Assembly: GCA_046299555.1 (NCBI GenBank) | Contig: JBKBHS010000004.1 | Location: 52,056 to 116,055, forward strand | Length of the DNA stretch: 64,000 bases | Direction of reading: 5' to 3' | Source: Bacteroidia bacterium | GTDB taxonomy: Bacteria > Bacteroidota > Bacteroidia > JACCXN01 | In this document: in pieces, positions 1 to 64,000 of the stretch | How positions within the stretch are numbered: position 1 is the stretch's first letter | How the letters are laid out: every line of letters begins with the position of its first letter | The notes under the pieces: model-generated | The model's input: only the letters and a program-made list of their open reading frames with translations | Databases searched by the model: none | Told to the model about the DNA's origin: nothing | Translations under genes and position numbers: made by a program

Positions 1-205
1 CTGAAGTAACAATACATCTAAATAATTGAGAATTATTTAAAGCGCTAACATTAGAAACTGTAAGCGTATTGGTTGTAACACCACTATATTGACCGGCATT
101 GCTTAAGTTCTGAAATCCAAAACCAACATCTGTTTGCCATTGTATTGTTGCGTTTGTGTCATTTATAACAACTTTGAATTGTACATTATATTTTTTTACT
201 GTCAA
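1..205 (-). CDS. Partial ORF encoding an Ig-like module typical of T9SS cargo proteins; runs off the window start, may be 5'-truncated
   Basis: Hand translation of the minus strand: (TTG)TVKKYNVQFKVVINDTNATIQWQTDVGFGFQNLSNAGQYSGVTTNTLTVSNVSALNNSQLFRCIVTS. No ATG or signal peptide before the upstream in-frame TAA. Not in the ORF track. Confidence 0.55.
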   Translation of the reverse strand, partial: MTVKKYNVQFKVVINDTNATIQWQTDVGFGFQNLSNAGQYSGVTTNTLTVSNVSALNNSQLFRCIVTS

Positions 206-224
206 ATTGTCTAAAAAAATAATA

Positions 225-269
225 TTTTAACCTACCCCCCCCCTTTTTTAGGGGGGGGGTAGGTTAAAA
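225..269. repeat. Perfect 19-bp inverted repeat with C9/G9 arms and a 7-nt loop
   Basis: TTTTAACCTA-C9 (225-243), loop TTTTTTA, G9-TAGGTTAAAA (251-269). Confidence 0.9.
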
Positions 270-307
270 AAATATAAAAATTTTTAAAAAAGGTACTAAA
301 AAACGAG

Positions 308-315
308 TACCTTTG
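308..315 (+). promoter_or_regulatory. Bacteroidota housekeeping promoter -7 element upstream of glnA
   Basis: TACCTTTG matches TAnnTTTG, 25 nt before the ATG at 341. Confidence 0.6.
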
Positions 316-340
316 CAGCTGAAAACAAAAAAAACTCTTT

Positions 341-2527
341 ATGGCAATCATTCGTTTTACTGCTTTAACTGAAACATTAAATAGAAAACCTTTAAATGTT
401 GAACTTCCTGCCGAAAAAATTTCGGAGATTTATGCAACTAATGTTTTTGGCAAAACAGCCATGAAACAATACCTTTCATCAGAAGCCTATGAAAGTGTAA
501 TAGGAGCTATGGAAAAAGGTACGCAAATAGACCGCAAAATTGCCGATCAGGTAGCAAGTGCAATGCGTGCATGGGCATCTGAAAAGGGAGCAACACATTA
601 TACACATTGGTTTCAACCATTAACAGGTGCTACTGCCGAAAAACACGATGCATTTTTTGAACCATTAGACGAAAGTCGTGCCATTGAAAAATTTGGCGGC
701 AGCCAACTGGTACAACAAGAACCCGATGCCTCAAGTTTTCCTAATGGTGGTATTAGAAATACTTTTGAAGCAAGAGGATATACAGCATGGGATCCTACTT
801 CACCGGCATTTGTTATTGGTAAAACCCTTTGTATTCCTACCATTTTTATTTCTTACACCGGTGAAGCTTTAGATTACAAAACTCCTTTGATAAAAGCACT
901 ACATGCAGTTGATAAAGCAGCTGTAGAAGTATGCCAATATTTTGATAAAAACGTAACTAAAGTAAATGCTACTTTAGGTTGGGAACAAGAATATTTTTTG
1001 GTAGATAGTGCTTTATTTAATGCACGTCCGGATTTATTAATGGCAGGAAGAACTGTTTTTGGTCATATACCGGCTAAAGGACAACAACTAGAAGACCACT
1101 ATTTCGGTTCAATCCCAGATAGAGTTGCTGCATTTATGCGTGAATTTGAAATAGAAGCACATAAATTAGGAATACCAATAAAAACCCGTCATAACGAAGT
1201 AGCGCCTAACCAATACGAATGTGCACCGGTGTTTGAAGAAGCAAACTTAGCTGTTGATCACAATCAATTATTAATGGATTTGATGGAAAAAACAGCTATT
1301 AAACATAACTTTAGAATTTTATTCCACGAAAAACCATTTGCTGGAGTAAACGGCTCCGGAAAACATAATAATTGGTCATTAGCAACAAATACCGGAAAAA
1401 ATTTATTAAGTCCGGGCAAAACTCCTAAAACCAATCTGCAATTTTTAACCTTTTTTATAAATACCATTAAAGCAGTTCATGATCATGCTGATTTATTAAG
1501 AGCCAGCATAGCTTCGGCCAGCAACGATCATCGTTTAGGAGCCAATGAAGCGCCACCGGCTATTATGTCAATTTTTATTGGAAGCCAATTAACAGCTGTA
1601 TTAGACGAGTTAGTTGCCAAAGTAAAAAAAGGTAAAATGACTCCAGATGAAAAAACAGCATTAAAATTAAATATTGGAAAAATTCCTGAAATATTATTAG
1701 ATAATACCGATAGAAACAGAACATCTCCATTTGCATTTACCGGAAATAAATTTGAGTTTAGAGCCGTTGGATCATCAGCAAATTGTGCCTCCGCAATGAT
1801 TGTAATTAATTCAATTGTAGCTAATCAGTTAACCATTTTTAAAAAAGAAGTTGACGCTTTAATAGCTAAAGGAGTTGATAAAGACGAAGCAATACTTCAG
1901 ATATTAAAAGGCTATATTATTGAATCGAAAAAAATATTGTTTGAAGGCAATGGTTATAGCGAAGAATGGGTAAAAGAAGCTGCTAAAAGAGGTTTAAAAA
2001 ATATAAAAACAACTCCTGATGCACTTGATGCACTTATAGATAAGAAAACCATAAAGTTATTTGAAGATTTGAATGTAATGAGCCACAGAGAACAAGAAGC
2101 TCGCTACGAAATTTATTTAGAAACATATACCAAAAAAATTCAAATCGAATCAAGAGTTATTGGCGATTTAGCCATGAACAGTATTTTACCTACAGCACTT
2201 ACCTATCAAAATAAGCTAATACAAAGTGTTGCAGGATTAAAAGAAATAGCAGGGGCATCATTTAAAACACTAAGTGCACCGCACATGGAAATTATTACAG
2301 AAATTTCAGAAAGAGTTGCTACCATTAAGAAAAATGTAGAATTAATGATTGAAGAGCGTAAAAAAGCCAATAAAATTGAAGACGCTAAAAAGAAAGCCGT
2401 TGCATATTGTGAAAAAGTTAAGCCATATTTCGATGTAATACGATATAATGTGGATAAATTAGAATTATTAATAGATGACGAAATGTGGCCATTACCTAAA
2501 TATCGTGAATTGTTGTATATCAAATAA
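341..2527 (+). CDS. glnA: Glutamine synthetase type III
   Basis: 728 aa; GATHYTHWFQPLTG, EPDASSFPNGG, HEKPFAGVNGSGKHNNWS, DRNRTSPFAFTGNKFEFRAVGS, WPLPKYRELL are GSIII motifs. Confidence 0.97.
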   Translation: MAIIRFTALTETLNRKPLNVELPAEKISEIYATNVFGKTAMKQYLSSEAYESVIGAMEKGTQIDRKIADQVASAMRAWASEKGATHYTHWFQPLTGATAEKHDAFFEPLDESRAIEKFGGSQLVQQEPDASSFPNGGIRNTFEARGYTAWDPTSPAFVIGKTLCIPTIFISYTGEALDYKTPLIKALHAVDKAAVEVCQYFDKNVTKVNATLGWEQEYFLVDSALFNARPDLLMAGRTVFGHIPAKGQQLEDHYFGSIPDRVAAFMREFEIEAHKLGIPIKTRHNEVAPNQYECAPVFEEANLAVDHNQLLMDLMEKTAIKHNFRILFHEKPFAGVNGSGKHNNWSLATNTGKNLLSPGKTPKTNLQFLTFFINTIKAVHDHADLLRASIASASNDHRLGANEAPPAIMSIFIGSQLTAVLDELVAKVKKGKMTPDEKTALKLNIGKIPEILLDNTDRNRTSPFAFTGNKFEFRAVGSSANCASAMIVINSIVANQLTIFKKEVDALIAKGVDKDEAILQILKGYIIESKKILFEGNGYSEEWVKEAAKRGLKNIKTTPDALDALIDKKTIKLFEDLNVMSHREQEARYEIYLETYTKKIQIESRVIGDLAMNSILPTALTYQNKLIQSVAGLKEIAGASFKTLSAPHMEIITEISERVATIKKNVELMIEERKKANKIEDAKKKAVAYCEKVKPYFDVIRYNVDKLELLIDDEMWPLPKYRELLYIK

Positions 2528-2538
2528 TTATAAAATCC

Positions 2539-2573
2539 AAAGCCCCCTAATTTTTTAGGGGGCTTTGATTTTT
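2539..2573 (+). terminator. Intrinsic terminator after glnA
   Basis: AAAGCCCCCTAA-tttt-TTAGGGGGCTTT followed by GATTTTT. Confidence 0.8.
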
Positions 2574-2644
2574 AGTAACAAAGACTTATAAAAACCTTTT
2601 TGCAATTTAAAATATTTGGTTATTTTAGCACCCATTAATTAAAA

Positions 2645-4681
2645 ATGTTAAAACTCATGAGGGTATCTAAACTCACTTTAATTTTTGTAGCTTTAATAGC
2701 TCTACCACTACAAATTTTAGCTCAAAAAAACTTTGCAAAAGATGCAGACATGGCTTTTGCAGGTGAAAATTATTTTACAGCCATTGAGCTATATAAAAAA
2801 GCATACGCAAAAGAAAAAAGCAAAGCTAAAAAGGCTGAAATTCTATTCAAAATCGGGGAATGTTACAGATACACCCTTGATCACAAGCAAGCTGAAACCT
2901 GGTATAAAAAAGCTATTAAAGCAAAATATGCCGACCCAATTGCAACCCTTTACATTGCAGATGCTTTAAAATTGCAAGGTCGCTACGAAGAAGCCATTGT
3001 TGAATATAATAATTATAAAAATCTTGTACCCGGTGATAAAAGAGGAGAAGATGGTGTTAAGTCATGCGAAATGGCTAAAGAATGGGTAAAAGAACCAACC
3101 CGATATGAAGTTGCACCCGAAACTCAATTAAACTCTAAACAATTTGATTTCAGTCCAACCTATGCAGATAAAAAATACAATACTTTGTATTTTACTTCAT
3201 CCAGAGAAGGCTCAACCGGTAAAACCGTAGATGGTAGAATTGGCGAAAACTTTTCGGATATATACGAATCAAAACGCGATAAAAACGGAAAATGGAGCAC
3301 TCCGGCAATTTTAGCAGGTGATGTAAATACTCCGGCTAACGAAGGTGCTTCAGCCGTAAATAAAAAAGGCAACACCATGTATTTTACCCGTTGTGAATAT
3401 GGAAAAAATAAAGTATTTGGCTGTGCTATCTATCAAGCTACCAAACAAGGTAATGCATGGACAAACGTTACACTTTTAGATTTAGGTCCTGATACAGCTA
3501 AAATTGGTCATCCCGCCATTAGTGATGATGAATCGATGTTGATATTTTCATCCGATATGCAAGGAGGCATGGGAGGCAAAGATTTATGGATGATTACCTA
3601 TGATAAAAAATCTAAAACATGGAGCAAACCTAAAAATTTAGGTTCGCCAATTAATACCGAAGGCGATGAAATGTTCCCTTTTATTCATAAAGACGGAACT
3701 TTATATTTTGCTTCAAATGGTCATTTAGGAATGGGAGGATTGGATATATTCCGTGCTGAAAAAACCGGTGAAGGAACATGGGCAAATGTAGCTAATATGC
3801 GTTACCCGATAAACTCACCTGCAGATGACTACGGAATTATTTTTGAAGGTGAAAAAGAAAGAGGTTTTTTTACCTCAAATAGAGAAGGCAGCATGGGAGG
3901 CGATGATATCTGGAGATTTAACTTACCTCCATTATTATTTGTATTACAAGGCGTAATTACCGATGTAGATACTAAAAAGCCAATACCTGATGCAACCATT
4001 AAATTAATTGGTTCTGACGGCTCAGTTGCAGAAGTTAAATCGGATGCAACAGGGTTTTACAAATTTGCTGAAAAAGGAAACGAACGTTATTTAAATCCAA
4101 ATACATCTTATTCAATCACCGTATCAGCTAAAGATTACTTGAATGGTAAAGGAAAAGAAACTACTGTAGGCTTAAAAGAATCAACCACCTTTGTAAAAGA
4201 TTTTGCATTACAAACTACCAAGAAAAAAGAAATCAGATTCCCTGAAGTATTGTACGACTTGGGTAAATACACCTTACGTCCTGAATCAGAAGACTCTTTA
4301 ATGTTCTTATATCAAACATTAATAGATAACCCAACCATAGTTATTGAATTAAGCGCTCATACCGACTCAAGAGGTTCAGAAAAATCAAATCAGATACTTT
4401 CGGAAAATCGTGCAAAATCGTGCGTTGATTTCTTAATCTCTAAAGGAATTGACCCTGAAAGACTTGTGCCTAAAGGATATGGAGAAACTCGTCTTTTAGT
4501 TACCGATGCTGAAATTGCTAAACTTAAAACAGTTGAAGAAAAAGAAGCTGCGCATCAGAAAAATCGTAGAACCGTATTTTCGGTAATTCGTTCTGATTAT
4601 GTGCCTAAAGGTGGATTACCTGTTGAACCTACACCAACAGCTCCTAAAAAGACTGAAGAAGAAGAAGATTCTGAAGAATAA
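2645..4681 (+). CDS. OmpA-family peptidoglycan-binding protein, PorE-like architecture (TPR, PD40/WD40-like propeller, carboxypeptidase-regulatory-like domain, OmpA C-terminal)
   Basis: Signal peptide, N-terminal TPRs, PD40-like repeats (LYFASNGHLGMGGLDIF), IELSAHTDSRGS, NQILSENRA, NRRTVF. Confidence 0.9.
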   Translation: MLKLMRVSKLTLIFVALIALPLQILAQKNFAKDADMAFAGENYFTAIELYKKAYAKEKSKAKKAEILFKIGECYRYTLDHKQAETWYKKAIKAKYADPIATLYIADALKLQGRYEEAIVEYNNYKNLVPGDKRGEDGVKSCEMAKEWVKEPTRYEVAPETQLNSKQFDFSPTYADKKYNTLYFTSSREGSTGKTVDGRIGENFSDIYESKRDKNGKWSTPAILAGDVNTPANEGASAVNKKGNTMYFTRCEYGKNKVFGCAIYQATKQGNAWTNVTLLDLGPDTAKIGHPAISDDESMLIFSSDMQGGMGGKDLWMITYDKKSKTWSKPKNLGSPINTEGDEMFPFIHKDGTLYFASNGHLGMGGLDIFRAEKTGEGTWANVANMRYPINSPADDYGIIFEGEKERGFFTSNREGSMGGDDIWRFNLPPLLFVLQGVITDVDTKKPIPDATIKLIGSDGSVAEVKSDATGFYKFAEKGNERYLNPNTSYSITVSAKDYLNGKGKETTVGLKESTTFVKDFALQTTKKKEIRFPEVLYDLGKYTLRPESEDSLMFLYQTLIDNPTIVIELSAHTDSRGSEKSNQILSENRAKSCVDFLISKGIDPERLVPKGYGETRLLVTDAEIAKLKTVEEKEAAHQKNRRTVFSVIRSDYVPKGGLPVEPTPTAPKKTEEEEDSEE

Positions 4682-4704
4682 TTCAAATAAAATTTTAAAC
4701 TCAT

Positions 4705-4741
4705 AAAAAAAATATCCCGACATTTGTCGGGATATTTTTTT
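4705..4741 (+). terminator. Hairpin/intrinsic terminator with ATCCCGAC/GTCGGGAT core
   Basis: AAAAAAATATCCCGAC-attt-GTCGGGATATTTTTTT between the OmpA gene and purM. Confidence 0.75.
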
Positions 4742-4760
4742 ACCATTAGCTAATTAAATT

Positions 4761-5927
4761 ATGCAAAACAGCAGATACATTCTTAGAGGAGTTTCAGCAA
4801 CAAAAGACGAAGTTCACAGTGCAATAAAAAATATTGATAAAGGTTTATTCCCAAAGGCATTCTGTAAAATTGTTCCGGATTTTTTAAGCGGTAGTGAAGA
4901 ACATTGTATTGTTATGCATGCAGATGGAGCCGGCACAAAATCATCGCTTGCGTATGCTTATTGGAAAGAAACCGGAGATATATCAGTTTGGAAAGGTATT
5001 GCACAAGATGCCGTTGTAATGAATACCGATGATTTACTCTGCGTTGGCGCAACCGACAATATTTTACTTTCATCAACCATAGGTAGGAATAAAAATTTAA
5101 TTCCGGGAGAAGTTATATCAGCCATCATAAATGGAACAGAAGAAATATTGCAAATGCTTAGAAATAATGGAATTGGAATTTACTCAACCGGTGGCGAAAC
5201 AGCTGATGTAGGCGATTTGGTTAAAACCATTATTGTTGATTCTACCGTTGTATGCAGGATGAAACGCAGTGATGTAATTGATAATAAAAATATTCAGTCA
5301 GGAGATGTAATTGTTGGTTTAGCTTCTTTCGGCCAAGCAACTTATGAAAATGAATACAATGGTGGTATGGGCAGTAATGGATTAACTTCTGCTCGACATG
5401 ATGTATTTGCAAAATACCTGGCCGAAAAATACCCGGAAACGTATGATAATTCTTTGCCCAAAGATTTGATTTATACAGGAAAAATGACATTAACCGATAA
5501 AGTTGAAGGAGTACCTGTAAATGCCGGGAAATTGGTGCTTTCGCCTACACGAACATACGCTCCCATAATAAAAGAAGTGCTAAAAAAATACCGTTCGCAA
5601 ATACATGGCATGGTTCATTGCAGTGGAGGTGGACAAACCAAAGTATTGCATTTTATTGATAATGTTCATGTAATAAAAGACAATCTATTTGAATTACCTC
5701 CATTATTCAAATTAATACACGAACAATCCGGTACACACTGGAAAGAAATGTATCAGGTATTTAATATGGGGCATAGAATGGAATTATATGTACCTTCTGC
5801 TATTGCTCAGGATATAATTGCAATTTCTCAAAAGTTTAATGTAGATGCAAAAGTTATTGGCAGGGTAGAAAACTCAACTGAAAAGAAACTTACGATTAGC
5901 TCAGAATTTGGAGAGTTTATTTATTAA
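4761..5927 (+). CDS. purM: Phosphoribosylformylglycinamidine cyclo-ligase (AIR synthase), Bacteroidota type
   Basis: MHADGAGTKS, AVVMNTDDLLCVGA, TGGETADVGD, GSNGLTSARHD, VFNMGHRME. Confidence 0.93.
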   Translation: MQNSRYILRGVSATKDEVHSAIKNIDKGLFPKAFCKIVPDFLSGSEEHCIVMHADGAGTKSSLAYAYWKETGDISVWKGIAQDAVVMNTDDLLCVGATDNILLSSTIGRNKNLIPGEVISAIINGTEEILQMLRNNGIGIYSTGGETADVGDLVKTIIVDSTVVCRMKRSDVIDNKNIQSGDVIVGLASFGQATYENEYNGGMGSNGLTSARHDVFAKYLAEKYPETYDNSLPKDLIYTGKMTLTDKVEGVPVNAGKLVLSPTRTYAPIIKEVLKKYRSQIHGMVHCSGGGQTKVLHFIDNVHVIKDNLFELPPLFKLIHEQSGTHWKEMYQVFNMGHRMELYVPSAIAQDIIAISQKFNVDAKVIGRVENSTEKKLTISSEFGEFIY

Positions 5928-6193
5928 GAATTAGTATCCTGCTTTTTTTCTATAGTATTGGGAGGGTTTTGAATAGTATTCTCCAAATCCATGGCATGTC
6001 TTTCAGCATCATTAATAGATTGGTTTATTTCGCGCTGAATAGCTCCGGTAGCGTTTTTAAATTCGCGTATTCCTTTTCCTAATCCACGAGCAATACCGGG
6101 AATACTTTTAGCTCCAAAAAATAGTATAAAAACAAGTAATATTAATACTACTTCGCCTCCTCCAAGTCCCAGTATAAATGCAATGGTTGTCAT
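5924..6193 (-). CDS. tatA: Twin-arginine translocase TatA/E subunit
   Basis: GLGGGEVVLILLVFILFFGAKSIPGIARGLGKGIREFK. The sequence places it on the minus strand (CAT at 6191-6193, TTA at 5924-5926) although the track labels it +. TATCTTTG promoter at 6212-6219 on the minus strand. Confidence 0.93.
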   Translation of the reverse strand: MTTIAFILGLGGGEVVLILLVFILFFGAKSIPGIARGLGKGIREFKNATGAIQREINQSINDAERHAMDLENTIQNPPNTIEKKQDTNS

Positions 6194-6300
6194 ATTTTTC
6201 TAATTACAATACAAAGATAGCTAATTGTTTTTATTTGTTTTTTTTAATTATCTAATTAGTTTTAAGAAGTTAAATGTTTTATTTAAAGTATTCAAAAAAT

Positions 6301-7446
6301 ATGAGAAAACCGTTTTATTATTTATTAATTACAAACATTTTATTGTCGTCATGTGCATCGAATCTTAAAAATGATGATGTAAGTAATATGGGAGAAATTT
6401 CAAATTACCTAAGTGAAATTTCCGAAAACAAAAAAATCTCTTTTCAAATTACATTAAATAAGCCCTTACCATCAATAAAAAACGCTAATCAAGTCTATAC
6501 GTTTGATAATTCTTTAAAAGATGATGTTGCGTATTTTTATGAATTAAATCATCACGATGTTATTAAAGTAAATATTCAAACAGGTCAAAACATTGGCAAT
6601 ATCAGTTTTTCTAATTTACCAGAAAATGCTATTCTTAAATATGTTTATTTAGACGATGATTTGAATATTTGGTATGCTGATACAATGCTCTACGTATATA
6701 ATAATCAAGGGGAGTTTATAAAAAACATTCACTTATCCTTAAATCATCTTGGGAAAGATTATGTTATAAATTCTCACCATCATACCCCCATTCAATATTT
6801 TAAAAATAGCAATACTTTAATTATTCCAATTAATTGTATTAGTGAATATGAGGCTAACGAAGCACATGCATTACCGCAATTTGCTGCCTATAATTTAATA
6901 TCAGAGGAATTAGCGTTCTTACCCATTTATCTTCCTAATAATTATCCTGCCGATAAAAATTTGGGCGATTTATCATCACCTTATACTGCAAAAGAAGACA
7001 ATACTTTTTATGCTATTTTCCCTTTAAGCAATCAACTTTATGCGTATGATGTTATAAGTAAATCACTACAAATAATTCCGCTGCAATTGCCCGTAGCATT
7101 AACCAATGCTAATATGCTGGAGGAACCAACTACTTTAACCAACATGGCCAATTTGAAGTATTATACCAATCATTTAGCAGGTATGGCGGTAATAAATGGT
7201 AAAATTTTTATTCAGCAAACCGATGTTTTTAATCAAGAATTGGCCTCAAAAAAATATATTGATAATACAGTTTTATATGTGTTTAATGAACAAGGTCAAT
7301 TATTATCAAGTAATGCATTTCAGGCAGAAATTTTTGATGAAATTGGAGTATTTGAATTAAATTTTGCCAATAATGATAATTTAGTTTTTACCTCTTTTAA
7401 TCGAAATAACGATAAGAAAATTATTCAACTAAAGCCTCAACTATAA
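6301..7446 (+). CDS. Predicted lipoprotein of unknown function, possibly beta-propeller
   Basis: MRKPFYYLLITNILLSSC lipobox from the ATG at 6301 (track starts at 6274, same frame). Confidence 0.7.
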   Translation: MRKPFYYLLITNILLSSCASNLKNDDVSNMGEISNYLSEISENKKISFQITLNKPLPSIKNANQVYTFDNSLKDDVAYFYELNHHDVIKVNIQTGQNIGNISFSNLPENAILKYVYLDDDLNIWYADTMLYVYNNQGEFIKNIHLSLNHLGKDYVINSHHHTPIQYFKNSNTLIIPINCISEYEANEAHALPQFAAYNLISEELAFLPIYLPNNYPADKNLGDLSSPYTAKEDNTFYAIFPLSNQLYAYDVISKSLQIIPLQLPVALTNANMLEEPTTLTNMANLKYYTNHLAGMAVINGKIFIQQTDVFNQELASKKYIDNTVLYVFNEQGQLLSSNAFQAEIFDEIGVFELNFANNDNLVFTSFNRNNDKKIIQLKPQL

Positions 7447-7462
7447 ATTTTCTATTCAAAAA

Positions 7463-7491
7463 AAAAAAACCGGCTTATGGCCGGTTTTTTT
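7463..7491. terminator. Bidirectional terminator between convergent genes
   Basis: A-run-CCGGC-ttatg-GCCGG-T7. Confidence 0.8.
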
Positions 7492-7510
7492 ATTATGATT
7501 AATTATAATA

Positions 7511-10500
7511 TTAGGCTTTCTTTTCCTCTTTCTTTTCTTTCATAAAATCAACTACTATAGGAGTAGCAATGCATAATGAAGAGTAAGTACCTACCACAAT
7601 ACCAACTAATAATGCAAAAGAGAATCCTCTGATTACTTCACCACCAAATAAGAAGATAGCTAATAATACCACAAATATGGTGATAGAGGTATTGAATGTA
7701 CGACTTAAAGTACTATTTAAGGCATCGTTTATAACTTCTTTTACTTCTTTTCTGTTAGTTACCATACCTAAGTATTCACGAATACGGTCGAATACCACCA
7801 CCGTATCGTTAATAGAGTAACCAATTACAGTAAGTATGGCTGCTATAAACGCTTGGTCAATTTCCATCGAGAATGGCAGGATATTGTAGAATATTGAAAA
7901 CACACTTAAAATAATCATTACGTCATGGAAAAGTGCAATTAAAGCACCCAAACCAAACTGCCAACGCTTGAATCGAATAACGATGTAAAGGAAGATTACA
8001 AATAATGAGAATAAAATAGCCCAAACTGCTGATGTTTTAATATCATCAGCAATGGTAGGACCAACTTTTTGAGAACTCATCACTTCGTATTTTACTCCCA
8101 TTTGAGTTAATCCCGAGTTTAGCGCTTCTTCTACTTTATTATCTGCGTCTTCAGAATTATCATCAATCATAAATTTGGTAGTAATTTTTACTTGATTGTC
8201 GCCACCAAATGTTTTTACTTCAGGAGCTTCGCCAAAAGCATTGGTTAAAGCGCTTCTAACATCTACTGTGCTAACATTATTTTCAAATCTTACAACATAT
8301 GAACGTCCACCTTTAAAATCAACACCAAGGTTAAATCCTTTAGTGAAGAATGAAACAATACCTGCTAAAATTATAACACCTGAAATGCTATAGTAAAGTT
8401 TACGTTTTCCTACAAAGTCAATGGATAAACCTTTAAATGCATTTTCAGTTATTTTGCTTGCAAAAGAGATGTTTTTGTTTTTATCGAGCAAGCTCATAAA
8501 AACAAGTCGAGTAATAAATATAGCTGCAAATAGCGAAGTTAAAATACCAATAACTAAAGTAGTAGCAAAACCTCTAATTGGTCCGGTACCAAATACATAT
8601 AATATAATACCGGTTAATAAGGATGTTACGTTAGCATCTATAATAGATGAATAGGCATTTTTATAACCATCTTCAATTGCAAGGCGCAAACCTTTTCCAT
8701 TACTTAATTCTTCACGAACGCGCTCGTAAATAAGTACGTTAGCATCTACCGACATACCAATAATTAAAACGATACCTGCAATTCCCGGTAAGGTTAATAC
8801 AGCGCCTAATGAGGCAAGTACACCCATTATAAAGAATACGTTTGCAAACAATGCAAGGTTAGCAACCCACCCGGCATGGCTATACCAAAATGCCATGTAT
8901 AATAATACAAGTACTAATGATAGTATAAATGAAATTAAACCTGCACGGATGGCTTCTTTACCTAACGATGGCCCAACAATAGCTTCTTCAACGATACGAG
9001 CCGGAGCCGGTAATTTACCTGCTTTAAGAATGTTGGCTAAATCTTTTGCTTCGTTAATGGTAAAGTTTCCGGTAATAGATGAGTTACCACCGCTAATTTC
9101 GCCCTGTACTGTGGGGAAAGAATACACATAATCGTCTAAAACAATGGCGATACTTTTACCAATATTTTCTTTAGTTAAAAGTTTCCATTTTTTAGCTCCT
9201 TCAGCATTCATGGTCATATTAACTTCAGGAGTTTTACCAAACTGTCCAAAATCCTGACGTGCATCTACAATTACATCGCCTTCTAATGGAGCTGAACCAT
9301 CGCGATTGGTAACTTTTATGGCTATTAATTGCACAAATTTGCCTTCTTGGTCATAAGGTTTTACTGTCCATAAAAATTTGATACGCGGAGGGAATAAAGC
9401 TTTTACACGCTTTTCAGCTAACATTTTATTTACCTTAGCCGTATCTTTAATAGCTACATAGCCAACTACAGGGCCTCTTCCGGGATAATAATTTCCGCCT
9501 TCTTGATAAATGGAAGGGCGCATTACTGCAAATAATGGGTTTTCTTTAGCAAATTTTTCAAAATCTTGATTGTTAGCTGTTGTTGAATCTGTCTTAGCTG
9601 AATCAGCTCCGGCTAATAAATCGCTTAAAGATTTTTCTTTAGTGGTATCTGCTTTTGTGGTGTCATTTTGGGCAAGAGCAATATTGGTAGAATCTTTATC
9701 TGTAGAAATTACTTTTAAGCTATCACCTTCTTGAATTTCTTTTAAAACGGTATTAGCTTTTTCTAATAAAGGATAAATTTCAGTATTTTCATAAGTTTCC
9801 CAAAACTCTAATTTAGCAGTACCTTGTAAAAGTTTTCTTACACGTTCTTTGTCTTTAACACCCGGTAATTCCACCAATATGCGTCCTGAATTTCCTAAAC
9901 GTTGAATATTGGGTTGTGAAACGCCAAATTTATCAATACGAGTTCTTAAAATATTAAATGAACGTTCAATAGCGCTTTCGGCTTCTTCTCTTATTACTGC
10001 TAAAACTTCTTCGTTGGTTGACTCAAAAGCGTTGATTTTATTGCTTAATTCTCTGGTTCCAAAAATAGCAGGAGAAGCTAACTTGGCATTAGGGTCAATC
10101 ATGGCAAAAGCCTTACCAAAAAGGGTAACAAAATCTTCCTGAGAATTTTTTTGCATTTCGAGTGCTTTTTCTATGGCCGCATTAAAAGTTGGATCGGTAG
10201 AATTATTAGCCATAGCGCGAATAAGATCTACCACCGATACTTCTAATGTTACGTTCATCCCTCCTTGTAAGTCAAGACCAAGATTAATTTCGCGGTCTTT
10301 ACATTCGCGGTAGGTGTAATTTTTTATTAAAATATTGTATACACCTTCTGATGAAATAGAGTCTAAATATCTTCTTTCTAATTCTTCATCGCCTTGTGCA
10401 TATTCTTTAGCTTGTTTTTCTACTCGAGCTGTAATCCAAGTAAACGATAATTGATACAAGCAAACAAGTGCGAATACAATGGCAAAAAATTTAATAGCAG

Positions 10501-10513
10501 CCTTACTTTGCAT
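7511..10513 (-). CDS. secDF: Fused protein translocase subunit SecDF
   Basis: INLGLDLQGGMNVTLEV, RIDKFGVSQPNIQ, LKAGKLPAP, GMSVDANVLIYERVREE, GVDFKGG, GYSINDTVVVFDRIRE. Confidence 0.97.
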   Translation of the reverse strand: MQSKAAIKFFAIVFALVCLYQLSFTWITARVEKQAKEYAQGDEELERRYLDSISSEGVYNILIKNYTYRECKDREINLGLDLQGGMNVTLEVSVVDLIRAMANNSTDPTFNAAIEKALEMQKNSQEDFVTLFGKAFAMIDPNAKLASPAIFGTRELSNKINAFESTNEEVLAVIREEAESAIERSFNILRTRIDKFGVSQPNIQRLGNSGRILVELPGVKDKERVRKLLQGTAKLEFWETYENTEIYPLLEKANTVLKEIQEGDSLKVISTDKDSTNIALAQNDTTKADTTKEKSLSDLLAGADSAKTDSTTANNQDFEKFAKENPLFAVMRPSIYQEGGNYYPGRGPVVGYVAIKDTAKVNKMLAEKRVKALFPPRIKFLWTVKPYDQEGKFVQLIAIKVTNRDGSAPLEGDVIVDARQDFGQFGKTPEVNMTMNAEGAKKWKLLTKENIGKSIAIVLDDYVYSFPTVQGEISGGNSSITGNFTINEAKDLANILKAGKLPAPARIVEEAIVGPSLGKEAIRAGLISFILSLVLVLLYMAFWYSHAGWVANLALFANVFFIMGVLASLGAVLTLPGIAGIVLIIGMSVDANVLIYERVREELSNGKGLRLAIEDGYKNAYSSIIDANVTSLLTGIILYVFGTGPIRGFATTLVIGILTSLFAAIFITRLVFMSLLDKNKNISFASKITENAFKGLSIDFVGKRKLYYSISGVIILAGIVSFFTKGFNLGVDFKGGRSYVVRFENNVSTVDVRSALTNAFGEAPEVKTFGGDNQVKITTKFMIDDNSEDADNKVEEALNSGLTQMGVKYEVMSSQKVGPTIADDIKTSAVWAILFSLFVIFLYIVIRFKRWQFGLGALIALFHDVMIILSVFSIFYNILPFSMEIDQAFIAAILTVIGYSINDTVVVFDRIREYLGMVTNRKEVKEVINDALNSTLSRTFNTSITIFVVLLAIFLFGGEVIRGFSFALLVGIVVGTYSSLCIATPIVVDFMKEKKEEKKA

Positions 10514-10667
10514 AATTTATTGAATATTAATAATTACTTTGCTTTTAATTTTAAGGCTGCAAATATAGAATAACAATTATTATTTACCAATTTTAATTAA
10601 TTGCTTTAAATGTTCGCATTAAATAGTGCTTTTAAGTACATTTGTAAATAAAACACTACTAAAAATA

Positions 10668-12881
10668 ATGAATAAAATAATTTCAACTTTAATCTTCAGT
10701 TTATCCATTTCCTTATTTTCATTTTCGCAACAGAGTTTTACAAGGTTAGACACCATACCTGTTCGACTATCAAGTTCTTCATCTAACTTATTGAATGCAT
10801 GGGCAGGGGGATTAAATGCTTGTCAATTTTCAGCAATAGATTTGAATTTTGACGGGATTAAAGATTTAGTAGTATTTGACAGAAGCGGCAATCGTTTAAA
10901 AACTTTCATAAATGCCGGAATTTCAGATTCGGTAAGATATATTCATGCACCACAGTTTGAATCGAAATTTCCGATAGTGCATGACTGGATAAAGTTAATT
11001 GACTATAACTGCGATGGCAAAGAAGATATATTTACTTACGGACTTGGTGCAATGGTTGTTTATAAAAATACTTCTTCCATAGCTACAGGAATTCAATTTG
11101 AAATGGTAACGAATTATTTAACTTCTCTTTATCCTAATAATCCCCCGGTATATATCAATATATATTCGAGTGCTGTAGATTTTCCGGCTATAATTGATTT
11201 AGATGGCGATGGCGATTTAGATATACTTACCTTTACAAATCTTGGAACATTTGTAGAATATCATAAAAATATGAGTATAGAGTTGTTTGGGCATTGTGAT
11301 AGTTTAAAATTTCAATTAGAAGATGATTGCTGGGGGAAATTTTCTGAAAATTTTGCCAATAATTCTGTGCAATTAAACATTAGTTGTAAAGGTTCAATGG
11401 CACCATCAGTTCCAAATGCTTCAAACAATCCGCTTCATGCAGGTTCTACAATGTTGGCATTTGATCCCAATAAAGACGGATTGATAGACTTAATGCTGGG
11501 AGATATTTCTTTTACCAACTTAAACCTACTTTTTAATGGAGGAAGCACAAGCAATGCTCATATTACCAGCCAAGATTCAACATTTCCAACGTATAACTTA
11601 CCGGTAAACATGAATATTTTTCCCGTAGCATCGTATCTCGATTTAAATAATGACTCTAAAAAAGATTTATTAGTTAGTCCTTTTGCTCCTAATGTTTCTG
11701 AAAATTTTAATAGTGTGTGGTATTATAAAAATACAGCAATAGGAATTCAAGACTCTTTTACGTTTCAAAAAAATAATTTTTTACAAGACCAAATGATTGA
11801 AGTAGGAGAAGGTGCATACCCAACTTTGTTTGATTATGATGGCGATGGCGATGATGATTTAATTGTAGCAAACTATGGTTATTACAGTACAGGAGGAAAT
11901 TTTAATTCACGATTGGCATTATTTCGAAATTATGGTACTAATGTTTTTCCACGTTATGAATTAATTACACGCGATTATGCTAATTTATCCTTTCATAATT
12001 TAAGAGCTATGTACCCTACCTTTGGCGATTTAGATGGAGATGGTGATAAAGATATGATTATAGGCGATATTGACGGACGCCTGCATTATTTTGAAAATTT
12101 GGGAGGAGCGGGAAATATGGCCAATTTTGTATTGGCACAACCCAATTATTTTGGAATAGATGTAGGGCAATTTGCAACTCCTCAACTTTTTGATGTAAAC
12201 AGTGATGGTAAATTAGATTTAATAATTGGCGAAAGAAACGGAACTTTTAACTATGCTCCTAATTTGGGCACTATTTCCAATCCACAGTTTTCTACTTTGG
12301 TTGAATTTTTTGGAAATGTAAGTGTTACAGCTCCCAATTTTACAGTTGGCTACAGTACTCCATTTATGTATCGAAAAAACAACATTACCTATATGTTGTC
12401 AGGTTCTGAAAGCGGCAGACTTTTTTTATTTTCCAATATTGACAATAATCTAAACGGTACTTTTACAATATTATCATCTGATTATAATTTTATACGTGAA
12501 GGTATTCGTACCGCAGTATTTTGTAAAGACATTAATAATGACGGATATGATGAAATGTGGATTGGAAACTATGCAGGCGGATTATCGTTTTATAAAGGAA
12601 TTGCTTATACAGGAATTGAAGCTTCTACAACAAATACAAGCAAATTAAAAATTTATCCAAACCCGGCTTACGAATATGTAAATATACAAATTCCTGCCTT
12701 ATACGAAAATGCTATCTTTCAAGTATTTGATTTAAGTGGTAGAAAAATTTTGGAAGAAAATTTACCAGAGCAAAAACTTACTCATATTTTTTCGATAAAT
12801 AATTTACAAAAAGGAGTATATTTTATTGTAGTGTCGAAAGAAGGACTAAATAGTATTAGTGAAAAATTAATGGTTCAATAA
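10668..12881 (+). CDS. T9SS cargo with FG-GAP/VCBS repeats and type A C-terminal sorting domain
   Basis: Repeated DLDGDGDLD/DYDGDGDDDL/DVNSDGKLDL; CTD KIYPNPA...KGVYFI...KLMVQ. Start moved to the ATG at 10668 because TACATTTG (10637-10644) lies downstream of the track's GTG. Confidence 0.88.
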   Translation: MNKIISTLIFSLSISLFSFSQQSFTRLDTIPVRLSSSSSNLLNAWAGGLNACQFSAIDLNFDGIKDLVVFDRSGNRLKTFINAGISDSVRYIHAPQFESKFPIVHDWIKLIDYNCDGKEDIFTYGLGAMVVYKNTSSIATGIQFEMVTNYLTSLYPNNPPVYINIYSSAVDFPAIIDLDGDGDLDILTFTNLGTFVEYHKNMSIELFGHCDSLKFQLEDDCWGKFSENFANNSVQLNISCKGSMAPSVPNASNNPLHAGSTMLAFDPNKDGLIDLMLGDISFTNLNLLFNGGSTSNAHITSQDSTFPTYNLPVNMNIFPVASYLDLNNDSKKDLLVSPFAPNVSENFNSVWYYKNTAIGIQDSFTFQKNNFLQDQMIEVGEGAYPTLFDYDGDGDDDLIVANYGYYSTGGNFNSRLALFRNYGTNVFPRYELITRDYANLSFHNLRAMYPTFGDLDGDGDKDMIIGDIDGRLHYFENLGGAGNMANFVLAQPNYFGIDVGQFATPQLFDVNSDGKLDLIIGERNGTFNYAPNLGTISNPQFSTLVEFFGNVSVTAPNFTVGYSTPFMYRKNNITYMLSGSESGRLFLFSNIDNNLNGTFTILSSDYNFIREGIRTAVFCKDINNDGYDEMWIGNYAGGLSFYKGIAYTGIEASTTNTSKLKIYPNPAYEYVNIQIPALYENAIFQVFDLSGRKILEENLPEQKLTHIFSINNLQKGVYFIVVSKEGLNSISEKLMVQ

Positions 12882-12918
12882 AATCTTTATCTTCGTTTTT
12901 AATTTCATTAATGATGTA

Positions 12919-14832
12919 ATGCGCAGCTGTATTAAAGTTATTATACTTCTAATTGCATTTTCACTTTTTAGTAAAGTTCTAAAATCGGAAAATCAAAATT
13001 TTGAGTTGATTTTACCTAAAGCAATTTTAAAAGGTGTAAATACAAGTATTAATGTTAAAACATCAGATGAATCATTTAACGATACTATAAATGCAGTAAT
13101 TAATGGGAAAGATGTTCAACTTCTATTCCATAAAGGAATTGCGGAGTTTGAATATGAAATAAATGAAAATGAAATTTCAATCGTTTCTGATACATTTCAA
13201 ATAAAAAAAAATGTTCGTCCCATTCCATTATGGCTTTCCATATTACCTCCTTTAATTGCCATTTTTATGGCGCTTTTATTTAGAGAAGTTCTTTCTTCAT
13301 TATTCATAGGAATATTTTCAGGAGCTTTTATTATCTATATTTATAAAGATGGAGCTATAGGTATATTTAGCGCTTTTTTAGCGGTGTTGGATGAATATAT
13401 CATAAAGTCGCTAAACAACTGGGATCATTTAGCGGTCATTATTTTTTCCATGACCATAGGAGGAATGGTAACTCTTATTTCTAAAAATGGAGGCATGCAA
13501 GGAGTGGTAGATAAAATTTCGGTGTATGCCAAAAATGCTCGTTCAGGCCAATTGGTTACATGGATTTTGGGAGTGATAATTTTTTTTGATGATTATGCAA
13601 ATACTTTAGTTGTGGGTAATACCATGCGTCCGGTTACGGATAAACTTAAAATTTCAAGAGAAAAATTAAGTTATCTGGTTGATTCATCTGCAGCTCCTAT
13701 TGCAGCTATTGCCTTTGTTACAACATGGATTGGTGCAGAGTTAGGGTATATTAAAGATAGTGTTGAAAATATTGCTGATTTAAATGAAAGTGCATATGCC
13801 ATATTTTTTAATTCATTACAATATTCCTTTTATCCTATTCTAACTTTATTTTTCATGTTAATGCTTATTTGGAAAGCAAAGGATTTTGGACCTATGTATA
13901 AGGCTGAGGTTAGAAGCAGAACTAGCGGAAAAGTAAGTAGTGAAAATTCAAAATCAGAAGAAACAGTACATGAAGAAGTAGCTGCATTGAATCCTAAAGC
14001 AGGAGTGAAAGTGAGATGGTATAATGCCGCAATTCCCGTTTTGGTAATTATTATAGGAACAATTTGTGGTTTGCTTTATACCGGTTGGGATTCGGAAATT
14101 TGGAATAGTAATGAAATAGGTTTTGTAAAAAAACTTTCTAAAATAATTGGTAATGCTAATTCATACCTTTCTTTACTTTGGTCGTCTTTAACGGCATTAG
14201 CTGTAGCTATGTTGTTAACACTCTCTCAACGATTGTTAAATCTTACAGAAACATTAGAAAGCATTACCAAAGGATTTAAAACCATGCTTTCAGCCATTTT
14301 AATATTAGTAATGGCTTGGTCATTAGCTGCAATTACCGAAGACTTACATACTGCTGATTTCATAACTCATTCATTACTATCGTTTAAATTATCTCCCGAA
14401 TGGATACCGGCTATTACATTTATTATTGCCGGTATTATTTCTTTCTCTACTGGATCTTCGTGGGGAACAATGGCTATTTTATATCCTTTAATTTTACCGG
14501 CTTCATGGTTAATTTGTAAAGAAAGTAATTTTGATTATCAAAGCTCGCTGGCCATCTTTCATAATGTAGCATCATGCGTACTTGCAGGTTCAGTTTTAGG
14601 AGATCATTGTTCACCCATCTCTGATACTACTATTTTAAGTTCACTTGCCAGCTCCTGCAATCATATCGATCATGTAAAAACACAAATGCCTTATGCTTTA
14701 ACCGTAGGAGCAGTATCTGTTATTTTTGGTACCATTCCCTCAGCTTTGGGAATTTCATCATTATTATTATTTCCAATTTCTATCTTCATCTTATTTTTAA
14801 TAATTCAATTTTTTGGAAAAAAAATAAATTAA
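12919..14832 (+). CDS. Na+/H+ antiporter NhaC-family membrane protein with N-terminal soluble extension
   Basis: IFFDDYANTLVVG, YLVDSSAAP, SFSTGSSWGT, GDHCSPISDTTILSS, HVKTQMPYA. Confidence 0.88.
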   Translation: MRSCIKVIILLIAFSLFSKVLKSENQNFELILPKAILKGVNTSINVKTSDESFNDTINAVINGKDVQLLFHKGIAEFEYEINENEISIVSDTFQIKKNVRPIPLWLSILPPLIAIFMALLFREVLSSLFIGIFSGAFIIYIYKDGAIGIFSAFLAVLDEYIIKSLNNWDHLAVIIFSMTIGGMVTLISKNGGMQGVVDKISVYAKNARSGQLVTWILGVIIFFDDYANTLVVGNTMRPVTDKLKISREKLSYLVDSSAAPIAAIAFVTTWIGAELGYIKDSVENIADLNESAYAIFFNSLQYSFYPILTLFFMLMLIWKAKDFGPMYKAEVRSRTSGKVSSENSKSEETVHEEVAALNPKAGVKVRWYNAAIPVLVIIIGTICGLLYTGWDSEIWNSNEIGFVKKLSKIIGNANSYLSLLWSSLTALAVAMLLTLSQRLLNLTETLESITKGFKTMLSAILILVMAWSLAAITEDLHTADFITHSLLSFKLSPEWIPAITFIIAGIISFSTGSSWGTMAILYPLILPASWLICKESNFDYQSSLAIFHNVASCVLAGSVLGDHCSPISDTTILSSLASSCNHIDHVKTQMPYALTVGAVSVIFGTIPSALGISSLLLFPISIFILFLIIQFFGKKIN

Positions 14833-14944
14833 AAAACGATTTCTTTGTATAAGATCTTTTAAGCAAGAGAAAAAAGAATTTAAGTAATATTTCTTTGATG
14901 TTAAATCAATTCTTATTTTTACAATAGTCTTTGTTATTGAAATT

Positions 14945-17926
14945 TTGAAGCGAAACTTATTTTATATTGCTTTTTATTTATGTTGCTTTTGTGTAAATAC
15001 CATATCAGCACAAACCTACAATTTTCAATATTTTACGGTTGAAAACGGCTTATCTCAGTCAGAAATTACATGTATTTACGAAGATACAAGAGGTTTTTTA
15101 TGGCTTGGAACAGCAGGCGGTGGGATAAATATGTTTGATGGAATAAATTTTAAATCGTACGAAGAAAAAGACGGTTTGAACGGAAGTATTATAACAGCAA
15201 TAAACGAAGATAACGAAGGTAATTTATGGATTGGTACGACTTGGGGAGGAGTTAATAAATTTAATGGTAGAACAATAAAATATTTTAATCGTGAATCAGG
15301 CTTATTGGATAATTATATTTCTTCGATAGTAACTGATAATGATGGTAAGGTTTGGGTCGGATCCCATAAAGGGATTTGTGTTTTTAACGGGGTTGAGTTT
15401 ATACATTTTACCGAAAAAAATGGATTAAAAACAGGTGATGTAAATTACCTGTTTAAAGATTTATCAGGAAGAATTTGGATAGCCGGAAAACAAGGCCTTC
15501 AATTTTACGAAAACAAAAAACTAAACCTTGTAAATCTTAATGGAATTGATCCCAATATTCTTTTTTTAGAACAAGATATTGAAGGAAATATTTGGTTTTA
15601 CAATGCTTCAGGAAAAGTTTACTTTATTAATAAAGAAAATGAAATAATTCCTTTTTCATATAATTATTTATTGAATAATTCCGGTATTAGCTCGATGCAT
15701 TGCGATAATGAAGGCAATGTTTGGATAGCAACAACAGATTTTTGGCTAATAAGATTTTATAAAGATGAAATAGAAATTTTTACAACCGATAATGGAGTCC
15801 CTAAAATACCCATAGTTTCGATGTATAAAGATCGATCCGGTAATTTATGGTTAGGAACACAAGGATATGGTTTAGTAAAATACACCAATACACCGTTTAT
15901 GTACTTTGAAAAATTCGATGGATTAAATTCTCCCTCTATATTTAACATCGTTCAAGATAGTAAGGGTGATATTTGGGTAGCAAGTGTTATTGATGGTTTA
16001 ACAAAATTTGATGGGAAAAAAGTTACGCGATGGAATACAGTTGGACAATTACCCTCTTTAACCATTTACGGTTTATCAATAGATAAACATGATATATTAT
16101 GGATAGCCACCAAAGAAGGCCTTTGCAAATTCGATGGGAAAAAATTTACCACTTATACAACTAAGGATGGATTACCAACCAATAAAATTCGTTCCGTATT
16201 ATCAGATAGCAAAGGAAATGTATGGGTTGGTACCTCAGGACATGGCTTATATAAATATACTGATGGAAAAAGTTTTATCAAAGTAAGCGATAAAGAAGGA
16301 TTAGACAAACAAAGCATACATTGTATTTTTGAAGATAAAAATCAAAACATTTGGTGTGGAACAGGAGCCGGAGCATTTAAAATATCAAAAGAAAATATAT
16401 CGCATTACGGAACAGAGCAAGGTTTGTGTAATAGTTATATTGGTTCAATTACGCAAGATAAAAATGGTAAAATATGGTTTGCAACAGACAGATGCATTGC
16501 AAGCTATGATGGAATAAAAATTAAAACTTTCGATCAAAAACAAGGTTTAGCGTCTAATACTATCTATCTAATTCAATTTGACGATGAAGGAAATTTGTGG
16601 GTAGGAACAAATAAAGGTTTAGATAAAATTTCATTTTCATCTTATGGTCAAATTCAAAGCATAAAGCATTATTCCAAGTCAGAAGGATTTATCGGTATAG
16701 AATGCAATGCACGCTCAGTAATGAAAGATAATGAGGGTAATTTGTATTTTGGAACTGTAAAAGGTTTAACTAAATATAATCCTAAATTAGATGTTCCAGA
16801 TTTAGTAGAACCGGATTTACATATTACCAACATAAATTTATTTTACGAACCTACCGATTGGAAACAATATGCCAAAAATGTAACACTTTGGTTTCAATTA
16901 CCACAAAACCTTGTGTTGCCTTACGATAAGAATCATCTAACTTTCGAATTTAAAGCCATCACCAAAACATCGCCTGAAAAAACTGTTTATAGTTTTATAC
17001 TCGAAGGCTTTGATGAACAATGGAGTCCCTTTTCAACACAATCATTTGTAACTTACCCAAAAATTCCGCCCGGAAAATATATCTTTAAAGTAAAAGCTTG
17101 CAATGGAAGTAATATATGTACAAAGCAACCTATAAGTTTTACTTTTGAAATATCTGCTCCGTTTTGGAAGACTACTTGGTTTAATTTATTAATTTTTTTC
17201 ATAACGGTATTCACTATTATTAAAATAGTGCAATACAGAGAACGCAAACAAAAAGCCGTTGAAGAAGCATTAGAAAAAACTGTTGCCGAACGTACACAAG
17301 AAATTAAAAAACAAAAAGAACAAATTGAAGTATTATTAAAAGAAATACATCATCGGGTTAAGAATAATCTACAAATCATCAATAGTTTAATTAATCTCCA
17401 ATCGGGATATGTAAATGATGAGCAGGTGCAAGAAATGTTTAAAGAGGCACGAAATAGAATAATTACCATGGCCTTAATTCATGAAAAATTGTATGAGTCA
17501 AAAGATTTAACCAATATCAATTTAAAAGAATACATTTCTAAGCTTATTGATTATTTAAAATCATCATACCTGCTAAACAAAGAAGTGGTAATTAAAACCA
17601 AAATTGAAGAAATAAAATTGAATATCGATACTGTTATTCCTTTAGGTATATTGATTAATGAAATAATTTCAAATTCATTAAAATATGCATTTAACGATAA
17701 TGTTATAAACCCTGAAATTGAAATTGTAATTTCGAAAAAACAAGATGAATACGAGTTAATAGCCGGTGATAATGGTAAAGGTTTTGACAAAAAACTTTTT
17801 TATAATGAAACCAATACCCTTGGGCTTGAACTTATAAAATTGCTTTCTGAGCAGCTTAATGGTTCGGTAAAAATTCTTGATAAACCTGGTACTTGGTACC
17901 AAATTAAATTTAAAGGTATATCGTAA
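14945..17926 (+). CDS. Sensor histidine kinase with periplasmic two-component regulator propeller, Y_Y_Y domain and HisKA_2-type kinase
   Basis: Repeated D..GNLWIGT/DGL motifs, one TM helix, LLKEIHHRVKNNLQII, ELIAGDNGKG, LGLELI. Confidence 0.9.
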   Translation: MKRNLFYIAFYLCCFCVNTISAQTYNFQYFTVENGLSQSEITCIYEDTRGFLWLGTAGGGINMFDGINFKSYEEKDGLNGSIITAINEDNEGNLWIGTTWGGVNKFNGRTIKYFNRESGLLDNYISSIVTDNDGKVWVGSHKGICVFNGVEFIHFTEKNGLKTGDVNYLFKDLSGRIWIAGKQGLQFYENKKLNLVNLNGIDPNILFLEQDIEGNIWFYNASGKVYFINKENEIIPFSYNYLLNNSGISSMHCDNEGNVWIATTDFWLIRFYKDEIEIFTTDNGVPKIPIVSMYKDRSGNLWLGTQGYGLVKYTNTPFMYFEKFDGLNSPSIFNIVQDSKGDIWVASVIDGLTKFDGKKVTRWNTVGQLPSLTIYGLSIDKHDILWIATKEGLCKFDGKKFTTYTTKDGLPTNKIRSVLSDSKGNVWVGTSGHGLYKYTDGKSFIKVSDKEGLDKQSIHCIFEDKNQNIWCGTGAGAFKISKENISHYGTEQGLCNSYIGSITQDKNGKIWFATDRCIASYDGIKIKTFDQKQGLASNTIYLIQFDDEGNLWVGTNKGLDKISFSSYGQIQSIKHYSKSEGFIGIECNARSVMKDNEGNLYFGTVKGLTKYNPKLDVPDLVEPDLHITNINLFYEPTDWKQYAKNVTLWFQLPQNLVLPYDKNHLTFEFKAITKTSPEKTVYSFILEGFDEQWSPFSTQSFVTYPKIPPGKYIFKVKACNGSNICTKQPISFTFEISAPFWKTTWFNLLIFFITVFTIIKIVQYRERKQKAVEEALEKTVAERTQEIKKQKEQIEVLLKEIHHRVKNNLQIINSLINLQSGYVNDEQVQEMFKEARNRIITMALIHEKLYESKDLTNINLKEYISKLIDYLKSSYLLNKEVVIKTKIEEIKLNIDTVIPLGILINEIISNSLKYAFNDNVINPEIEIVISKKQDEYELIAGDNGKGFDKKLFYNETNTLGLELIKLLSEQLNGSVKILDKPGTWYQIKFKGIS

Positions 17927-17937
17927 ATAAAATAAAT

Positions 17938-18504
17938 ATGTTCGAATACCTTGAAATACTCGATCAACAACTTTTTTTATATTTAAATCAATTTCATTCA
18001 CCTTTTTTCGATGAATTGATGCGTTGGATAACTCATCGATTTACTTGGATTCCGCTGTATATTTTGTTAGCCTATTTAGCTTATGTTAAAATGAGTATAA
18101 AGCATTTTTTGTTAATGCTGTGTATGGCTATTGTACTTATTTTTTTGAGCGATCAACTTTCTGTTCATTTATTTAAAAATATTTTTTTACGATATCGTCC
18201 TTGTCATAACCTTTTGCTTCAAAATAAAATTCATTTAATTAATGGTTGTGGAGGTCTTTACGGATTCGTTTCCTCACATGCTTCCAACACCTTTGCATTG
18301 GCGGTATTTATGGGAATACTTTTACATTCCCATTACAAAAAAATATTTGTTGCATTACTCATTTGGGCAGTTATTGTTTCATACAGTAGAATTTATGCCG
18401 GGGTTCATTATCCTGCAGATATTATAGTGGGCGCATTATTAGGAAGCATATTGGCTTTAATAATGCAAAAAATTTATCAAAGATTTGAAAAAAAGCTTGA
18501 GTAG
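17938..18504 (+). CDS. PAP2-family phosphatase
   Basis: K..F.RYRPC, FVSSHASN, SRIYAGVHYPADI. Confidence 0.9.
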   Translation: MFEYLEILDQQLFLYLNQFHSPFFDELMRWITHRFTWIPLYILLAYLAYVKMSIKHFLLMLCMAIVLIFLSDQLSVHLFKNIFLRYRPCHNLLLQNKIHLINGCGGLYGFVSSHASNTFALAVFMGILLHSHYKKIFVALLIWAVIVSYSRIYAGVHYPADIIVGALLGSILALIMQKIYQRFEKKLE

Positions 18505-18619
18505 GATATTGAAAAAGAGTTCGTTAGATTTATTTTAGAATTCGTTACAAAATATTTAAACAAAGCATGCTTAGTTTCAAAATATTTCCTTAATATTGCA
18601 GTCCCAAAAAATTAAGGTC

Positions 18620-18973
18620 ATGGATTTAATTAAGATAGTAGAAAAAGAATTTGCAGCAGGTAAAGAAATTCCAAGCTTCAAATCAGGTGATACGGTTACC
18701 GTAAGTTACCAAATTAAAGAAGGTGATAAAACACGTATCCAAAAATTTCAGGGTATTGTTATTCAAAAAAGCGGTCAAGGTTCTAGAGCTACATTTACTG
18801 TTAGAAAAGTATCAGACGGTATTGGTGTAGAAAGAATTTTCCCGGTTTCTTCTCCATTTATTGAAGAAGTAGTTGTTAATAAACGCGGAAGCGTTCGCAG
18901 AGCTCGTTTATTTTATTTACGTAAAGCTGTAGGTAAAGCAGCTCGTATTAAAGAGAAAAAAATGACCAAATAA
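18620..18973 (+). CDS. rplS: 50S ribosomal protein L19
   Basis: [37 protein letters not shown]; ATG at 18620 (the track's TTG start at 18596 is likely an overextension). Confidence 0.97.
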
Positions 18974-18994
18974 TATAATTATTAAGAAATATAG

Positions 18995-19024
18995 AAACCC
19001 CTTCCAAAACAGAAGGGGTTTTTT
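18995..19024 (+). terminator. Intrinsic terminator after rplS
   Basis: AAACCCCTTC-loop-GAAGGGGTTT then T-run. Confidence 0.8.
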
Positions 19025-19105
19025 ATTTGTCTTATTTAACGAATTTTTCGAGAATTTTTTTGCATTGTTACTTACATTAGTTTTGAAATACAACCAAAAT
19101 CACAT

Positions 19106-19561
19106 ATGAAGCTAAAAGTTATTTTAATACTTTTTTGCGTACTTACATTTCAAAAAATAATCGCACAGGAATTTTACATAGATAATCGATTATTTGATGT
19201 TTACACACTACAATATATTGAAGAATTAAAATCTAAAAATATAGATCAACTCTTATATCTAAACTATTTTTTAGACCATGGATGGTATATTGATAAATTA
19301 CCAAAAGAAAAATTAACAACCATTCAATCACTCAAATTACTTATAAATACAGACATTCATTCAGAAACAGAATTAAGTGAAATTTTATCAGATTCTAATC
19401 GGTATAAAGAATTTAATATTCTTAAGTATCAAATAATTCGAAATGCAAAAGGCAATACGGTATATAAGATAAACGATGATGGGTTAGTGTTAATTATATA
19501 TGGTAATGACCAATTAATGCAAGCATTTAATTCATATAGAAATAAATTTATAGAGAAATAG
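19106..19561 (+). CDS. Exported hypothetical protein
   Basis: 151 aa, signal peptide ending IIA-QE, 3 nt before the next gene. Confidence 0.7.
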   Translation: MKLKVILILFCVLTFQKIIAQEFYIDNRLFDVYTLQYIEELKSKNIDQLLYLNYFLDHGWYIDKLPKEKLTTIQSLKLLINTDIHSETELSEILSDSNRYKEFNILKYQIIRNAKGNTVYKINDDGLVLIIYGNDQLMQAFNSYRNKFIEK

Positions 19562-19564
19562 CAC

Positions 19565-22500
19565 ATGAACATAAAAATTACTATTCCTCTGTTAATTACT
19601 TTAGTTTTAGCCAATGTAAGGTTAAATGCGCAAAATTATCTGCTAAATGCATCAACCAATGGAACAACAATAAATACTTGTACCGGAAATTTTTACGACA
19701 GCGGAGGACCATCAGGAAACTATACTGCCAACCAAAATTTTACTATTACCTTTTGCCCTGATAATTCAACAGGTTCTCATATAGTTTTTAATTTTTCTCA
19801 ATTTGATATAGATAATAATTTACTCGGTGCAGATAATTTGATTGTGTATGATGGCCCGAGTACTGCTTCTCCCATATTAGGTACTTATAACAATGGTTTT
19901 TCTTTAAACGGTTTAACTTTAACAGCATCAAACGGCAATACAAGTGGATGTTTAACTTTTCAATTTACCTCATCTGCATTATTTAATGCAGCAGGATGGG
20001 CTGCAACAATTTCATGTCGTTATCCATGCCAGACTGTAAATGCTGCACTAGCAAGTTCAGTTCCTCCCGTAGTGAATAATGATTACATCAATGCCTGCCC
20101 GGGAGACATCATACAATTTAACGGCACTGGAATTTTTCCTCAAAATAATACCAATTATACGCAATCTAATGCAACCTCATTATTTTATTGGGAGTTTGGT
20201 GATGGTAATACTGCAATTGGCCAGAATGTAACACACAGCTATCCTAATCCGGGTGGTTACCGTGTGAAATTAGTTGTAACCGATGTTAATGGATGCAGTA
20301 GTACTAATTTAATTGACAAACGTGTTCAGATAGCAGAACCTCCAATATTTGCAGGTACATCAGCAACCCAATATACTATATGTTATGACGATTCAACAAT
20401 TTTAACCGGTGTTGTAACACCAATTGAGTGGGAGGAAAGTCCACCGGATCCTATAATGGATACGGTATTTCTGCCTGATGGTATAGGGGTTTGTTATGAA
20501 CCTACCATTACTTATGATATTTTTCCACCGGGAGCTACATTAACCAATATTAATCAACTGGTAGAAGTTTGGGCTATGCTCGAACATTCCTATTTGGGAG
20601 ACTTGTGTATTTCTCTAATTTGTCCTAATGGACAAGAAGTTTATTTGCATAATCAAAATTGTGTTTTTCTTTCTACATTAAGTGGAGATTTAGGAGTACC
20701 GGTTACAGTCGGTAATGCTCCAGGAACACCCTATACATATTCATGGCCAACATCCGGTGCAACTTATGGTACTATGCAAAATCCGGGAGCCGGAATTACA
20801 GGAGGAATGACACGTCCTGCCGGTTCTTATACATCAGAACAATCGTTAAATGGATTGTTGGGATGCCCTTTAAATGGCGATTGGACATTAAAAGTATGTG
20901 ATACTCAAACTCAAGATGACGGATATTGTTTTGGATTTGGTATTACATTCGATTCTTCATTATATGCTAACTTATGGAGTTTTACTCCTGTAATAACTTC
21001 AACACAATGGTTACCAGGAACCGGATTAACAGCTACAAGTTCAACAACTGCACAGGTAGGACCTTTTGCTGCAAATCAGGCTGGAACCTATACATATACT
21101 TTTCAAGCTACTGATGATTTTGGTTGTGTAAATGATACATCAATCACAATTACAGTACTAGGTCCTAACGACCCATTATGTGGTTGTAATATGCCATTTC
21201 CTGATGCCGGAAATGATACTACTGTTTGCAGCCTTAATTTTACATTTAATGCAACTGTACCCGTTGGTGTTGGAACATGGACAGGCCCTGCAGGGGTTGT
21301 TTTTAATAATGCTAACAGCCCAAATGCAACTGTTACGGTGCCTTCACCCGGAACTTATACATTTTATTGGACCGATAATAATACCGCTCCTTGTATTGTT
21401 ACTGATAGTATTACTATAACTTTTACAGCACCGCCAACTGTTAATGCCGGTGCAGACCAAACTATAAACTGTGGGCAAACAGCTACGTTTACAGCAACAA
21501 CTACTAATACTGGAACATATACATATACTTGGAATCCCGGAAACGTAAGTGGAGCTACTTTTACAACAGGAGTTGCAGGTACCTATATTGTTACCATTTC
21601 AGGAAACGGTTGTGTTAATTATGATACCGTTGTTGTAACACAGAATCCAAGCATACAAGTTAGTTTAGGCCCTGATGTAAATTTTGGATGTGGAGCCATT
21701 GGTACTTTAAATGCAACAGTTACTAATGCTGCAGGAAATGTTACCTATTTATGGAGTCCCGGAAATCAAACTACATCGAGCATTAATATTACAAATCCCG
21801 GAACTTATATTGTTACTGTAAGTGATGGCACACCTTGCACTGATTCTGATACCATTCTTGTTACATTTGATCAATTTCCAACAGCTTTATTTTCTAATAA
21901 TAATGTTTGTGCAGGGCAATCAACCTCATTTAGTGATTTGTCAGTAGCTAACACAGGTGTCATTAATAGTTGGAATTGGAACTTTGGAGATAATGTTGGA
22001 ACATCGAATTTGCAAAATCCTAATTATATTTATACCCATGACGGAACCTATAATGTTACACTAATAGTAGGTACAAGTGCGGGTTGCAGTGATACAATTA
22101 CACAATCAATAACAATTCATCCAATACCACAAGCCGATTTTACTGCTGATATATTAGAAGGATGTATGCCATTAACAGTTAATTTTTCAGATATGTCAAC
22201 TATCAGCACTGGTAACATTATTTCTTGGCAATGGAATTTTGGAAATAATCAAGGGTCTATTCAGCAAAATCCGCAACATACATTTACTAATAGTGGAACA
22301 TATTCTGTTAGCCTTACAATTACTTCAAATAATGGATGTACAAATTCAATTACAAAAAGCAATTACATTCAAGTATATCCTTATCCAATAGCTAATTTTG
22401 ATTATTCGCCCAAAGATGCTGATTTGACAATACTAAATCCAAGCGTTAGTTTTTATGATTTATCGGTAGGTGCTACGCAATGGCAATGGTCTTTTGGCGA

Positions 22501-22906
22501 TGGAGACTCTTCTATTATTCAAAACCCAATTCATACCTATGAGATAGATGGAGAATATGAAGTTGTTTTACTGGTAGAAAATCAATGGGGATGTATTGAC
22601 TCAACTAAAAAAGTTTTAAAGGTATTACCCGAATTTACATTCTATATTCCTAATGCATTTACTCCCAATTATGATAAGCATAATCAATATTTTAATGGCA
22701 AAGGAATTGGAATTAGTGAATACGAATTAACTATTTTTGACAGATGGGGGGAACGAATATTTACAACTAATAGTTTAATACATGGATGGGATGGCACTTT
22801 TAAAGGAGTTGAAGCGCAACAAGATGTTTATGTTTATACGGTTAAAATAAAAGATGTATTAAATAGAAACCACAGTTATACCGGGCATTTTAGTTTAATT
22901 CGATAG
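19565..22906 (+). CDS. Large surface protein: CUB-like, PKD, proprotein-convertase P-like domains, further PKD repeats, and type B T9SS (gliding-motility-associated) C-terminal domain
   Basis: GNFYDSGGPSGNY, WEFGDG/WNFGD PKD motifs, HSYLGDL, and FYIPNAFTPN...IFDRWGE...WDGT...DVYVY...GHFSLIR. Confidence 0.88.
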   Translation: MNIKITIPLLITLVLANVRLNAQNYLLNASTNGTTINTCTGNFYDSGGPSGNYTANQNFTITFCPDNSTGSHIVFNFSQFDIDNNLLGADNLIVYDGPSTASPILGTYNNGFSLNGLTLTASNGNTSGCLTFQFTSSALFNAAGWAATISCRYPCQTVNAALASSVPPVVNNDYINACPGDIIQFNGTGIFPQNNTNYTQSNATSLFYWEFGDGNTAIGQNVTHSYPNPGGYRVKLVVTDVNGCSSTNLIDKRVQIAEPPIFAGTSATQYTICYDDSTILTGVVTPIEWEESPPDPIMDTVFLPDGIGVCYEPTITYDIFPPGATLTNINQLVEVWAMLEHSYLGDLCISLICPNGQEVYLHNQNCVFLSTLSGDLGVPVTVGNAPGTPYTYSWPTSGATYGTMQNPGAGITGGMTRPAGSYTSEQSLNGLLGCPLNGDWTLKVCDTQTQDDGYCFGFGITFDSSLYANLWSFTPVITSTQWLPGTGLTATSSTTAQVGPFAANQAGTYTYTFQATDDFGCVNDTSITITVLGPNDPLCGCNMPFPDAGNDTTVCSLNFTFNATVPVGVGTWTGPAGVVFNNANSPNATVTVPSPGTYTFYWTDNNTAPCIVTDSITITFTAPPTVNAGADQTINCGQTATFTATTTNTGTYTYTWNPGNVSGATFTTGVAGTYIVTISGNGCVNYDTVVVTQNPSIQVSLGPDVNFGCGAIGTLNATVTNAAGNVTYLWSPGNQTTSSINITNPGTYIVTVSDGTPCTDSDTILVTFDQFPTALFSNNNVCAGQSTSFSDLSVANTGVINSWNWNFGDNVGTSNLQNPNYIYTHDGTYNVTLIVGTSAGCSDTITQSITIHPIPQADFTADILEGCMPLTVNFSDMSTISTGNIISWQWNFGNNQGSIQQNPQHTFTNSGTYSVSLTITSNNGCTNSITKSNYIQVYPYPIANFDYSPKDADLTILNPSVSFYDLSVGATQWQWSFGDGDSSIIQNPIHTYEIDGEYEVVLLVENQWGCIDSTKKVLKVLPEFTFYIPNAFTPNYDKHNQYFNGKGIGISEYELTIFDRWGERIFTTNSLIHGWDGTFKGVEAQQDVYVYTVKIKDVLNRNHSYTGHFSLIR

Positions 22907-22913
22907 TTATAAA

Positions 22914-24899
22914 TTACATTTCGATTATTACAAATTCAGTTCTTCTGTTTATTGCTCTGTTTGCATCGCTATTGTTTGGAACTAACGGCTTTGTTTCGCC
23001 AAAACCTTTAAATTGTAAGCGCTCTTTACTTATGCCTTTTTCTTGCAAATATTGAGTAACAGAAAAAGCCCTATCAGTAGATAATACTAAGTTTGCTGCG
23101 TCATTTCCCACATCATCGGTATGTCCGTGAATTGCTAGTTTAATATTGGGATTTTCATTTAAATAATTGATTAATTCATCCAATATAAGCAATGATTCAG
23201 ACGTTAGTTCAGCTGAATTTGTTTTGTAATTGATATTATTTAATCGGTAGGAGCTGCCAATTTTTAATTCACTAATTTCTGCATTGGCAATAATTGGTTT
23301 ATACGGATTCCCTGGTTCAACTTTAATAAGTTGCGATTGAAAAGCCATTTCAGGAGCTTTTATCGTGAGGGTTAATTGTTCCGGTTTTTTAACAGCTACA
23401 ACGGCTACATATTTCCCATCATTGGCATCTACATCAAATGTAGCTTTTTCTTTTGTTTCAGGATTTTTAATTTCTACTATAGCGTTTTGAGGTGGTGTGC
23501 CGTCAATAGTTTTTACTTCACCTTTAATAAATACTACTTGTTCCGGACGTGCTTCTTTGTACAATTCAAATGAAAAAATATCATATCCTCCTTTTGCTTT
23601 AGGGCCTTTAATAGCGCTTGACGAAAAGTAACCTAATTTACCATCGGTGCTAACAAAAAAACCAACTTCATCTTCTTCGCTATTTATTGGATAACCTAAG
23701 TTTATAGGTTTATTCCATTTTCCTTTTTCATCAGCTTTGATATAAAAAATATCATATTTTCCAACTCCCGGATGGCCATCTGAAGAGAAATATAATGTTT
23801 GACTATCGGAATGTAGAAAAGGCGATTTTTCGTTTCCATCCGTATTAATAGGAGGACCTAAATTTTGAGCAGGGCCCCAATTTCCTGTTGCATCTCGCTC
23901 AGCTTTGTATAAATCCATTCCTTTACTTCCGGCTCTTGCAGAAGCAAAATAAAGAGTTTTATTATCAGCTGAAATGCTTGGTTGGGCTTCCCAGCCATCG
24001 GAAGTATTAATGTTTGGGCCTAAGTTTTTGGGTTCAGTCCATTGTCCGTTAATGTTATCCGAAACGAAAATATCACAATTTATGCGACCATTAAATGGTT
24101 TGCAAATGGTAAGGTACATATGTTTATTATCGGGGGTAAGCGATGCGCCTCCGTAATTATCGCATAAATTAAATGGGGGAGGAAATGGTGTTCCAACATC
24201 AAATAAATTTTCACCTTTTCTCTTGGCATACGAAAATTCTTCAACAGTTTTTGGGGTTAAATCATCGAGTTTTTTTCGTTCCAAACGTCTTGTAAAAAGC
24301 AATAATTCATTATCCGGTGAAATAATGGCAAGGTATTCATCATCTTTGGTAGAAGTTTCGGCAACACTGGAAGGATTAAAAGGGCGAGGGTTCTCAAAAA
24401 TATCTGCTAAAGTTTTTGCTGATTTTTTCATTTGTTCAGCCATGTTGTAGTCCTCATCTTTTTTAATGAGATCAACATTTTTCATAAATCTATCAAGTAG
24501 TTTGGCGCATTCGGTATATTTTCTTTCTCCATATCTAATTTGAGCTAAATAAAAGTAAGTGTATGGACTGTAATCCGGACAATTATTAATTACAACTTGT
24601 AAATATTTTTCTGCATTTTTAAATGATTGCCCTTCAACGCGGGCTGTTTTAATTATTTCTTCTGCCATTAAAAAGTTGGCTTCCGCATAATCGGGTTCTA
24701 ATTCTAAAGCTTCACGCAAAAATTTTAATCGTTCTTTTTTATCATACTTCTTTTTATTTTGAGCTTCTTTATAAAGCTTTTCTGCTTTCTTATTGCTCAC
24801 TGGAGGACATGCCCCTTCTTTTTCTTCTTGAGCAATAGTTTTATTAAATAAAAAAATTATTGAGAAAAATATAATTAAATATAAACGGTGTTGTAACAT
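22914..24899 (-). CDS. OmpA-family protein with TPR and PD40 repeats (PorE-like architecture)
   Basis: TPR N-terminus, TLYFSSDGHPGVG, LAIHGHTDDVG, LSTDRA, NRRTEF. Confidence 0.88.
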   Translation of the reverse strand: MLQHRLYLIIFFSIIFLFNKTIAQEEKEGACPPVSNKKAEKLYKEAQNKKKYDKKERLKFLREALELEPDYAEANFLMAEEIIKTARVEGQSFKNAEKYLQVVINNCPDYSPYTYFYLAQIRYGERKYTECAKLLDRFMKNVDLIKKDEDYNMAEQMKKSAKTLADIFENPRPFNPSSVAETSTKDDEYLAIISPDNELLLFTRRLERKKLDDLTPKTVEEFSYAKRKGENLFDVGTPFPPPFNLCDNYGGASLTPDNKHMYLTICKPFNGRINCDIFVSDNINGQWTEPKNLGPNINTSDGWEAQPSISADNKTLYFASARAGSKGMDLYKAERDATGNWGPAQNLGPPINTDGNEKSPFLHSDSQTLYFSSDGHPGVGKYDIFYIKADEKGKWNKPINLGYPINSEEDEVGFFVSTDGKLGYFSSSAIKGPKAKGGYDIFSFELYKEARPEQVVFIKGEVKTIDGTPPQNAIVEIKNPETKEKATFDVDANDGKYVAVVAVKKPEQLTLTIKAPEMAFQSQLIKVEPGNPYKPIIANAEISELKIGSSYRLNNINYKTNSAELTSESLLILDELINYLNENPNIKLAIHGHTDDVGNDAANLVLSTDRAFSVTQYLQEKGISKERLQFKGFGETKPLVPNNSDANRAINRRTEFVIIEM

Positions 24900-24913
24900 T
24901 GTTTAAAAATTAA

Positions 24914-24954
24914 AACGTCATTGCATGATTACGTTTTGTAATTGCAATGACGTT
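24914..24954. repeat. 12-bp inverted repeat between AsmA and OmpA genes
   Basis: AACGTCATTGCA (24914-24925) ... TGCAATGACGTT (24943-24954), plus inner ATTAC/GTAAT. Confidence 0.75.
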
Positions 24955-24969
24955 AAATTACAAATAAAA

Positions 24970-27768
24970 TTATTTTAAGGCGTCTGCTTTTTTGCGAGCT
25001 TCATTCATCACGTTGTCGGCATTGGTGTTAGCTTCGTTTTCTACTTTTTTGGCTTTTTCCTCACCTTCTTTTCTAACCTTGTCGGCAGCAGCTTTAGCAG
25101 CAGCTTTTTCTAAAGGATTTTTTGCCTGTGATTCAATTTTTTGAGCTTGAGCATTTGCTTCTGAACGAATTTGATCTGCTAAGCGTTTCCCTTCAGCTTT
25201 AATTTGATCGGCTTTTGCTTGGGCATCTTTCAGAATTTTTTCTGCTTCTGCACTCGCCTTAGCTTTTGCATCTTCTACTACTTCTTTTACTTTTTCCTCA
25301 ACTTTTTCTTTTACTTGCTCTTTAATACTTTCCATAGCATCTTTCCCTTTTTCATGAAGGTTTGTTTTTATGGTAGGTTTTTGAACAGTTCCGCCAATAA
25401 ATATATCTACATTAATTATTTCTCCTATATTAGCATTAATACCTTGTTGTGCTGCTTGAGTAGTTAAATTGTTTAATACAGCATTTGCGGCACCACCAAA
25501 GCGACTGCGAGGAATATTCATAGACCATACATAATCAATGGTTTGATCAAATCCATTAGAACCTCCAACTTTACCTGATATATCTCCAAATTTAATATCG
25601 GTAGGATCTACTTGTACACGCCCGTCTTTAAATTTAAAGGAAACATTTATATTGTTTAATGCTAATTTCTTAAACTGATCCATTTTTAGAGCATCGGCAA
25701 TTTTATTGGTAGGCTCAAAATTTTGAATAACTACACTATTGGTAGAAAGCTTGCCGCCACCCGTTAATGAATTTAAAACAGGTTCCATTTTTTCATCTAA
25801 ATAGCCTGTAACGCTCATTTGTGTTGAAAATTTACCAAAAGCTGTTTTGGCAATAGGAGCCATTTTTTCAACGGTATTAAAAGTTGTAACAGTTTTTTGT
25901 ATATCAAAATTGGCTATATCTAAATAGAAATCAATACCGGGCTTTTTAACATCTTTTGTTTCATAGTAACCTCTCATTGTCATAACTCCATCCAGTAAAT
26001 TCATTTTTAAATTATCTAATGATACTTTACTATCGGCAATACTAACAGCCCCTGAAACATTGGTCATTTCTATATTATCATATATTAATTTTCCAATGTT
26101 TGTATTCATTTTGAAATTAATATTTCCAGGCACTTCAATAACAGAAAGTGGTGTTTCTTCTTCAGTGGTAGTTGTGGTTGTAGCACTTTCTTCTTCTGTC
26201 ATAAATTCATTCAAATCCATTAAGGTTGAATTCATAATAAAGTTGCCTTTAAGCACTCCATCATCTTTAAGCGCATATTCTAAAAATTGCTCCATTTTGC
26301 CGCTGGCATTGATATCTGATTTTCCAATTTTAGCTTCTAATGCAGAAAGTTCAACAATTTTAGGAGAGAAGTTTAAATACATTTTTTTCAGATTTACATC
26401 ATAAGCCAAGTCCTTGCTTTTATAATCCATATCCAACACCATTAACTGACCGGCAAATTCAAACTTATCGTATTGTTCTTTTTCTAATGCAGATACATTT
26501 CCTTTTAAGGTAACATCTGAAACAATGGTGCCATTTAAGCTTTGTCCTTCTTCAAGAGGTATAAATTCTTTAACGCTGCTTAAAATTACTTTTCCTTTTA
26601 TTTCACCATTTACATATGGGTCTGAAACAGGGGTTTTAATGAGCATACGAATATCCACCGGATTTTCGGCCATTTCAACATGAAATTTCTTAATGTCAAT
26701 AACTGTTTTATCCGGATTTCCATCAGGATTGTCAACACGTAAATCTATGTTGATATTGTTTACAGCCTTTGGCAAATCAGGGTATTTAAACATGGCATTA
26801 TCTACCAATAATTTTAAACCAAAGGCAGGCATTGAATTAGTTGCTTCGTTGTATTTCCCTTTTACATACCCATCTAAGCCTAATTTACCACTAGTTTGAA
26901 CAGATGCAAAATCTTTAGCATAAACTGCAGGTACTAATGAAAGTAAATTTTTAAAATCAGTTTTCTTGGCAAAATAGGTCATGTCCATTTCAATTGTTTC
27001 GGTTGGCATGGCTACAAATCCATCAAATCCAAGAAACAATTCGTTTAACTGCAATTCGTTTTCTTTAAAGGTATATTTAGAGCGAACATTGTCAATATCT
27101 ATATCGAATTTTAAACGTGTATTAACTTTATTTAAATAAGTAATTCCATCCATTTTATAAGTTAATGCATCAATGGATGTATTTGTTACAAGTGTAAATA
27201 AATCTTGAGTAAAATCTCCTTCTCCCGAATGGTTTAAATTAACTAGTTCTGCATACATATTTCCGTCTCTATCGTCATACACTACATAAGCATTATTAAT
27301 TTCATAGTTGTTTAATGTCAAGCTGAATTTTGATGGCTCTGATGCAGTTTCAGGAGCTTGTTCTTCTGATGGTATGGTAATATCCCAGTTAGCTTTTCCG
27401 CCTTTTAATACAATAGCTTTGATACGAGGTTCATTAAGTTTTATAGTTTTAATTTTAATTTGATCACCATTTATCACACTCATTAAATCAATTGTAAAAA
27501 CAAAGTTTTTAATGGATGCTAATGTGTCTTTTTCAAATTCTTCAATACCAACTAAACTGAAATCATTTAGCTCAAAAGTGAAATTTGGAAAACTTTTAAT
27601 CAGGCTTAAATCAAAGGAGGTATAATCCATTTTTGCACGAAGATTTTTACTGGCTTCGTCTTTTATCATCTGGTTAATTTTGTCTTTAAATAAAAATGGA
27701 AGCGCAATTAAAATTCCGATAAATAAAACAAAGAATACCGCAATACCGATAAAAATTTTCTTTTTCAT
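24970..27768 (-). CDS. AsmA-family protein with C-terminal Ala/Lys-rich coiled coil
   Basis: N-terminal TM then LSLIKSFPN, long beta-rich body, FKDGRVQV...GGSNGFDQTIDY, KAEGKRLADQIR tail. Confidence 0.82.
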   Translation of the reverse strand: MKKKIFIGIAVFFVLFIGILIALPFLFKDKINQMIKDEASKNLRAKMDYTSFDLSLIKSFPNFTFELNDFSLVGIEEFEKDTLASIKNFVFTIDLMSVINGDQIKIKTIKLNEPRIKAIVLKGGKANWDITIPSEEQAPETASEPSKFSLTLNNYEINNAYVVYDDRDGNMYAELVNLNHSGEGDFTQDLFTLVTNTSIDALTYKMDGITYLNKVNTRLKFDIDIDNVRSKYTFKENELQLNELFLGFDGFVAMPTETIEMDMTYFAKKTDFKNLLSLVPAVYAKDFASVQTSGKLGLDGYVKGKYNEATNSMPAFGLKLLVDNAMFKYPDLPKAVNNINIDLRVDNPDGNPDKTVIDIKKFHVEMAENPVDIRMLIKTPVSDPYVNGEIKGKVILSSVKEFIPLEEGQSLNGTIVSDVTLKGNVSALEKEQYDKFEFAGQLMVLDMDYKSKDLAYDVNLKKMYLNFSPKIVELSALEAKIGKSDINASGKMEQFLEYALKDDGVLKGNFIMNSTLMDLNEFMTEEESATTTTTTEEETPLSVIEVPGNINFKMNTNIGKLIYDNIEMTNVSGAVSIADSKVSLDNLKMNLLDGVMTMRGYYETKDVKKPGIDFYLDIANFDIQKTVTTFNTVEKMAPIAKTAFGKFSTQMSVTGYLDEKMEPVLNSLTGGGKLSTNSVVIQNFEPTNKIADALKMDQFKKLALNNINVSFKFKDGRVQVDPTDIKFGDISGKVGGSNGFDQTIDYVWSMNIPRSRFGGAANAVLNNLTTQAAQQGINANIGEIINVDIFIGGTVQKPTIKTNLHEKGKDAMESIKEQVKEKVEEKVKEVVEDAKAKASAEAEKILKDAQAKADQIKAEGKRLADQIRSEANAQAQKIESQAKNPLEKAAAKAAADKVRKEGEEKAKKVENEANTNADNVMNEARKKADALK

Positions 27769-27848
27769 AATTTTTTAAGTTTGGATTTAAAAGTTTAACA
27801 AAGTTAATTAACAAAATGCTGTAACAATTAAGATAGAATTAAATTTAG

Positions 27849-29090
27849 TTAAGATTTTGAATCAACAATCGTTGCAACCATAATATCGCTGGTTACATTG
27901 GTTACCGTACGGCACATATCTAGTATTCTGTCAACTGCAAAAATTAATGCCAATCCCTCTGGATTTATTCCTACTGATTGTAAAATAATTACCAACATAA
28001 CCATTCCTGCCCCAGGAACAGGAGCTGCGCCTATAGAAGCTAATGTTGCGGTAAGTACAATAGTTAACTGCTGAGGTAAATTTAATTCCATTCCATATAC
28101 TTGTGCTATAAAAACAGCTGCTACAGCCTGATATAAGCTTGTTCCATCCATGTTTATAGTAGCTCCTAATGGAAGAACAAAACCTGATGTTTCTTCTTTT
28201 AACTTCAGATTTTTTTCGCAGCACTCCAATGTAACAGGCAAGGTAGCTGCACTTGAACTAGTGGAAAATGCTAAGGTTTGAGCAGGTAAAATTCCTTTGA
28301 AAAAATCTTTGATAGAGCGTTTGGTGAAAATTTTTAAATAGATGGGATAAATTAAGCAAATCATTAACACTAAGCCTAAAACTACTGTAATGGAATAAAC
28401 TCCTAAAGCTTTTAGCATAGATATATCAGCTTCCAAAGATGCCAACAACGCAAATACACCATAGGGGGCAGCTAACATTATTATGTCAACCATTTTTAAA
28501 ATCACTTCGTTAATGGAGTTGAAAAAACTTTTTATTGGTGCAGTTTTATTTTCAGGTAGTAGTACCATAGCTATACCAAACAACATAGCAAAAAATATTA
28601 CTTGCAACATTCGGGTATTATCGCTCATAGCTCCAAATAGGTTATCAGGCACAATATCTATCAATGGTTGTAAAGGGCCACGTTTACTTACTGATGCAGC
28701 TACCTCAATTTTTTCGCTTGCTTTTGCAGCAAAGGATTGCTGTAATTCTATTCGCTTTGATTCTTCAATACTTTTACCCGGTTGTAAAATATTTACCAAT
28801 AATAATCCAATGCTTATGGCAATTATTGTGGTAGAAATATATAGGGCGATGGTTTTTCCTCCCATTTTAGATAATTGAGAAATATCTTTTAGATTACTGA
28901 TACCATCAATTAAGGATACAATTACTAAAGGAACCGCTATTAATTTTAAGAGATTAATAAAAATAGTTCCAAAAGGCTTTATCCAATCAATTGTAAATGA
29001 TGACCAACCTAATTGAGAAGAAACTAATCCCCAGATAATTCCTAAGAATAAACCAATAAGTATTTTCCAATGAAGCGCAAGTTTTGGCAT
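27849..29090 (-). CDS. Dicarboxylate/amino acid:cation symporter (DAACS/GltP family)
   Basis: FSTSSSAATLPVT, LPLGATINMDGT, ASIGAAPVPGAG, DRILDMCRT; ATG start at 29090 (the track extends into the upstream terminator). Confidence 0.92.
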   Translation of the reverse strand: MPKLALHWKILIGLFLGIIWGLVSSQLGWSSFTIDWIKPFGTIFINLLKLIAVPLVIVSLIDGISNLKDISQLSKMGGKTIALYISTTIIAISIGLLLVNILQPGKSIEESKRIELQQSFAAKASEKIEVAASVSKRGPLQPLIDIVPDNLFGAMSDNTRMLQVIFFAMLFGIAMVLLPENKTAPIKSFFNSINEVILKMVDIIMLAAPYGVFALLASLEADISMLKALGVYSITVVLGLVLMICLIYPIYLKIFTKRSIKDFFKGILPAQTLAFSTSSSAATLPVTLECCEKNLKLKEETSGFVLPLGATINMDGTSLYQAVAAVFIAQVYGMELNLPQQLTIVLTATLASIGAAPVPGAGMVMLVIILQSVGINPEGLALIFAVDRILDMCRTVTNVTSDIMVATIVDSKS

Positions 29091-29123
29091 AAAAAATCCT
29101 CTCAAATTTTGATTTGAGAGGAT
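29091..29123 (-). terminator. Intrinsic terminator of the desaturase gene
   Basis: 11-bp stem ATCCTCTCAAA/TTTGAGAGGAT followed by T-run on the minus strand. Confidence 0.75.
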
Positions 29124-29155
29124 AAAAGTAATGAATTTAAGCGTTGTTTTAAAAC

Positions 29156-30223
29156 TTAGTTTTGACCTAAGTAACGCAAATATTTTACATGTGAAACAAT
29201 TGCAGAGCGCATGTTTGGATGCTCAACATAGGGAACGTTATATTCTGCACATGTTTGTTTAATTATTCTACTGATTTCAGGATAGTGAACATGTGATATT
29301 AGCGGAAATAAGTGATGCTCAATTTGAAAATTAAGACCTCCAACTAACCAAGAAATCAATTTGTTTTTAGTGGCAAAATTGGCAGTGGTTTGTAATTGGT
29401 GAATAGCCCATTCGTCTTCAATTTTATTTTCAGGCATTACAGGTTGCGGAAATTTTGCTTCCATTACGGTATGTGCCAACTGAAATACAATGCTTAAAAC
29501 TATTCCGGTAAATAATCCATAAATTAAGAAACCTATAAACCATGGCAAAAAGCCTACCGTGTATATTGGAAGAGCAATAAATGCAAATAAATGAAATAGT
29601 TTATAAAACCAAAATGAAATATGATGCTTAGCATCGTGTTTCTGAATAGGAACTGCACCAACTTTTCCGGTAAAATATTTTTTATAATCTGTAAAAAATA
29701 TCCAAAAGAAATAAAGTAAAGAATAAGCCAAAACAAAATACCAATGTTGGATACGGTGGATTCCATATTTTTTTTGAGTTTCAGCCAAACGTAAAATTGG
29801 TCCTGCATTGATATCGTCATCTATCCCATCAATATTTGTATAGGTATGATGTACTATATTATGTTTTGTTTTCCATAAATAAACATTGGCGCCTAAAAAG
29901 TTAATAGAAGCTCCTGCAAGTGTATTTACCCATTTTCTATTACTAAAGCTACCATGAGCTCCATCATGCATAACATTAAAACCAATAAAAGCTGTTAATC
30001 CACCTAGAAAAATACATTCTAATGCGGCTAACCAATAATTAGGTGTAAAAAATACAAGATGCACATAAGTGGCAATAAATAAAACTCCAACTAAAATTGC
30101 TTTGCTGTAAAGTTTATAATTTCCGGTAGGTGAGATATTGTTTTCTTTAAAGTAAGTGTTTACTCTTTTTCTAAGTTCTCCATAAAAAGAATTAGAAGGC
30201 ATTGAAAATTTTGGTGTAATCAT
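29156..30223 (-). CDS. Membrane fatty acid (acyl-CoA) desaturase
   Basis: His boxes HDGAHG, HNIVHH, QIEHHLFP; TATCTTTG promoter at 30266-30273 on the minus strand. Confidence 0.92.
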   Translation of the reverse strand: MITPKFSMPSNSFYGELRKRVNTYFKENNISPTGNYKLYSKAILVGVLFIATYVHLVFFTPNYWLAALECIFLGGLTAFIGFNVMHDGAHGSFSNRKWVNTLAGASINFLGANVYLWKTKHNIVHHTYTNIDGIDDDINAGPILRLAETQKKYGIHRIQHWYFVLAYSLLYFFWIFFTDYKKYFTGKVGAVPIQKHDAKHHISFWFYKLFHLFAFIALPIYTVGFLPWFIGFLIYGLFTGIVLSIVFQLAHTVMEAKFPQPVMPENKIEDEWAIHQLQTTANFATKNKLISWLVGGLNFQIEHHLFPLISHVHYPEISRIIKQTCAEYNVPYVEHPNMRSAIVSHVKYLRYLGQN

Positions 30224-30395
30224 AAATGTGTATTGGAATGATAAAAATCATTCATGTTAATAATACAAAGATAATACTAAAACTAATTCAATGATGTTAA
30301 TGAGTGTTATTAAAACTGAACTATCTAATTGTGTGCATAATAACAAAAAAGCCATTGCATTTGCAAAGGCTTTCTTGGCATAAATTCACATTTAG

Positions 30396-30977
30396 TTAAC
30401 CTATAATTTTGTTTAATGATTGAATAACCGAAGCAATTCTTATTGCATCAAAAATTCTTTCTTCGCTGCTTCCTAAGTGAATGAGTGATTGTTCATGCGA
30501 TTTAACACATGCTTCGCACCCATTTACGGCTGATACTGCTAAGCTAACTAATTCAAAAAACTCTTTGCCAATAACTGGATTCATCATGATATTCATTTTA
30601 ATACGAGCGGGTAATTGTTCGTATTTTTCTTTAGCAGTAAAATGTCTGAATCGATACAGCACATTGTTGGCTGCCAGTAATGAAGCGCAGGCTGCGGTTT
30701 CAGCTAAATCTCCTAAAGTTGCATCTTTTTCTTTTGCAATCTCAGTAAAACTTTTTTGTAAATTTTTATGAGATGCATTCACTGCTATTGCATACGCAAG
30801 TAATGCAGTTTCTTTTTCTGTTAAATATTCCGATTGCAATACATTTTTTAAATTAATACGTAAATCTTTTAAATAGCGATTTTCAGTATCATTTAATTGT
30901 TGCATTGGAATACTATATCCTTCATCTACCGCAATGTTTAAATCGCTCAGTAAATCATTTAATGTTTCAGTAATCAT
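30396..30977 (-). CDS. ahpD: Alkylhydroperoxidase AhpD / carboxymuconolactone decarboxylase family
   Basis: ELVSLAVSAVNGCEACVKSHE (CxxC..H); NNVLYRFRH; ATG at 30977. Confidence 0.88.
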   Translation of the reverse strand: MITETLNDLLSDLNIAVDEGYSIPMQQLNDTENRYLKDLRINLKNVLQSEYLTEKETALLAYAIAVNASHKNLQKSFTEIAKEKDATLGDLAETAACASLLAANNVLYRFRHFTAKEKYEQLPARIKMNIMMNPVIGKEFFELVSLAVSAVNGCEACVKSHEQSLIHLGSSEERIFDAIRIASVIQSLNKIIG

Positions 30978-30982
30978 AATTT

Positions 30983-31537
30983 TTAAATTTTTATAGTTTC
31001 TTTTCCTTTTTCCCAATTACATGGACATAATTCGTCAGTTTGTAATGCATCTAATACGCGAATAACTTCTTTTACATTTCTGCCAACATTTAAATCATAC
31101 ACGCTTACCCATCTTATAACTCCTTCCGGATCTACAATAAAGGTTGCTCTGTAGGCAACTTTTTCATTTGCCTCTAATATCCCTAATTCTTCAGCTAATG
31201 ATTTAGATGTGTCCGCCAGCATTGGAAACTTTAATGTTTTTAAATCTGCATGATTATTTCTCCATGCTAAGTGCACAAATTCGCTATCGGTTGAAGCTCC
31301 TATTAATACAGCATCTCTGTCTCTGAATTCTTCAAAATTTTTATTGAATTCGGCAATTTCGGTTGGACAAACAAAGGTGAAGTCTTTTGGCCACCAAAAC
31401 ATTACCATCCATTTGTTTTCATTTAAATGAATATTATTGGTAATGGTTGTAAATTCTTTACCTTGTTCAAGACTTACAACCGCTGTTTTTGAAAATTGAG
31501 GGAATTTTTCTCCCACATTTAATACTCTGTTTTTCAT
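30983..31537 (-). CDS. ahpC: 2-Cys peroxiredoxin AhpC
   Basis: FWWPKDFTFVCPTE, ALQTDELCPCNW. Confidence 0.93.
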   Translation of the reverse strand: MKNRVLNVGEKFPQFSKTAVVSLEQGKEFTTITNNIHLNENKWMVMFWWPKDFTFVCPTEIAEFNKNFEEFRDRDAVLIGASTDSEFVHLAWRNNHADLKTLKFPMLADTSKSLAEELGILEANEKVAYRATFIVDPEGVIRWVSVYDLNVGRNVKEVIRVLDALQTDELCPCNWEKGKETIKI

Positions 31538-31546
31538 AATAAATAG

Positions 31547-31602
31547 TTATTAATTGTTAGTTATTAGTTATTAGTTATTAGTTATTGGTTATTGGTTATT
31601 AA
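31547..31602. repeat. Heptamer tandem repeat, 8 units (consensus TTATTAG)
   Basis: TTATTAA TTGTTAG TTATTAG TTATTAG TTATTAG TTATTGG TTATTGG TTATTAA; the last unit overlaps the dps stop codon. Confidence 0.9.
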
Positions 31603-32069
31603 GATAAAAAAGCGCGCAACATCCAAAGTGTTTTTTCATGTTCTTTAATATAATCACTCATGAGTGAATTTGTGCCTTCATCATCAAGTTCATTACTTAA
31701 GTTAAGTAAGTCTCGCTCTTTTTTTAGAAGTATAGTTAAATTATCTAAAATAAGCTCTACACTTTTATTCGCTTCACTTATATTTTTCGCTTCTTTTATT
31801 TCAGCTTGTTTTACATAATCTGTAAAGGAGTGCAATGGCTTATGTCCAAGAGTAAGGATTCGCTCTGCTATTTCATCTATTTTTAAAAGCGCATCATTAT
31901 AAAACTCTTCAAATTTGGTGTGTAACTCGAAAAATTTAGGTCCTTTAATATTCCAATGTAAACCTCTAAGATTTTGATAAAATATCTGATAGTTTGCTAA
32001 TAAGTCGTTTAAATTTGTTGTAAGCATTAATTTAGCCTTATCTGATTTATTTTCTTTAGTTGCTCTCAT
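31599..32069 (-). CDS. dps: DNA starvation/stationary phase protection protein
   Basis: LRGLHWNIKGPKFFELHTKFEE, IDEIAERILTLG, EKTLWML. Confidence 0.95.
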   Translation of the reverse strand: MRATKENKSDKAKLMLTTNLNDLLANYQIFYQNLRGLHWNIKGPKFFELHTKFEEFYNDALLKIDEIAERILTLGHKPLHSFTDYVKQAEIKEAKNISEANKSVELILDNLTILLKKERDLLNLSNELDDEGTNSLMSDYIKEHEKTLWMLRAFLS

Positions 32070-32168
32070 AATTTTGGGTTTTTAAAATTTCACACTGCAA
32101 ATTTCAGTTAGGTTTAATTATAAATCAAACTGATAATTTCTATATTTGCATAAATAAAATCTATAAAT

Positions 32169-33101
32169 ATGAATTTGCAACAACTTGAATATATCATAGC
32201 AGTTGATACTTATCGTCATTTTGCTACAGCTGCAGAAAAGAGTTTTGTTACACAGCCAACATTAAGTATGATGATACAAAAACTCGAAGACGAATTAAAT
32301 GTAAAAATATTCGACAGAAGCAAACAGCCTGTTGTTCCAACATTAGTTGGTGAGCAAATTATAAATCAAGCAAGAAAAGTTTTGTACGAAGCAAAAAAAA
32401 TTAAGGAAATAGCTAATAGTGATACACAGGTTATTTCGGGTGAATTTAAGTTAGCTATTATACCTACCCTTGCACCTTATTTATTGCCACTATTTGTAAA
32501 AAAGTTCATTAAGAAATATACTTTAGTTAAGTTAATTGTTTCAGAAATGGTAACTGAACAAATAATTGAAAATCTTAAAAAAGGAAATATTGATGCTGGT
32601 CTTTTAGTTACACCATTAAATGAAGCAAGCATATATGAGTTGCCACTGTTTTATGAGCCTTTTTGGGCCTATGTTTCGGATAAAGATAAATTATACAATA
32701 AAAAGTATGTTTTACCTTCTGAAATTAATCCGGATGATTTATGGTTGCTTGAAGAAGGCCATTGTTTTAGAACTCAGATTTTAAATTTATGTGAATTAAA
32801 AAAGCAAAGTGATAATGCTCAGTTTGAATATGCAGCAGGTAGTATTGAAACGCTTATAAAACTTGTTAATCAAGAAAGTGGAATTACCATTATACCAGAA
32901 CTTGCTACACTCGATATGACTGCCAAACAAAAAAAACATTTGAGAGAGTTTAAAGCCCCTGTTCCGGTTCGCGAAGTAAGTTTAGTAATGCATCGTTATT
33001 ATCATAAAGAAAATATTATAAAAGCAATGAGTAAAGAGATTAAAGCCTCTGTTCCTGAAAATATGCTTCAAAATACTAAAAAGAAAATAGTAGAAATTTA
33101 G
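32169..33101 (+). CDS. oxyR: Hydrogen peroxide-inducible LysR regulator
   Basis: LysR HTH (FVTQPTLSMMIQKLE), LLEEGHCFR with conserved Cys; divergent from dps-ahpC-ahpD; TATATTTG at 32141-32148. Confidence 0.9.
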   Translation: MNLQQLEYIIAVDTYRHFATAAEKSFVTQPTLSMMIQKLEDELNVKIFDRSKQPVVPTLVGEQIINQARKVLYEAKKIKEIANSDTQVISGEFKLAIIPTLAPYLLPLFVKKFIKKYTLVKLIVSEMVTEQIIENLKKGNIDAGLLVTPLNEASIYELPLFYEPFWAYVSDKDKLYNKKYVLPSEINPDDLWLLEEGHCFRTQILNLCELKKQSDNAQFEYAAGSIETLIKLVNQESGITIIPELATLDMTAKQKKHLREFKAPVPVREVSLVMHRYYHKENIIKAMSKEIKASVPENMLQNTKKKIVEI

Positions 33102-33108
33102 TAAGATA

Positions 33109-33435
33109 TTATTTTAGTTTTTCATTGTTTAAATGCCTATCAGCATCTCTTTTTGTTTTTTTATCCAAATTTTTTTTAAGGGCTTCTGTTAAATTAACTC
33201 CCGTTTGATTAGCCAGACAAATTAATACAAATAATACATCGGCAAGTTCATCGGCCAATTCTTTTTCTCTATCAGAATACTTAAAAGATTGTTCTCCGTA
33301 TTTACGAGCAATAATTCTTGCAACTTCTCCAACTTCTTCTGTTAGAATGGCCATATTTGTAAGTTCGTTATAGTATCTTACACCTACAGTTTTTATCCAA
33401 TTATCAACGGTTTTTTGAGCTTCATCTAACGTCAT
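33109..33435 (-). CDS. MazG-like nucleotide pyrophosphohydrolase
   Basis: LTEEVGEVAR, ELADELADVLFVL. Confidence 0.9.
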   Translation of the reverse strand: MTLDEAQKTVDNWIKTVGVRYYNELTNMAILTEEVGEVARIIARKYGEQSFKYSDREKELADELADVLFVLICLANQTGVNLTEALKKNLDKKTKRDADRHLNNEKLK

Positions 33436-33533
33436 AATTTTTATGTCTTTATAATTAATACGAAAGTATGTTTTTTTAATCTAACTGTGGTAAATATAGT
33501 TATTTTTGCCCCGTATTATAAAAGATTTCAGTA

Positions 33534-34769
33534 ATGAGTAATTTAAAAGATTTAATATCAAAATTTGAAAATAAACAACCCGAAGTAGTATTTGAATGGT
33601 CTGATCCGGAAACCGAAGCAACCGGTTGGGTGGTTATAAATTCATTAAGAGGAGGAGCAGCTGGTGGTGGTACAAGAATGCGTAAAGGACTTGATAAACG
33701 TGAAGTTGAATCTTTAGCCAAAACTATGGAGGTTAAATTTACTGTATCAGGTCCTGCTATTGGAGGAGCCAAATCAGGAATTAATTTCGATCCTCAAGAT
33801 CCAAGAAAAGCAGGCGTATTAAAACGCTGGTATAAAACTGTTATGCCTTTGCTTAAAAATTATTATGGTACAGGTGGAGATTTAAATGTTGATGAAGTTC
33901 ATGAAGTAATTCCTATTACTTCAGAATTTGGTTTGCTGCATCCGCAAGAAGGTGTTGTAAATGGACATTTTAAAGCAAACGAAGCAAGCAAGAAAAAAAG
34001 AATAGAGCAATTACAAATTGGAGTTTCTAAACATGTAATTGATAAAAAATATACTCCTGCACCAGAAAAGAAAATTGTAGTAGCAGATTTTATTACCGGC
34101 TATGGCGTTGCAGAAGCTGTACGTCATTATTACACAATTTATGGAAAACAAATAGAAGGTAAAAGAGCAATCATTCAGGGGTGGGGCAATGTTGCATCTG
34201 CAGCCGCATATTATTTAGCTCAAATGGGTGTAAAAGTAGTAGGCATTATCGATAGAGTGGGAGGACTAATAAATGAAAATGGTTATTCATATAAAGAAGT
34301 GAAAGAATTATTTTTAAATAAAAATGGCAATGCTTTAAATGCTCCTAACATGCTTTCTTTTGATGAAGTAAATTCAAAAATATGGGATGTTAAAGCAGAT
34401 ATTTTTATTCCTGCAGCGGCTTCGCGATTAATTACCAAAGATCAGGTTGATAGAATGATTAATGCAGGTGTTGAAGTAATTTCATGTGGTGCAAATGTGC
34501 CATTTGCCGATAATGAAATTTTTATGGGTCCAATTTCCGAGTATTGTGATAACCATATCAGTGTAATACCCGATTTTATAGCTAATTGCGGAATGGCACG
34601 CGTATTTGCCTATTTAATGCAAGAAAATATTGAATTAACGGATGAAGCAATTTTTTCTGATGTTTCAAATGTGATATGTAATGCTATTAAAAAAATACAC
34701 TCAGAGAATCCATCTGAAAATAGAATATCACAAACAGCTTTAAAATTAGCTTTAACTCAATTAGTTTAA
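33534..34769 (+). CDS. Glu/Leu/Phe/Val dehydrogenase family protein
   Basis: GGAAGGGTRM, GGAKSGI, QGWGNVA Rossmann motif, CGANVPF, PDFIANCG. Confidence 0.9.
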   Translation: MSNLKDLISKFENKQPEVVFEWSDPETEATGWVVINSLRGGAAGGGTRMRKGLDKREVESLAKTMEVKFTVSGPAIGGAKSGINFDPQDPRKAGVLKRWYKTVMPLLKNYYGTGGDLNVDEVHEVIPITSEFGLLHPQEGVVNGHFKANEASKKKRIEQLQIGVSKHVIDKKYTPAPEKKIVVADFITGYGVAEAVRHYYTIYGKQIEGKRAIIQGWGNVASAAAYYLAQMGVKVVGIIDRVGGLINENGYSYKEVKELFLNKNGNALNAPNMLSFDEVNSKIWDVKADIFIPAAASRLITKDQVDRMINAGVEVISCGANVPFADNEIFMGPISEYCDNHISVIPDFIANCGMARVFAYLMQENIELTDEAIFSDVSNVICNAIKKIHSENPSENRISQTALKLALTQLV

Positions 34770-34776
34770 TAGAATT

Positions 34777-35880
34777 ATGACAATAAAGGAAATTTTAGCA
34801 CTTGAATATTTTGGAAATACTATTGCCGACTATGCATGGTTGCTTGGCGCCATATTTTTTGTATTTATTTTTCAAAAATACATATCACGTTATTTATCAA
34901 ACATTTTATATCGTTCTCTTAAAAGATATGTCGAAGAAATTAGTCGTGAAGAGCTTTTCAATTTAATTTATAAACCACTACGCCTTACCATACATTTACT
35001 GGTAATTTATGTTGCTTCTACTCATATAGAGTTTCCTGAAGAATGGAATTTAGCCCCTGTTGAAAAATTTGGGCTTAGGATGTTTATTCAACGAACTTAT
35101 TTGTTTGTTTTAATTATTTCAATTACTTGGATTTTCTTACGATTGGTTGATTTTGCCGGTTTGGTAATGATGAAAAAAGCCGAAAAAACCGATAGTAAAC
35201 AAGATGATCAGATTGTATTATTTTTAAGAGAAATATTAAAAATATTAGTAGTAGGCTTTTCATTTTTTGTGGTTTTAGGAGTTGTTTTTAAATTAGATAT
35301 TGGTGCCATAGTAGCTGGATTAGGAGTTGGAGGATTAGCATTGGCTTTAGCCGCAAAAGAAAGTTTAGAAAATTTATTAGCATCATTTACCATTTTTGCC
35401 GATAAACCATTCGTAGTTGGTGATTTGGTTCAGGTAGGGTCAATAATAGGTACCGTAGAAAAAGTGGGATTTAGAAGTACTCGAATCAGAACATTAGAGA
35501 AAAGCTATCTGACTTTACCCAATAAAAAAATGGTAGATGCAGAATTAGATAATCTTTCATTAAGAACGTTTAGAAGAGCGCGCTTTAAAATAGGAATAGT
35601 TTATCAATCATCGCAAGAACAAATTTTGGCTATTGTAAAAGATATTCAACAATATATTGATGATCACCCTCGAACAAACCAAGACGGTAAAGTAAGGTTT
35701 GTTGAATTTGGCGATTCAGCACTCGAAATAATGGTAGAATATTTTGTAGATACAATGGATTGGCTTGTTTTTCTTGATGTTAAACAAGAAATAAACCTAA
35801 AAATTATGGAAATCGTAAAGAATCACGGAAGTGATTTTGCTTATCCAACAACTACTGTATATTTGCAAAACACTAATTAA
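34777..35880 (+). CDS. mscS: Small-conductance mechanosensitive channel MscS family
   Basis: AGLGVGGLALALAAKE, DKPFVVGD, VEKVGFRSTRIRT, DFAYPT. Confidence 0.9.
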   Translation: MTIKEILALEYFGNTIADYAWLLGAIFFVFIFQKYISRYLSNILYRSLKRYVEEISREELFNLIYKPLRLTIHLLVIYVASTHIEFPEEWNLAPVEKFGLRMFIQRTYLFVLIISITWIFLRLVDFAGLVMMKKAEKTDSKQDDQIVLFLREILKILVVGFSFFVVLGVVFKLDIGAIVAGLGVGGLALALAAKESLENLLASFTIFADKPFVVGDLVQVGSIIGTVEKVGFRSTRIRTLEKSYLTLPNKKMVDAELDNLSLRTFRRARFKIGIVYQSSQEQILAIVKDIQQYIDDHPRTNQDGKVRFVEFGDSALEIMVEYFVDTMDWLVFLDVKQEINLKIMEIVKNHGSDFAYPTTTVYLQNTN

Positions 35881-35889
35881 ACTCTTTTT

Positions 35890-37188
35890 ATGATAGAATT
35901 AATCATTGCCACCTTTGTAATAGGTTATTTAGCAATTGCTTTAGAACATCCTATTCATATTAATAAAGCTGCATCGGCATTAATTACAGGTGTATTATGT
36001 TGGACAATATATATCATGATGGGCAATCATTCTGACCCTCATGAAGTTGTTGGTCAGTTAGAACATTTTATCAGTGAAGTTGCCAGTATTTTATTCTTCC
36101 TTTTAGGTGCAATGACAATAGTAGAATTGGTAGATGCGCATGAAGGTTTTAAAGTAATTACAGATAAAATAACAACTACAAGTAAAGTAAAACTACTTTG
36201 GATAATAAGCTTTGTAGCCTTCTTTTTCTCTGCAGTATTAGATAATTTAACTACCTCTATCGTAATGGTGTCGTTATTACGAAAACTAATTGATGATAAA
36301 CACGACCGAATGTTTTTTGCCGGGATGGTGGTAGTTGCTGCAAATGCCGGTGGAGCATGGTCGCCTATTGGAGATGTTACAACCACCATGCTTTGGATAG
36401 GAGGTCAAATTACTGCCGGAAATATTGTTGCAACATTAATTATACCAAGTATTGTATGTTTAATGGCCCCATTAATAATTTTATCATTTACATTAAAAGG
36501 CGAAGTAACAAGGCCGAGCGAAGTAGTAAAAACTGGTCATCATTCTGCTAAGGTAAATTCTACCGAAAGAAATATTGTATTCTATACCGGATTAGGTGGA
36601 TTATTGTTTGTGCCAATTTTTAAAACAGTAACTCATTTACCACCATTTATGGGTATGTTATTCAGTCTTGGAGTTCTTTGGGTTTTAACCGAGTTGCTAC
36701 ATAAAAGCAAAAACGATGAAGATAAAGAAGCAGCCACTGTAGTTGGAGTTATTAGAAGAATTGACACTCCAAGTGTATTATTTTTCTTAGGAATTTTGGT
36801 AGCAATTGGTTCATTACAAGCAACAGGTGTATTATCTAATTTAGCTCAAACATTAGATGAAACAATTGGCAATCAAAATTTAATTGTTTTAGCTATTGGT
36901 TTATTATCATCTGTAGTAGATAATGTTCCCTTGGTTGCAGCTGCAATGAAAATGTATTCATTAGAGCAATTTCCGCAAGATGATCCATTTTGGGAATTCC
37001 TTGCTTATGCAGCCGGAACCGGTGGTAGCTGTTTAATTATAGGTTCAGCAGCCGGTGTTGCTGTAATGGGTATGGAAAAAATAGACTTTTTCTGGTACCT
37101 TAAGAAAATAGGCTTATTAGCATTAGTTGGCTATTTAGCCGGAGCTGGAGTTTATCTTTTAACTTATCCATTTTTTGCCATTCATTAA
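35890..37188 (+). CDS. nhaD: Na+/H+ antiporter NhaD
   Basis: SAVLDNLTT, ANAGGAWSPIGDVTT, SVVDNVPLVAA, AGTGGSCLIIGSAAGV. Confidence 0.9.
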   Translation: MIELIIATFVIGYLAIALEHPIHINKAASALITGVLCWTIYIMMGNHSDPHEVVGQLEHFISEVASILFFLLGAMTIVELVDAHEGFKVITDKITTTSKVKLLWIISFVAFFFSAVLDNLTTSIVMVSLLRKLIDDKHDRMFFAGMVVVAANAGGAWSPIGDVTTTMLWIGGQITAGNIVATLIIPSIVCLMAPLIILSFTLKGEVTRPSEVVKTGHHSAKVNSTERNIVFYTGLGGLLFVPIFKTVTHLPPFMGMLFSLGVLWVLTELLHKSKNDEDKEAATVVGVIRRIDTPSVLFFLGILVAIGSLQATGVLSNLAQTLDETIGNQNLIVLAIGLLSSVVDNVPLVAAAMKMYSLEQFPQDDPFWEFLAYAAGTGGSCLIIGSAAGVAVMGMEKIDFFWYLKKIGLLALVGYLAGAGVYLLTYPFFAIH

Positions 37189-37292
37189 AAATTAAACAAT
37201 ATAACTAACAATCTTCTGTTTATAAATGTAAAGCTAAGTACTTAAATTAGCCTTGCTTTAATTTTAATTTCGCAGCAAACAAGATAGATTGT

Positions 37293-37994
37293 ATGTTAAA
37301 AATTCCTTTATTACAAGTTACAGTTGGCTCTGAATCGGTTACTGAGGTAGCCGAAACATTACCCAAAGAAGAAACCTTATCCATATTAGAGTTATTTCTT
37401 GGGGGCGGTTTATATATTATGATACCGCTTACCATCATGTCAATTATAGCCGTTTATATATTTATTGAAAGATATTTAGCTATTCAACGCGCTTCAAAGA
37501 GCGATAATAATTTTATAAATGCAATAAAAGATTTTATTCATGAAGGGAAAATAGACGCTGCCAAAGCATTATGCAAATCTACCGATTCTCCTACTGCCCG
37601 AATGATTGAAAAAGGTATTTCTCGTTTGGGAAAACCATTAAGTGATATTAGTACGGCAATAGAAAATATCGGAAAACTTGAAATTAATAAATTAGAAAAA
37701 TCCATTAATACCCTTGCAACCATTGCCGGAGCAGCACCGATGATTGGATTTTTAGGTACGGTAATTGGGATGATAATTACATTTCATCAAATGAATATTG
37801 GCGGAAATGGTGTTGAAATTAGCCAACTATCAGGAGGAATTATGATGGCTATGGTTACAACGGTTGCCGGATTGATAGTTGGTATTATTGCTTATGTGGG
37901 ATATAATATTTTAGTAGCTAAAGTTGAAAAAGTGGTGCATAAATTAGAAGCTACATCAATTGAGTTTATGGACTTATTACAAGAACCTGCATAA
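37293..37994 (+). CDS. exbB: MotA/TolQ/ExbB proton channel protein
   Basis: LATIAGAAPMIGFLGTVIGM, AMVTTVAGL. Confidence 0.9.
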   Translation: MLKIPLLQVTVGSESVTEVAETLPKEETLSILELFLGGGLYIMIPLTIMSIIAVYIFIERYLAIQRASKSDNNFINAIKDFIHEGKIDAAKALCKSTDSPTARMIEKGISRLGKPLSDISTAIENIGKLEINKLEKSINTLATIAGAAPMIGFLGTVIGMIITFHQMNIGGNGVEISQLSGGIMMAMVTTVAGLIVGIIAYVGYNILVAKVEKVVHKLEATSIEFMDLLQEPA

Positions 37995-38386
37995 TGGCAC
38001 TAAAATCACGAAATAAAGTTAGTGTAGCGTTTCGCATGGCATCCATGACGGATATCGTGTTTTTGCTTTTGATATTCTTTATTATTGTTTCAACTTTTGT
38101 AAGCCCTTATGCCTTAAACGTAAATTTGCCAACAAGCAACAATAAATCAACCGAAAAGGCAAGTGTATCTGTTACTATTAAGCCTGATTTAACACATTAT
38201 ATAGATGGTAAACAAGTGGATGTAAATGACCTGGAACCTCTACTGATTAGTGCTTTGCAAAATAAACCCAAGCCACAAATCGTTTTATTTGCTGATGAAT
38301 CGGTTCCAACAGGAGTAACTGTAAAAATTTTAGATATTGCCAATAGAAATAAATTTGGAATCGTTTTGGCTACAAAGCCACAATAA
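37994..38386 (+). CDS. exbD: Biopolymer transport protein ExbD
   Basis: SMTDIVFLLLIFF, VNLP, ADESV. Confidence 0.9.
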   Translation: MALKSRNKVSVAFRMASMTDIVFLLLIFFIIVSTFVSPYALNVNLPTSNNKSTEKASVSVTIKPDLTHYIDGKQVDVNDLEPLLISALQNKPKPQIVLFADESVPTGVTVKILDIANRNKFGIVLATKPQ

Positions 38387-39154
38387 ATGGAAATAATAAA
38401 AGATAAAGATAGTCGTTGGGGATTGATTGGTACTATTGCCTTTCATCTTATTCTTTTATTATTATTTATTTTCTTTGGCTTAAAAACTCCCGTACCTATT
38501 CCAACTCAAAGTATTCTTATAAATTTTGGGACTAGCAATGATGGAGCAGGAGAAATACAACCAGAAAATTTTAATCCTCAGCCATCCAACGAAAATACTC
38601 CTGAGCCGGTTACTAATCCCCAAAACAACGCAACAAGCGTAAATGAAGTGGCCACAAGTGATAATGCTGAATCAATAAAAATAAATAAGAATAAACAGAC
38701 AGAAAAGGTTACAGAAGAAGTAAAAGAAGAACCTAAAGTAAATGAAAAAGCACTTTTTCCTGCCAATAAAAATAAAGGTGGTGGTTCTTCAGGAGAAGGC
38801 GAAACCGGAAATCCCGGAGATCAGGGAGATCCATTAGGAGATAAAAATGCAAAAAGCCATTTCGGTAATACAACTGGAGGAGGCGATAGTTATTCATTAG
38901 GTAATAGAAAAGCATTAAGTAAACCTAAGCCGGTTTACGATTGTAAAGAACAAGGCAAAGTTGTTGTTGAAATTTTTGTTGATCAGCAAGGTAATGTGGT
39001 AAAAGTAAATGCTGGGGTTAGAGGAACAACCAACTCCGCTCCATGTCTTGTAAGCAGAGCAGAAGAAGCGGCTCGCAAAACAAAATGGGAGCCGGATAGT
39101 GATGCTCAAGAATTACAAAGAGGTTTTATTACCTATAATTTTGAATTAAAATAA
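38387..39154 (+). CDS. tonB: TonB-like energy transducer
   Basis: N-terminal TM with IAFH, Pro/Glu-rich linker, C-terminal GKVVVEIFVDQQGNV; follows exbBD. Confidence 0.78.
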   Translation: MEIIKDKDSRWGLIGTIAFHLILLLLFIFFGLKTPVPIPTQSILINFGTSNDGAGEIQPENFNPQPSNENTPEPVTNPQNNATSVNEVATSDNAESIKINKNKQTEKVTEEVKEEPKVNEKALFPANKNKGGGSSGEGETGNPGDQGDPLGDKNAKSHFGNTTGGGDSYSLGNRKALSKPKPVYDCKEQGKVVVEIFVDQQGNVVKVNAGVRGTTNSAPCLVSRAEEAARKTKWEPDSDAQELQRGFITYNFELK

Positions 39155-40446
39155 TGAACTATCAGCAGGCACTCGACTATATGTTTAGTCAGTTGCCCAT
39201 GTTTCAACGAACAGGACCGGCAGCCTACAAACCTGATTTAGGGAATACTATTTCAATTTGTAATATATTACAAAATCCACAAAATAAATTTATCTCAATA
39301 CATGTAGCCGGCACCAATGGCAAAGGTTCTACTTCACATATGCTTGCCTCAATTTTTCAAGAAGCAGGCTATAAAACAGGGCTTTATACCTCTCCTCACT
39401 TAAAAGATTTTAGAGAGCGAATTAAAATTAATGGTCAAATGATTTCGCAATCATTTGTTGCCGATTTTATTTCAAAATATCACAACGAATTTAATAAAAT
39501 TGAGCCCTCTTTTTTTGAAATGACTGTTGGTTTAGCTTTTGATTACTTTGCAAATGAAAAAGTAGATATTGCAATAATAGAAGTTGGATTAGGAGGCCGA
39601 TTGGATTCAACCAATGTTATAACACCAATTTTATCGGTAATTACTAATATAAGTTTCGATCATGTTATTTTGTTAGGTGATACCCTTCCGAAAATTGCTT
39701 CTGAAAAAGCAGGTATTATAAAGCATGGAATTCCAGTTGTAATTGGCGAAACTAATAATCAAACAAAAGAAGTATTTATTCAAAAAGCTAATCTGGAAAA
39801 AAGTCAAATTTATTTTGCAGATAAAAATTTTACCATAAAGAATATTTCTGAATATAATCCCCTTCAAAATTATTTTCAGGCTGATATTTATAAAGGAAAT
39901 GATTTAGTGTTCGAAAAATTAAAGTGTGGATTAATAGGACAATATCAATATAAAAATATTTTAACCGTAATACAGGCCGTTGATTTATTAAAAGAGAAGT
40001 TTAAAATAGAAGAAAAACATATTAGAAACGGTATATTTAAAGTAGTTGAAAATACAGGATTATTAGGTAGATGGCAAGTTTTAAATAAGCAACCGCTTGC
40101 TATTTGCGATACAGGACACAACGAAGCCGGAATAACTTATGTAATTAATCAAATAAACAAAACAACACATCAACATTTGCACTTTGTGTTAGGGCTTGTA
40201 AATGATAAAGATATTGATAAAATTTTAACATTATTGCCCAAACAAGCTATCTATTACTTTTGTAAAGCAAATATACCAAGAGCATTATCTGAAGAAATTC
40301 TTAAAGAAAAAGCAACAGCATTGGGCTTAAATGGACATACATACAATTCAGTAAATGAAGCTTATCAAAAAGCTTTAAAAAATGCAGGTAAAAACGATTT
40401 AATTTTTGTTGGAGGAAGCACTTTTGTTGTAGCAGAAGTAGTTTAA
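39154..40446 (+). CDS. folC: Bifunctional folylpolyglutamate synthase/dihydrofolate synthase
   Basis: IHVAGTNGKGST, YTSPHL, EVGLGGRLDSTN, CDTGHN, GGSTFVVAE. Confidence 0.95.
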   Translation: MNYQQALDYMFSQLPMFQRTGPAAYKPDLGNTISICNILQNPQNKFISIHVAGTNGKGSTSHMLASIFQEAGYKTGLYTSPHLKDFRERIKINGQMISQSFVADFISKYHNEFNKIEPSFFEMTVGLAFDYFANEKVDIAIIEVGLGGRLDSTNVITPILSVITNISFDHVILLGDTLPKIASEKAGIIKHGIPVVIGETNNQTKEVFIQKANLEKSQIYFADKNFTIKNISEYNPLQNYFQADIYKGNDLVFEKLKCGLIGQYQYKNILTVIQAVDLLKEKFKIEEKHIRNGIFKVVENTGLLGRWQVLNKQPLAICDTGHNEAGITYVINQINKTTHQHLHFVLGLVNDKDIDKILTLLPKQAIYYFCKANIPRALSEEILKEKATALGLNGHTYNSVNEAYQKALKNAGKNDLIFVGGSTFVVAEVV

Positions 40447-40530
40447 ATAATAACAAGGCATTTAATTACAAATGCTTCATTTTCAGAAAACAATTTTGTA
40501 ATTTTGATTGTTTCACATAAAAATCCAACT

Positions 40531-41256
40531 ATGATTTTCCAACCAATAAACGTTGAAAAGGCTCTAAAAAAAGAGCGTCAACACCTGCAAAATACCACGA
40601 ATACAGATTTATTAGATGAAGTAAATGACATTCTTCAGCAAGCTGCTAAAGAAGATGCATTTGTGATAAACCGTTTAAACGGAAAAATTTTATTTGATGA
40701 ACTTAAAGCAAATTGTTTTGATGATGATAAGGTATACAGCATTGCAGAAATAAAACGCATTTGTGAAAAATATCGTCTTCGCTTTTTAGATTCAAAATAT
40801 TTTAAAGGCGAAATTCCTTATGAAGCCATATCTGAAATTAAACATTTAGAAAAAAAGAATAACATTACATTCACAAATTTTAAAATCGTAGCACCGGCCG
40901 GAATTTTTAAATTAGAAAATGTGCATAAAGATCCACTTTTATTTGCTTCGCTTGGTAATGGGAAATATTATTTAATTCATAAATGGGGTAACGATTTGGC
41001 TTGGCATAGAAGAATATTTGCCTATCCGCTTCAAAATATTTATACCTTTTTTATCACTATTTTTATTTTATCGGCAATACTATCAGCTGTTATCCCCGAA
41101 TCGTGGTTAAATATGCCAATGGGAAGCTTAACCCTTCGTTTATGGTTAACCATTCATTTATTTATTGGATTCTCAGGTTTTTTAATTTTTCTGGGATCAA
41201 CTATGCAAAAAAATTTCAGCAGTAATGTGTGGAACAGCTGCTTTTTTAACGAATAA
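40531..41256 (+). CDS. Hypothetical protein with two C-terminal TM helices
   Basis: DPLLFASLGNGKYYLIHKWGND; ATG at 40531 (the track uses TTG at 40504). Confidence 0.75.
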   Translation: MIFQPINVEKALKKERQHLQNTTNTDLLDEVNDILQQAAKEDAFVINRLNGKILFDELKANCFDDDKVYSIAEIKRICEKYRLRFLDSKYFKGEIPYEAISEIKHLEKKNNITFTNFKIVAPAGIFKLENVHKDPLLFASLGNGKYYLIHKWGNDLAWHRRIFAYPLQNIYTFFITIFILSAILSAVIPESWLNMPMGSLTLRLWLTIHLFIGFSGFLIFLGSTMQKNFSSNVWNSCFFNE

Positions 41257-41317
41257 TTAAAATATCATTCTGAAATAGAAAGTGTTGCATAATTTTGGCA
41301 AATATTTTTAATAAAAA

Positions 41318-41348
41318 TTTGCCACAAAATATTTTACATCTATATTTG
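41318..41348 (+). promoter_or_regulatory. Bacteroidota housekeeping promoter for tRNA-Val
   Basis: TTTG (41318-41321), 19-nt spacer, TATATTTG (41341-41348). Confidence 0.8.
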
Positions 41349-41367
41349 CACTCCCAAAATAACCATT

Positions 41368-41442
41368 GGGAGCATAGCTCAGCTGGTTCAGAGCACCTGC
41401 CTTACAAGCAGGGGGTCACAGGTTCGAATCCTGTTGCTCCCA
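41368..41442 (+). tRNA. tRNA-Val (anticodon UAC)
   Basis: GGGAGCA/TGCTCCC acceptor, GCTC/GAGC D stem, CCTGC-CTTACAA-GCAGG anticodon arm, ACAGG-TTCGAAT-CCTGT T arm; CCA not encoded. Confidence 0.97.
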
Positions 41443-41444
41443 CT

Positions 41445-41816
<372 letters not shown>

Positions 41817-41818
41817 CT

Positions 41819-41845
41819 AAACCTCGCAAATTGCGAGGTTTTTTT
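41819..41845 (+). terminator. Intrinsic terminator, second copy
   Basis: Identical to 41445-41471. Confidence 0.85.
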
Positions 41846-41850
41846 ATTGT

Positions 41851-42102
41851 ATGTCGTATATAGTTTACATATTATATTCTACGTTAAAAGATAAATATTA
41901 CATAGGCTATACATCTGATGAAATAGATGAGCGAATTAGGAAACATAATACCAATCATAAAGGATTTACGGGAGGAGCAGGCGATTGGGAGTTAAAATAT
42001 TCTGAAGTTTTAAATACGAAGGAAGAAGCTAAAAAGAGGGAGATTCAAATAAAGAAATGGAAAAGTAGAAAATTAATTGAGCTACTCATTTCAAAGAGTT
42101 AG
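41851..42102 (+). CDS. Stand-alone GIY-YIG nuclease, copy 2
   Basis: 4 nt and 2 aa differences (S11T, T55N) from copy 1. Confidence 0.9.
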   Translation: MSYIVYILYSTLKDKYYIGYTSDEIDERIRKHNTNHKGFTGGAGDWELKYSEVLNTKEEAKKREIQIKKWKSRKLIELLISKS

Positions 42103-42190
42103 CAGATTAGGTTCAAAGCATCCCGACTAAAAGTCGGGAGGGTCACAGAGCTTGTTCCGATAAATCGGAATTCGAATCCTGTTGCTCCCA
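42093..42190 (+). ncRNA. tRNA-Val-derived pseudo-tRNA, copy 2
   Basis: Same as 41719-41816 except CAAAGCA for CAGAGCA and GGGTCACAG for GGGGCACAG. Confidence 0.7.
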
Positions 42191-42204
42191 CATCTAATAA
42201 AAAC

Positions 42205-42242
42205 AAAAGGGTTACACAAAATACATAGTGTAACCCTTTTTT
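42205..42242 (+). terminator. 13-bp stem terminator closing the tRNA/GIY-YIG array
   Basis: AAAAGGGTTACAC-10 nt-GTGTAACCCTTTT(TT). Confidence 0.8.
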
Positions 42243-42484
42243 AATTTGTATTCAAATTGTAAACAATTGTTTTTAAAAGGTATTTCTATCAATATATTAA
42301 AAAGAAGAGTAAAGAACAATTGCATAAAGTGTAAACTTAAAAGATATTAAAGAAAGATTAACCGATAAACCTATGGGTTAATAAGCCATTCGTGAATAAT
42401 GTTATTATTAAATTGAGTAAATGCACTTAAATTCTAATATTTTCTTTAAAATAGCTACTTTTGCAGCTTGTATTAATTAAAGTC

Positions 42485-43027
42485 ATGTCAAAACAAATTA
42501 CATTAAAAGACAAATCGTTTAAAATATTTATTGAAGAGCATTCGATTTTAGAGGCTGTAAAAAAATTAGGAGAAAAAATTTCTCATGATTTAAAAAATGA
42601 GCAACCAATATTTATTTGTGTGCTCAATGGGTCGTTCTTATTTGCTGCCGACTTAATGAAAAATATAACAATACCATGTCATATTTCATTTATAAAATTA
42701 TCATCCTATCATGGTACAACACAATCGAGCGGAACGGTAAATGAACTTATTGGATTATATGAAAATATTGAAGGTAGAACCGTAGTAATTTTAGAAGATA
42801 TAATTGATACCGGAAATACATTGGTTAAATTACATGAAATATTAAAACCCAAAAAACCAGGAAAACTTTTAATAGCAAGTTTATTATATAAACCCCAAGC
42901 ATATAAAAAAGATATTCCGATTGATTATGTTGGTATTGAAGTCCCTAATAATTTTTTAGTTGGTTATGGATTAGATTATGATGGTTTAGGTAGAAATTTA
43001 AGAGATATTTACACTTTAATCAATTAA
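42485..43027 (+). CDS. hpt: Hypoxanthine phosphoribosyltransferase
   Basis: VLNGSFLF, VVILEDIIDTGNT, FLVGYGLDY; ATG at 42485, since the track's TTG is part of the TACTTTTG promoter (42456-42463). Confidence 0.93.
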   Translation: MSKQITLKDKSFKIFIEEHSILEAVKKLGEKISHDLKNEQPIFICVLNGSFLFAADLMKNITIPCHISFIKLSSYHGTTQSSGTVNELIGLYENIEGRTVVILEDIIDTGNTLVKLHEILKPKKPGKLLIASLLYKPQAYKKDIPIDYVGIEVPNNFLVGYGLDYDGLGRNLRDIYTLIN

Positions 43028-43044
43028 CTTTAAAAATCTGAATT

Positions 43045-43614
43045 ATGTTAAACATTGTATTATTTGGACCTCCGGGAGCAGGAAAAGGTACTCAATCAGA
43101 AAAGTTGATTGCCAAATATCAACTCGTACATTTATCAACAGGAGATATTTTTAGAGCAAATATAAAAGGAGGAACCGAATTAGGAAATTTAGCCAAAAGC
43201 TACATGGATAAAGGACAGTTAGTACCCGATGAGGTTACCATAAAAATGTTAGAAAGCGAAGTAAATAAAAATTCTCAAGCCAAAGGATTTATATTTGACG
43301 GTTTTCCTAGAACTGCAGCTCAGGCTAAAGCTTTAGATAGTTTTCTAGCTTCAAAAAATCAAAGCATAAAAGTTATGCTTGCATTAGAAGTACCCGAAGA
43401 TGAATTAAAACGCAGATTATTAGAAAGAGCAAAAGTTTCAGGTCGTGCAGATGATGCCGATCCGGCCGTTATTCAAAAAAGAATTGATGTTTACAATGCA
43501 GAAACAGCACCCGTAAAAGATTTTTATAAAGCTCAAAATAAGTGCAGAGAAATAATAGGAGTAGGTTCTATCGAAGAAATTTTTGAACGTTTGTGTAAAG
43601 AAATTGAGGCTTAA
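43045..43614 (+). CDS. adk: Adenylate kinase
   Basis: FGPPGAGKGTQ, HLSTGDIFR, FIFDGFPRT, GRADD. Confidence 0.96.
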   Translation: MLNIVLFGPPGAGKGTQSEKLIAKYQLVHLSTGDIFRANIKGGTELGNLAKSYMDKGQLVPDEVTIKMLESEVNKNSQAKGFIFDGFPRTAAQAKALDSFLASKNQSIKVMLALEVPEDELKRRLLERAKVSGRADDADPAVIQKRIDVYNAETAPVKDFYKAQNKCREIIGVGSIEEIFERLCKEIEA

Positions 43615-43620
43615 TTAAAA

Positions 43621-44616
43621 ATGAGCTCAAATTTTGTTGATTATGTGAAGATTTGTTGTCGCTCCGGTAAAGGAGGTGCAGGTTCTGTGCATTTACATCG
43701 CGATAAATTTACACGAAAAGGTGGCCCTGATGGTGGCGATGGTGGAAGAGGAGGGCATATAATAGTTAGAGGAAATGCTCAACTGTGGACATTGCTGCAT
43801 TTAAAATATACCAAACATGTTATAGCAGAACCCGGAAATCCAGGAGGATCAGCATTAAAAAAAGGAGCAGACGGAAAAGATGTTATTATTGAAGTGCCTT
43901 TAGGAACCATTGCAAGAGATGCCGAAACCGGTGAAATAGAATTTGAAATTACGCAGCACGGAGAAGAAAAAATATTGGTTAAAGGCGGAAGAGGAGGTTT
44001 AGGAAATAATCATTTTAAATCACCTACTAATCAAACTCCTCGATATGCACAACCGGGAGAGCCCGGTAGAGAAGAATGGAAAATACTCGAGCTTAAAGTT
44101 TTAGCCGATGTTGGTTTAGTAGGATTTCCCAATGCCGGTAAATCTACCTTATTATCAGTATTAACAGCTGCAAAACCCGAAATTGCCGATTACCCTTTTA
44201 CAACCTTAGTACCAAATTTAGGTATCGTTAAATATAAAGATTATAAAACATTTATTATTGCCGATATACCAGGTATTATTGAAGGAGCTCATGAGGGTAG
44301 AGGTTTAGGTATTCGATTTTTACGACATATTGAACGAAACTCCATTCTTTTATTTTTAATTCCGGCCGATAGTAAAAATATTAATGAGGAATACAAAATT
44401 CTTTTAAACGAATTAAAAGAATACAATCCTGAATTACTCGACAAAAAAAGAATTTTAGCAATAACAAAAAGCGATTTGTTAGACGATGAGCTAAAAAAAG
44501 CTATTAAAAAAGAATTACCCAAGGGTGTTAAACATATTTTTATATCATCATTAGCTCATCAAGGATTAGATAAATTAAAAGATTTATTATGGGAAACATT
44601 AAACGATAAAAAATAA
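43621..44616 (+). CDS. obgE: GTPase ObgE/CgtA
   Basis: [40 protein letters not shown]. Confidence 0.96.
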
Positions 44617-44637
44617 TTTCATTTTTATTTTTAAAAT

Positions 44638-45714
44638 ATGTTAGAAAAATTAGAAGCGATAAAAAGACGCTGGGAAAACATAGAACAGCAATTATCCGAC
44701 CCAAAAGTGGTTGGCGACATGAAGTTATTTACCAAGCTTAATAAAGAATACAAAGATTTAAAAGAAATTGTTGATGCAAGTGAAGAATACAAAAAGGTAC
44801 TTAACAACATAGCCTCTGCCAAAGAAGTATTGAATACTGAGAAAGATGAAGAATTTAGAGAAATGGCAAAAATAGAGTTAGAAGAAAATGAAAAGTTGAA
44901 AGAAGAATGGGAAGCTAAAATTAGAATGCTTTTAGTACCTAAAGACCCCGAAGATGCTAAAAATGCCGTGGTTGAAATACGTGCAGGAACCGGTGGAGAC
45001 GAGGCAAGTATTTTTGCCGGAGATTTGTGGCGAATGTACACGCGCTATTGCGAAAATAAAGGCTTTAAAATAGAAACGGTTGATTTTAACGAAGGCACAG
45101 CAGGTGGTTACAAAGAAATTATAATGAATGTAATAGGCGAAAATGCTTACGGTACATTAAAGTTTGAATCGGGAGTACATAGGGTACAGCGCGTGCCTGA
45201 AACCGAAACGCAAGGAAGAGTGCATACCTCTGCTGCTACCGTAATAGTTATGCCCGAAGCCGATGAAGTAGATATACAAATAAATCCGGCAGATATTGAA
45301 ATGCAAACAGCTCGTTCAGGTGGTGCCGGAGGTCAAAATGTAAATAAAGTAGAAACAAAAGTAATGTTAACTCATAAGCCTACCGGTATTGTTGTAGTGT
45401 CGCAAGTAGAAAGAACTCAAATGGGCAATAGAGAAAGAGCCATGCAAATGTTGCGTACCAAGTTATACGAACTTGAATTGCAAAAACATTTAGATAACAT
45501 TGCTAAAAAGAGAAAAACCTTGGTTACATCAGGTGATCGTTCTGCTAAAATTAGAACATACAATTATCCTCAAAACAGGGTTACTGATCATCGCATCAAT
45601 TTAACCATGTATAATTTAACCGAATTTATGAATGGTGATATACAAGAAATGATTGATGCTTTACAGTTTGCTGAAAATGCTGAGAAACTAAAAGAAGGAG
45701 AAACAATTGCGTAG
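44638..45714 (+). CDS. prfA: Peptide chain release factor 1
   Basis: [25 protein letters not shown] (PxT), [25 protein letters not shown]. Confidence 0.97.
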
Positions 45715-45898
45715 TTTTGATTTTAGATATTAGATAAAAGACAAAAGGAGCAAAGACAGATATTATTTGTGAATTGTGATTTTTAGAATTTGAAGGCTTA
45801 GAATTTTTCAATTTGTAATCTATAATTTGCAATTCAAAAAACAATTAATCTCAATATAAATCTCTACTTATTTCTATAGATTTCAATTTTTTAATTAA

Positions 45899-46723
45899 AT
45901 GAACATTAAACAACTTATACAATCCATAAAAGAAAAGAAAAGCTTTTTGTGTGTGGGTTTAGATACTGATATTTCAAAAATTCCTTCTCATTTGCTCGAT
46001 GCTGAAGATCCTGTTTTTGAATTTAACAAACAAATAATTGACGCTACTGCTGATTTATGCGTTTCGTATAAGCCCAATACTGCATTTTACGAATGTAGAG
46101 GCGAAGCTGGTTGGAAAAGTCTTAAGAGAACATTTGATTATATTCCTAAAACACATTTTAGCATTGCCGATGCAAAACGCGGTGATATTGGTAATACTTC
46201 AAAAATGTATGCTCAGGCATTTTTTGAGCATATGAATGCCGATAGTATAACGGTTGCACCTTATATGGGATCTGATTCTGTGCAGCCATTTTTAGAATAT
46301 AAAGATAAAGTAACAATTTTACTTGCGCTTACATCAAACAGCGGAGCAATGGATTTTCAATTACTATCAACTAATATTGAAGAAAAAAAACTTTTCGAAA
46401 AAGTATTGATTATATCACAAAAATGGGGCACTGAAAATAATTTAATGTATGTAGTAGGCGCTACGCAAGCCATAATGCTTAAAAAAATAAGAGAAATTGT
46501 ACCCAATCATTTTTTACTGGTACCTGGAGTGGGTGCACAAGGTGGAAGCCTTGCTGAAGTAGCTCAGTATGGTATGAATAAAAATTGCGGATTATTAGTA
46601 AATGCTTCTCGAAGTATTATTTATGCATCCAATGGAAAAGATTTTGCAGAAAAAGCCAGAGAGGAGGCATTGAAGTTGCAGAAAGAAATGTCGGCATTAT
46701 TAGATAGATATTTAAAGAACTAA
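45899..46723 (+). CDS. pyrF: Orotidine-5'-phosphate decarboxylase (Bacteroidota type)
   Basis: [42 protein letters not shown]. Confidence 0.95.
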
Positions 46724-46734
46724 AAAATTAAATT

Positions 46735-47136
46735 ATGAAATTTAAAATATTAATTACTTTGCTAATTATTGTTACAACATCAATTTTAGCAAATTCACAA
46801 GATTTAAGAAAGGGAGGTTCTCTTTTTGGCAAAGTTGAATCAAATGGTGATGTTAGAATTAATGGAAGTATTAAAGGTAAGTTTGAATCAAATGGCGATA
46901 TTCGAGTAAGCGGAAGTATTAAAGGTAAAATTGAGTCGAATGGTGATATTCGTAAAAATGGTTCTATTGTAGGTAAGGTAGAATCGAATGGAGATGTGCG
47001 AATAAATGGTTCAATTGTTGGGAAAATTGAAGCAAATGGCGATGTTAGAAAGAATGGTACAATTATAGGATCGGCAAAAGGGGTTAAAAAAGAACAAGCC
47101 GCTGTAATATTCTTTTTTGATTTTTTCGATTTTTAA
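46735..47136 (+). CDS. Small exported protein built from five 16-aa repeats
   Basis: Signal peptide, then GK(V/F/I)E(S/A)NGD(V/I)R..G(S/T)I x5; 48-bp DNA period (46843, 46891, 46939, 46987, 47035). Confidence 0.8.
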   Translation: MKFKILITLLIIVTTSILANSQDLRKGGSLFGKVESNGDVRINGSIKGKFESNGDIRVSGSIKGKIESNGDIRKNGSIVGKVESNGDVRINGSIVGKIEANGDVRKNGTIIGSAKGVKKEQAAVIFFFDFFDF

Positions 47137-47801
47137 AATAAAAAACCAAACCATCCTTTTTTCATTGCAATTTTTATTGCTTGTGTTTTATTATTTACAT
47201 GTAATTTTTTGTAAATATTGGTAATATGGGTTCTTACAGTATTGGGGCTAAGGTTTATTTCGGTTGCAAGTTGTTTATAATCTTTACCATCAACCAATCC
47301 TTTTAAAATTTCCATTTCTCTGTCACTTAAAACTGAATCTTCTACTTTTTTAGCATCAATTTTTGCTTTTGATAGCATTTGCAATGATTTTCGAGCAATA
47401 CGTGGACTCATGGGGGCACCGCCAAATTCAACAACTTCGTACAATGCATTAATTAAACGATCAGGATTTTCATCTTTTAATAAGTAACCAACGGCTCCTG
47501 CTTTAATAGCTTCAAAAATCTTATCATCATCATCGAACACGGTAAGCATTAAAAATTTGGTATTAGGATAAACTTCTGCCGCTGAATTTACGGCTTCAAT
47601 ACCATTCATCACAGGCATATCTATATCCATAAAAACTAAATCGGGAAGCTCTTTCGATTCTTTCATTTTTTCTAAAAAATCTTCACCGTTTTGAGCCGTA
47701 AATAAAATTTTAATGTTATTTTTTGTTTTTAGCTTTTCTGCCAGCGAGTTTCGGTTTATTTGTTTATCATCTACTATTGCTACTTTTATCATTTGATTCA
47801 T
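47133..47801 (-). CDS. NarL/LuxR-family response regulator
   Basis: IVDD, FMDIDMP receiver, GAVGYLLK, LSDREMEIL...TVRTHITNIYKKL. Confidence 0.93.
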   Translation of the reverse strand: MNQMIKVAIVDDKQINRNSLAEKLKTKNNIKILFTAQNGEDFLEKMKESKELPDLVFMDIDMPVMNGIEAVNSAAEVYPNTKFLMLTVFDDDDKIFEAIKAGAVGYLLKDENPDRLINALYEVVEFGGAPMSPRIARKSLQMLSKAKIDAKKVEDSVLSDREMEILKGLVDGKDYKQLATEINLSPNTVRTHITNIYKKLHVNNKTQAIKIAMKKGWFGFLF

Positions 47802-47842
47802 AAATATTTATAATGAGCAAAATTCTATCAATCTGTTTGGGT

Positions 47843-49495
47843 TTACAATACTTCATTTGCTGTAGGGTATTTTATGCAAATTGAAATTTTTGTCCCCTTA
47901 TTTAGTTCAGAATATACATTAAACTCAGCATTTGATTCCTTGGCGCGTTCTTCCATATTTTTCATTCCGTAATGACCCTCTTTGTAACGATTTTGATAGT
48001 CGAATCCAATACCATTATCTTCAATACTAATTTTAAATAAGCAGCTTTCATTACTTTCGAAATAAATATTTATTTCCGTTGCGTTACTATGTTTTAAAGC
48101 ATTATGTAATGCTTCCTGACAAATTCTAAATAAATTTAATGCTTGTTCGGGTCTTAATATATTTTCGGGTTTTAAGAAATTCTCATGGGTATTTACTTTT
48201 ATTGTTTCAGGAAGCTGTAATTTTAAAATATAATTTTTGAATCGATCAGTAAAGTCAATAATACTAAGCTCTTCGTTGTTTACCGCCCAAATGGTTTCTC
48301 TTAAAGTTAATATGGCATTTCTGCCTATTTCGCTTAAATTGAAAAGTTTTTTTTGTAAATCATTGTTATTCTTAATGCTTTCAGGATGGTTGGCAATCCA
48401 TTCTAAATTGGTAATTAAATATGAAATTTGTCCACCTACATTATCGTGTAAATCGCGTGAAATTTGTTGCTTTTCTTTATGTATTTTTTGAATATATTCA
48501 AGTTTAATTTTTTTGTTTTGATTGATTTTTAAGTTAATGTACCATAATGCAATTACAGCCAAAACAATTAATACAAGAATTAAAATAATAATTGTAAATT
48601 TTCTGATTTGTAGATTTAATTCATTTAATTGATTTTGTTGTTTCAACATTAAATTTTCGCTTTCTTTCTTATTAAGTTCATATAGCTCTTCATATTTGGC
48701 AATTTGCTTTGTTTTTTCAATATCAAATAAGGTATCTTTAATGTTAAACCATTTTTGAATATAATCTATGGCCAGTGTATCTCTTAAATAAATTAAACAT
48801 TCGGCTTTGTATCTGTAGATATAGCTTATCGTTTCGGAATCTGATAAATATTTTAATATATCTTCGGCTTTATTAATGTAGTATAAAGCTTTTTTATAAT
48901 CTTTTTTTACCCGATAGTAATAATTGAAAAATTTAGTGATGGCAAAAATTTTAACATTATAATTATTTGTTGAATCCGCATATTGTAAGGTAAGTGACAA
49001 ATATTTTTCAATTTGATTTTCATCTTTTGTTTTATTAATATGGAATTCCGAATATATTGCATAGGCTTTTGATAAAAGATCGTATTTTTTTTGAATTTTA
49101 AGCAAATCAAATGCAGGAATTAAATATTTTTGAATGGAATCATATTCATTTCGTTCTACGTAAATAATACTTAAATGATATAAAGCATCTGAAACAATGG
49201 TGTCAATTTCTATTTGCCTCGAAGTATGGTAATATTCATAAAACCATTTTAAGGCTTTATCTTTTTCATAATTATAATAATGGCATCTTCCTAAGCCTTT
49301 TGAGGCATAAGCTTTATATAATATATTATTACTGCGCTCTGCTTCTTTTAATGTTTCAAGATAATATTCAATAGCTTTTTCGTATTTATTTTTTGAATAT
49401 AAACTATCAGCAATTTTAAGAAGCTGTACTTCTTTTTGAGCAAAGACCGGAATTATAAAAAGGGCGAATAATATTGTTGATAAAATTCGTGTCAT
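47843..49495 (-). CDS. TPR-containing sensor histidine kinase (HisKA_3 type)
   Basis: TPR-like helices, TM, ISRDLHDNVG, QEALHNALKHS, EDNGIGF, GMKNMEER; ATG at 49495 preferred over the track's 49540. Confidence 0.88.
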   Translation of the reverse strand: MTRILSTILFALFIIPVFAQKEVQLLKIADSLYSKNKYEKAIEYYLETLKEAERSNNILYKAYASKGLGRCHYYNYEKDKALKWFYEYYHTSRQIEIDTIVSDALYHLSIIYVERNEYDSIQKYLIPAFDLLKIQKKYDLLSKAYAIYSEFHINKTKDENQIEKYLSLTLQYADSTNNYNVKIFAITKFFNYYYRVKKDYKKALYYINKAEDILKYLSDSETISYIYRYKAECLIYLRDTLAIDYIQKWFNIKDTLFDIEKTKQIAKYEELYELNKKESENLMLKQQNQLNELNLQIRKFTIIILILVLIVLAVIALWYINLKINQNKKIKLEYIQKIHKEKQQISRDLHDNVGGQISYLITNLEWIANHPESIKNNNDLQKKLFNLSEIGRNAILTLRETIWAVNNEELSIIDFTDRFKNYILKLQLPETIKVNTHENFLKPENILRPEQALNLFRICQEALHNALKHSNATEINIYFESNESCLFKISIEDNGIGFDYQNRYKEGHYGMKNMEERAKESNAEFNVYSELNKGTKISICIKYPTANEVL

Positions 49496-49506
49496 AAAAA
49501 TTAAAT

Positions 49507-49522
49507 TACTGCATATGCAGTA
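49507..49522. promoter_or_regulatory. Perfect 16-bp palindrome in the divergent promoter region, candidate operator
   Basis: TACTGCATATGCAGTA. Confidence 0.45.
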
Positions 49523-49587
49523 TTTAAAGATTTTAATCAAATTTTAAAATTTGTTCAAAATTATCGATTAACTTAAATAAATAAACT

Positions 49588-50874
49588 ATGAAAATCAAAA
49601 ATTTACTTTTAAATGCCTTGTCTTTAGCATTAGCAAGTCAATTACAAGCAGCCGATTTATGTGTAAATGAATCAGGTAGTGGAGGATGTTATTCTTCCAT
49701 AACAGCAGCTTTATCAGCTGCAAATAATGGCGATAGAATTCTAATTCAACCTAAAACCGGAAATGCACCGTATGTAGAAAATCTAACTATCAATAAATCA
49801 GTGCAATTATTATCAAACCAGGAGGGAGTTAAATGGAGTTTAACGGGAAATATAACCATTACTCCTGCAGTGGGTAGAACTATTTCCATTATGCACATGA
49901 ACAATACAACAGGTAATATTACAGCATCCGGTCACAGTCCTGCTGGTACAAGATGTAATGTAAATATCGTTAATTGCGAGTTAATGAATGGATATATAAA
50001 TTTTGATTATGATTATTTTAATGTAAACGTTGTATCAAATATTTTACAAGATGGGTATATAGCATTAAGATATGGAAATGTTTTTGGTAATGAAGTAATT
50101 GCTAGTTCACATACTAAAATGTATTATCCTATTACCAATAACTATTGCATAATATATTTTGGAACGGATGCTGTACCAACCAATGATACACTTAATGTAA
50201 TTGGAAATATTGTAAGAAATCAATCAGGTATAAATACCAATTATGTAAGTATTTTATTAAATTCAACTTCTCAGTTTTTTAATGTATCCAATAATTACGC
50301 ATCAAAAGGTAATACCTATTATGAATGTTATGGCATAAGATTTTACAGTCATAAAAACTCCACTTTAGGAACAAATACAGTTTACAACAATACATTTTAC
50401 AATGCTTCTCAATATTCATATTATTATTATCCGGTTTCTATTTCTTCAAACACAGCGGGTTTGTTTGATATAAAAAATAATTTATCAATAGTTCCAAACT
50501 TGCCAAGTGGTTATAATGCCTATTCGGCAGGAGGTACACCAACTGTTGGCTTTTCCTATAATTTTGGAGCACCACATGGAGCTGTTTTAGGAATTGTAAA
50601 TAATGGTACTAATAATTTTACAAGTAATAGTTCCATAAATTTAACAACAGGACAATTAAATACCGGTTCTGATGCCATTAACGGGGGATATCCTGATTTA
50701 ACGCATTATGATTTAGATTTAACCGTAAACGATGCGGGCGCCTACGGAGGTTCGTTTAGTTTATCAAACTTTCATCCTATAACCGGTGCTGCAAGAGTAT
50801 ATTTTGTAAATGCTCCTCGCACCGTTTTGCAAAGCGGTACATTAAATATTAAAGCAGAAGCATTTGATAGATAG
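49588..50874 (+). CDS. Exported Asn-rich protein, probably right-handed beta-helix; no T9SS CTD
   Basis: Signal peptide, ITAALSAANNGDRILI, repeated N-rich strands, C-terminal DAGAYGG; ends AEAFDR. Confidence 0.7.
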   Translation: MKIKNLLLNALSLALASQLQAADLCVNESGSGGCYSSITAALSAANNGDRILIQPKTGNAPYVENLTINKSVQLLSNQEGVKWSLTGNITITPAVGRTISIMHMNNTTGNITASGHSPAGTRCNVNIVNCELMNGYINFDYDYFNVNVVSNILQDGYIALRYGNVFGNEVIASSHTKMYYPITNNYCIIYFGTDAVPTNDTLNVIGNIVRNQSGINTNYVSILLNSTSQFFNVSNNYASKGNTYYECYGIRFYSHKNSTLGTNTVYNNTFYNASQYSYYYYPVSISSNTAGLFDIKNNLSIVPNLPSGYNAYSAGGTPTVGFSYNFGAPHGAVLGIVNNGTNNFTSNSSINLTTGQLNTGSDAINGGYPDLTHYDLDLTVNDAGAYGGSFSLSNFHPITGAARVYFVNAPRTVLQSGTLNIKAEAFDR

Positions 50875-50925
50875 TATTTCAAAAGTTATTGAAATCAATG
50901 TTTAACCATTAAAAACTTTTGAAAT

Positions 50926-53900
50926 ATGAAATATATGTTTCGAATAAAAATCATTCTGATAATGCTTTTGCTCGGAGCAAATACCTTATTGGCTCAACGA
51001 CAAATTGCACAGGCAGAATATTTTATTGATACCGATCCTGGACCTGGAAATGGAACTCCCGTATTGGCAGTGGATGGCAATTTAGATAATGCCATTGAAT
51101 CCTTGTTTAGAAATGGAATCTCTGCAGGTTCTGTTGGTTTGCATACATTTAATGTTCGTGTAAAAGACAATTTGAATAACTGGGGACCTGTATTTAGAAC
51201 TGTTTTTTATTCATCTTCACCATTAACTACACGAAATATAAATGTATCACAAGCAGAATTATTTTTTGATAACGATCCCGGACAAGGTAATGGTACGCCC
51301 TTAATTGCATTTGATGGTAATTTTAACGATGCCATAGAAAGCATTAGCGGATCAATTTCTTCATTACCATCTAGCGGATTGCATGTATTACATATTCGTG
51401 TTAAAGATCCTCAAAATAATTGGGGGCCAAGCTTTAAAACGATTGTAAATATTACTTCTCCACTTGCTTTACGACAAATTAGAGTTAATGCAGCAGAATT
51501 GTTTTTTGATACCGATCCGGGACAAGGCAATGGCGTAGCTTTATTAGCTTTTGATGGCAACTTTAATGATGCTTTAGAAACTATTTCAGGAAGTATCAGT
51601 GTTTTGCCTTCAAGCGGGTTACATTTATTAAATGTAAGAGTACAAGATGCAAATGGTAACTGGGGGCCGGTATTTAAAACCATTGTGAATGTTACCAATC
51701 CATTATCACTAAGACAAATTAAAATTACAGAAGGTGAATTCTTTTTTGATATTGATCCGGGGCAAGGGCAAGGTTTTCCATTATTAGCATTTGATGGCAA
51801 TTTTAATGATGCCATTGAAAGCATGAATGCCAATTTTTCATTTTTACCCGATACCGGATTACATGTACTTAATGTACGCAGTAAAGATGCAAATGGTAAC
51901 TGGAGTCCAACCTTTAAAACAGTTTTACGTGTTTTACCTTGTGTAAACCAACCAACTGTAACTATAACACCAAATACTACACAATTAATTTGTCCCGGTG
52001 ATACGGTGAGTTTTACTGCTCAGGCAGGATTTACTTCTTATACTTGGTTTAGAGGCGGTACTGTTGTTGGAAACGGACAAAATTATGTGGCTGATACGGT
52101 TGGTTTTTATCGTGTTTATGCTGTAGATGCAAACGGATGTGGAGTTTTCTCTGACTTTACACAAGTAAATATGAATTTTTACAATGCCAATATTACAGCA
52201 TCCGGCCCTACCACATTTTGTCAGGGAGGTAGTGTGGTATTAACTGCCGGTTCAGGTAATACTTCCTATCAATGGAATACGGGAGCAACTACGCAAAGCA
52301 TTACAGTAGCATCGTCAGGAACATATATTGTAAATGTTTACAATGGAACCTGTATGGGTACTGATACTATTGAAGTAACTGTAAATCCTAATCCAAGTAC
52401 TCCTATTATTACCACTTCAGGTTCAACTTCAATTTGTCCGGGCGATTCTGTATCATTAACTTGTTCTACTTCTGCCAATGCCTACGCATGGAGTACCAAT
52501 GAATACACACAAAGTATTACTGTAAGCAATAGTGGAAATTATACTGTTACCATTACCGACAATAATAATTGTCAATCATCTTCCAGTATAAACGTTACTG
52601 TATATCCTAATCCGATTTCAAGTATAAATAGCAGCATTACAATATGCGAAGGAGATACAGCGCAAATGTCGGTAAGTGGTGGAGTAAGTTATGCTTGGAC
52701 TCCGGCAGTTGGATTAAGTAATCCATCAATTGCCAATCCATTTGTTTATCCAATTATATCAACACAATATACTGTAAATGTAGTTGGTTTAGGCGGATGT
52801 ACAGATTCAGCAACAGTAAACGTTTTAGTTAATCCAAAACCAACAGTTGCTGCATCGGCAAATAATACTGTTTTATGCGAAGGTAATTCACTTAACCTAT
52901 TTGCATTGCCAAATGGAGCAAGTTCTTATGCATGGAGTGGTCCGGCAGGATTTACTTCTGTAAATCAGAATCCAACTATTTCAAGCTTAACAACTGCAAA
53001 TACAGGTATTTATTCAGTAACTGCTTATAATAGTGCCGGATGTTTTGATACAGATACTTTAAACATAACAGTAAATCCGGGACCAATTGCATTTGCTTCT
53101 GCCAATAATATCAATCTTTGCGAAGGTGATACCTTGCAATTAAATTCATTACCCAATGGAATGGTTTCGTATAGTTGGGTTGGGCCTAATGGATTTAGCG
53201 ATAATCAGCAAAATACTCAAATAATAGGTGTTAATGGTACTAACCAAGGCACTTATACTGTAACTGTAAGCAATGGATTATGTAATTCTTCAGCACAAGT
53301 AAGTATTAATGTAAGCAGTGTTCCGGTTATAACGGCTAGTGCCAATAATACCAATTTATGTGAAGGAAGTGTATTGAATTTATTTGCAAGTATTGGAGCA
53401 TCAACTTATTCATGGAGTGGTCCTAATTTATTTACTTCTTCCTTACAAAATCCACAGATTACCAATGTTACAACATTGAATTCAGGAGATTATATTGTAA
53501 CCGGATATAATTCTTTAGGATGTTATTCTTCAGATACAATCACTGTTTCAATAATACCCGGTATTAATGCTGCTATTACCGGAAATACCGTGGTATGTGA
53601 AGAAGAAACCATTAGTTTAAATGGTTTACCTAATGGAATGCAAAGCTATAACTGGAGTGGACCAAATGGTTTTAATGCTAATACACAAAATATTAGTATT
53701 AATAATGCTCAAGCTGTTAATGCAGGAACATATACTTTAACAGTTAATAATGGAACTTGTAATTCAGTTACTAGCTATCAGATAATCGTAAAACCATCGC
53801 CTGATGTAACAGTAAATCAGTTTGGAGCGGTATTAAATGCCTTACAAGATTCGGCAAATTATCAGTGGATAAGTTGTTCTAATGCATTTGCACCTGTTAT

Positions 53901-54252
53901 TGGTGCTACTGCACAAACATTCACCGCATTTGAAAATGGTGATTATGCGGTAATAGTGATTTATAATGGTTGTGCTGATACCTCTGCATGTTTTAATGTA
54001 AATGGTTTAGGAATAGAAGAATCAAATAAAGAAAATACTTGGAGTATTTATCCAAATCCAAACAGAGGGCATTTTACTATCGAGGCACAAGCAGGAATGC
54101 AGTTTGAATTGATGGATTATACCGGTAAAATTATCCGCAGCTATCAAGTATGGCAAGATAGAATTAATATTCAAGAAGAATTATCAAGTGGTTTGTATTT
54201 AATAAGAAATACAGAAAGTGGCTCAGTTCATAAGCTTGTAATACAGAATTAA
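50926..54252 (+). CDS. T9SS type A cargo: four 80-aa D.DPG.G.G repeats, Ig-like/PKD-like stalk, CTD
   Basis: 240-bp period at 51028, 51268, 51508, 51748; YSWSGP repeats; SIYPNP...GLYLIR...KLVIQN. Confidence 0.85.
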   Translation: MKYMFRIKIILIMLLLGANTLLAQRQIAQAEYFIDTDPGPGNGTPVLAVDGNLDNAIESLFRNGISAGSVGLHTFNVRVKDNLNNWGPVFRTVFYSSSPLTTRNINVSQAELFFDNDPGQGNGTPLIAFDGNFNDAIESISGSISSLPSSGLHVLHIRVKDPQNNWGPSFKTIVNITSPLALRQIRVNAAELFFDTDPGQGNGVALLAFDGNFNDALETISGSISVLPSSGLHLLNVRVQDANGNWGPVFKTIVNVTNPLSLRQIKITEGEFFFDIDPGQGQGFPLLAFDGNFNDAIESMNANFSFLPDTGLHVLNVRSKDANGNWSPTFKTVLRVLPCVNQPTVTITPNTTQLICPGDTVSFTAQAGFTSYTWFRGGTVVGNGQNYVADTVGFYRVYAVDANGCGVFSDFTQVNMNFYNANITASGPTTFCQGGSVVLTAGSGNTSYQWNTGATTQSITVASSGTYIVNVYNGTCMGTDTIEVTVNPNPSTPIITTSGSTSICPGDSVSLTCSTSANAYAWSTNEYTQSITVSNSGNYTVTITDNNNCQSSSSINVTVYPNPISSINSSITICEGDTAQMSVSGGVSYAWTPAVGLSNPSIANPFVYPIISTQYTVNVVGLGGCTDSATVNVLVNPKPTVAASANNTVLCEGNSLNLFALPNGASSYAWSGPAGFTSVNQNPTISSLTTANTGIYSVTAYNSAGCFDTDTLNITVNPGPIAFASANNINLCEGDTLQLNSLPNGMVSYSWVGPNGFSDNQQNTQIIGVNGTNQGTYTVTVSNGLCNSSAQVSINVSSVPVITASANNTNLCEGSVLNLFASIGASTYSWSGPNLFTSSLQNPQITNVTTLNSGDYIVTGYNSLGCYSSDTITVSIIPGINAAITGNTVVCEEETISLNGLPNGMQSYNWSGPNGFNANTQNISINNAQAVNAGTYTLTVNNGTCNSVTSYQIIVKPSPDVTVNQFGAVLNALQDSANYQWISCSNAFAPVIGATAQTFTAFENGDYAVIVIYNGCADTSACFNVNGLGIEESNKENTWSIYPNPNRGHFTIEAQAGMQFELMDYTGKIIRSYQVWQDRINIQEELSSGLYLIRNTESGSVHKLVIQN

Positions 54253-54336
54253 GAATAAAATTTTTAGGCGGGTTTTAGTACAAAACCCGCCCCCCGCAAC
54301 GGGGTTTTGTTGCAAACCGCGGTACCCGAAAAGCGG
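54007..54336 (+). repeat. Duplicated CTD plus intergenic block (second copy starts at 56020)
   Basis: Offset 2013; 9 substitutions across the ~246-nt coding part; identity continues through the stop into the structured element. Confidence 0.9.
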
Positions 54337-54353
54337 AAAAGTGAGTAGGGACG
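54267..54353 (+). repeat. Structured intergenic element, copy 1
   Basis: GGCGGGTTTT-agtac-AAAACCCGCC, CCCCC, GCAAC-ggggtttt-GTTGC, CCGC-ggtacccgaaaa-GCGG, GAGTAGGG. Confidence 0.85.
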
Positions 54354-54369
54354 AGTAAAACAAACAATT

Positions 54370-56265
54370 ATGAAAAAAATCTACCTGTTCATCGTATTAT
54401 GTGTTTCATTGTTGCTAACAAACTTAATTTATGCGCAAACAGTTACTACCATTGCCTCAACTACTTGTAATCCTCATGGATTAGCTGTTGATAACATTGG
54501 AAATGTATATTTTTCTGAAACAAGCAGTTGTTATCAAATAAATAAATTAGATACAGCGGGAAATATTATCACTTTTGCTACTTTAACAAACGATCCGGCA
54601 CAGTTAGTTTATCGCAATGGTTACATTTATGTTGCGTATCATTGGAGTGCCGAAAAAAAGATAGTACGAATCCCTCTTTCTGGTGGTGCTCCACAAGACT
54701 ATGTAACAAACATTGGAGATACATATGGTGCATGGGGTATGGTATTTGATGGAGATACATTGTTTTTTGTTGAATATGCTAATCAAAGAATATACAAAGT
54801 ATTACCCGGAGGAGGAGCTGTTGGTGGGCCTAATGTAATACCTATTCAGAATACAATATTCGGAATAGCAGGAAGTAGTAAAAGAACATGTGGGTTAAAT
54901 TTTTTACCAAATGGAAATTTTATAGTAAGCACCTTATATGATGGAGGTAAAATTTATGAAGTAAATCGTCAAACCGGCAGTGTTTCATTATTATTAACAG
55001 CTCCTGATAATATTATAATAGATGTTACCAAAATTGGTAATTTGTATTATTTAACGGGTTACAATACACATAAAATTTATACCTTGGATCCAATATCCTT
55101 AAATGTAACAACATATGCTGGTACAGGTTCTGCTGGCAATACAGATGGACCTTTATTAATTTCTACATTTACACAACCATATTTTATTAGTGAGGATATT
55201 TACGGAAATATTTATGTTACCTGTAGTGGCTCCAATAAAGTTCGTAAAATTTGGGATTGTCATCTCATCAATTCAAGTTTTACTTATAATAATGCATGCA
55301 TAGGAGGGAACGCATTAGTGCAGGTAAATAGTAGCGGAGGTAATTTTAGCCATTCGTATTCGTGGACAGGACCAAACTCTTTTACTGCCAGCGGTTCAAC
55401 CATTAACTTCCCATTAAACTCAAATACACTTGGTACCTATACCGTTCAAATAACCGATTTGTTTGGATGTACCAAAACAGATTCTATTCAAATTACAGAT
55501 CCTACAACATATGGCAGCATTACGGCAACTACTTGTGGACAGTATACTTCACCCAGTGGAAATTATGTATGGACAAGCAGCGGAACCTACGCGGATACTA
55601 TTGCAAATGCAACAGGATGTGATAGTGTGATTTCAGTAAGTTTAACTATAACACCTAATAGTACAAATACAATTACGGTTAGCTCTTGCAATAATTATAC
55701 TTCTCCCAGTGGAAATTATGTATGGACAAATAGTGGAACTTATGTAGATACAATTCCGAATAGTGCCGGATGTGATAGCATCATTACCATTCAACTTACC
55801 ATAAACACTATTACTAATCTGACAACCACGGTGAGTGGCAACACAATTACAGCGAACAATACGAATGCAAGCTATCAGTGGTTAGATTGTGGTAATAATT
55901 ATGCCGTAATATCAGGTGCAACCAGTCAAGTATTTACACCAGCTGTAAGTGGGAGTTATGCGGTTCAGCTTACCGAAAATGGTTGTGTGGATACAAGTGC
56001 ATGTGTAAGTATAACAATTTTAGGAATAGAAGAATCAAACAAAGAAAATACTTGGAGTATTTATCCCAATCCAAACAGAGGGCATTTTACTATCGAGGCA
56101 CAAGCAGGAATGCAGTTTGAATTGATGGATTATACCGGTAAAATTATCCTCAGCTATCAGGCATGGCAAGATAGAATTCATATTCAAGAAGAATTATCAA
56201 GTGGTTTGTATTTGATAAGAAATACAGAAAGTGGTTCAGTTCAAAAGCTTGTAATACAGAATTAA
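54370..56265 (+). CDS. T9SS type A cargo with NHL/SMP-30-like propeller and Cys-containing stalk repeats
   Basis: PHGLAVDNIGNVYF, YAGTGSAGNTDG, TSPSGNYVWT.SGTY.DTI x2, CTD nearly identical to that of 50926. Confidence 0.85.
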   Translation: MKKIYLFIVLCVSLLLTNLIYAQTVTTIASTTCNPHGLAVDNIGNVYFSETSSCYQINKLDTAGNIITFATLTNDPAQLVYRNGYIYVAYHWSAEKKIVRIPLSGGAPQDYVTNIGDTYGAWGMVFDGDTLFFVEYANQRIYKVLPGGGAVGGPNVIPIQNTIFGIAGSSKRTCGLNFLPNGNFIVSTLYDGGKIYEVNRQTGSVSLLLTAPDNIIIDVTKIGNLYYLTGYNTHKIYTLDPISLNVTTYAGTGSAGNTDGPLLISTFTQPYFISEDIYGNIYVTCSGSNKVRKIWDCHLINSSFTYNNACIGGNALVQVNSSGGNFSHSYSWTGPNSFTASGSTINFPLNSNTLGTYTVQITDLFGCTKTDSIQITDPTTYGSITATTCGQYTSPSGNYVWTSSGTYADTIANATGCDSVISVSLTITPNSTNTITVSSCNNYTSPSGNYVWTNSGTYVDTIPNSAGCDSIITIQLTINTITNLTTTVSGNTITANNTNASYQWLDCGNNYAVISGATSQVFTPAVSGSYAVQLTENGCVDTSACVSITILGIEESNKENTWSIYPNPNRGHFTIEAQAGMQFELMDYTGKIILSYQAWQDRIHIQEELSSGLYLIRNTESGSVQKLVIQN

Positions 56266-56279
56266 GAATAAAATTTTTA

Positions 56280-56365
56280 GGCGGGTTTTAGTACAAAACC
56301 CGCCCCCTGCAACGGGGGTTTGTTGCAAGCGCGGTACCCGAAAAGCGTAATAGAGAGTAGGGGCG
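56280..56365 (+). repeat. Structured intergenic element, copy 2
   Basis: Same hairpin; TGCAAC-gggggttt-GTTGCA; GCGC-ggtacccgaaaa-GCGT; GAGTAGGGGCG. Confidence 0.85.
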
Positions 56366-56382
56366 TAACTATCAATTTAAAA

Positions 56383-58179
56383 ATGAAAAAGGTTTTTTAT
56401 AGCATTTGTTTTATTGCAATTTCATTTTCAATTTCTGCTCAAAACTATGAAGTTGAAACTACTAAATTTAATTTATCAGATTATAAAATTGAAAAAGGTT
56501 GGAAATCATATGGTTCTTTTGTCAATAATAATGGTGATTATGTTATAAAGTTTGGCTCTGCCTATTGTGATGTTGATTTGAGTACATCTTATACTTATGA
56601 TACCAAGACTATTAAAGCAAATTTTAAAGGAGTAGCTTATAAATTTAAAGAAGTTGTTTTTGGTCAAAATTTACAATTTAAAGAACTTATTTCAAAAGAT
56701 TTTCCTACAACTGTTGATGCTTTGCAGTATCAAAAAGATCTTTTTGGTAAAACATTCGAGCCGATTAATGCGAATGTTTTTGAAAAAATTGCAAAAAATA
56801 ATCCTTATGCAATTATAGGTAAAAGTATCACCGAAGGTGTAGCTTACATGCCTAAATTAACAAGTGATTATATTGGGCAATTTATTGTATTTCCGGTTAC
56901 AAAAGCTGCCATTGGTAAACCTAATAATAAAATTTCAACGGCATTTATAATGTCAACTGTAAAAGGCAACTTAGAAGTAAAAGGATATTACGAAAAAGCA
57001 AGTTGCAGCGAAGTGCCTATTTATTTACCAATGGAACAAATAGACACAAAAGAAAATAAGAATGAATTGTGGATATTAGCAAATAATGTGGTATATCCAG
57101 GCGGTGGAATAATTGGATATTTTACAAAAGATGTAGTGCCTGATGATGGCAAATTACATGTTATTTACAGACAATTTGATGAAAACTTGAATGAATTAAA
57201 TAGGTTGGATTTACCATTTGATTATACTCCGGTTTTTCAAAATTTTACTTATAAAAACAACGATCAGTATGATATGATATTAATTGCACAATCTTCGAAT
57301 AAGGGTGCTCCACATCCTGCATTTAGCAAAATGCATAAAGAGAAAAATCCAAATCAAGCTGAGTTGATATATATAGATGGTAAAACATTAAAAGTAAAGC
57401 ATAGAATTCCATTTGAACTTCCATATTCTAAATGGTATAAAATTACAATGCTTACAAATAATGATAATGAAGTATATTTTATGGGTAAATGTGCAACAGA
57501 TAACAAAACAGCTATGAATCATATTGATTGGGGGGATAAGGGCTTAGATAATTTTCAGATTTTAAAATTTAAAAATGGGAAAATTGACTGGATAAAAGGT
57601 GTAGATGCCAAGGGTGATGCCGCTAAAATAAAATTGGTTACGGGTGAAAAAATAAAAGGCAAATCTGAGAAAAAAATTATTATTAGAACCATAAACCCTG
57701 AAAATGCAAATGAAGTTGTTTTCTTAGATGATAAATTTTATATACAAGGACAGGTATTTAATGGTCAATCATATGTAGCAGAGTTTAATAGTAATACAGG
57801 CGATTTACTTAACTACTATGTAAAGCCTGAGTCAATTAAAGCAAAACAAAACCTTGTTTTTTCAAAGGATAAAAAAAGTATTTATTGGTTAACATATAAT
57901 TTTAAAAACTATAATAAATACGATAGTAAAACCGGTGTGCTTACAAGTGATAAAATTCCAGGTATGATTGCAGGTGAGTTATTTGTTTCTAAGTTAGGAG
58001 TAGGAACCGGCAATTTTACACCCTTTACACAATTGGGTAAAGAAGAGTGGCTTATTTCATACCATGAACCAGTTATTTTAGATGAATATACAGCTGATTC
58101 GTTTATATTATATGGCCGCACTATTGCTAAAAAAGCTAAGAATAGCGAATTGGTTTTAGTGAAAGTAAAAAAGAACTAA
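56383..58179 (+). CDS. Exported hypothetical protein, no T9SS CTD
   Basis: MKKVFYSICFIAISFSISAQ signal peptide from the ATG at 56383; the track's 56320 start reads through the repeat element. Confidence 0.75.
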   Translation: MKKVFYSICFIAISFSISAQNYEVETTKFNLSDYKIEKGWKSYGSFVNNNGDYVIKFGSAYCDVDLSTSYTYDTKTIKANFKGVAYKFKEVVFGQNLQFKELISKDFPTTVDALQYQKDLFGKTFEPINANVFEKIAKNNPYAIIGKSITEGVAYMPKLTSDYIGQFIVFPVTKAAIGKPNNKISTAFIMSTVKGNLEVKGYYEKASCSEVPIYLPMEQIDTKENKNELWILANNVVYPGGGIIGYFTKDVVPDDGKLHVIYRQFDENLNELNRLDLPFDYTPVFQNFTYKNNDQYDMILIAQSSNKGAPHPAFSKMHKEKNPNQAELIYIDGKTLKVKHRIPFELPYSKWYKITMLTNNDNEVYFMGKCATDNKTAMNHIDWGDKGLDNFQILKFKNGKIDWIKGVDAKGDAAKIKLVTGEKIKGKSEKKIIIRTINPENANEVVFLDDKFYIQGQVFNGQSYVAEFNSNTGDLLNYYVKPESIKAKQNLVFSKDKKSIYWLTYNFKNYNKYDSKTGVLTSDKIPGMIAGELFVSKLGVGTGNFTPFTQLGKEEWLISYHEPVILDEYTADSFILYGRTIAKKAKNSELVLVKVKKN

Positions 58180-58190
58180 AATAATTTTTT

Positions 58191-58280
58191 GGCGGGTTTT
58201 GACTACAACTAAAACCCGCCCCCTCCAACGGGGTCTTGTTGCAAACCGCGGTACCTGAAAAGCGGCAAAAAGAGTAGGGA
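58191..58280 (+). repeat. Structured intergenic element, copy 3
   Basis: GGCGGGTTTT-gactacaact-AAAACCCGCC; CAAC-ggggtctt-GTTG; CCGC-ggtacctgaaaa-GCGG; GAGTAGGG. Confidence 0.85.
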
Positions 58281-58300
58281 TAAATTTAAAATCAAAGAAG

Positions 58301-59965
58301 ATGAAAATTACAAATTTTACGCTAAAATTCTATTTCATTATTCTGTATTTTTTCATGGTGAATAGTTTGTTTTCTCAAGCTCCTGCATGGAACTGGGTTA
58401 GTACAGGTGGTGGTGTAGGTATTTCTAATTATGCTACCTCTTGTGTTAATGATAATGCTGGTAATACTTTTTTATCTGGATTGCATAATGATACCATGAT
58501 GATTCAAAAGTTTGATCCCAATGGTAATTTAGTTTGGATGACTAAACCCGTTATTAAAGGCTCAGTTCCTCAAAGCAGGATATATGACATAGCATTGGAT
58601 TCTTTTGGTAATGTGTATGTGGGCGGAACCTTTCATGATACTTGTTATTTCGGATCAATCATGTTAATATCAGATACGGTTAATAGCAATCCATCTTCTG
58701 CAGGCTTCTTGGCAAAACTTGATCCTAATGGAAATTTTATCTGGGCTATTAATGCTATACAATCAAGTTCTTGTCAATCTGTTGCTGTTGATCAAAATAA
58801 TGATATTATCATTGGCGGAACTGCAGGTATTTATTCCAATTTTGTTATTTCCGGACAAAGCGTTTCTATCACTAGTCCTAAACAGCATTTATTTATGGCA
58901 AAAATAAACTCATCAGGAGTAGGGATATGGGCTAAGGTATTTGAATCTGCACCTTCAAACCCAACTTTAGGGAAATCTGCTGTTCATGATATTTGTACAG
59001 ATAATTCAGGAAATGTTTACTTCACAGGGTATTTTTCATATTCTGTTAATTTTGGAGGCGTTGCCCTAACTGCAAGCGGTTCAGAAATTTATTTGGCTAA
59101 ATTAGATGCAAACGGCAACACAGTTTGGGTAAAACAAAGCAATTCCAGTTTATCCTACAAAGGTGCGTGTGGTCAAGGGGTAGGTGTTGATGCATCCGGA
59201 GATGTATATTTATTAGGATGGATAGAAGAAAATACCAATTTTGGTAGCTTCACTGCAACATATGGTGGGACACCATCTTCCCAAAATACCATTGTACTCG
59301 TTAAATACAACTCTTCAGGAACCGAGCAATGGGCAAAAGCCTTTGGTAAAGTAAAATCCGATAGTTATTACGGACGCACAATCGGATATTCATTAACAAG
59401 TTCAGGCGACAGTTACATAGGATCTTCTGCTGGAAATTTTGTTTCAGGCGGGATAGATTTTGGGGATGGTATTTCACAAAGCTTTCCAGTAAATGGTTTT
59501 ATAATAAATTATGTAGTGAAAGTGAACAATTCCGGGGTAACCCAATGGGCTAAATTTAACAATTCCAACACTACTGATAAGTTCTATAGTTCATCCATTG
59601 ATGCAGCAGAAAATGTATATGTTTGCGGTTACTGGATTACTGGTACGGGATTCGATAATTTAATAGCACCTACAGGTCCGTATGGAATTTTATTGGCTAA
59701 ACTTGGTTCTAATCCAATTAACTCAATAACAGATTATATCAACAATTCTTCTGCCTTTTTGATTTACCCCAACCCAGCCACCAATCAAATTACCATTCAA
59801 AGCGAGCAAGCCGGAGTATTTGATTTGTTAGATATACAAGGCAGAGTGTTACAAAGCTTTACGGTGAACAATAGCCAAGAAACCATACCACTTAATTATT
59901 CAGCGGGCATGTATTTTATTCGCGAACAAAAAAGCGGTGTTGTGCAGAAAGTAATTATCGAGTAA
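58301..59965 (+). CDS. T9SS type A cargo with SBBP-like beta-propeller repeats
   Basis: Repeated D..GNVY..G and AKLD.NGN..W; LIYPNPA...GMYFIR...KVIIE. Confidence 0.85.
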   Translation: MKITNFTLKFYFIILYFFMVNSLFSQAPAWNWVSTGGGVGISNYATSCVNDNAGNTFLSGLHNDTMMIQKFDPNGNLVWMTKPVIKGSVPQSRIYDIALDSFGNVYVGGTFHDTCYFGSIMLISDTVNSNPSSAGFLAKLDPNGNFIWAINAIQSSSCQSVAVDQNNDIIIGGTAGIYSNFVISGQSVSITSPKQHLFMAKINSSGVGIWAKVFESAPSNPTLGKSAVHDICTDNSGNVYFTGYFSYSVNFGGVALTASGSEIYLAKLDANGNTVWVKQSNSSLSYKGACGQGVGVDASGDVYLLGWIEENTNFGSFTATYGGTPSSQNTIVLVKYNSSGTEQWAKAFGKVKSDSYYGRTIGYSLTSSGDSYIGSSAGNFVSGGIDFGDGISQSFPVNGFIINYVVKVNNSGVTQWAKFNNSNTTDKFYSSSIDAAENVYVCGYWITGTGFDNLIAPTGPYGILLAKLGSNPINSITDYINNSSAFLIYPNPATNQITIQSEQAGVFDLLDIQGRVLQSFTVNNSQETIPLNYSAGMYFIREQKSGVVQKVIIE

Positions 59966-59978
59966 AATTTTTAAAATC

Positions 59979-60014
59979 AAAAAACAAGGGGCGAATATTC
60001 GCCCCTTGTTTTTT
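59979..60014. terminator. Perfect 36-bp palindrome, terminator
   Basis: AAAAAACAAGGGGCGAAT-ATTCGCCCCTTGTTTTTT. Confidence 0.85.
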
Positions 60015-60067
60015 GTGAATTTAATAAAATGTTATAAAATTGATAGGAAATTAAAAATTTTAATTCT

Positions 60068-62992
60068 ATGCAAGGATTTATGAAATCAATTCAAAAGGTT
60101 TTGGTTTTTGTAATTTCATTCATGTTCATTAGCATAAAAACATTACATGCTATAGAATTTTCTAATGCTCAGCAAGCCTTATCTAAATTAGATAAAAATT
60201 ACTTCATCGAAAACAAGGGCCAATGGCACAGCGATGTGTTGTATCTGGCAAGATTAGGCGGTTTGGATGCGTGGATTACCAAGTACGGTGTAAATTATAC
60301 CTTTTACAAATTAGAAGAAATCCCTAACGAATCCATAGCAAAAAAAGGACGATTTCCGGATAAAATTAGGCATAAGGATTATAATGTAATAGGGCATAGA
60401 GTATTGATGAAATTGCAAAACTATAATTCTAATTCTGTTAGTGAGGGGAAACAAAAGCAAGAAGGCTATTATAATTATTTCATAGGTAATGATGATAGTA
60501 AACATGCTTCATTTGTACGACTTTACAATGAAGTATTAATTAAGAACATATATAACGGTATTGATATACGTTATTATTTTGATAAAGGATTTTTGCGCTT
60601 TGATTATATAGTGCATCCTGGAGCAGAGCCAAATCAAATTGTGTTTAGTTTAAAAGGAAGTGAAAAGACATATGTAAATGAAAAAGGTAATTTAGTTTTT
60701 AAAACTCGCTTTGGAGAAACAAGTTTAACAGAATTAAACGTATATCAACAAGATAAAAGAAATACAATATCTTCAAGTTTTAAGGCTAAATCAAAAGATT
60801 TATGGACTTTTCAAATTAATTCCTATGATCGAACAAAAGATTTAATAATTGATCCATTGATTTATTCTACGTATATTGGAGGAAGCAATTTAGATGAAGC
60901 TAATGGAATAGAAGTTGATGGTAATGGTAATGCATATATAACTGGGGATACGTATTCAACTGAATATGATATTTTACCAGGAGCATTTCAGTATACAATT
61001 GCAGGATGGGTTGATGTTTTTATTACAAAGTTAAATACTTTAGGAAATGCTTTAATATATTCTACTTATATTGGAGGAAATGGTGATGATATTGGATACG
61101 ATGTTAAGGTGGATGGGAATGGAAATACCTTTATAACAGGGATAACATCTTCAACTAATTATGATATTACTACAGGAGCGTATCAGACAACAAATGATGG
61201 AGGGGATTATGATGTTTTTGTTACAAAAATAAATTCTAATGGAAGCTCTTTATTGTATTCTACCTACTTAGGCGGAAGTGATTTAGATGTTGGCCTGAAT
61301 ATTGCAATAGATGCAACTGGTAGTGCTTATGTTACAGGTTATACATATTCAAATAATTTTGATATTACTGCCGGGGCTTTTCAAACATCCATGGCAGGCT
61401 TTTCAGATGCATTTGTAACTAAATTAAATTCTACAGGAAACGCATTGGTTTATTCTACATATATAGGTGGAAGTGATTATGAATTTAGTTATGGGTTGAT
61501 TATTGATAATACAGGAAATACTTATATTGTTGGCCAAACATTATCAACTGATTTTGATATTACCTTGGGGGCTTTTCAAACAATTTACGGAGGAAATTGT
61601 GATGTTTTTGTAACAAAATTAAATTCTAATGGAAACTCGCTTGAATATTCAACTTATATAGGAGGAAGCGATGAAGATTTTGGATATTCAATAGCTTTAG
61701 ATAATAATGGCAATACTTATATTACCGGCTATACTTGGTCAACAGATTTTGATATAACAACGGGTGCCTTTCAAAATTCTAATCAAGGAAGCTGCGATGC
61801 TTTTATAACCAAACTAAATTTTAATGGAAGCTCTTTAGAATATTCTACATACTTAGGCGGAGGAGATTGGGATTTTGGTAAAGCTATAACCATTGATGGG
61901 AATGGAAATATTTATATTACCGGTTGGACACAATCAATTAATTTTGATACTACCCCTGGAGCTTTTCAGACAATATATGGAGGAGGAACTTATGACGTAT
62001 TTGTTACAAAGTTTAATCCCTCTGGAAGTGGATTAATTTATTCTACTTATTTAGGAGGTAATGATATTGAATTTGTTTCAGATATTGATATAGATGCTAA
62101 TGGGAATGCATATTTAACTGGATATACATCCTCAACAAATTTTGATATAACATCAGGGGCATTTCAGACAAACTTTGAAGGATTTTATGATGTATTTGTT
62201 ACTAAAATTTGTTTTGAATCAATTGCATTAATTTCTGCTAATGCTACAACAAATCAATCTGTATGTATAAATGTAGCTATTTCAAATATTGTCTACATAA
62301 TAACAGGAGCTACAGGAGTTGTTATTACAGGATTGCCATCAGGAGTTTCAGGAAACTTTAATGGGAGTAATCTAACTATTAGTGGAACACCAAACCAAAC
62401 TGGAATTTTCAACTATACGGTTACTCTCACGGGGGGATGTGGTAGTGTAATAACTAATGGTACCATTACTGTTAATCCAAATATTTCTATTACACTAAGC
62501 TCCTCAGCAGGCACAGACAACCAAACTCTGTGTATCAATACTCCTATTACCAATATCACCTACAGCGCCTCCGGAGCAACAGGAGCAAGCGTATCCGGCT
62601 TACCAAGTGGTGTAAATAGTAATTTTTCAGGTGGAGTGGTAACTATTAGCGGTACACCTACGCTAATTGGAACATTCAACTACACGATTACACCAATGGG
62701 GGGATGTGGGAATGTTAGTGCAATTGGTAGCATTACAGTAAACGATTGTTTAGGTATAGATCAAATGGATAATCAAACTTCATGGAGTATATACCCCAAC
62801 CCTGCTAAACATCAATTTACGATAAAAACCGAAAACGGAGGACTATTTGAATTGTTGGATATACAGGGTAGAGTGTTACAAAGTTTTTCGGTAAACAACA
62901 ACCAAGAAACCATATCACTTAATTATTCTCCGGGCATGTATTTTATTCGCGAACAAAAAAGCGGTTTTGTGCAGAAAGTAATTATCGAGTAA
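60068..62992 (+). CDS. T9SS type A cargo: N-terminal FIENKGQW domain, SBBP repeats, two Ig-like modules, CTD
   Basis: FIENKGQW, IIDPLIYSTYIGG, seven YSTY(I/L)GG motifs, TISGTP x2, CTD similar to that of 58301. Confidence 0.87.
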   Translation: MQGFMKSIQKVLVFVISFMFISIKTLHAIEFSNAQQALSKLDKNYFIENKGQWHSDVLYLARLGGLDAWITKYGVNYTFYKLEEIPNESIAKKGRFPDKIRHKDYNVIGHRVLMKLQNYNSNSVSEGKQKQEGYYNYFIGNDDSKHASFVRLYNEVLIKNIYNGIDIRYYFDKGFLRFDYIVHPGAEPNQIVFSLKGSEKTYVNEKGNLVFKTRFGETSLTELNVYQQDKRNTISSSFKAKSKDLWTFQINSYDRTKDLIIDPLIYSTYIGGSNLDEANGIEVDGNGNAYITGDTYSTEYDILPGAFQYTIAGWVDVFITKLNTLGNALIYSTYIGGNGDDIGYDVKVDGNGNTFITGITSSTNYDITTGAYQTTNDGGDYDVFVTKINSNGSSLLYSTYLGGSDLDVGLNIAIDATGSAYVTGYTYSNNFDITAGAFQTSMAGFSDAFVTKLNSTGNALVYSTYIGGSDYEFSYGLIIDNTGNTYIVGQTLSTDFDITLGAFQTIYGGNCDVFVTKLNSNGNSLEYSTYIGGSDEDFGYSIALDNNGNTYITGYTWSTDFDITTGAFQNSNQGSCDAFITKLNFNGSSLEYSTYLGGGDWDFGKAITIDGNGNIYITGWTQSINFDTTPGAFQTIYGGGTYDVFVTKFNPSGSGLIYSTYLGGNDIEFVSDIDIDANGNAYLTGYTSSTNFDITSGAFQTNFEGFYDVFVTKICFESIALISANATTNQSVCINVAISNIVYIITGATGVVITGLPSGVSGNFNGSNLTISGTPNQTGIFNYTVTLTGGCGSVITNGTITVNPNISITLSSSAGTDNQTLCINTPITNITYSASGATGASVSGLPSGVNSNFSGGVVTISGTPTLIGTFNYTITPMGGCGNVSAIGSITVNDCLGIDQMDNQTSWSIYPNPAKHQFTIKTENGGLFELLDIQGRVLQSFSVNNNQETISLNYSPGMYFIREQKSGFVQKVIIE

Positions 62993-63005
62993 AATTTTTA
63001 AAAAC

Positions 63006-63041
63006 AAAAAACAAGGGGCGAATTTTCGCCCCATTGTTTTT
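63006..63041. terminator. Variant copy of the 59979 terminator
   Basis: AAAAAACAAGGGGCGAA-tt-TTCGCCCCATTGTTTTT. Confidence 0.8.
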
Positions 63042-63121
63042 AAGTAAATAATATACAGCATTTGCAGTATTGAAATTTATAATTGATAAAATCAATTTTG
63101 TGCATCTAAAACATAATTTAT

Positions 63122-64000
63122 ATGAAAACATTAAGAACTTTTTTAATTATTCTTACTGTATCAAGTTCCATATTGGTATCTTGTAAAAAGAAAAAAGAAA
63201 AACCCATTGAGGAATGTGTTTACGTAAAAATGATGCATAAAAATGTTTTTGATAATATAGAATGGGAGTCTGTAAATTTAGATCCATCGGATAAATCAAA
63301 TTATGACACTCCTCCAAAAAGCTTATCAGTTCCAACCGGAACATGGATTAGACTTGTTGCAGCTTGGAATTTTGATGATTATAAAGATGAAGAGGTTGAG
63401 GTTTCTAAAATTTTTATAAAAACTACTTCTAATGGTAGCGAAGTAGAGTGTGAGTTAGTAGATGAACTTAATTCTAACAACAAACAAAAATACTTTCCGG
63501 CTTATGCCAATGCTACTTATTACATTCGTTTTGAATTATCCAATGGCGAAAAACATACCGTTGGGCCATTTAACGTTAGTGTAAATGCTGATAATAAAAC
63601 ATTAAGTCATTTAGATTTTCCAAGTCCATATTCAACAGGAGCTTCATTATTATGCACTAATAATGATGCCGATAAAGTAGGGTTTTACTATATGTTTGGT
63701 CCGTATGCAACTTATGGATATGATGCTATTGGAACGGTATTTAAAGCAGATTTGAACAATTCTGCAAATGAGGCCTTTAATTCGGAATATTCACCACAAT
63801 TTGGTTTATTTGCCATAACCAGAGAAGGTTTAAGTAATAATCAAGTAAAATTAGTGGCAGCTGATAAAATGCAGTCAATTGGTTTATACCCTGAACTTAC
63901 TGCAAAATATGGATGTTCGCTTGGATTTAATTATGTTCGCTTTGAGCCTTGGGCAGCTAATTTAGATACACCCGCATATACATTACAAAATGCTTTTGAA
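63122..64000 (+). CDS. Predicted lipoprotein, truncated by the window end
   Basis: Hand translation: MKTLRTFLIILTVSSSILVSC-KKKKEKP..., open to 64000; not in the ORF track. Confidence 0.8.
   Translation, partial: MKTLRTFLIILTVSSSILVSCKKKKEKPIEECVYVKMMHKNVFDNIEWESVNLDPSDKSNYDTPPKSLSVPTGTWIRLVAAWNFDDYKDEEVEVSKIFIKTTSNGSEVECELVDELNSNNKQKYFPAYANATYYIRFELSNGEKHTVGPFNVSVNADNKTLSHLDFPSPYSTGASLLCTNNDADKVGFYYMFGPYATYGYDAIGTVFKADLNNSANEAFNSEYSPQFGLFAITREGLSNNQVKLVAADKMQSIGLYPELTAKYGCSLGFNYVRFEPWAANLDTPAYTLQNAFE

Follow-up and report, generated by a model that had tools for sequence, protein, structure and literature searches.

Three copies of an ~87-nt element on the plus strand of the window (the whole 64,000-nt stretch of Bacteroidia DNA that was analyzed) each consist of two parts, and the 3′ part, a core of 36 nt, almost certainly belongs to the DUF805b family of RNAs (Rfam RF02914). 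The 5′ part, of 50 nt, holds hairpin 1, a C-run, and hairpin 2. The finding is one of new members of an already catalogued Bacteroidota RNA family, not of a new family. As had been predicted from the sequence, the copies (54267-54351, 56280-56363, and 58191-58280) each lie between a stop codon (54250-52, 56263-65, and 58177-79) and the next ATG (54370, 56383, and 58301), and the sequence features listed in that original prediction were all found in place. The parts of each copy and the genes that follow are given here by position.

54267 to 54291, plus strand: copy 1, hairpin 1, GGCGGGUUUU-AGUAC-AAAACCCGCC, followed by the C-run (to 54295)
54296 to 54313, plus strand: copy 1, hairpin 2, GCAAC-GGGGUUUU-GUUGC
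54316 to 54351, plus strand: copy 1, core; stem P1 pairs 54317-20 with 54333-36 around the loop at 54321-32
54325-27 (CCC) with 54348-50 (GGG), plus strand: copy 1, pseudoknot; the tail GAGUAGG is at 54343-49
54352 to 54369, plus strand: copy 1, A/U-rich spacer to the ATG
54370 to 56265, plus strand: T9SS cargo gene after copy 1
56280 to 56304, plus strand: copy 2, hairpin 1, identical to that of copy 1
56308 to 56327, plus strand: copy 2, hairpin 2, UGCAAC-GGGGGUUU-GUUGCA
56328 to 56363, plus strand: copy 2, core; P1 pairs GCGC (56329-32) with GCGU (56345-48)
56337-39 (CCC) with 56360-62 (GGG), plus strand: copy 2, pseudoknot
56383 to 58179: gene after copy 2, no Pfam family, signal-peptide-like N-terminus
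58191 to 58220, plus strand: copy 3, hairpin 1, same 10-bp stem with a 10-nt loop, GACUACAACU
58226 to 58241, plus strand: copy 3, hairpin 2, CAAC-GGGGUCUU-GUUG, with the outer pair lost (C.C)
58245 to 58280, plus strand: copy 3, core; P1 pairs CCGC (58246-49) with GCGG (58262-65)
58254-56 (CCU) with 58277-79 (GGG), plus strand: copy 3, pseudoknot, with one U.G wobble
58301 to 59965, plus strand: T9SS cargo gene after copy 3

When scanned with cmscan, the cores of copies 1, 2, and 3 matched RF02914 over model positions 1-35 of 35 with scores of 37.9, 35.7, and 43.5 bits; the Rfam gathering score is 35.6 bits, which copy 2 exceeded by only 0.1 bit. The original prediction had the element matching no known family and set a clear Rfam match beforehand as the sign of its error; RF02914 was that match, with each of the three cores scoring at or above the gathering threshold. 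RF02914 belongs to clan CL00115, together with the DUF805 motif. The DUF805b motif reportedly originated in a comparative screen by Weinberg et al. in 2017. The main text of Weinberg et al. 2017 (PMC5737381) does not mention DUF805b.

In the core, a 4-bp hairpin (P1) encloses a 12-nt loop, GGnANCCGAAAA, and leads via a short A-rich linker to the invariant tail, AGAGUAGG-N′. All three copies have the 4-bp hairpin closing a 12-nt loop of the form GGnAnCnGAAAA, as well as the GAGUAGG tail (preceded by U, A, and A in copies 1, 2, and 3, respectively), and the core pattern GCGGTACCYGAAAAGCG occurred three times in the window versus 0.02 expected. P1 is CCGC/GCGG in copies 1 and 3 and GCGC/GCGU in copy 2, a double change from C-G to G.U that keeps the pair; this third stem of the element and its preserved pairing had been correctly predicted. 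The match to the RF02914 model extends end to end across the 36-nt core, with the same hairpin, loop length, and tail, and the placement is also that of the family, upstream of a same-strand gene. There were also differences: in this lineage the loop has GGUACC instead of the consensus GGAAgC, two extra hairpins lie 5′ of the core, and the genes after the three copies encode secreted proteins (two T9SS cargo proteins and one without an assignment), not the DUF805 membrane proteins of the namesake genes. The name-giving association with DUF805 genes is absent from the three copies, but it names the family and does not define it.

To the Rfam covariance model, which as run holds only the hairpin, this analysis added a pseudoknot between loop and tail, derived from an alignment of 150 motif copies from >100 Bacteroidota genomes, metagenomes, and phage contigs. 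The combined structure, ..((((....[[[.....)))).............]]]..., had 90% of its cells paired on the 150 copies, versus 69.5% in shuffles, and a covariation score of 0.506 (versus 0.134), which 0 of 500 shuffles reached; the score collapsed when the partners were slid by 1 to 3 columns. The 4-bp hairpin covaries, with changes on both sides in three of the four pairs. In the 3-bp pseudoknot, NCC in the loop pairs with GGN′ in the tail (CCC/GGG in copies 1 and 2 of the window, CCU/GGG in copy 3), and loop position 5 covaries with the base that follows GAGUAGG. For this pair the unbiased set, the 140 copies in which the search pattern left it free, gave counts of 46 G-C, 33 U-A, 25 A-U, 13 C-G, 6 G.U, and 1 U.G, and its mutual information was 1.10 bit versus a maximum of 0.16 in 5000 permutations. 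The asymmetry between G.U and A.C was not decisive, at 23 versus 18 once the pattern-fixed pairs were removed.

The prediction of a conserved structured RNA in an mRNA leader is supported. Two pairings proposed along with it, of the C-run with the distal AGGG and, as a kissing interaction, of the GGGGU loop with the ACCC loop, are possible on paper, but the wider comparison gives them no support. Because NCC and GGN′ covary, the partner of the ACCC loop is the distal GGG at the end of GAGUAGG, not the loop of hairpin 2; this tail GGG, being already taken up by the ACCC-type loop across the 150 copies, is not available to the C-run. The unpaired bases of the core are also heavily conserved (GGnA, GAAAA, and AGAGUA); they fit a ligand or protein pocket equally well as ribosome docking.

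A scan of 185,579 species genomes with a degenerate pattern gave at least 120 matches, almost entirely in Bacteroidota, and 16 further matches came from viral contigs. Of 17 other Bacteroidota loci that were tested, all those bearing the motif were assigned to RF02914, and tandem motifs ahead of successive genes were found elsewhere as well (loci L006, L013, L089, L090, L101, L110, and L149). The distance from GAGUAGG to the ATG had a median of 22 nt (interquartile range, 20-25) in the family and was 20, 21, and 22 nt in the window copies; the intervening spacer was 51% A, 30% U, and 6% G. The motif is independent of the transcript start, because 28 of 104 motifs lay <80 nt 3′ of a co-directional long open frame and because the TAnnTTTG −7 box, where seen, was at no fixed distance (4-40 nt 5′ of the motif).

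The genes downstream of the motif have no relation to one another, yet exported proteins and GG-leader peptides are overrepresented among their products. Signal-peptide- or transmembrane-like N-termini were found in 58% of the downstream proteins of ≥100 aa, versus 31% of the other ORFs at the same loci (Fisher p = 7e-5), and about 20 of 95 downstream ORFs encode GG-leader Cys-rich peptides. Por_Secre_tail and outer-membrane barrel domains led the Pfam census of downstream proteins; DUF805 was not among the 25 commonest families of 96 such proteins. Cytoplasmic proteins (HU, tail-collar, and PixA) and rhodopsins are also encoded downstream of the motif.

The 5′ part has a narrower distribution. 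In the window, the hairpin 1 pattern GGCGGGTTTT-N(3-14)-AAAACCCGCC occurred exactly 3 times versus 0.00 expected, with an invariant 10-bp stem and the loops AGTAC, AGTAC, and GACTACAACT in copies 1, 2, and 3, and there was no U-tract on either strand, all of which agrees with the original prediction. In the minimum-free-energy fold of copy 1, hairpin 1 was the sole strongly predicted helix. Neither hairpin was present in any other genome or metagenome match listed, no composite copy (5′ hairpins plus core) was among the matches listed elsewhere, and a comparison of the three copies gave no compensatory change in either hairpin. The idea of one conserved multi-stem whole was therefore not supported; judged by sequence comparison, hairpins 1 and 2 are specific to this lineage.

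Copies 1 and 2 are not independent, because both are ends of one ~390-nt duplication that is 93% identical (53965-54351 versus 55978-56363). The duplication reaches back into the upstream gene to take in its C-terminal sorting domain, and the duplicated unit of sorting domain, stop codon, and element sits behind two passenger domains that are unrelated to each other. The gene ahead of copy 3 is not related to these, and this copy is independent of the other two. All three copies share the orientation of the genes and keep a fixed distance to the ATG.

Assembled metatranscriptome contigs span copies 2 and 3 and both of their flanking genes (e.g., X10, 56068-59933) and have a gap at the canonical terminator-promoter region at 60027-60065. 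Since the contigs continue across both copies, hairpin 1 does not terminate transcription efficiently; its stem is followed by CCCC in place of the U-tract of an intrinsic terminator. Canonical terminators with U-tracts do occur nearby, at about 59983-60014 and 63008-63034.

We consider it about an even chance that the element is a cis-acting mRNA leader joined to a lineage-specific spacer, with the core acting on translation initiation. Bacteroidota hardly use Shine-Dalgarno pairing. The core is transcribed within the mRNA and ends about 20 nt 5′ of the start codon, before the A/U-rich, G-poor spacer; it would act on the downstream cistron in cis, most likely when translation is initiated. 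At about −20 to −55, such a compact fold would come to lie on the mRNA-exit/platform side of the 30S subunit, and the core could dock the ribosome (e.g., via bS1) or a gating regulator. Hairpin 1, the C-run, and hairpin 2 form a lineage-specific intercistronic spacer that local duplication copied along with the core in a run of co-directional secreted-protein genes, and hairpin 1 may stabilize the 3′ end of the upstream cistron.

For that last role there is a known parallel. The REP stabilizers of malEFG in E. coli are intercistronic stem-loops that set differential expression within the operon. Like them, hairpin 1 forms a stable, GC-rich stem immediately 3′ of a stop codon in a co-transcribed run, and the RNA depth differs on its two sides. 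Unlike them, this putative stabilizer has no REP consensus and is known in only three copies, all fused to a DUF805b core.

A bolder proposal, which we put forward tentatively and think doubtful, is that DUF805b is a phylum-wide, Shine-Dalgarno-free ribosome-docking element, a minimal bacterial counterpart of an IRES, that is intercistronic here and provides each cistron of a long T9SS-cargo transcript with a pseudoknot of its own to restart translation. If so, the lineage-specific 5′ additions could, in read-through RNA, act as a gate on the pseudoknot: the C-run, complementary to the tail GGG, and the GGGG loop of hairpin 2, complementary to the loop CCC, could each compete for one pseudoknot strand.

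The alternatives to a leader acting on translation initiation differ in how well they agree with these data. It is unlikely that the core is an orphan riboswitch in which binding of a small molecule, second messenger, or ion stabilizes the NCC/GGN′ helix and changes downstream expression. As generally known, preQ1-I, SAM-II, and guanidine-III riboswitches, which are small H-type pseudoknots, share the architecture of the core, in which ~35 nt form a short hairpin, followed by an A-rich linker and a 3-bp helix that joins the loop to the 3′ tail a short way before the coding region; the unpaired nucleotides of the core are nearly invariant, and its downstream genes, heterogeneous and biased to envelope and secretion, recall second-messenger regulons. 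However, the core has no sequence similarity and no Rfam match to these families, no known ligand, and no metabolic or other theme common to its downstream genes, and phages use the motif too. The spacer to the ATG is too short to hold a terminator-type expression platform, and within its roughly 20 A/U-rich nt there is neither a terminator nor a conserved alternative pairing with the start region. Nor can the 3′ strand of the core mask the ribosome-binding site, because it is about 20 nt from the AUG.

The bias toward exported proteins and GG-leader Cys-rich peptides, and the leading place of Por_Secre_tail and outer-membrane barrels in the Pfam census, would be expected if the core were bound by a trans-acting factor, an RNA-binding protein or small RNA, with a post-transcriptional regulon of exported proteins and bacteriocin-like peptides. 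This too seems improbable: HU, tail-collar, PixA, and rhodopsin genes also lie downstream, no candidate factor was found, and no linked gene was seen.

A lower probability still is given to an intercistronic processing and stability module that is cut in or just after the element, with hairpin 1 protecting the upstream 3′ end and the pseudoknot protecting the new 5′ end or marking the cut. RNA depth does shift at the elements despite the continuous contigs (in four runs, 26/16/56/40 for genes 1-2, 65/44/125/132 for gene 3, and 42/15-30/68/57 for genes 4-5), although contig depth is a poor measure of abundance. By inspection, there is no canonical −33/−7 promoter between hairpin 1 and the core, and one contig starts at 54356, adapter-joined, 5 nt past the pseudoknot and 6 nt past GTAGGG. 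Should 54356 be the principal mRNA 5′ end, mature mRNA would be without the motif, which would favor a processing role. But this adapter-joined end was seen in only 1 of 5 runs, adapters also occur inside genes (54931 and 48386), and stabilizer hairpins need no invariant loops, pseudoknot, or fixed distance to the AUG.

Very little probability attaches to a DNA-level promoter in which an ECF-type sigma factor would recognize GGnAnC and GTAGG, 17 nt apart, as its −35 and −10 boxes. The spacing resembles that of ECF promoters, and 54356 is a possible RNA 5′ end 6 nt 3′ of GTAGGG, but the covariation already contradicts this reading: a promoter explains neither the Watson-Crick covariation of loop and tail, with all four pair types, nor the covarying 4-bp stem in the would-be spacer. 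In addition, RNA contigs cover the motif, and in other genomes −7 boxes are upstream of it.

Least credible of all is the single-stranded DNA recombination site (attC-like) or mobile REP/MITE repeat building a cassette array, the former having been offered originally as the alternative to an RNA: the 93% identical duplication behind two unrelated passenger domains and the invariant stem and variable loop of hairpin 1 would suit it, but the core is a phylum-wide RNA family, the only three copies in the window all have the orientation of the downstream gene at a fixed distance from the ATG, no composite copy is among the matches listed elsewhere, RNA contigs are continuous with the flanking genes, the attC R′ core GTTRRRY is absent, as had been noted (the sole GTT-led heptamer, GTTGCAA in hairpin 2, has C at the purine-requiring fifth position), and, as a weak argument, no integrase is among the 25 Pfam families listed (63 matched) for the 36 other ORFs of the window.

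Gene 6 (60068-62992), which has no motif, had the highest RNA depth, so the motif is not needed for high RNA levels. The T9SS sorting domains in the window fit Bacteroidota.

Three elements of ∼87 nucleotides (nts), here called copies 1, 2, and 3, precede genes 3, 4, and 5 (54370-56265, 56383-58179, and 58301-59965). Each consists of a hairpin (hairpin 1), a run of C's, a second hairpin (hairpin 2), and a 36-nt core at the 3′ end.

54267-54351, + strand: copy 1, between a stop codon and the ATG at 54370
56280-56363, + strand: copy 2, between a stop codon and the ATG at 56383
58191-58280, + strand: copy 3, between a stop codon and the ATG at 58301

When Rfam 15 was searched with cmscan, the 3′ 36 nts of copies 1, 2, and 3 matched DUF805b (RF02914) with 37.9, 35.7, and 43.5 bits against the full model, for which the gathering score is 35.6. 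In Rfam, RF02914 belongs to clan CL00115 and is listed as a candidate cis-regulatory RNA. The original prediction was of a conserved structured RNA or a single-stranded DNA recombination site, fitting neither the attC consensus nor any recognized riboswitch, and it named a clear match to a known Rfam family as a refutation; the conserved core of all three copies has such a match. Judged by these scores, the core is an already catalogued family, and the three copies are additional members with a local 5′ extension. Our literature search turned up no publication addressing what DUF805b does. Neither the element nor the window had any other Rfam family match by cmscan except a tRNA. At 41368-42242 in the window, a tRNA (75.9 bits) precedes tandem repeats of 374 bp (repeat family D2, 99% identical).

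The 10-bp stem of hairpin 1 (GGCGGGTTTT/AAAACCCGCC) occurs exactly 3 times in the window versus 0.00 expected, and the 17-mer GCGGTACCYGAAAAGCG occurs 3 times versus 0.02 expected. The stems, the loops, and the double change from C-G to G.U in copy 2 were as originally described. Copies 1 and 2 are not independent because both end one duplication (53965-54351 versus 55978-56363, 93% identical), which also takes in the upstream genes' C-terminal T9SS sorting domain. The gene upstream of copy 3 is unrelated, and the similarity between copies 3 and 1 starts ∼10 nts 5′ of hairpin 1 and stops at GUAGGGA. A second duplicated pair (59762-60026 versus 62789-63053, 85%) comprises a sorting domain and a U-tract terminator. 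The 3′ ends of neighboring T9SS cargo genes are duplicated along with downstream sequence, and the passenger domains upstream are unrelated, a pattern that points to cargo genes recombining or undergoing gene conversion with one another.

To gauge the breadth of the family we searched 185,579 species genomes for GGWANCNGAAAAG-N7-11-GAGTAGG, a pattern that picks up only those family members in which the GAAAAG and GAGTAGG blocks are exact. At least 120 loci were obtained. Nearly all of the matches listed, which do not include the window's own genome, were in Bacteroidota, with the orders Bacteroidales, Chitinophagales, Flavobacteriales, Cytophagales, and Sphingobacteriales represented. Sixteen IMG/VR viral contigs matched the same pattern. 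Among 17 loci run through cmscan, every motif-bearing one was RF02914.

The pattern left the 4-bp stem of the core hairpin (P1) and two key positions unconstrained. The P1 pairs, next to the loop, were paired in 98, 97, 93, and 67% of 128 copies, with many pair types. Covariation links the fifth base of the loop to the base immediately 3′ of GAGUAGG, and the adjoining CC and GG are invariant or form a U.G wobble. Together these make a 3-bp loop-tail helix, 5′-NCC-3′ with 5′-GGN′-3′, a pseudoknot that is absent from the Rfam RF02914 model as run here. In a 150-row alignment (A2), 90% of cells were paired in the hairpin-plus-pseudoknot structure versus 69.5% in shuffles, and the covariation score was 0.506 versus 0.134, with 0 of 500 shuffles scoring as high; sliding the partners by 1 to 3 columns made the signal collapse. 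An unbiased subset omitted ten metagenome rows in which the pseudoknot pair had been fixed by a second search pattern. In it the pair was G-C 46 times, U-A 33, A-U 25, C-G 13, G.U 6, and U.G 1, and its mutual information was 1.10 bit versus a permutation maximum of 0.16, with no other column near. In copies 1, 2, and 3 the corresponding pairings are CCC/GGG, CCC/GGG, and CCU/GGG.

By thermodynamic folding, hairpin 1 alone was robust; the element as a whole had z scores of −1.2 to −1.9, and the core scored about 0. The core is backed by covariation rather than by energy. A strand test based on the asymmetry of G.U versus A.C gave a seemingly significant 43 versus 18, or a nondecisive 23 versus 18 without the two pairs whose G the pattern fixed.

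The original prediction had paired the C-run with the distal AGGG, and the GGGGU loop of hairpin 2 with the ACCC loop. Neither pairing has comparative support, since no other genome examined has the C-run or hairpin 2. Because the loop-tail pair covaries across the family, the ACCC-type loop instead pairs with the distal GGG, making the fold a loop-tail pseudoknot and not a three-way junction or a pair of kissing loops.

None of the 120 genome loci among the matches listed, the 13 metagenome loci, or the 16 viral loci carried hairpin 1, the C-run, or hairpin 2. The copies differ in their loops, the stems show no compensatory variation among them, and copy 3 has lost the outer pair of hairpin 2. 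We considered and rejected a hairpin abutting P1 as a general feature of the family: hairpin ends 0 and 1 nt from P1 were only weakly enriched (26 and 23 versus ∼15 and 12 in controls), and the fold energy of the 40 nts upstream of the core equaled that of controls. Given the absence elsewhere, the weak enrichment of adjoining hairpins, and the lack of compensatory variation, we treated the 5′ half as a putative lineage-specific intercistronic spacer copied along with the core. DNA runs with a low word share, candidates for other sources of the composite, proved to represent the same strain, sampled at low depth.

Two other upstream arrangements were observed. A contig from hot-spring DNA (run X12, with a loose end at window position 58245) has the core preceded by GCGCCCC and the hairpin GCUUGGG-GGGAUGGUU-CCCAAGC (in DNA letters, GCTTGGG-GGGATGGTT-CCCAAGC). 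Its layout of C-run, hairpin with a G-rich loop, and core is that of the window element with different stem letters, a hint of a second composite. In Roseivirga and Flavobacteriaceae-type genomes, a recurrent hairpin, GTGGAGCAGnnnCCAC, followed by AAAAAACGAG, lies 25 to 50 nts upstream of the core and could represent either an extended form of the motif or a second, separate one.

L002, ∼1380-1450, − strand: GTGGAGCAGnnnCCAC hairpin
L051, ∼4060-4120, + strand: the same hairpin
L101, ∼2250-2316, + strand: the same hairpin, first occurrence
L101, ∼3165-3231, + strand: the same hairpin, second occurrence
L104, ∼740-800, − strand: the same hairpin

The motif can also be read as ECF-type −35/−10 promoter boxes (GGnAnC-N17-GTAGG), a reading rejected on the covariation of the loop-tail pair and the stem: Watson-Crick covariation runs within and across the would-be boxes. 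Three further results point to an RNA fold, namely, the constant orientation of the motif toward the downstream open reading frame (ORF), the coverage of the motif by RNA contigs, and the enrichment of Bacteroidota −7 boxes (TAnnTTTG) 4 to 40 nts upstream of it (16 of the 22 boxes found within 150 nts). By inspection, we found no canonical Bacteroidota promoter (TTTG-N19-21-TAnnTTTG) inside the element; the hairpin-2 loop has only a weak TTTG/CTTG with no −33 box at the proper distance.

The distance from the end of the motif to the ATG is a median of 22 nts (interquartile range, 20 to 25; 10 to 90% range, 17 to 29), and is 20, 21, and 22 nts in the window copies. The distance from the motif to the transcript start varies. 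A, U, and G make up 51, 30, and 6% of the spacer. A terminator-type platform would not fit into this interval. Twenty-eight of 104 motifs lie <80 nts behind a codirectional long open frame, and tandem motifs before successive genes are common (L006, L013, L089, L090, L101, L110, and L149).

The downstream proteins are unrelated to each other. Among 96 of them, the most frequent Pfam families were Por_Secre_tail (8), outer-membrane barrels (7), rhodopsins (3), Trypsin_2 (3), tail-collar, Bacteriocin_IIc, and HU (2 each), and PixA (1); the 25 most frequent did not include DUF805. About 20 of 95 downstream ORFs encode short, Cys-rich peptides of 47 to 85 amino acids with double-glycine-type leaders (L010, L013, L029, L043, L045, L058, L060, L085, L094, L098, L120, L133, and others), an example being NF047798 (leader_Chryseo bacteriocin-like protein). 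Signal-peptide or transmembrane-like N termini were found in 58% of downstream proteins of ≥100 amino acids versus 31% of other ORFs at the same loci (P = 7e−5).

Transcription was evaluated from contigs assembled from five sludge metatranscriptome runs. Unbroken contigs linked the end of gene 3 with copy 2, gene 4, copy 3, and gene 5 (56068-59933 in run X10; from 56278 in runs X5 and X9). In three runs no contig covered 60027-60065, which separates a canonical U-tract terminator from the gene 6 promoter. This combination indicates that the libraries behave as RNA and that the elements are transcribed; the read-through further indicates that hairpin 1 is not an efficient terminator. Mean depths were 26/16/56/40 for genes 1 and 2, 65/44/125/132 for gene 3, and 42/15-30/68/57 for genes 4 and 5. 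Weak internal promoters would fit these differences, as would unequal stability of the segments. The highest depth of the region (253/174/307/532) was that of gene 6 (60068-62992), which encodes DUF7948, SBBP beta-propeller repeats, and a T9SS sorting domain, and has a canonical promoter (TTTG-N19-TAAAATTG) upstream without a DUF805b motif. The gene 3 contig in run X10 starts at 54356, joined to an Illumina adapter, 5 nts past the pseudoknot and 14 nts before the ATG. This start, not seen in the four other runs, is a hint that an RNA 5′ end, either processed or primary, may lie at 54356. Contig breaks at 54084, 54265, 56097, 56307, and 59933 were rejected as RNA ends because they are repeat artifacts.

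Bacteroidota make little use of Shine-Dalgarno pairing, and how their ribosomes choose start codons without it is only partly understood. Because of the fixed distance to the AUG, the independence from the 5′ end, the presence of one copy per cistron, and the use by phages, a cis-acting translation-initiation element would fit the core best. In that role it could serve for docking or gating on the platform side of the 30S subunit. Less likely alternatives are a ligand-sensing aptamer, a protein-binding site that would define a secretome regulon, and a signal for processing or stability. With covariation behind it and a set spacing from numerous start codons of hosts and phages alike, so small a pseudoknot is a concrete candidate for a structured element of initiation or control that is easy to mutate, and might also be a portable expression part in Bacteroidota engineering. 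For the present elements the value of the analysis is mainly corrective, in pointing to a catalogued family, a loop-tail pseudoknot fold, and extra hairpins that are probably local additions.

On two phage contigs (L141 and L149), a conserved upstream block of ∼95 nts plus the core is repeated before successive small genes with no assigned function. On the viral contig L138, the motif precedes a gene for an HU-like DNA-binding protein.
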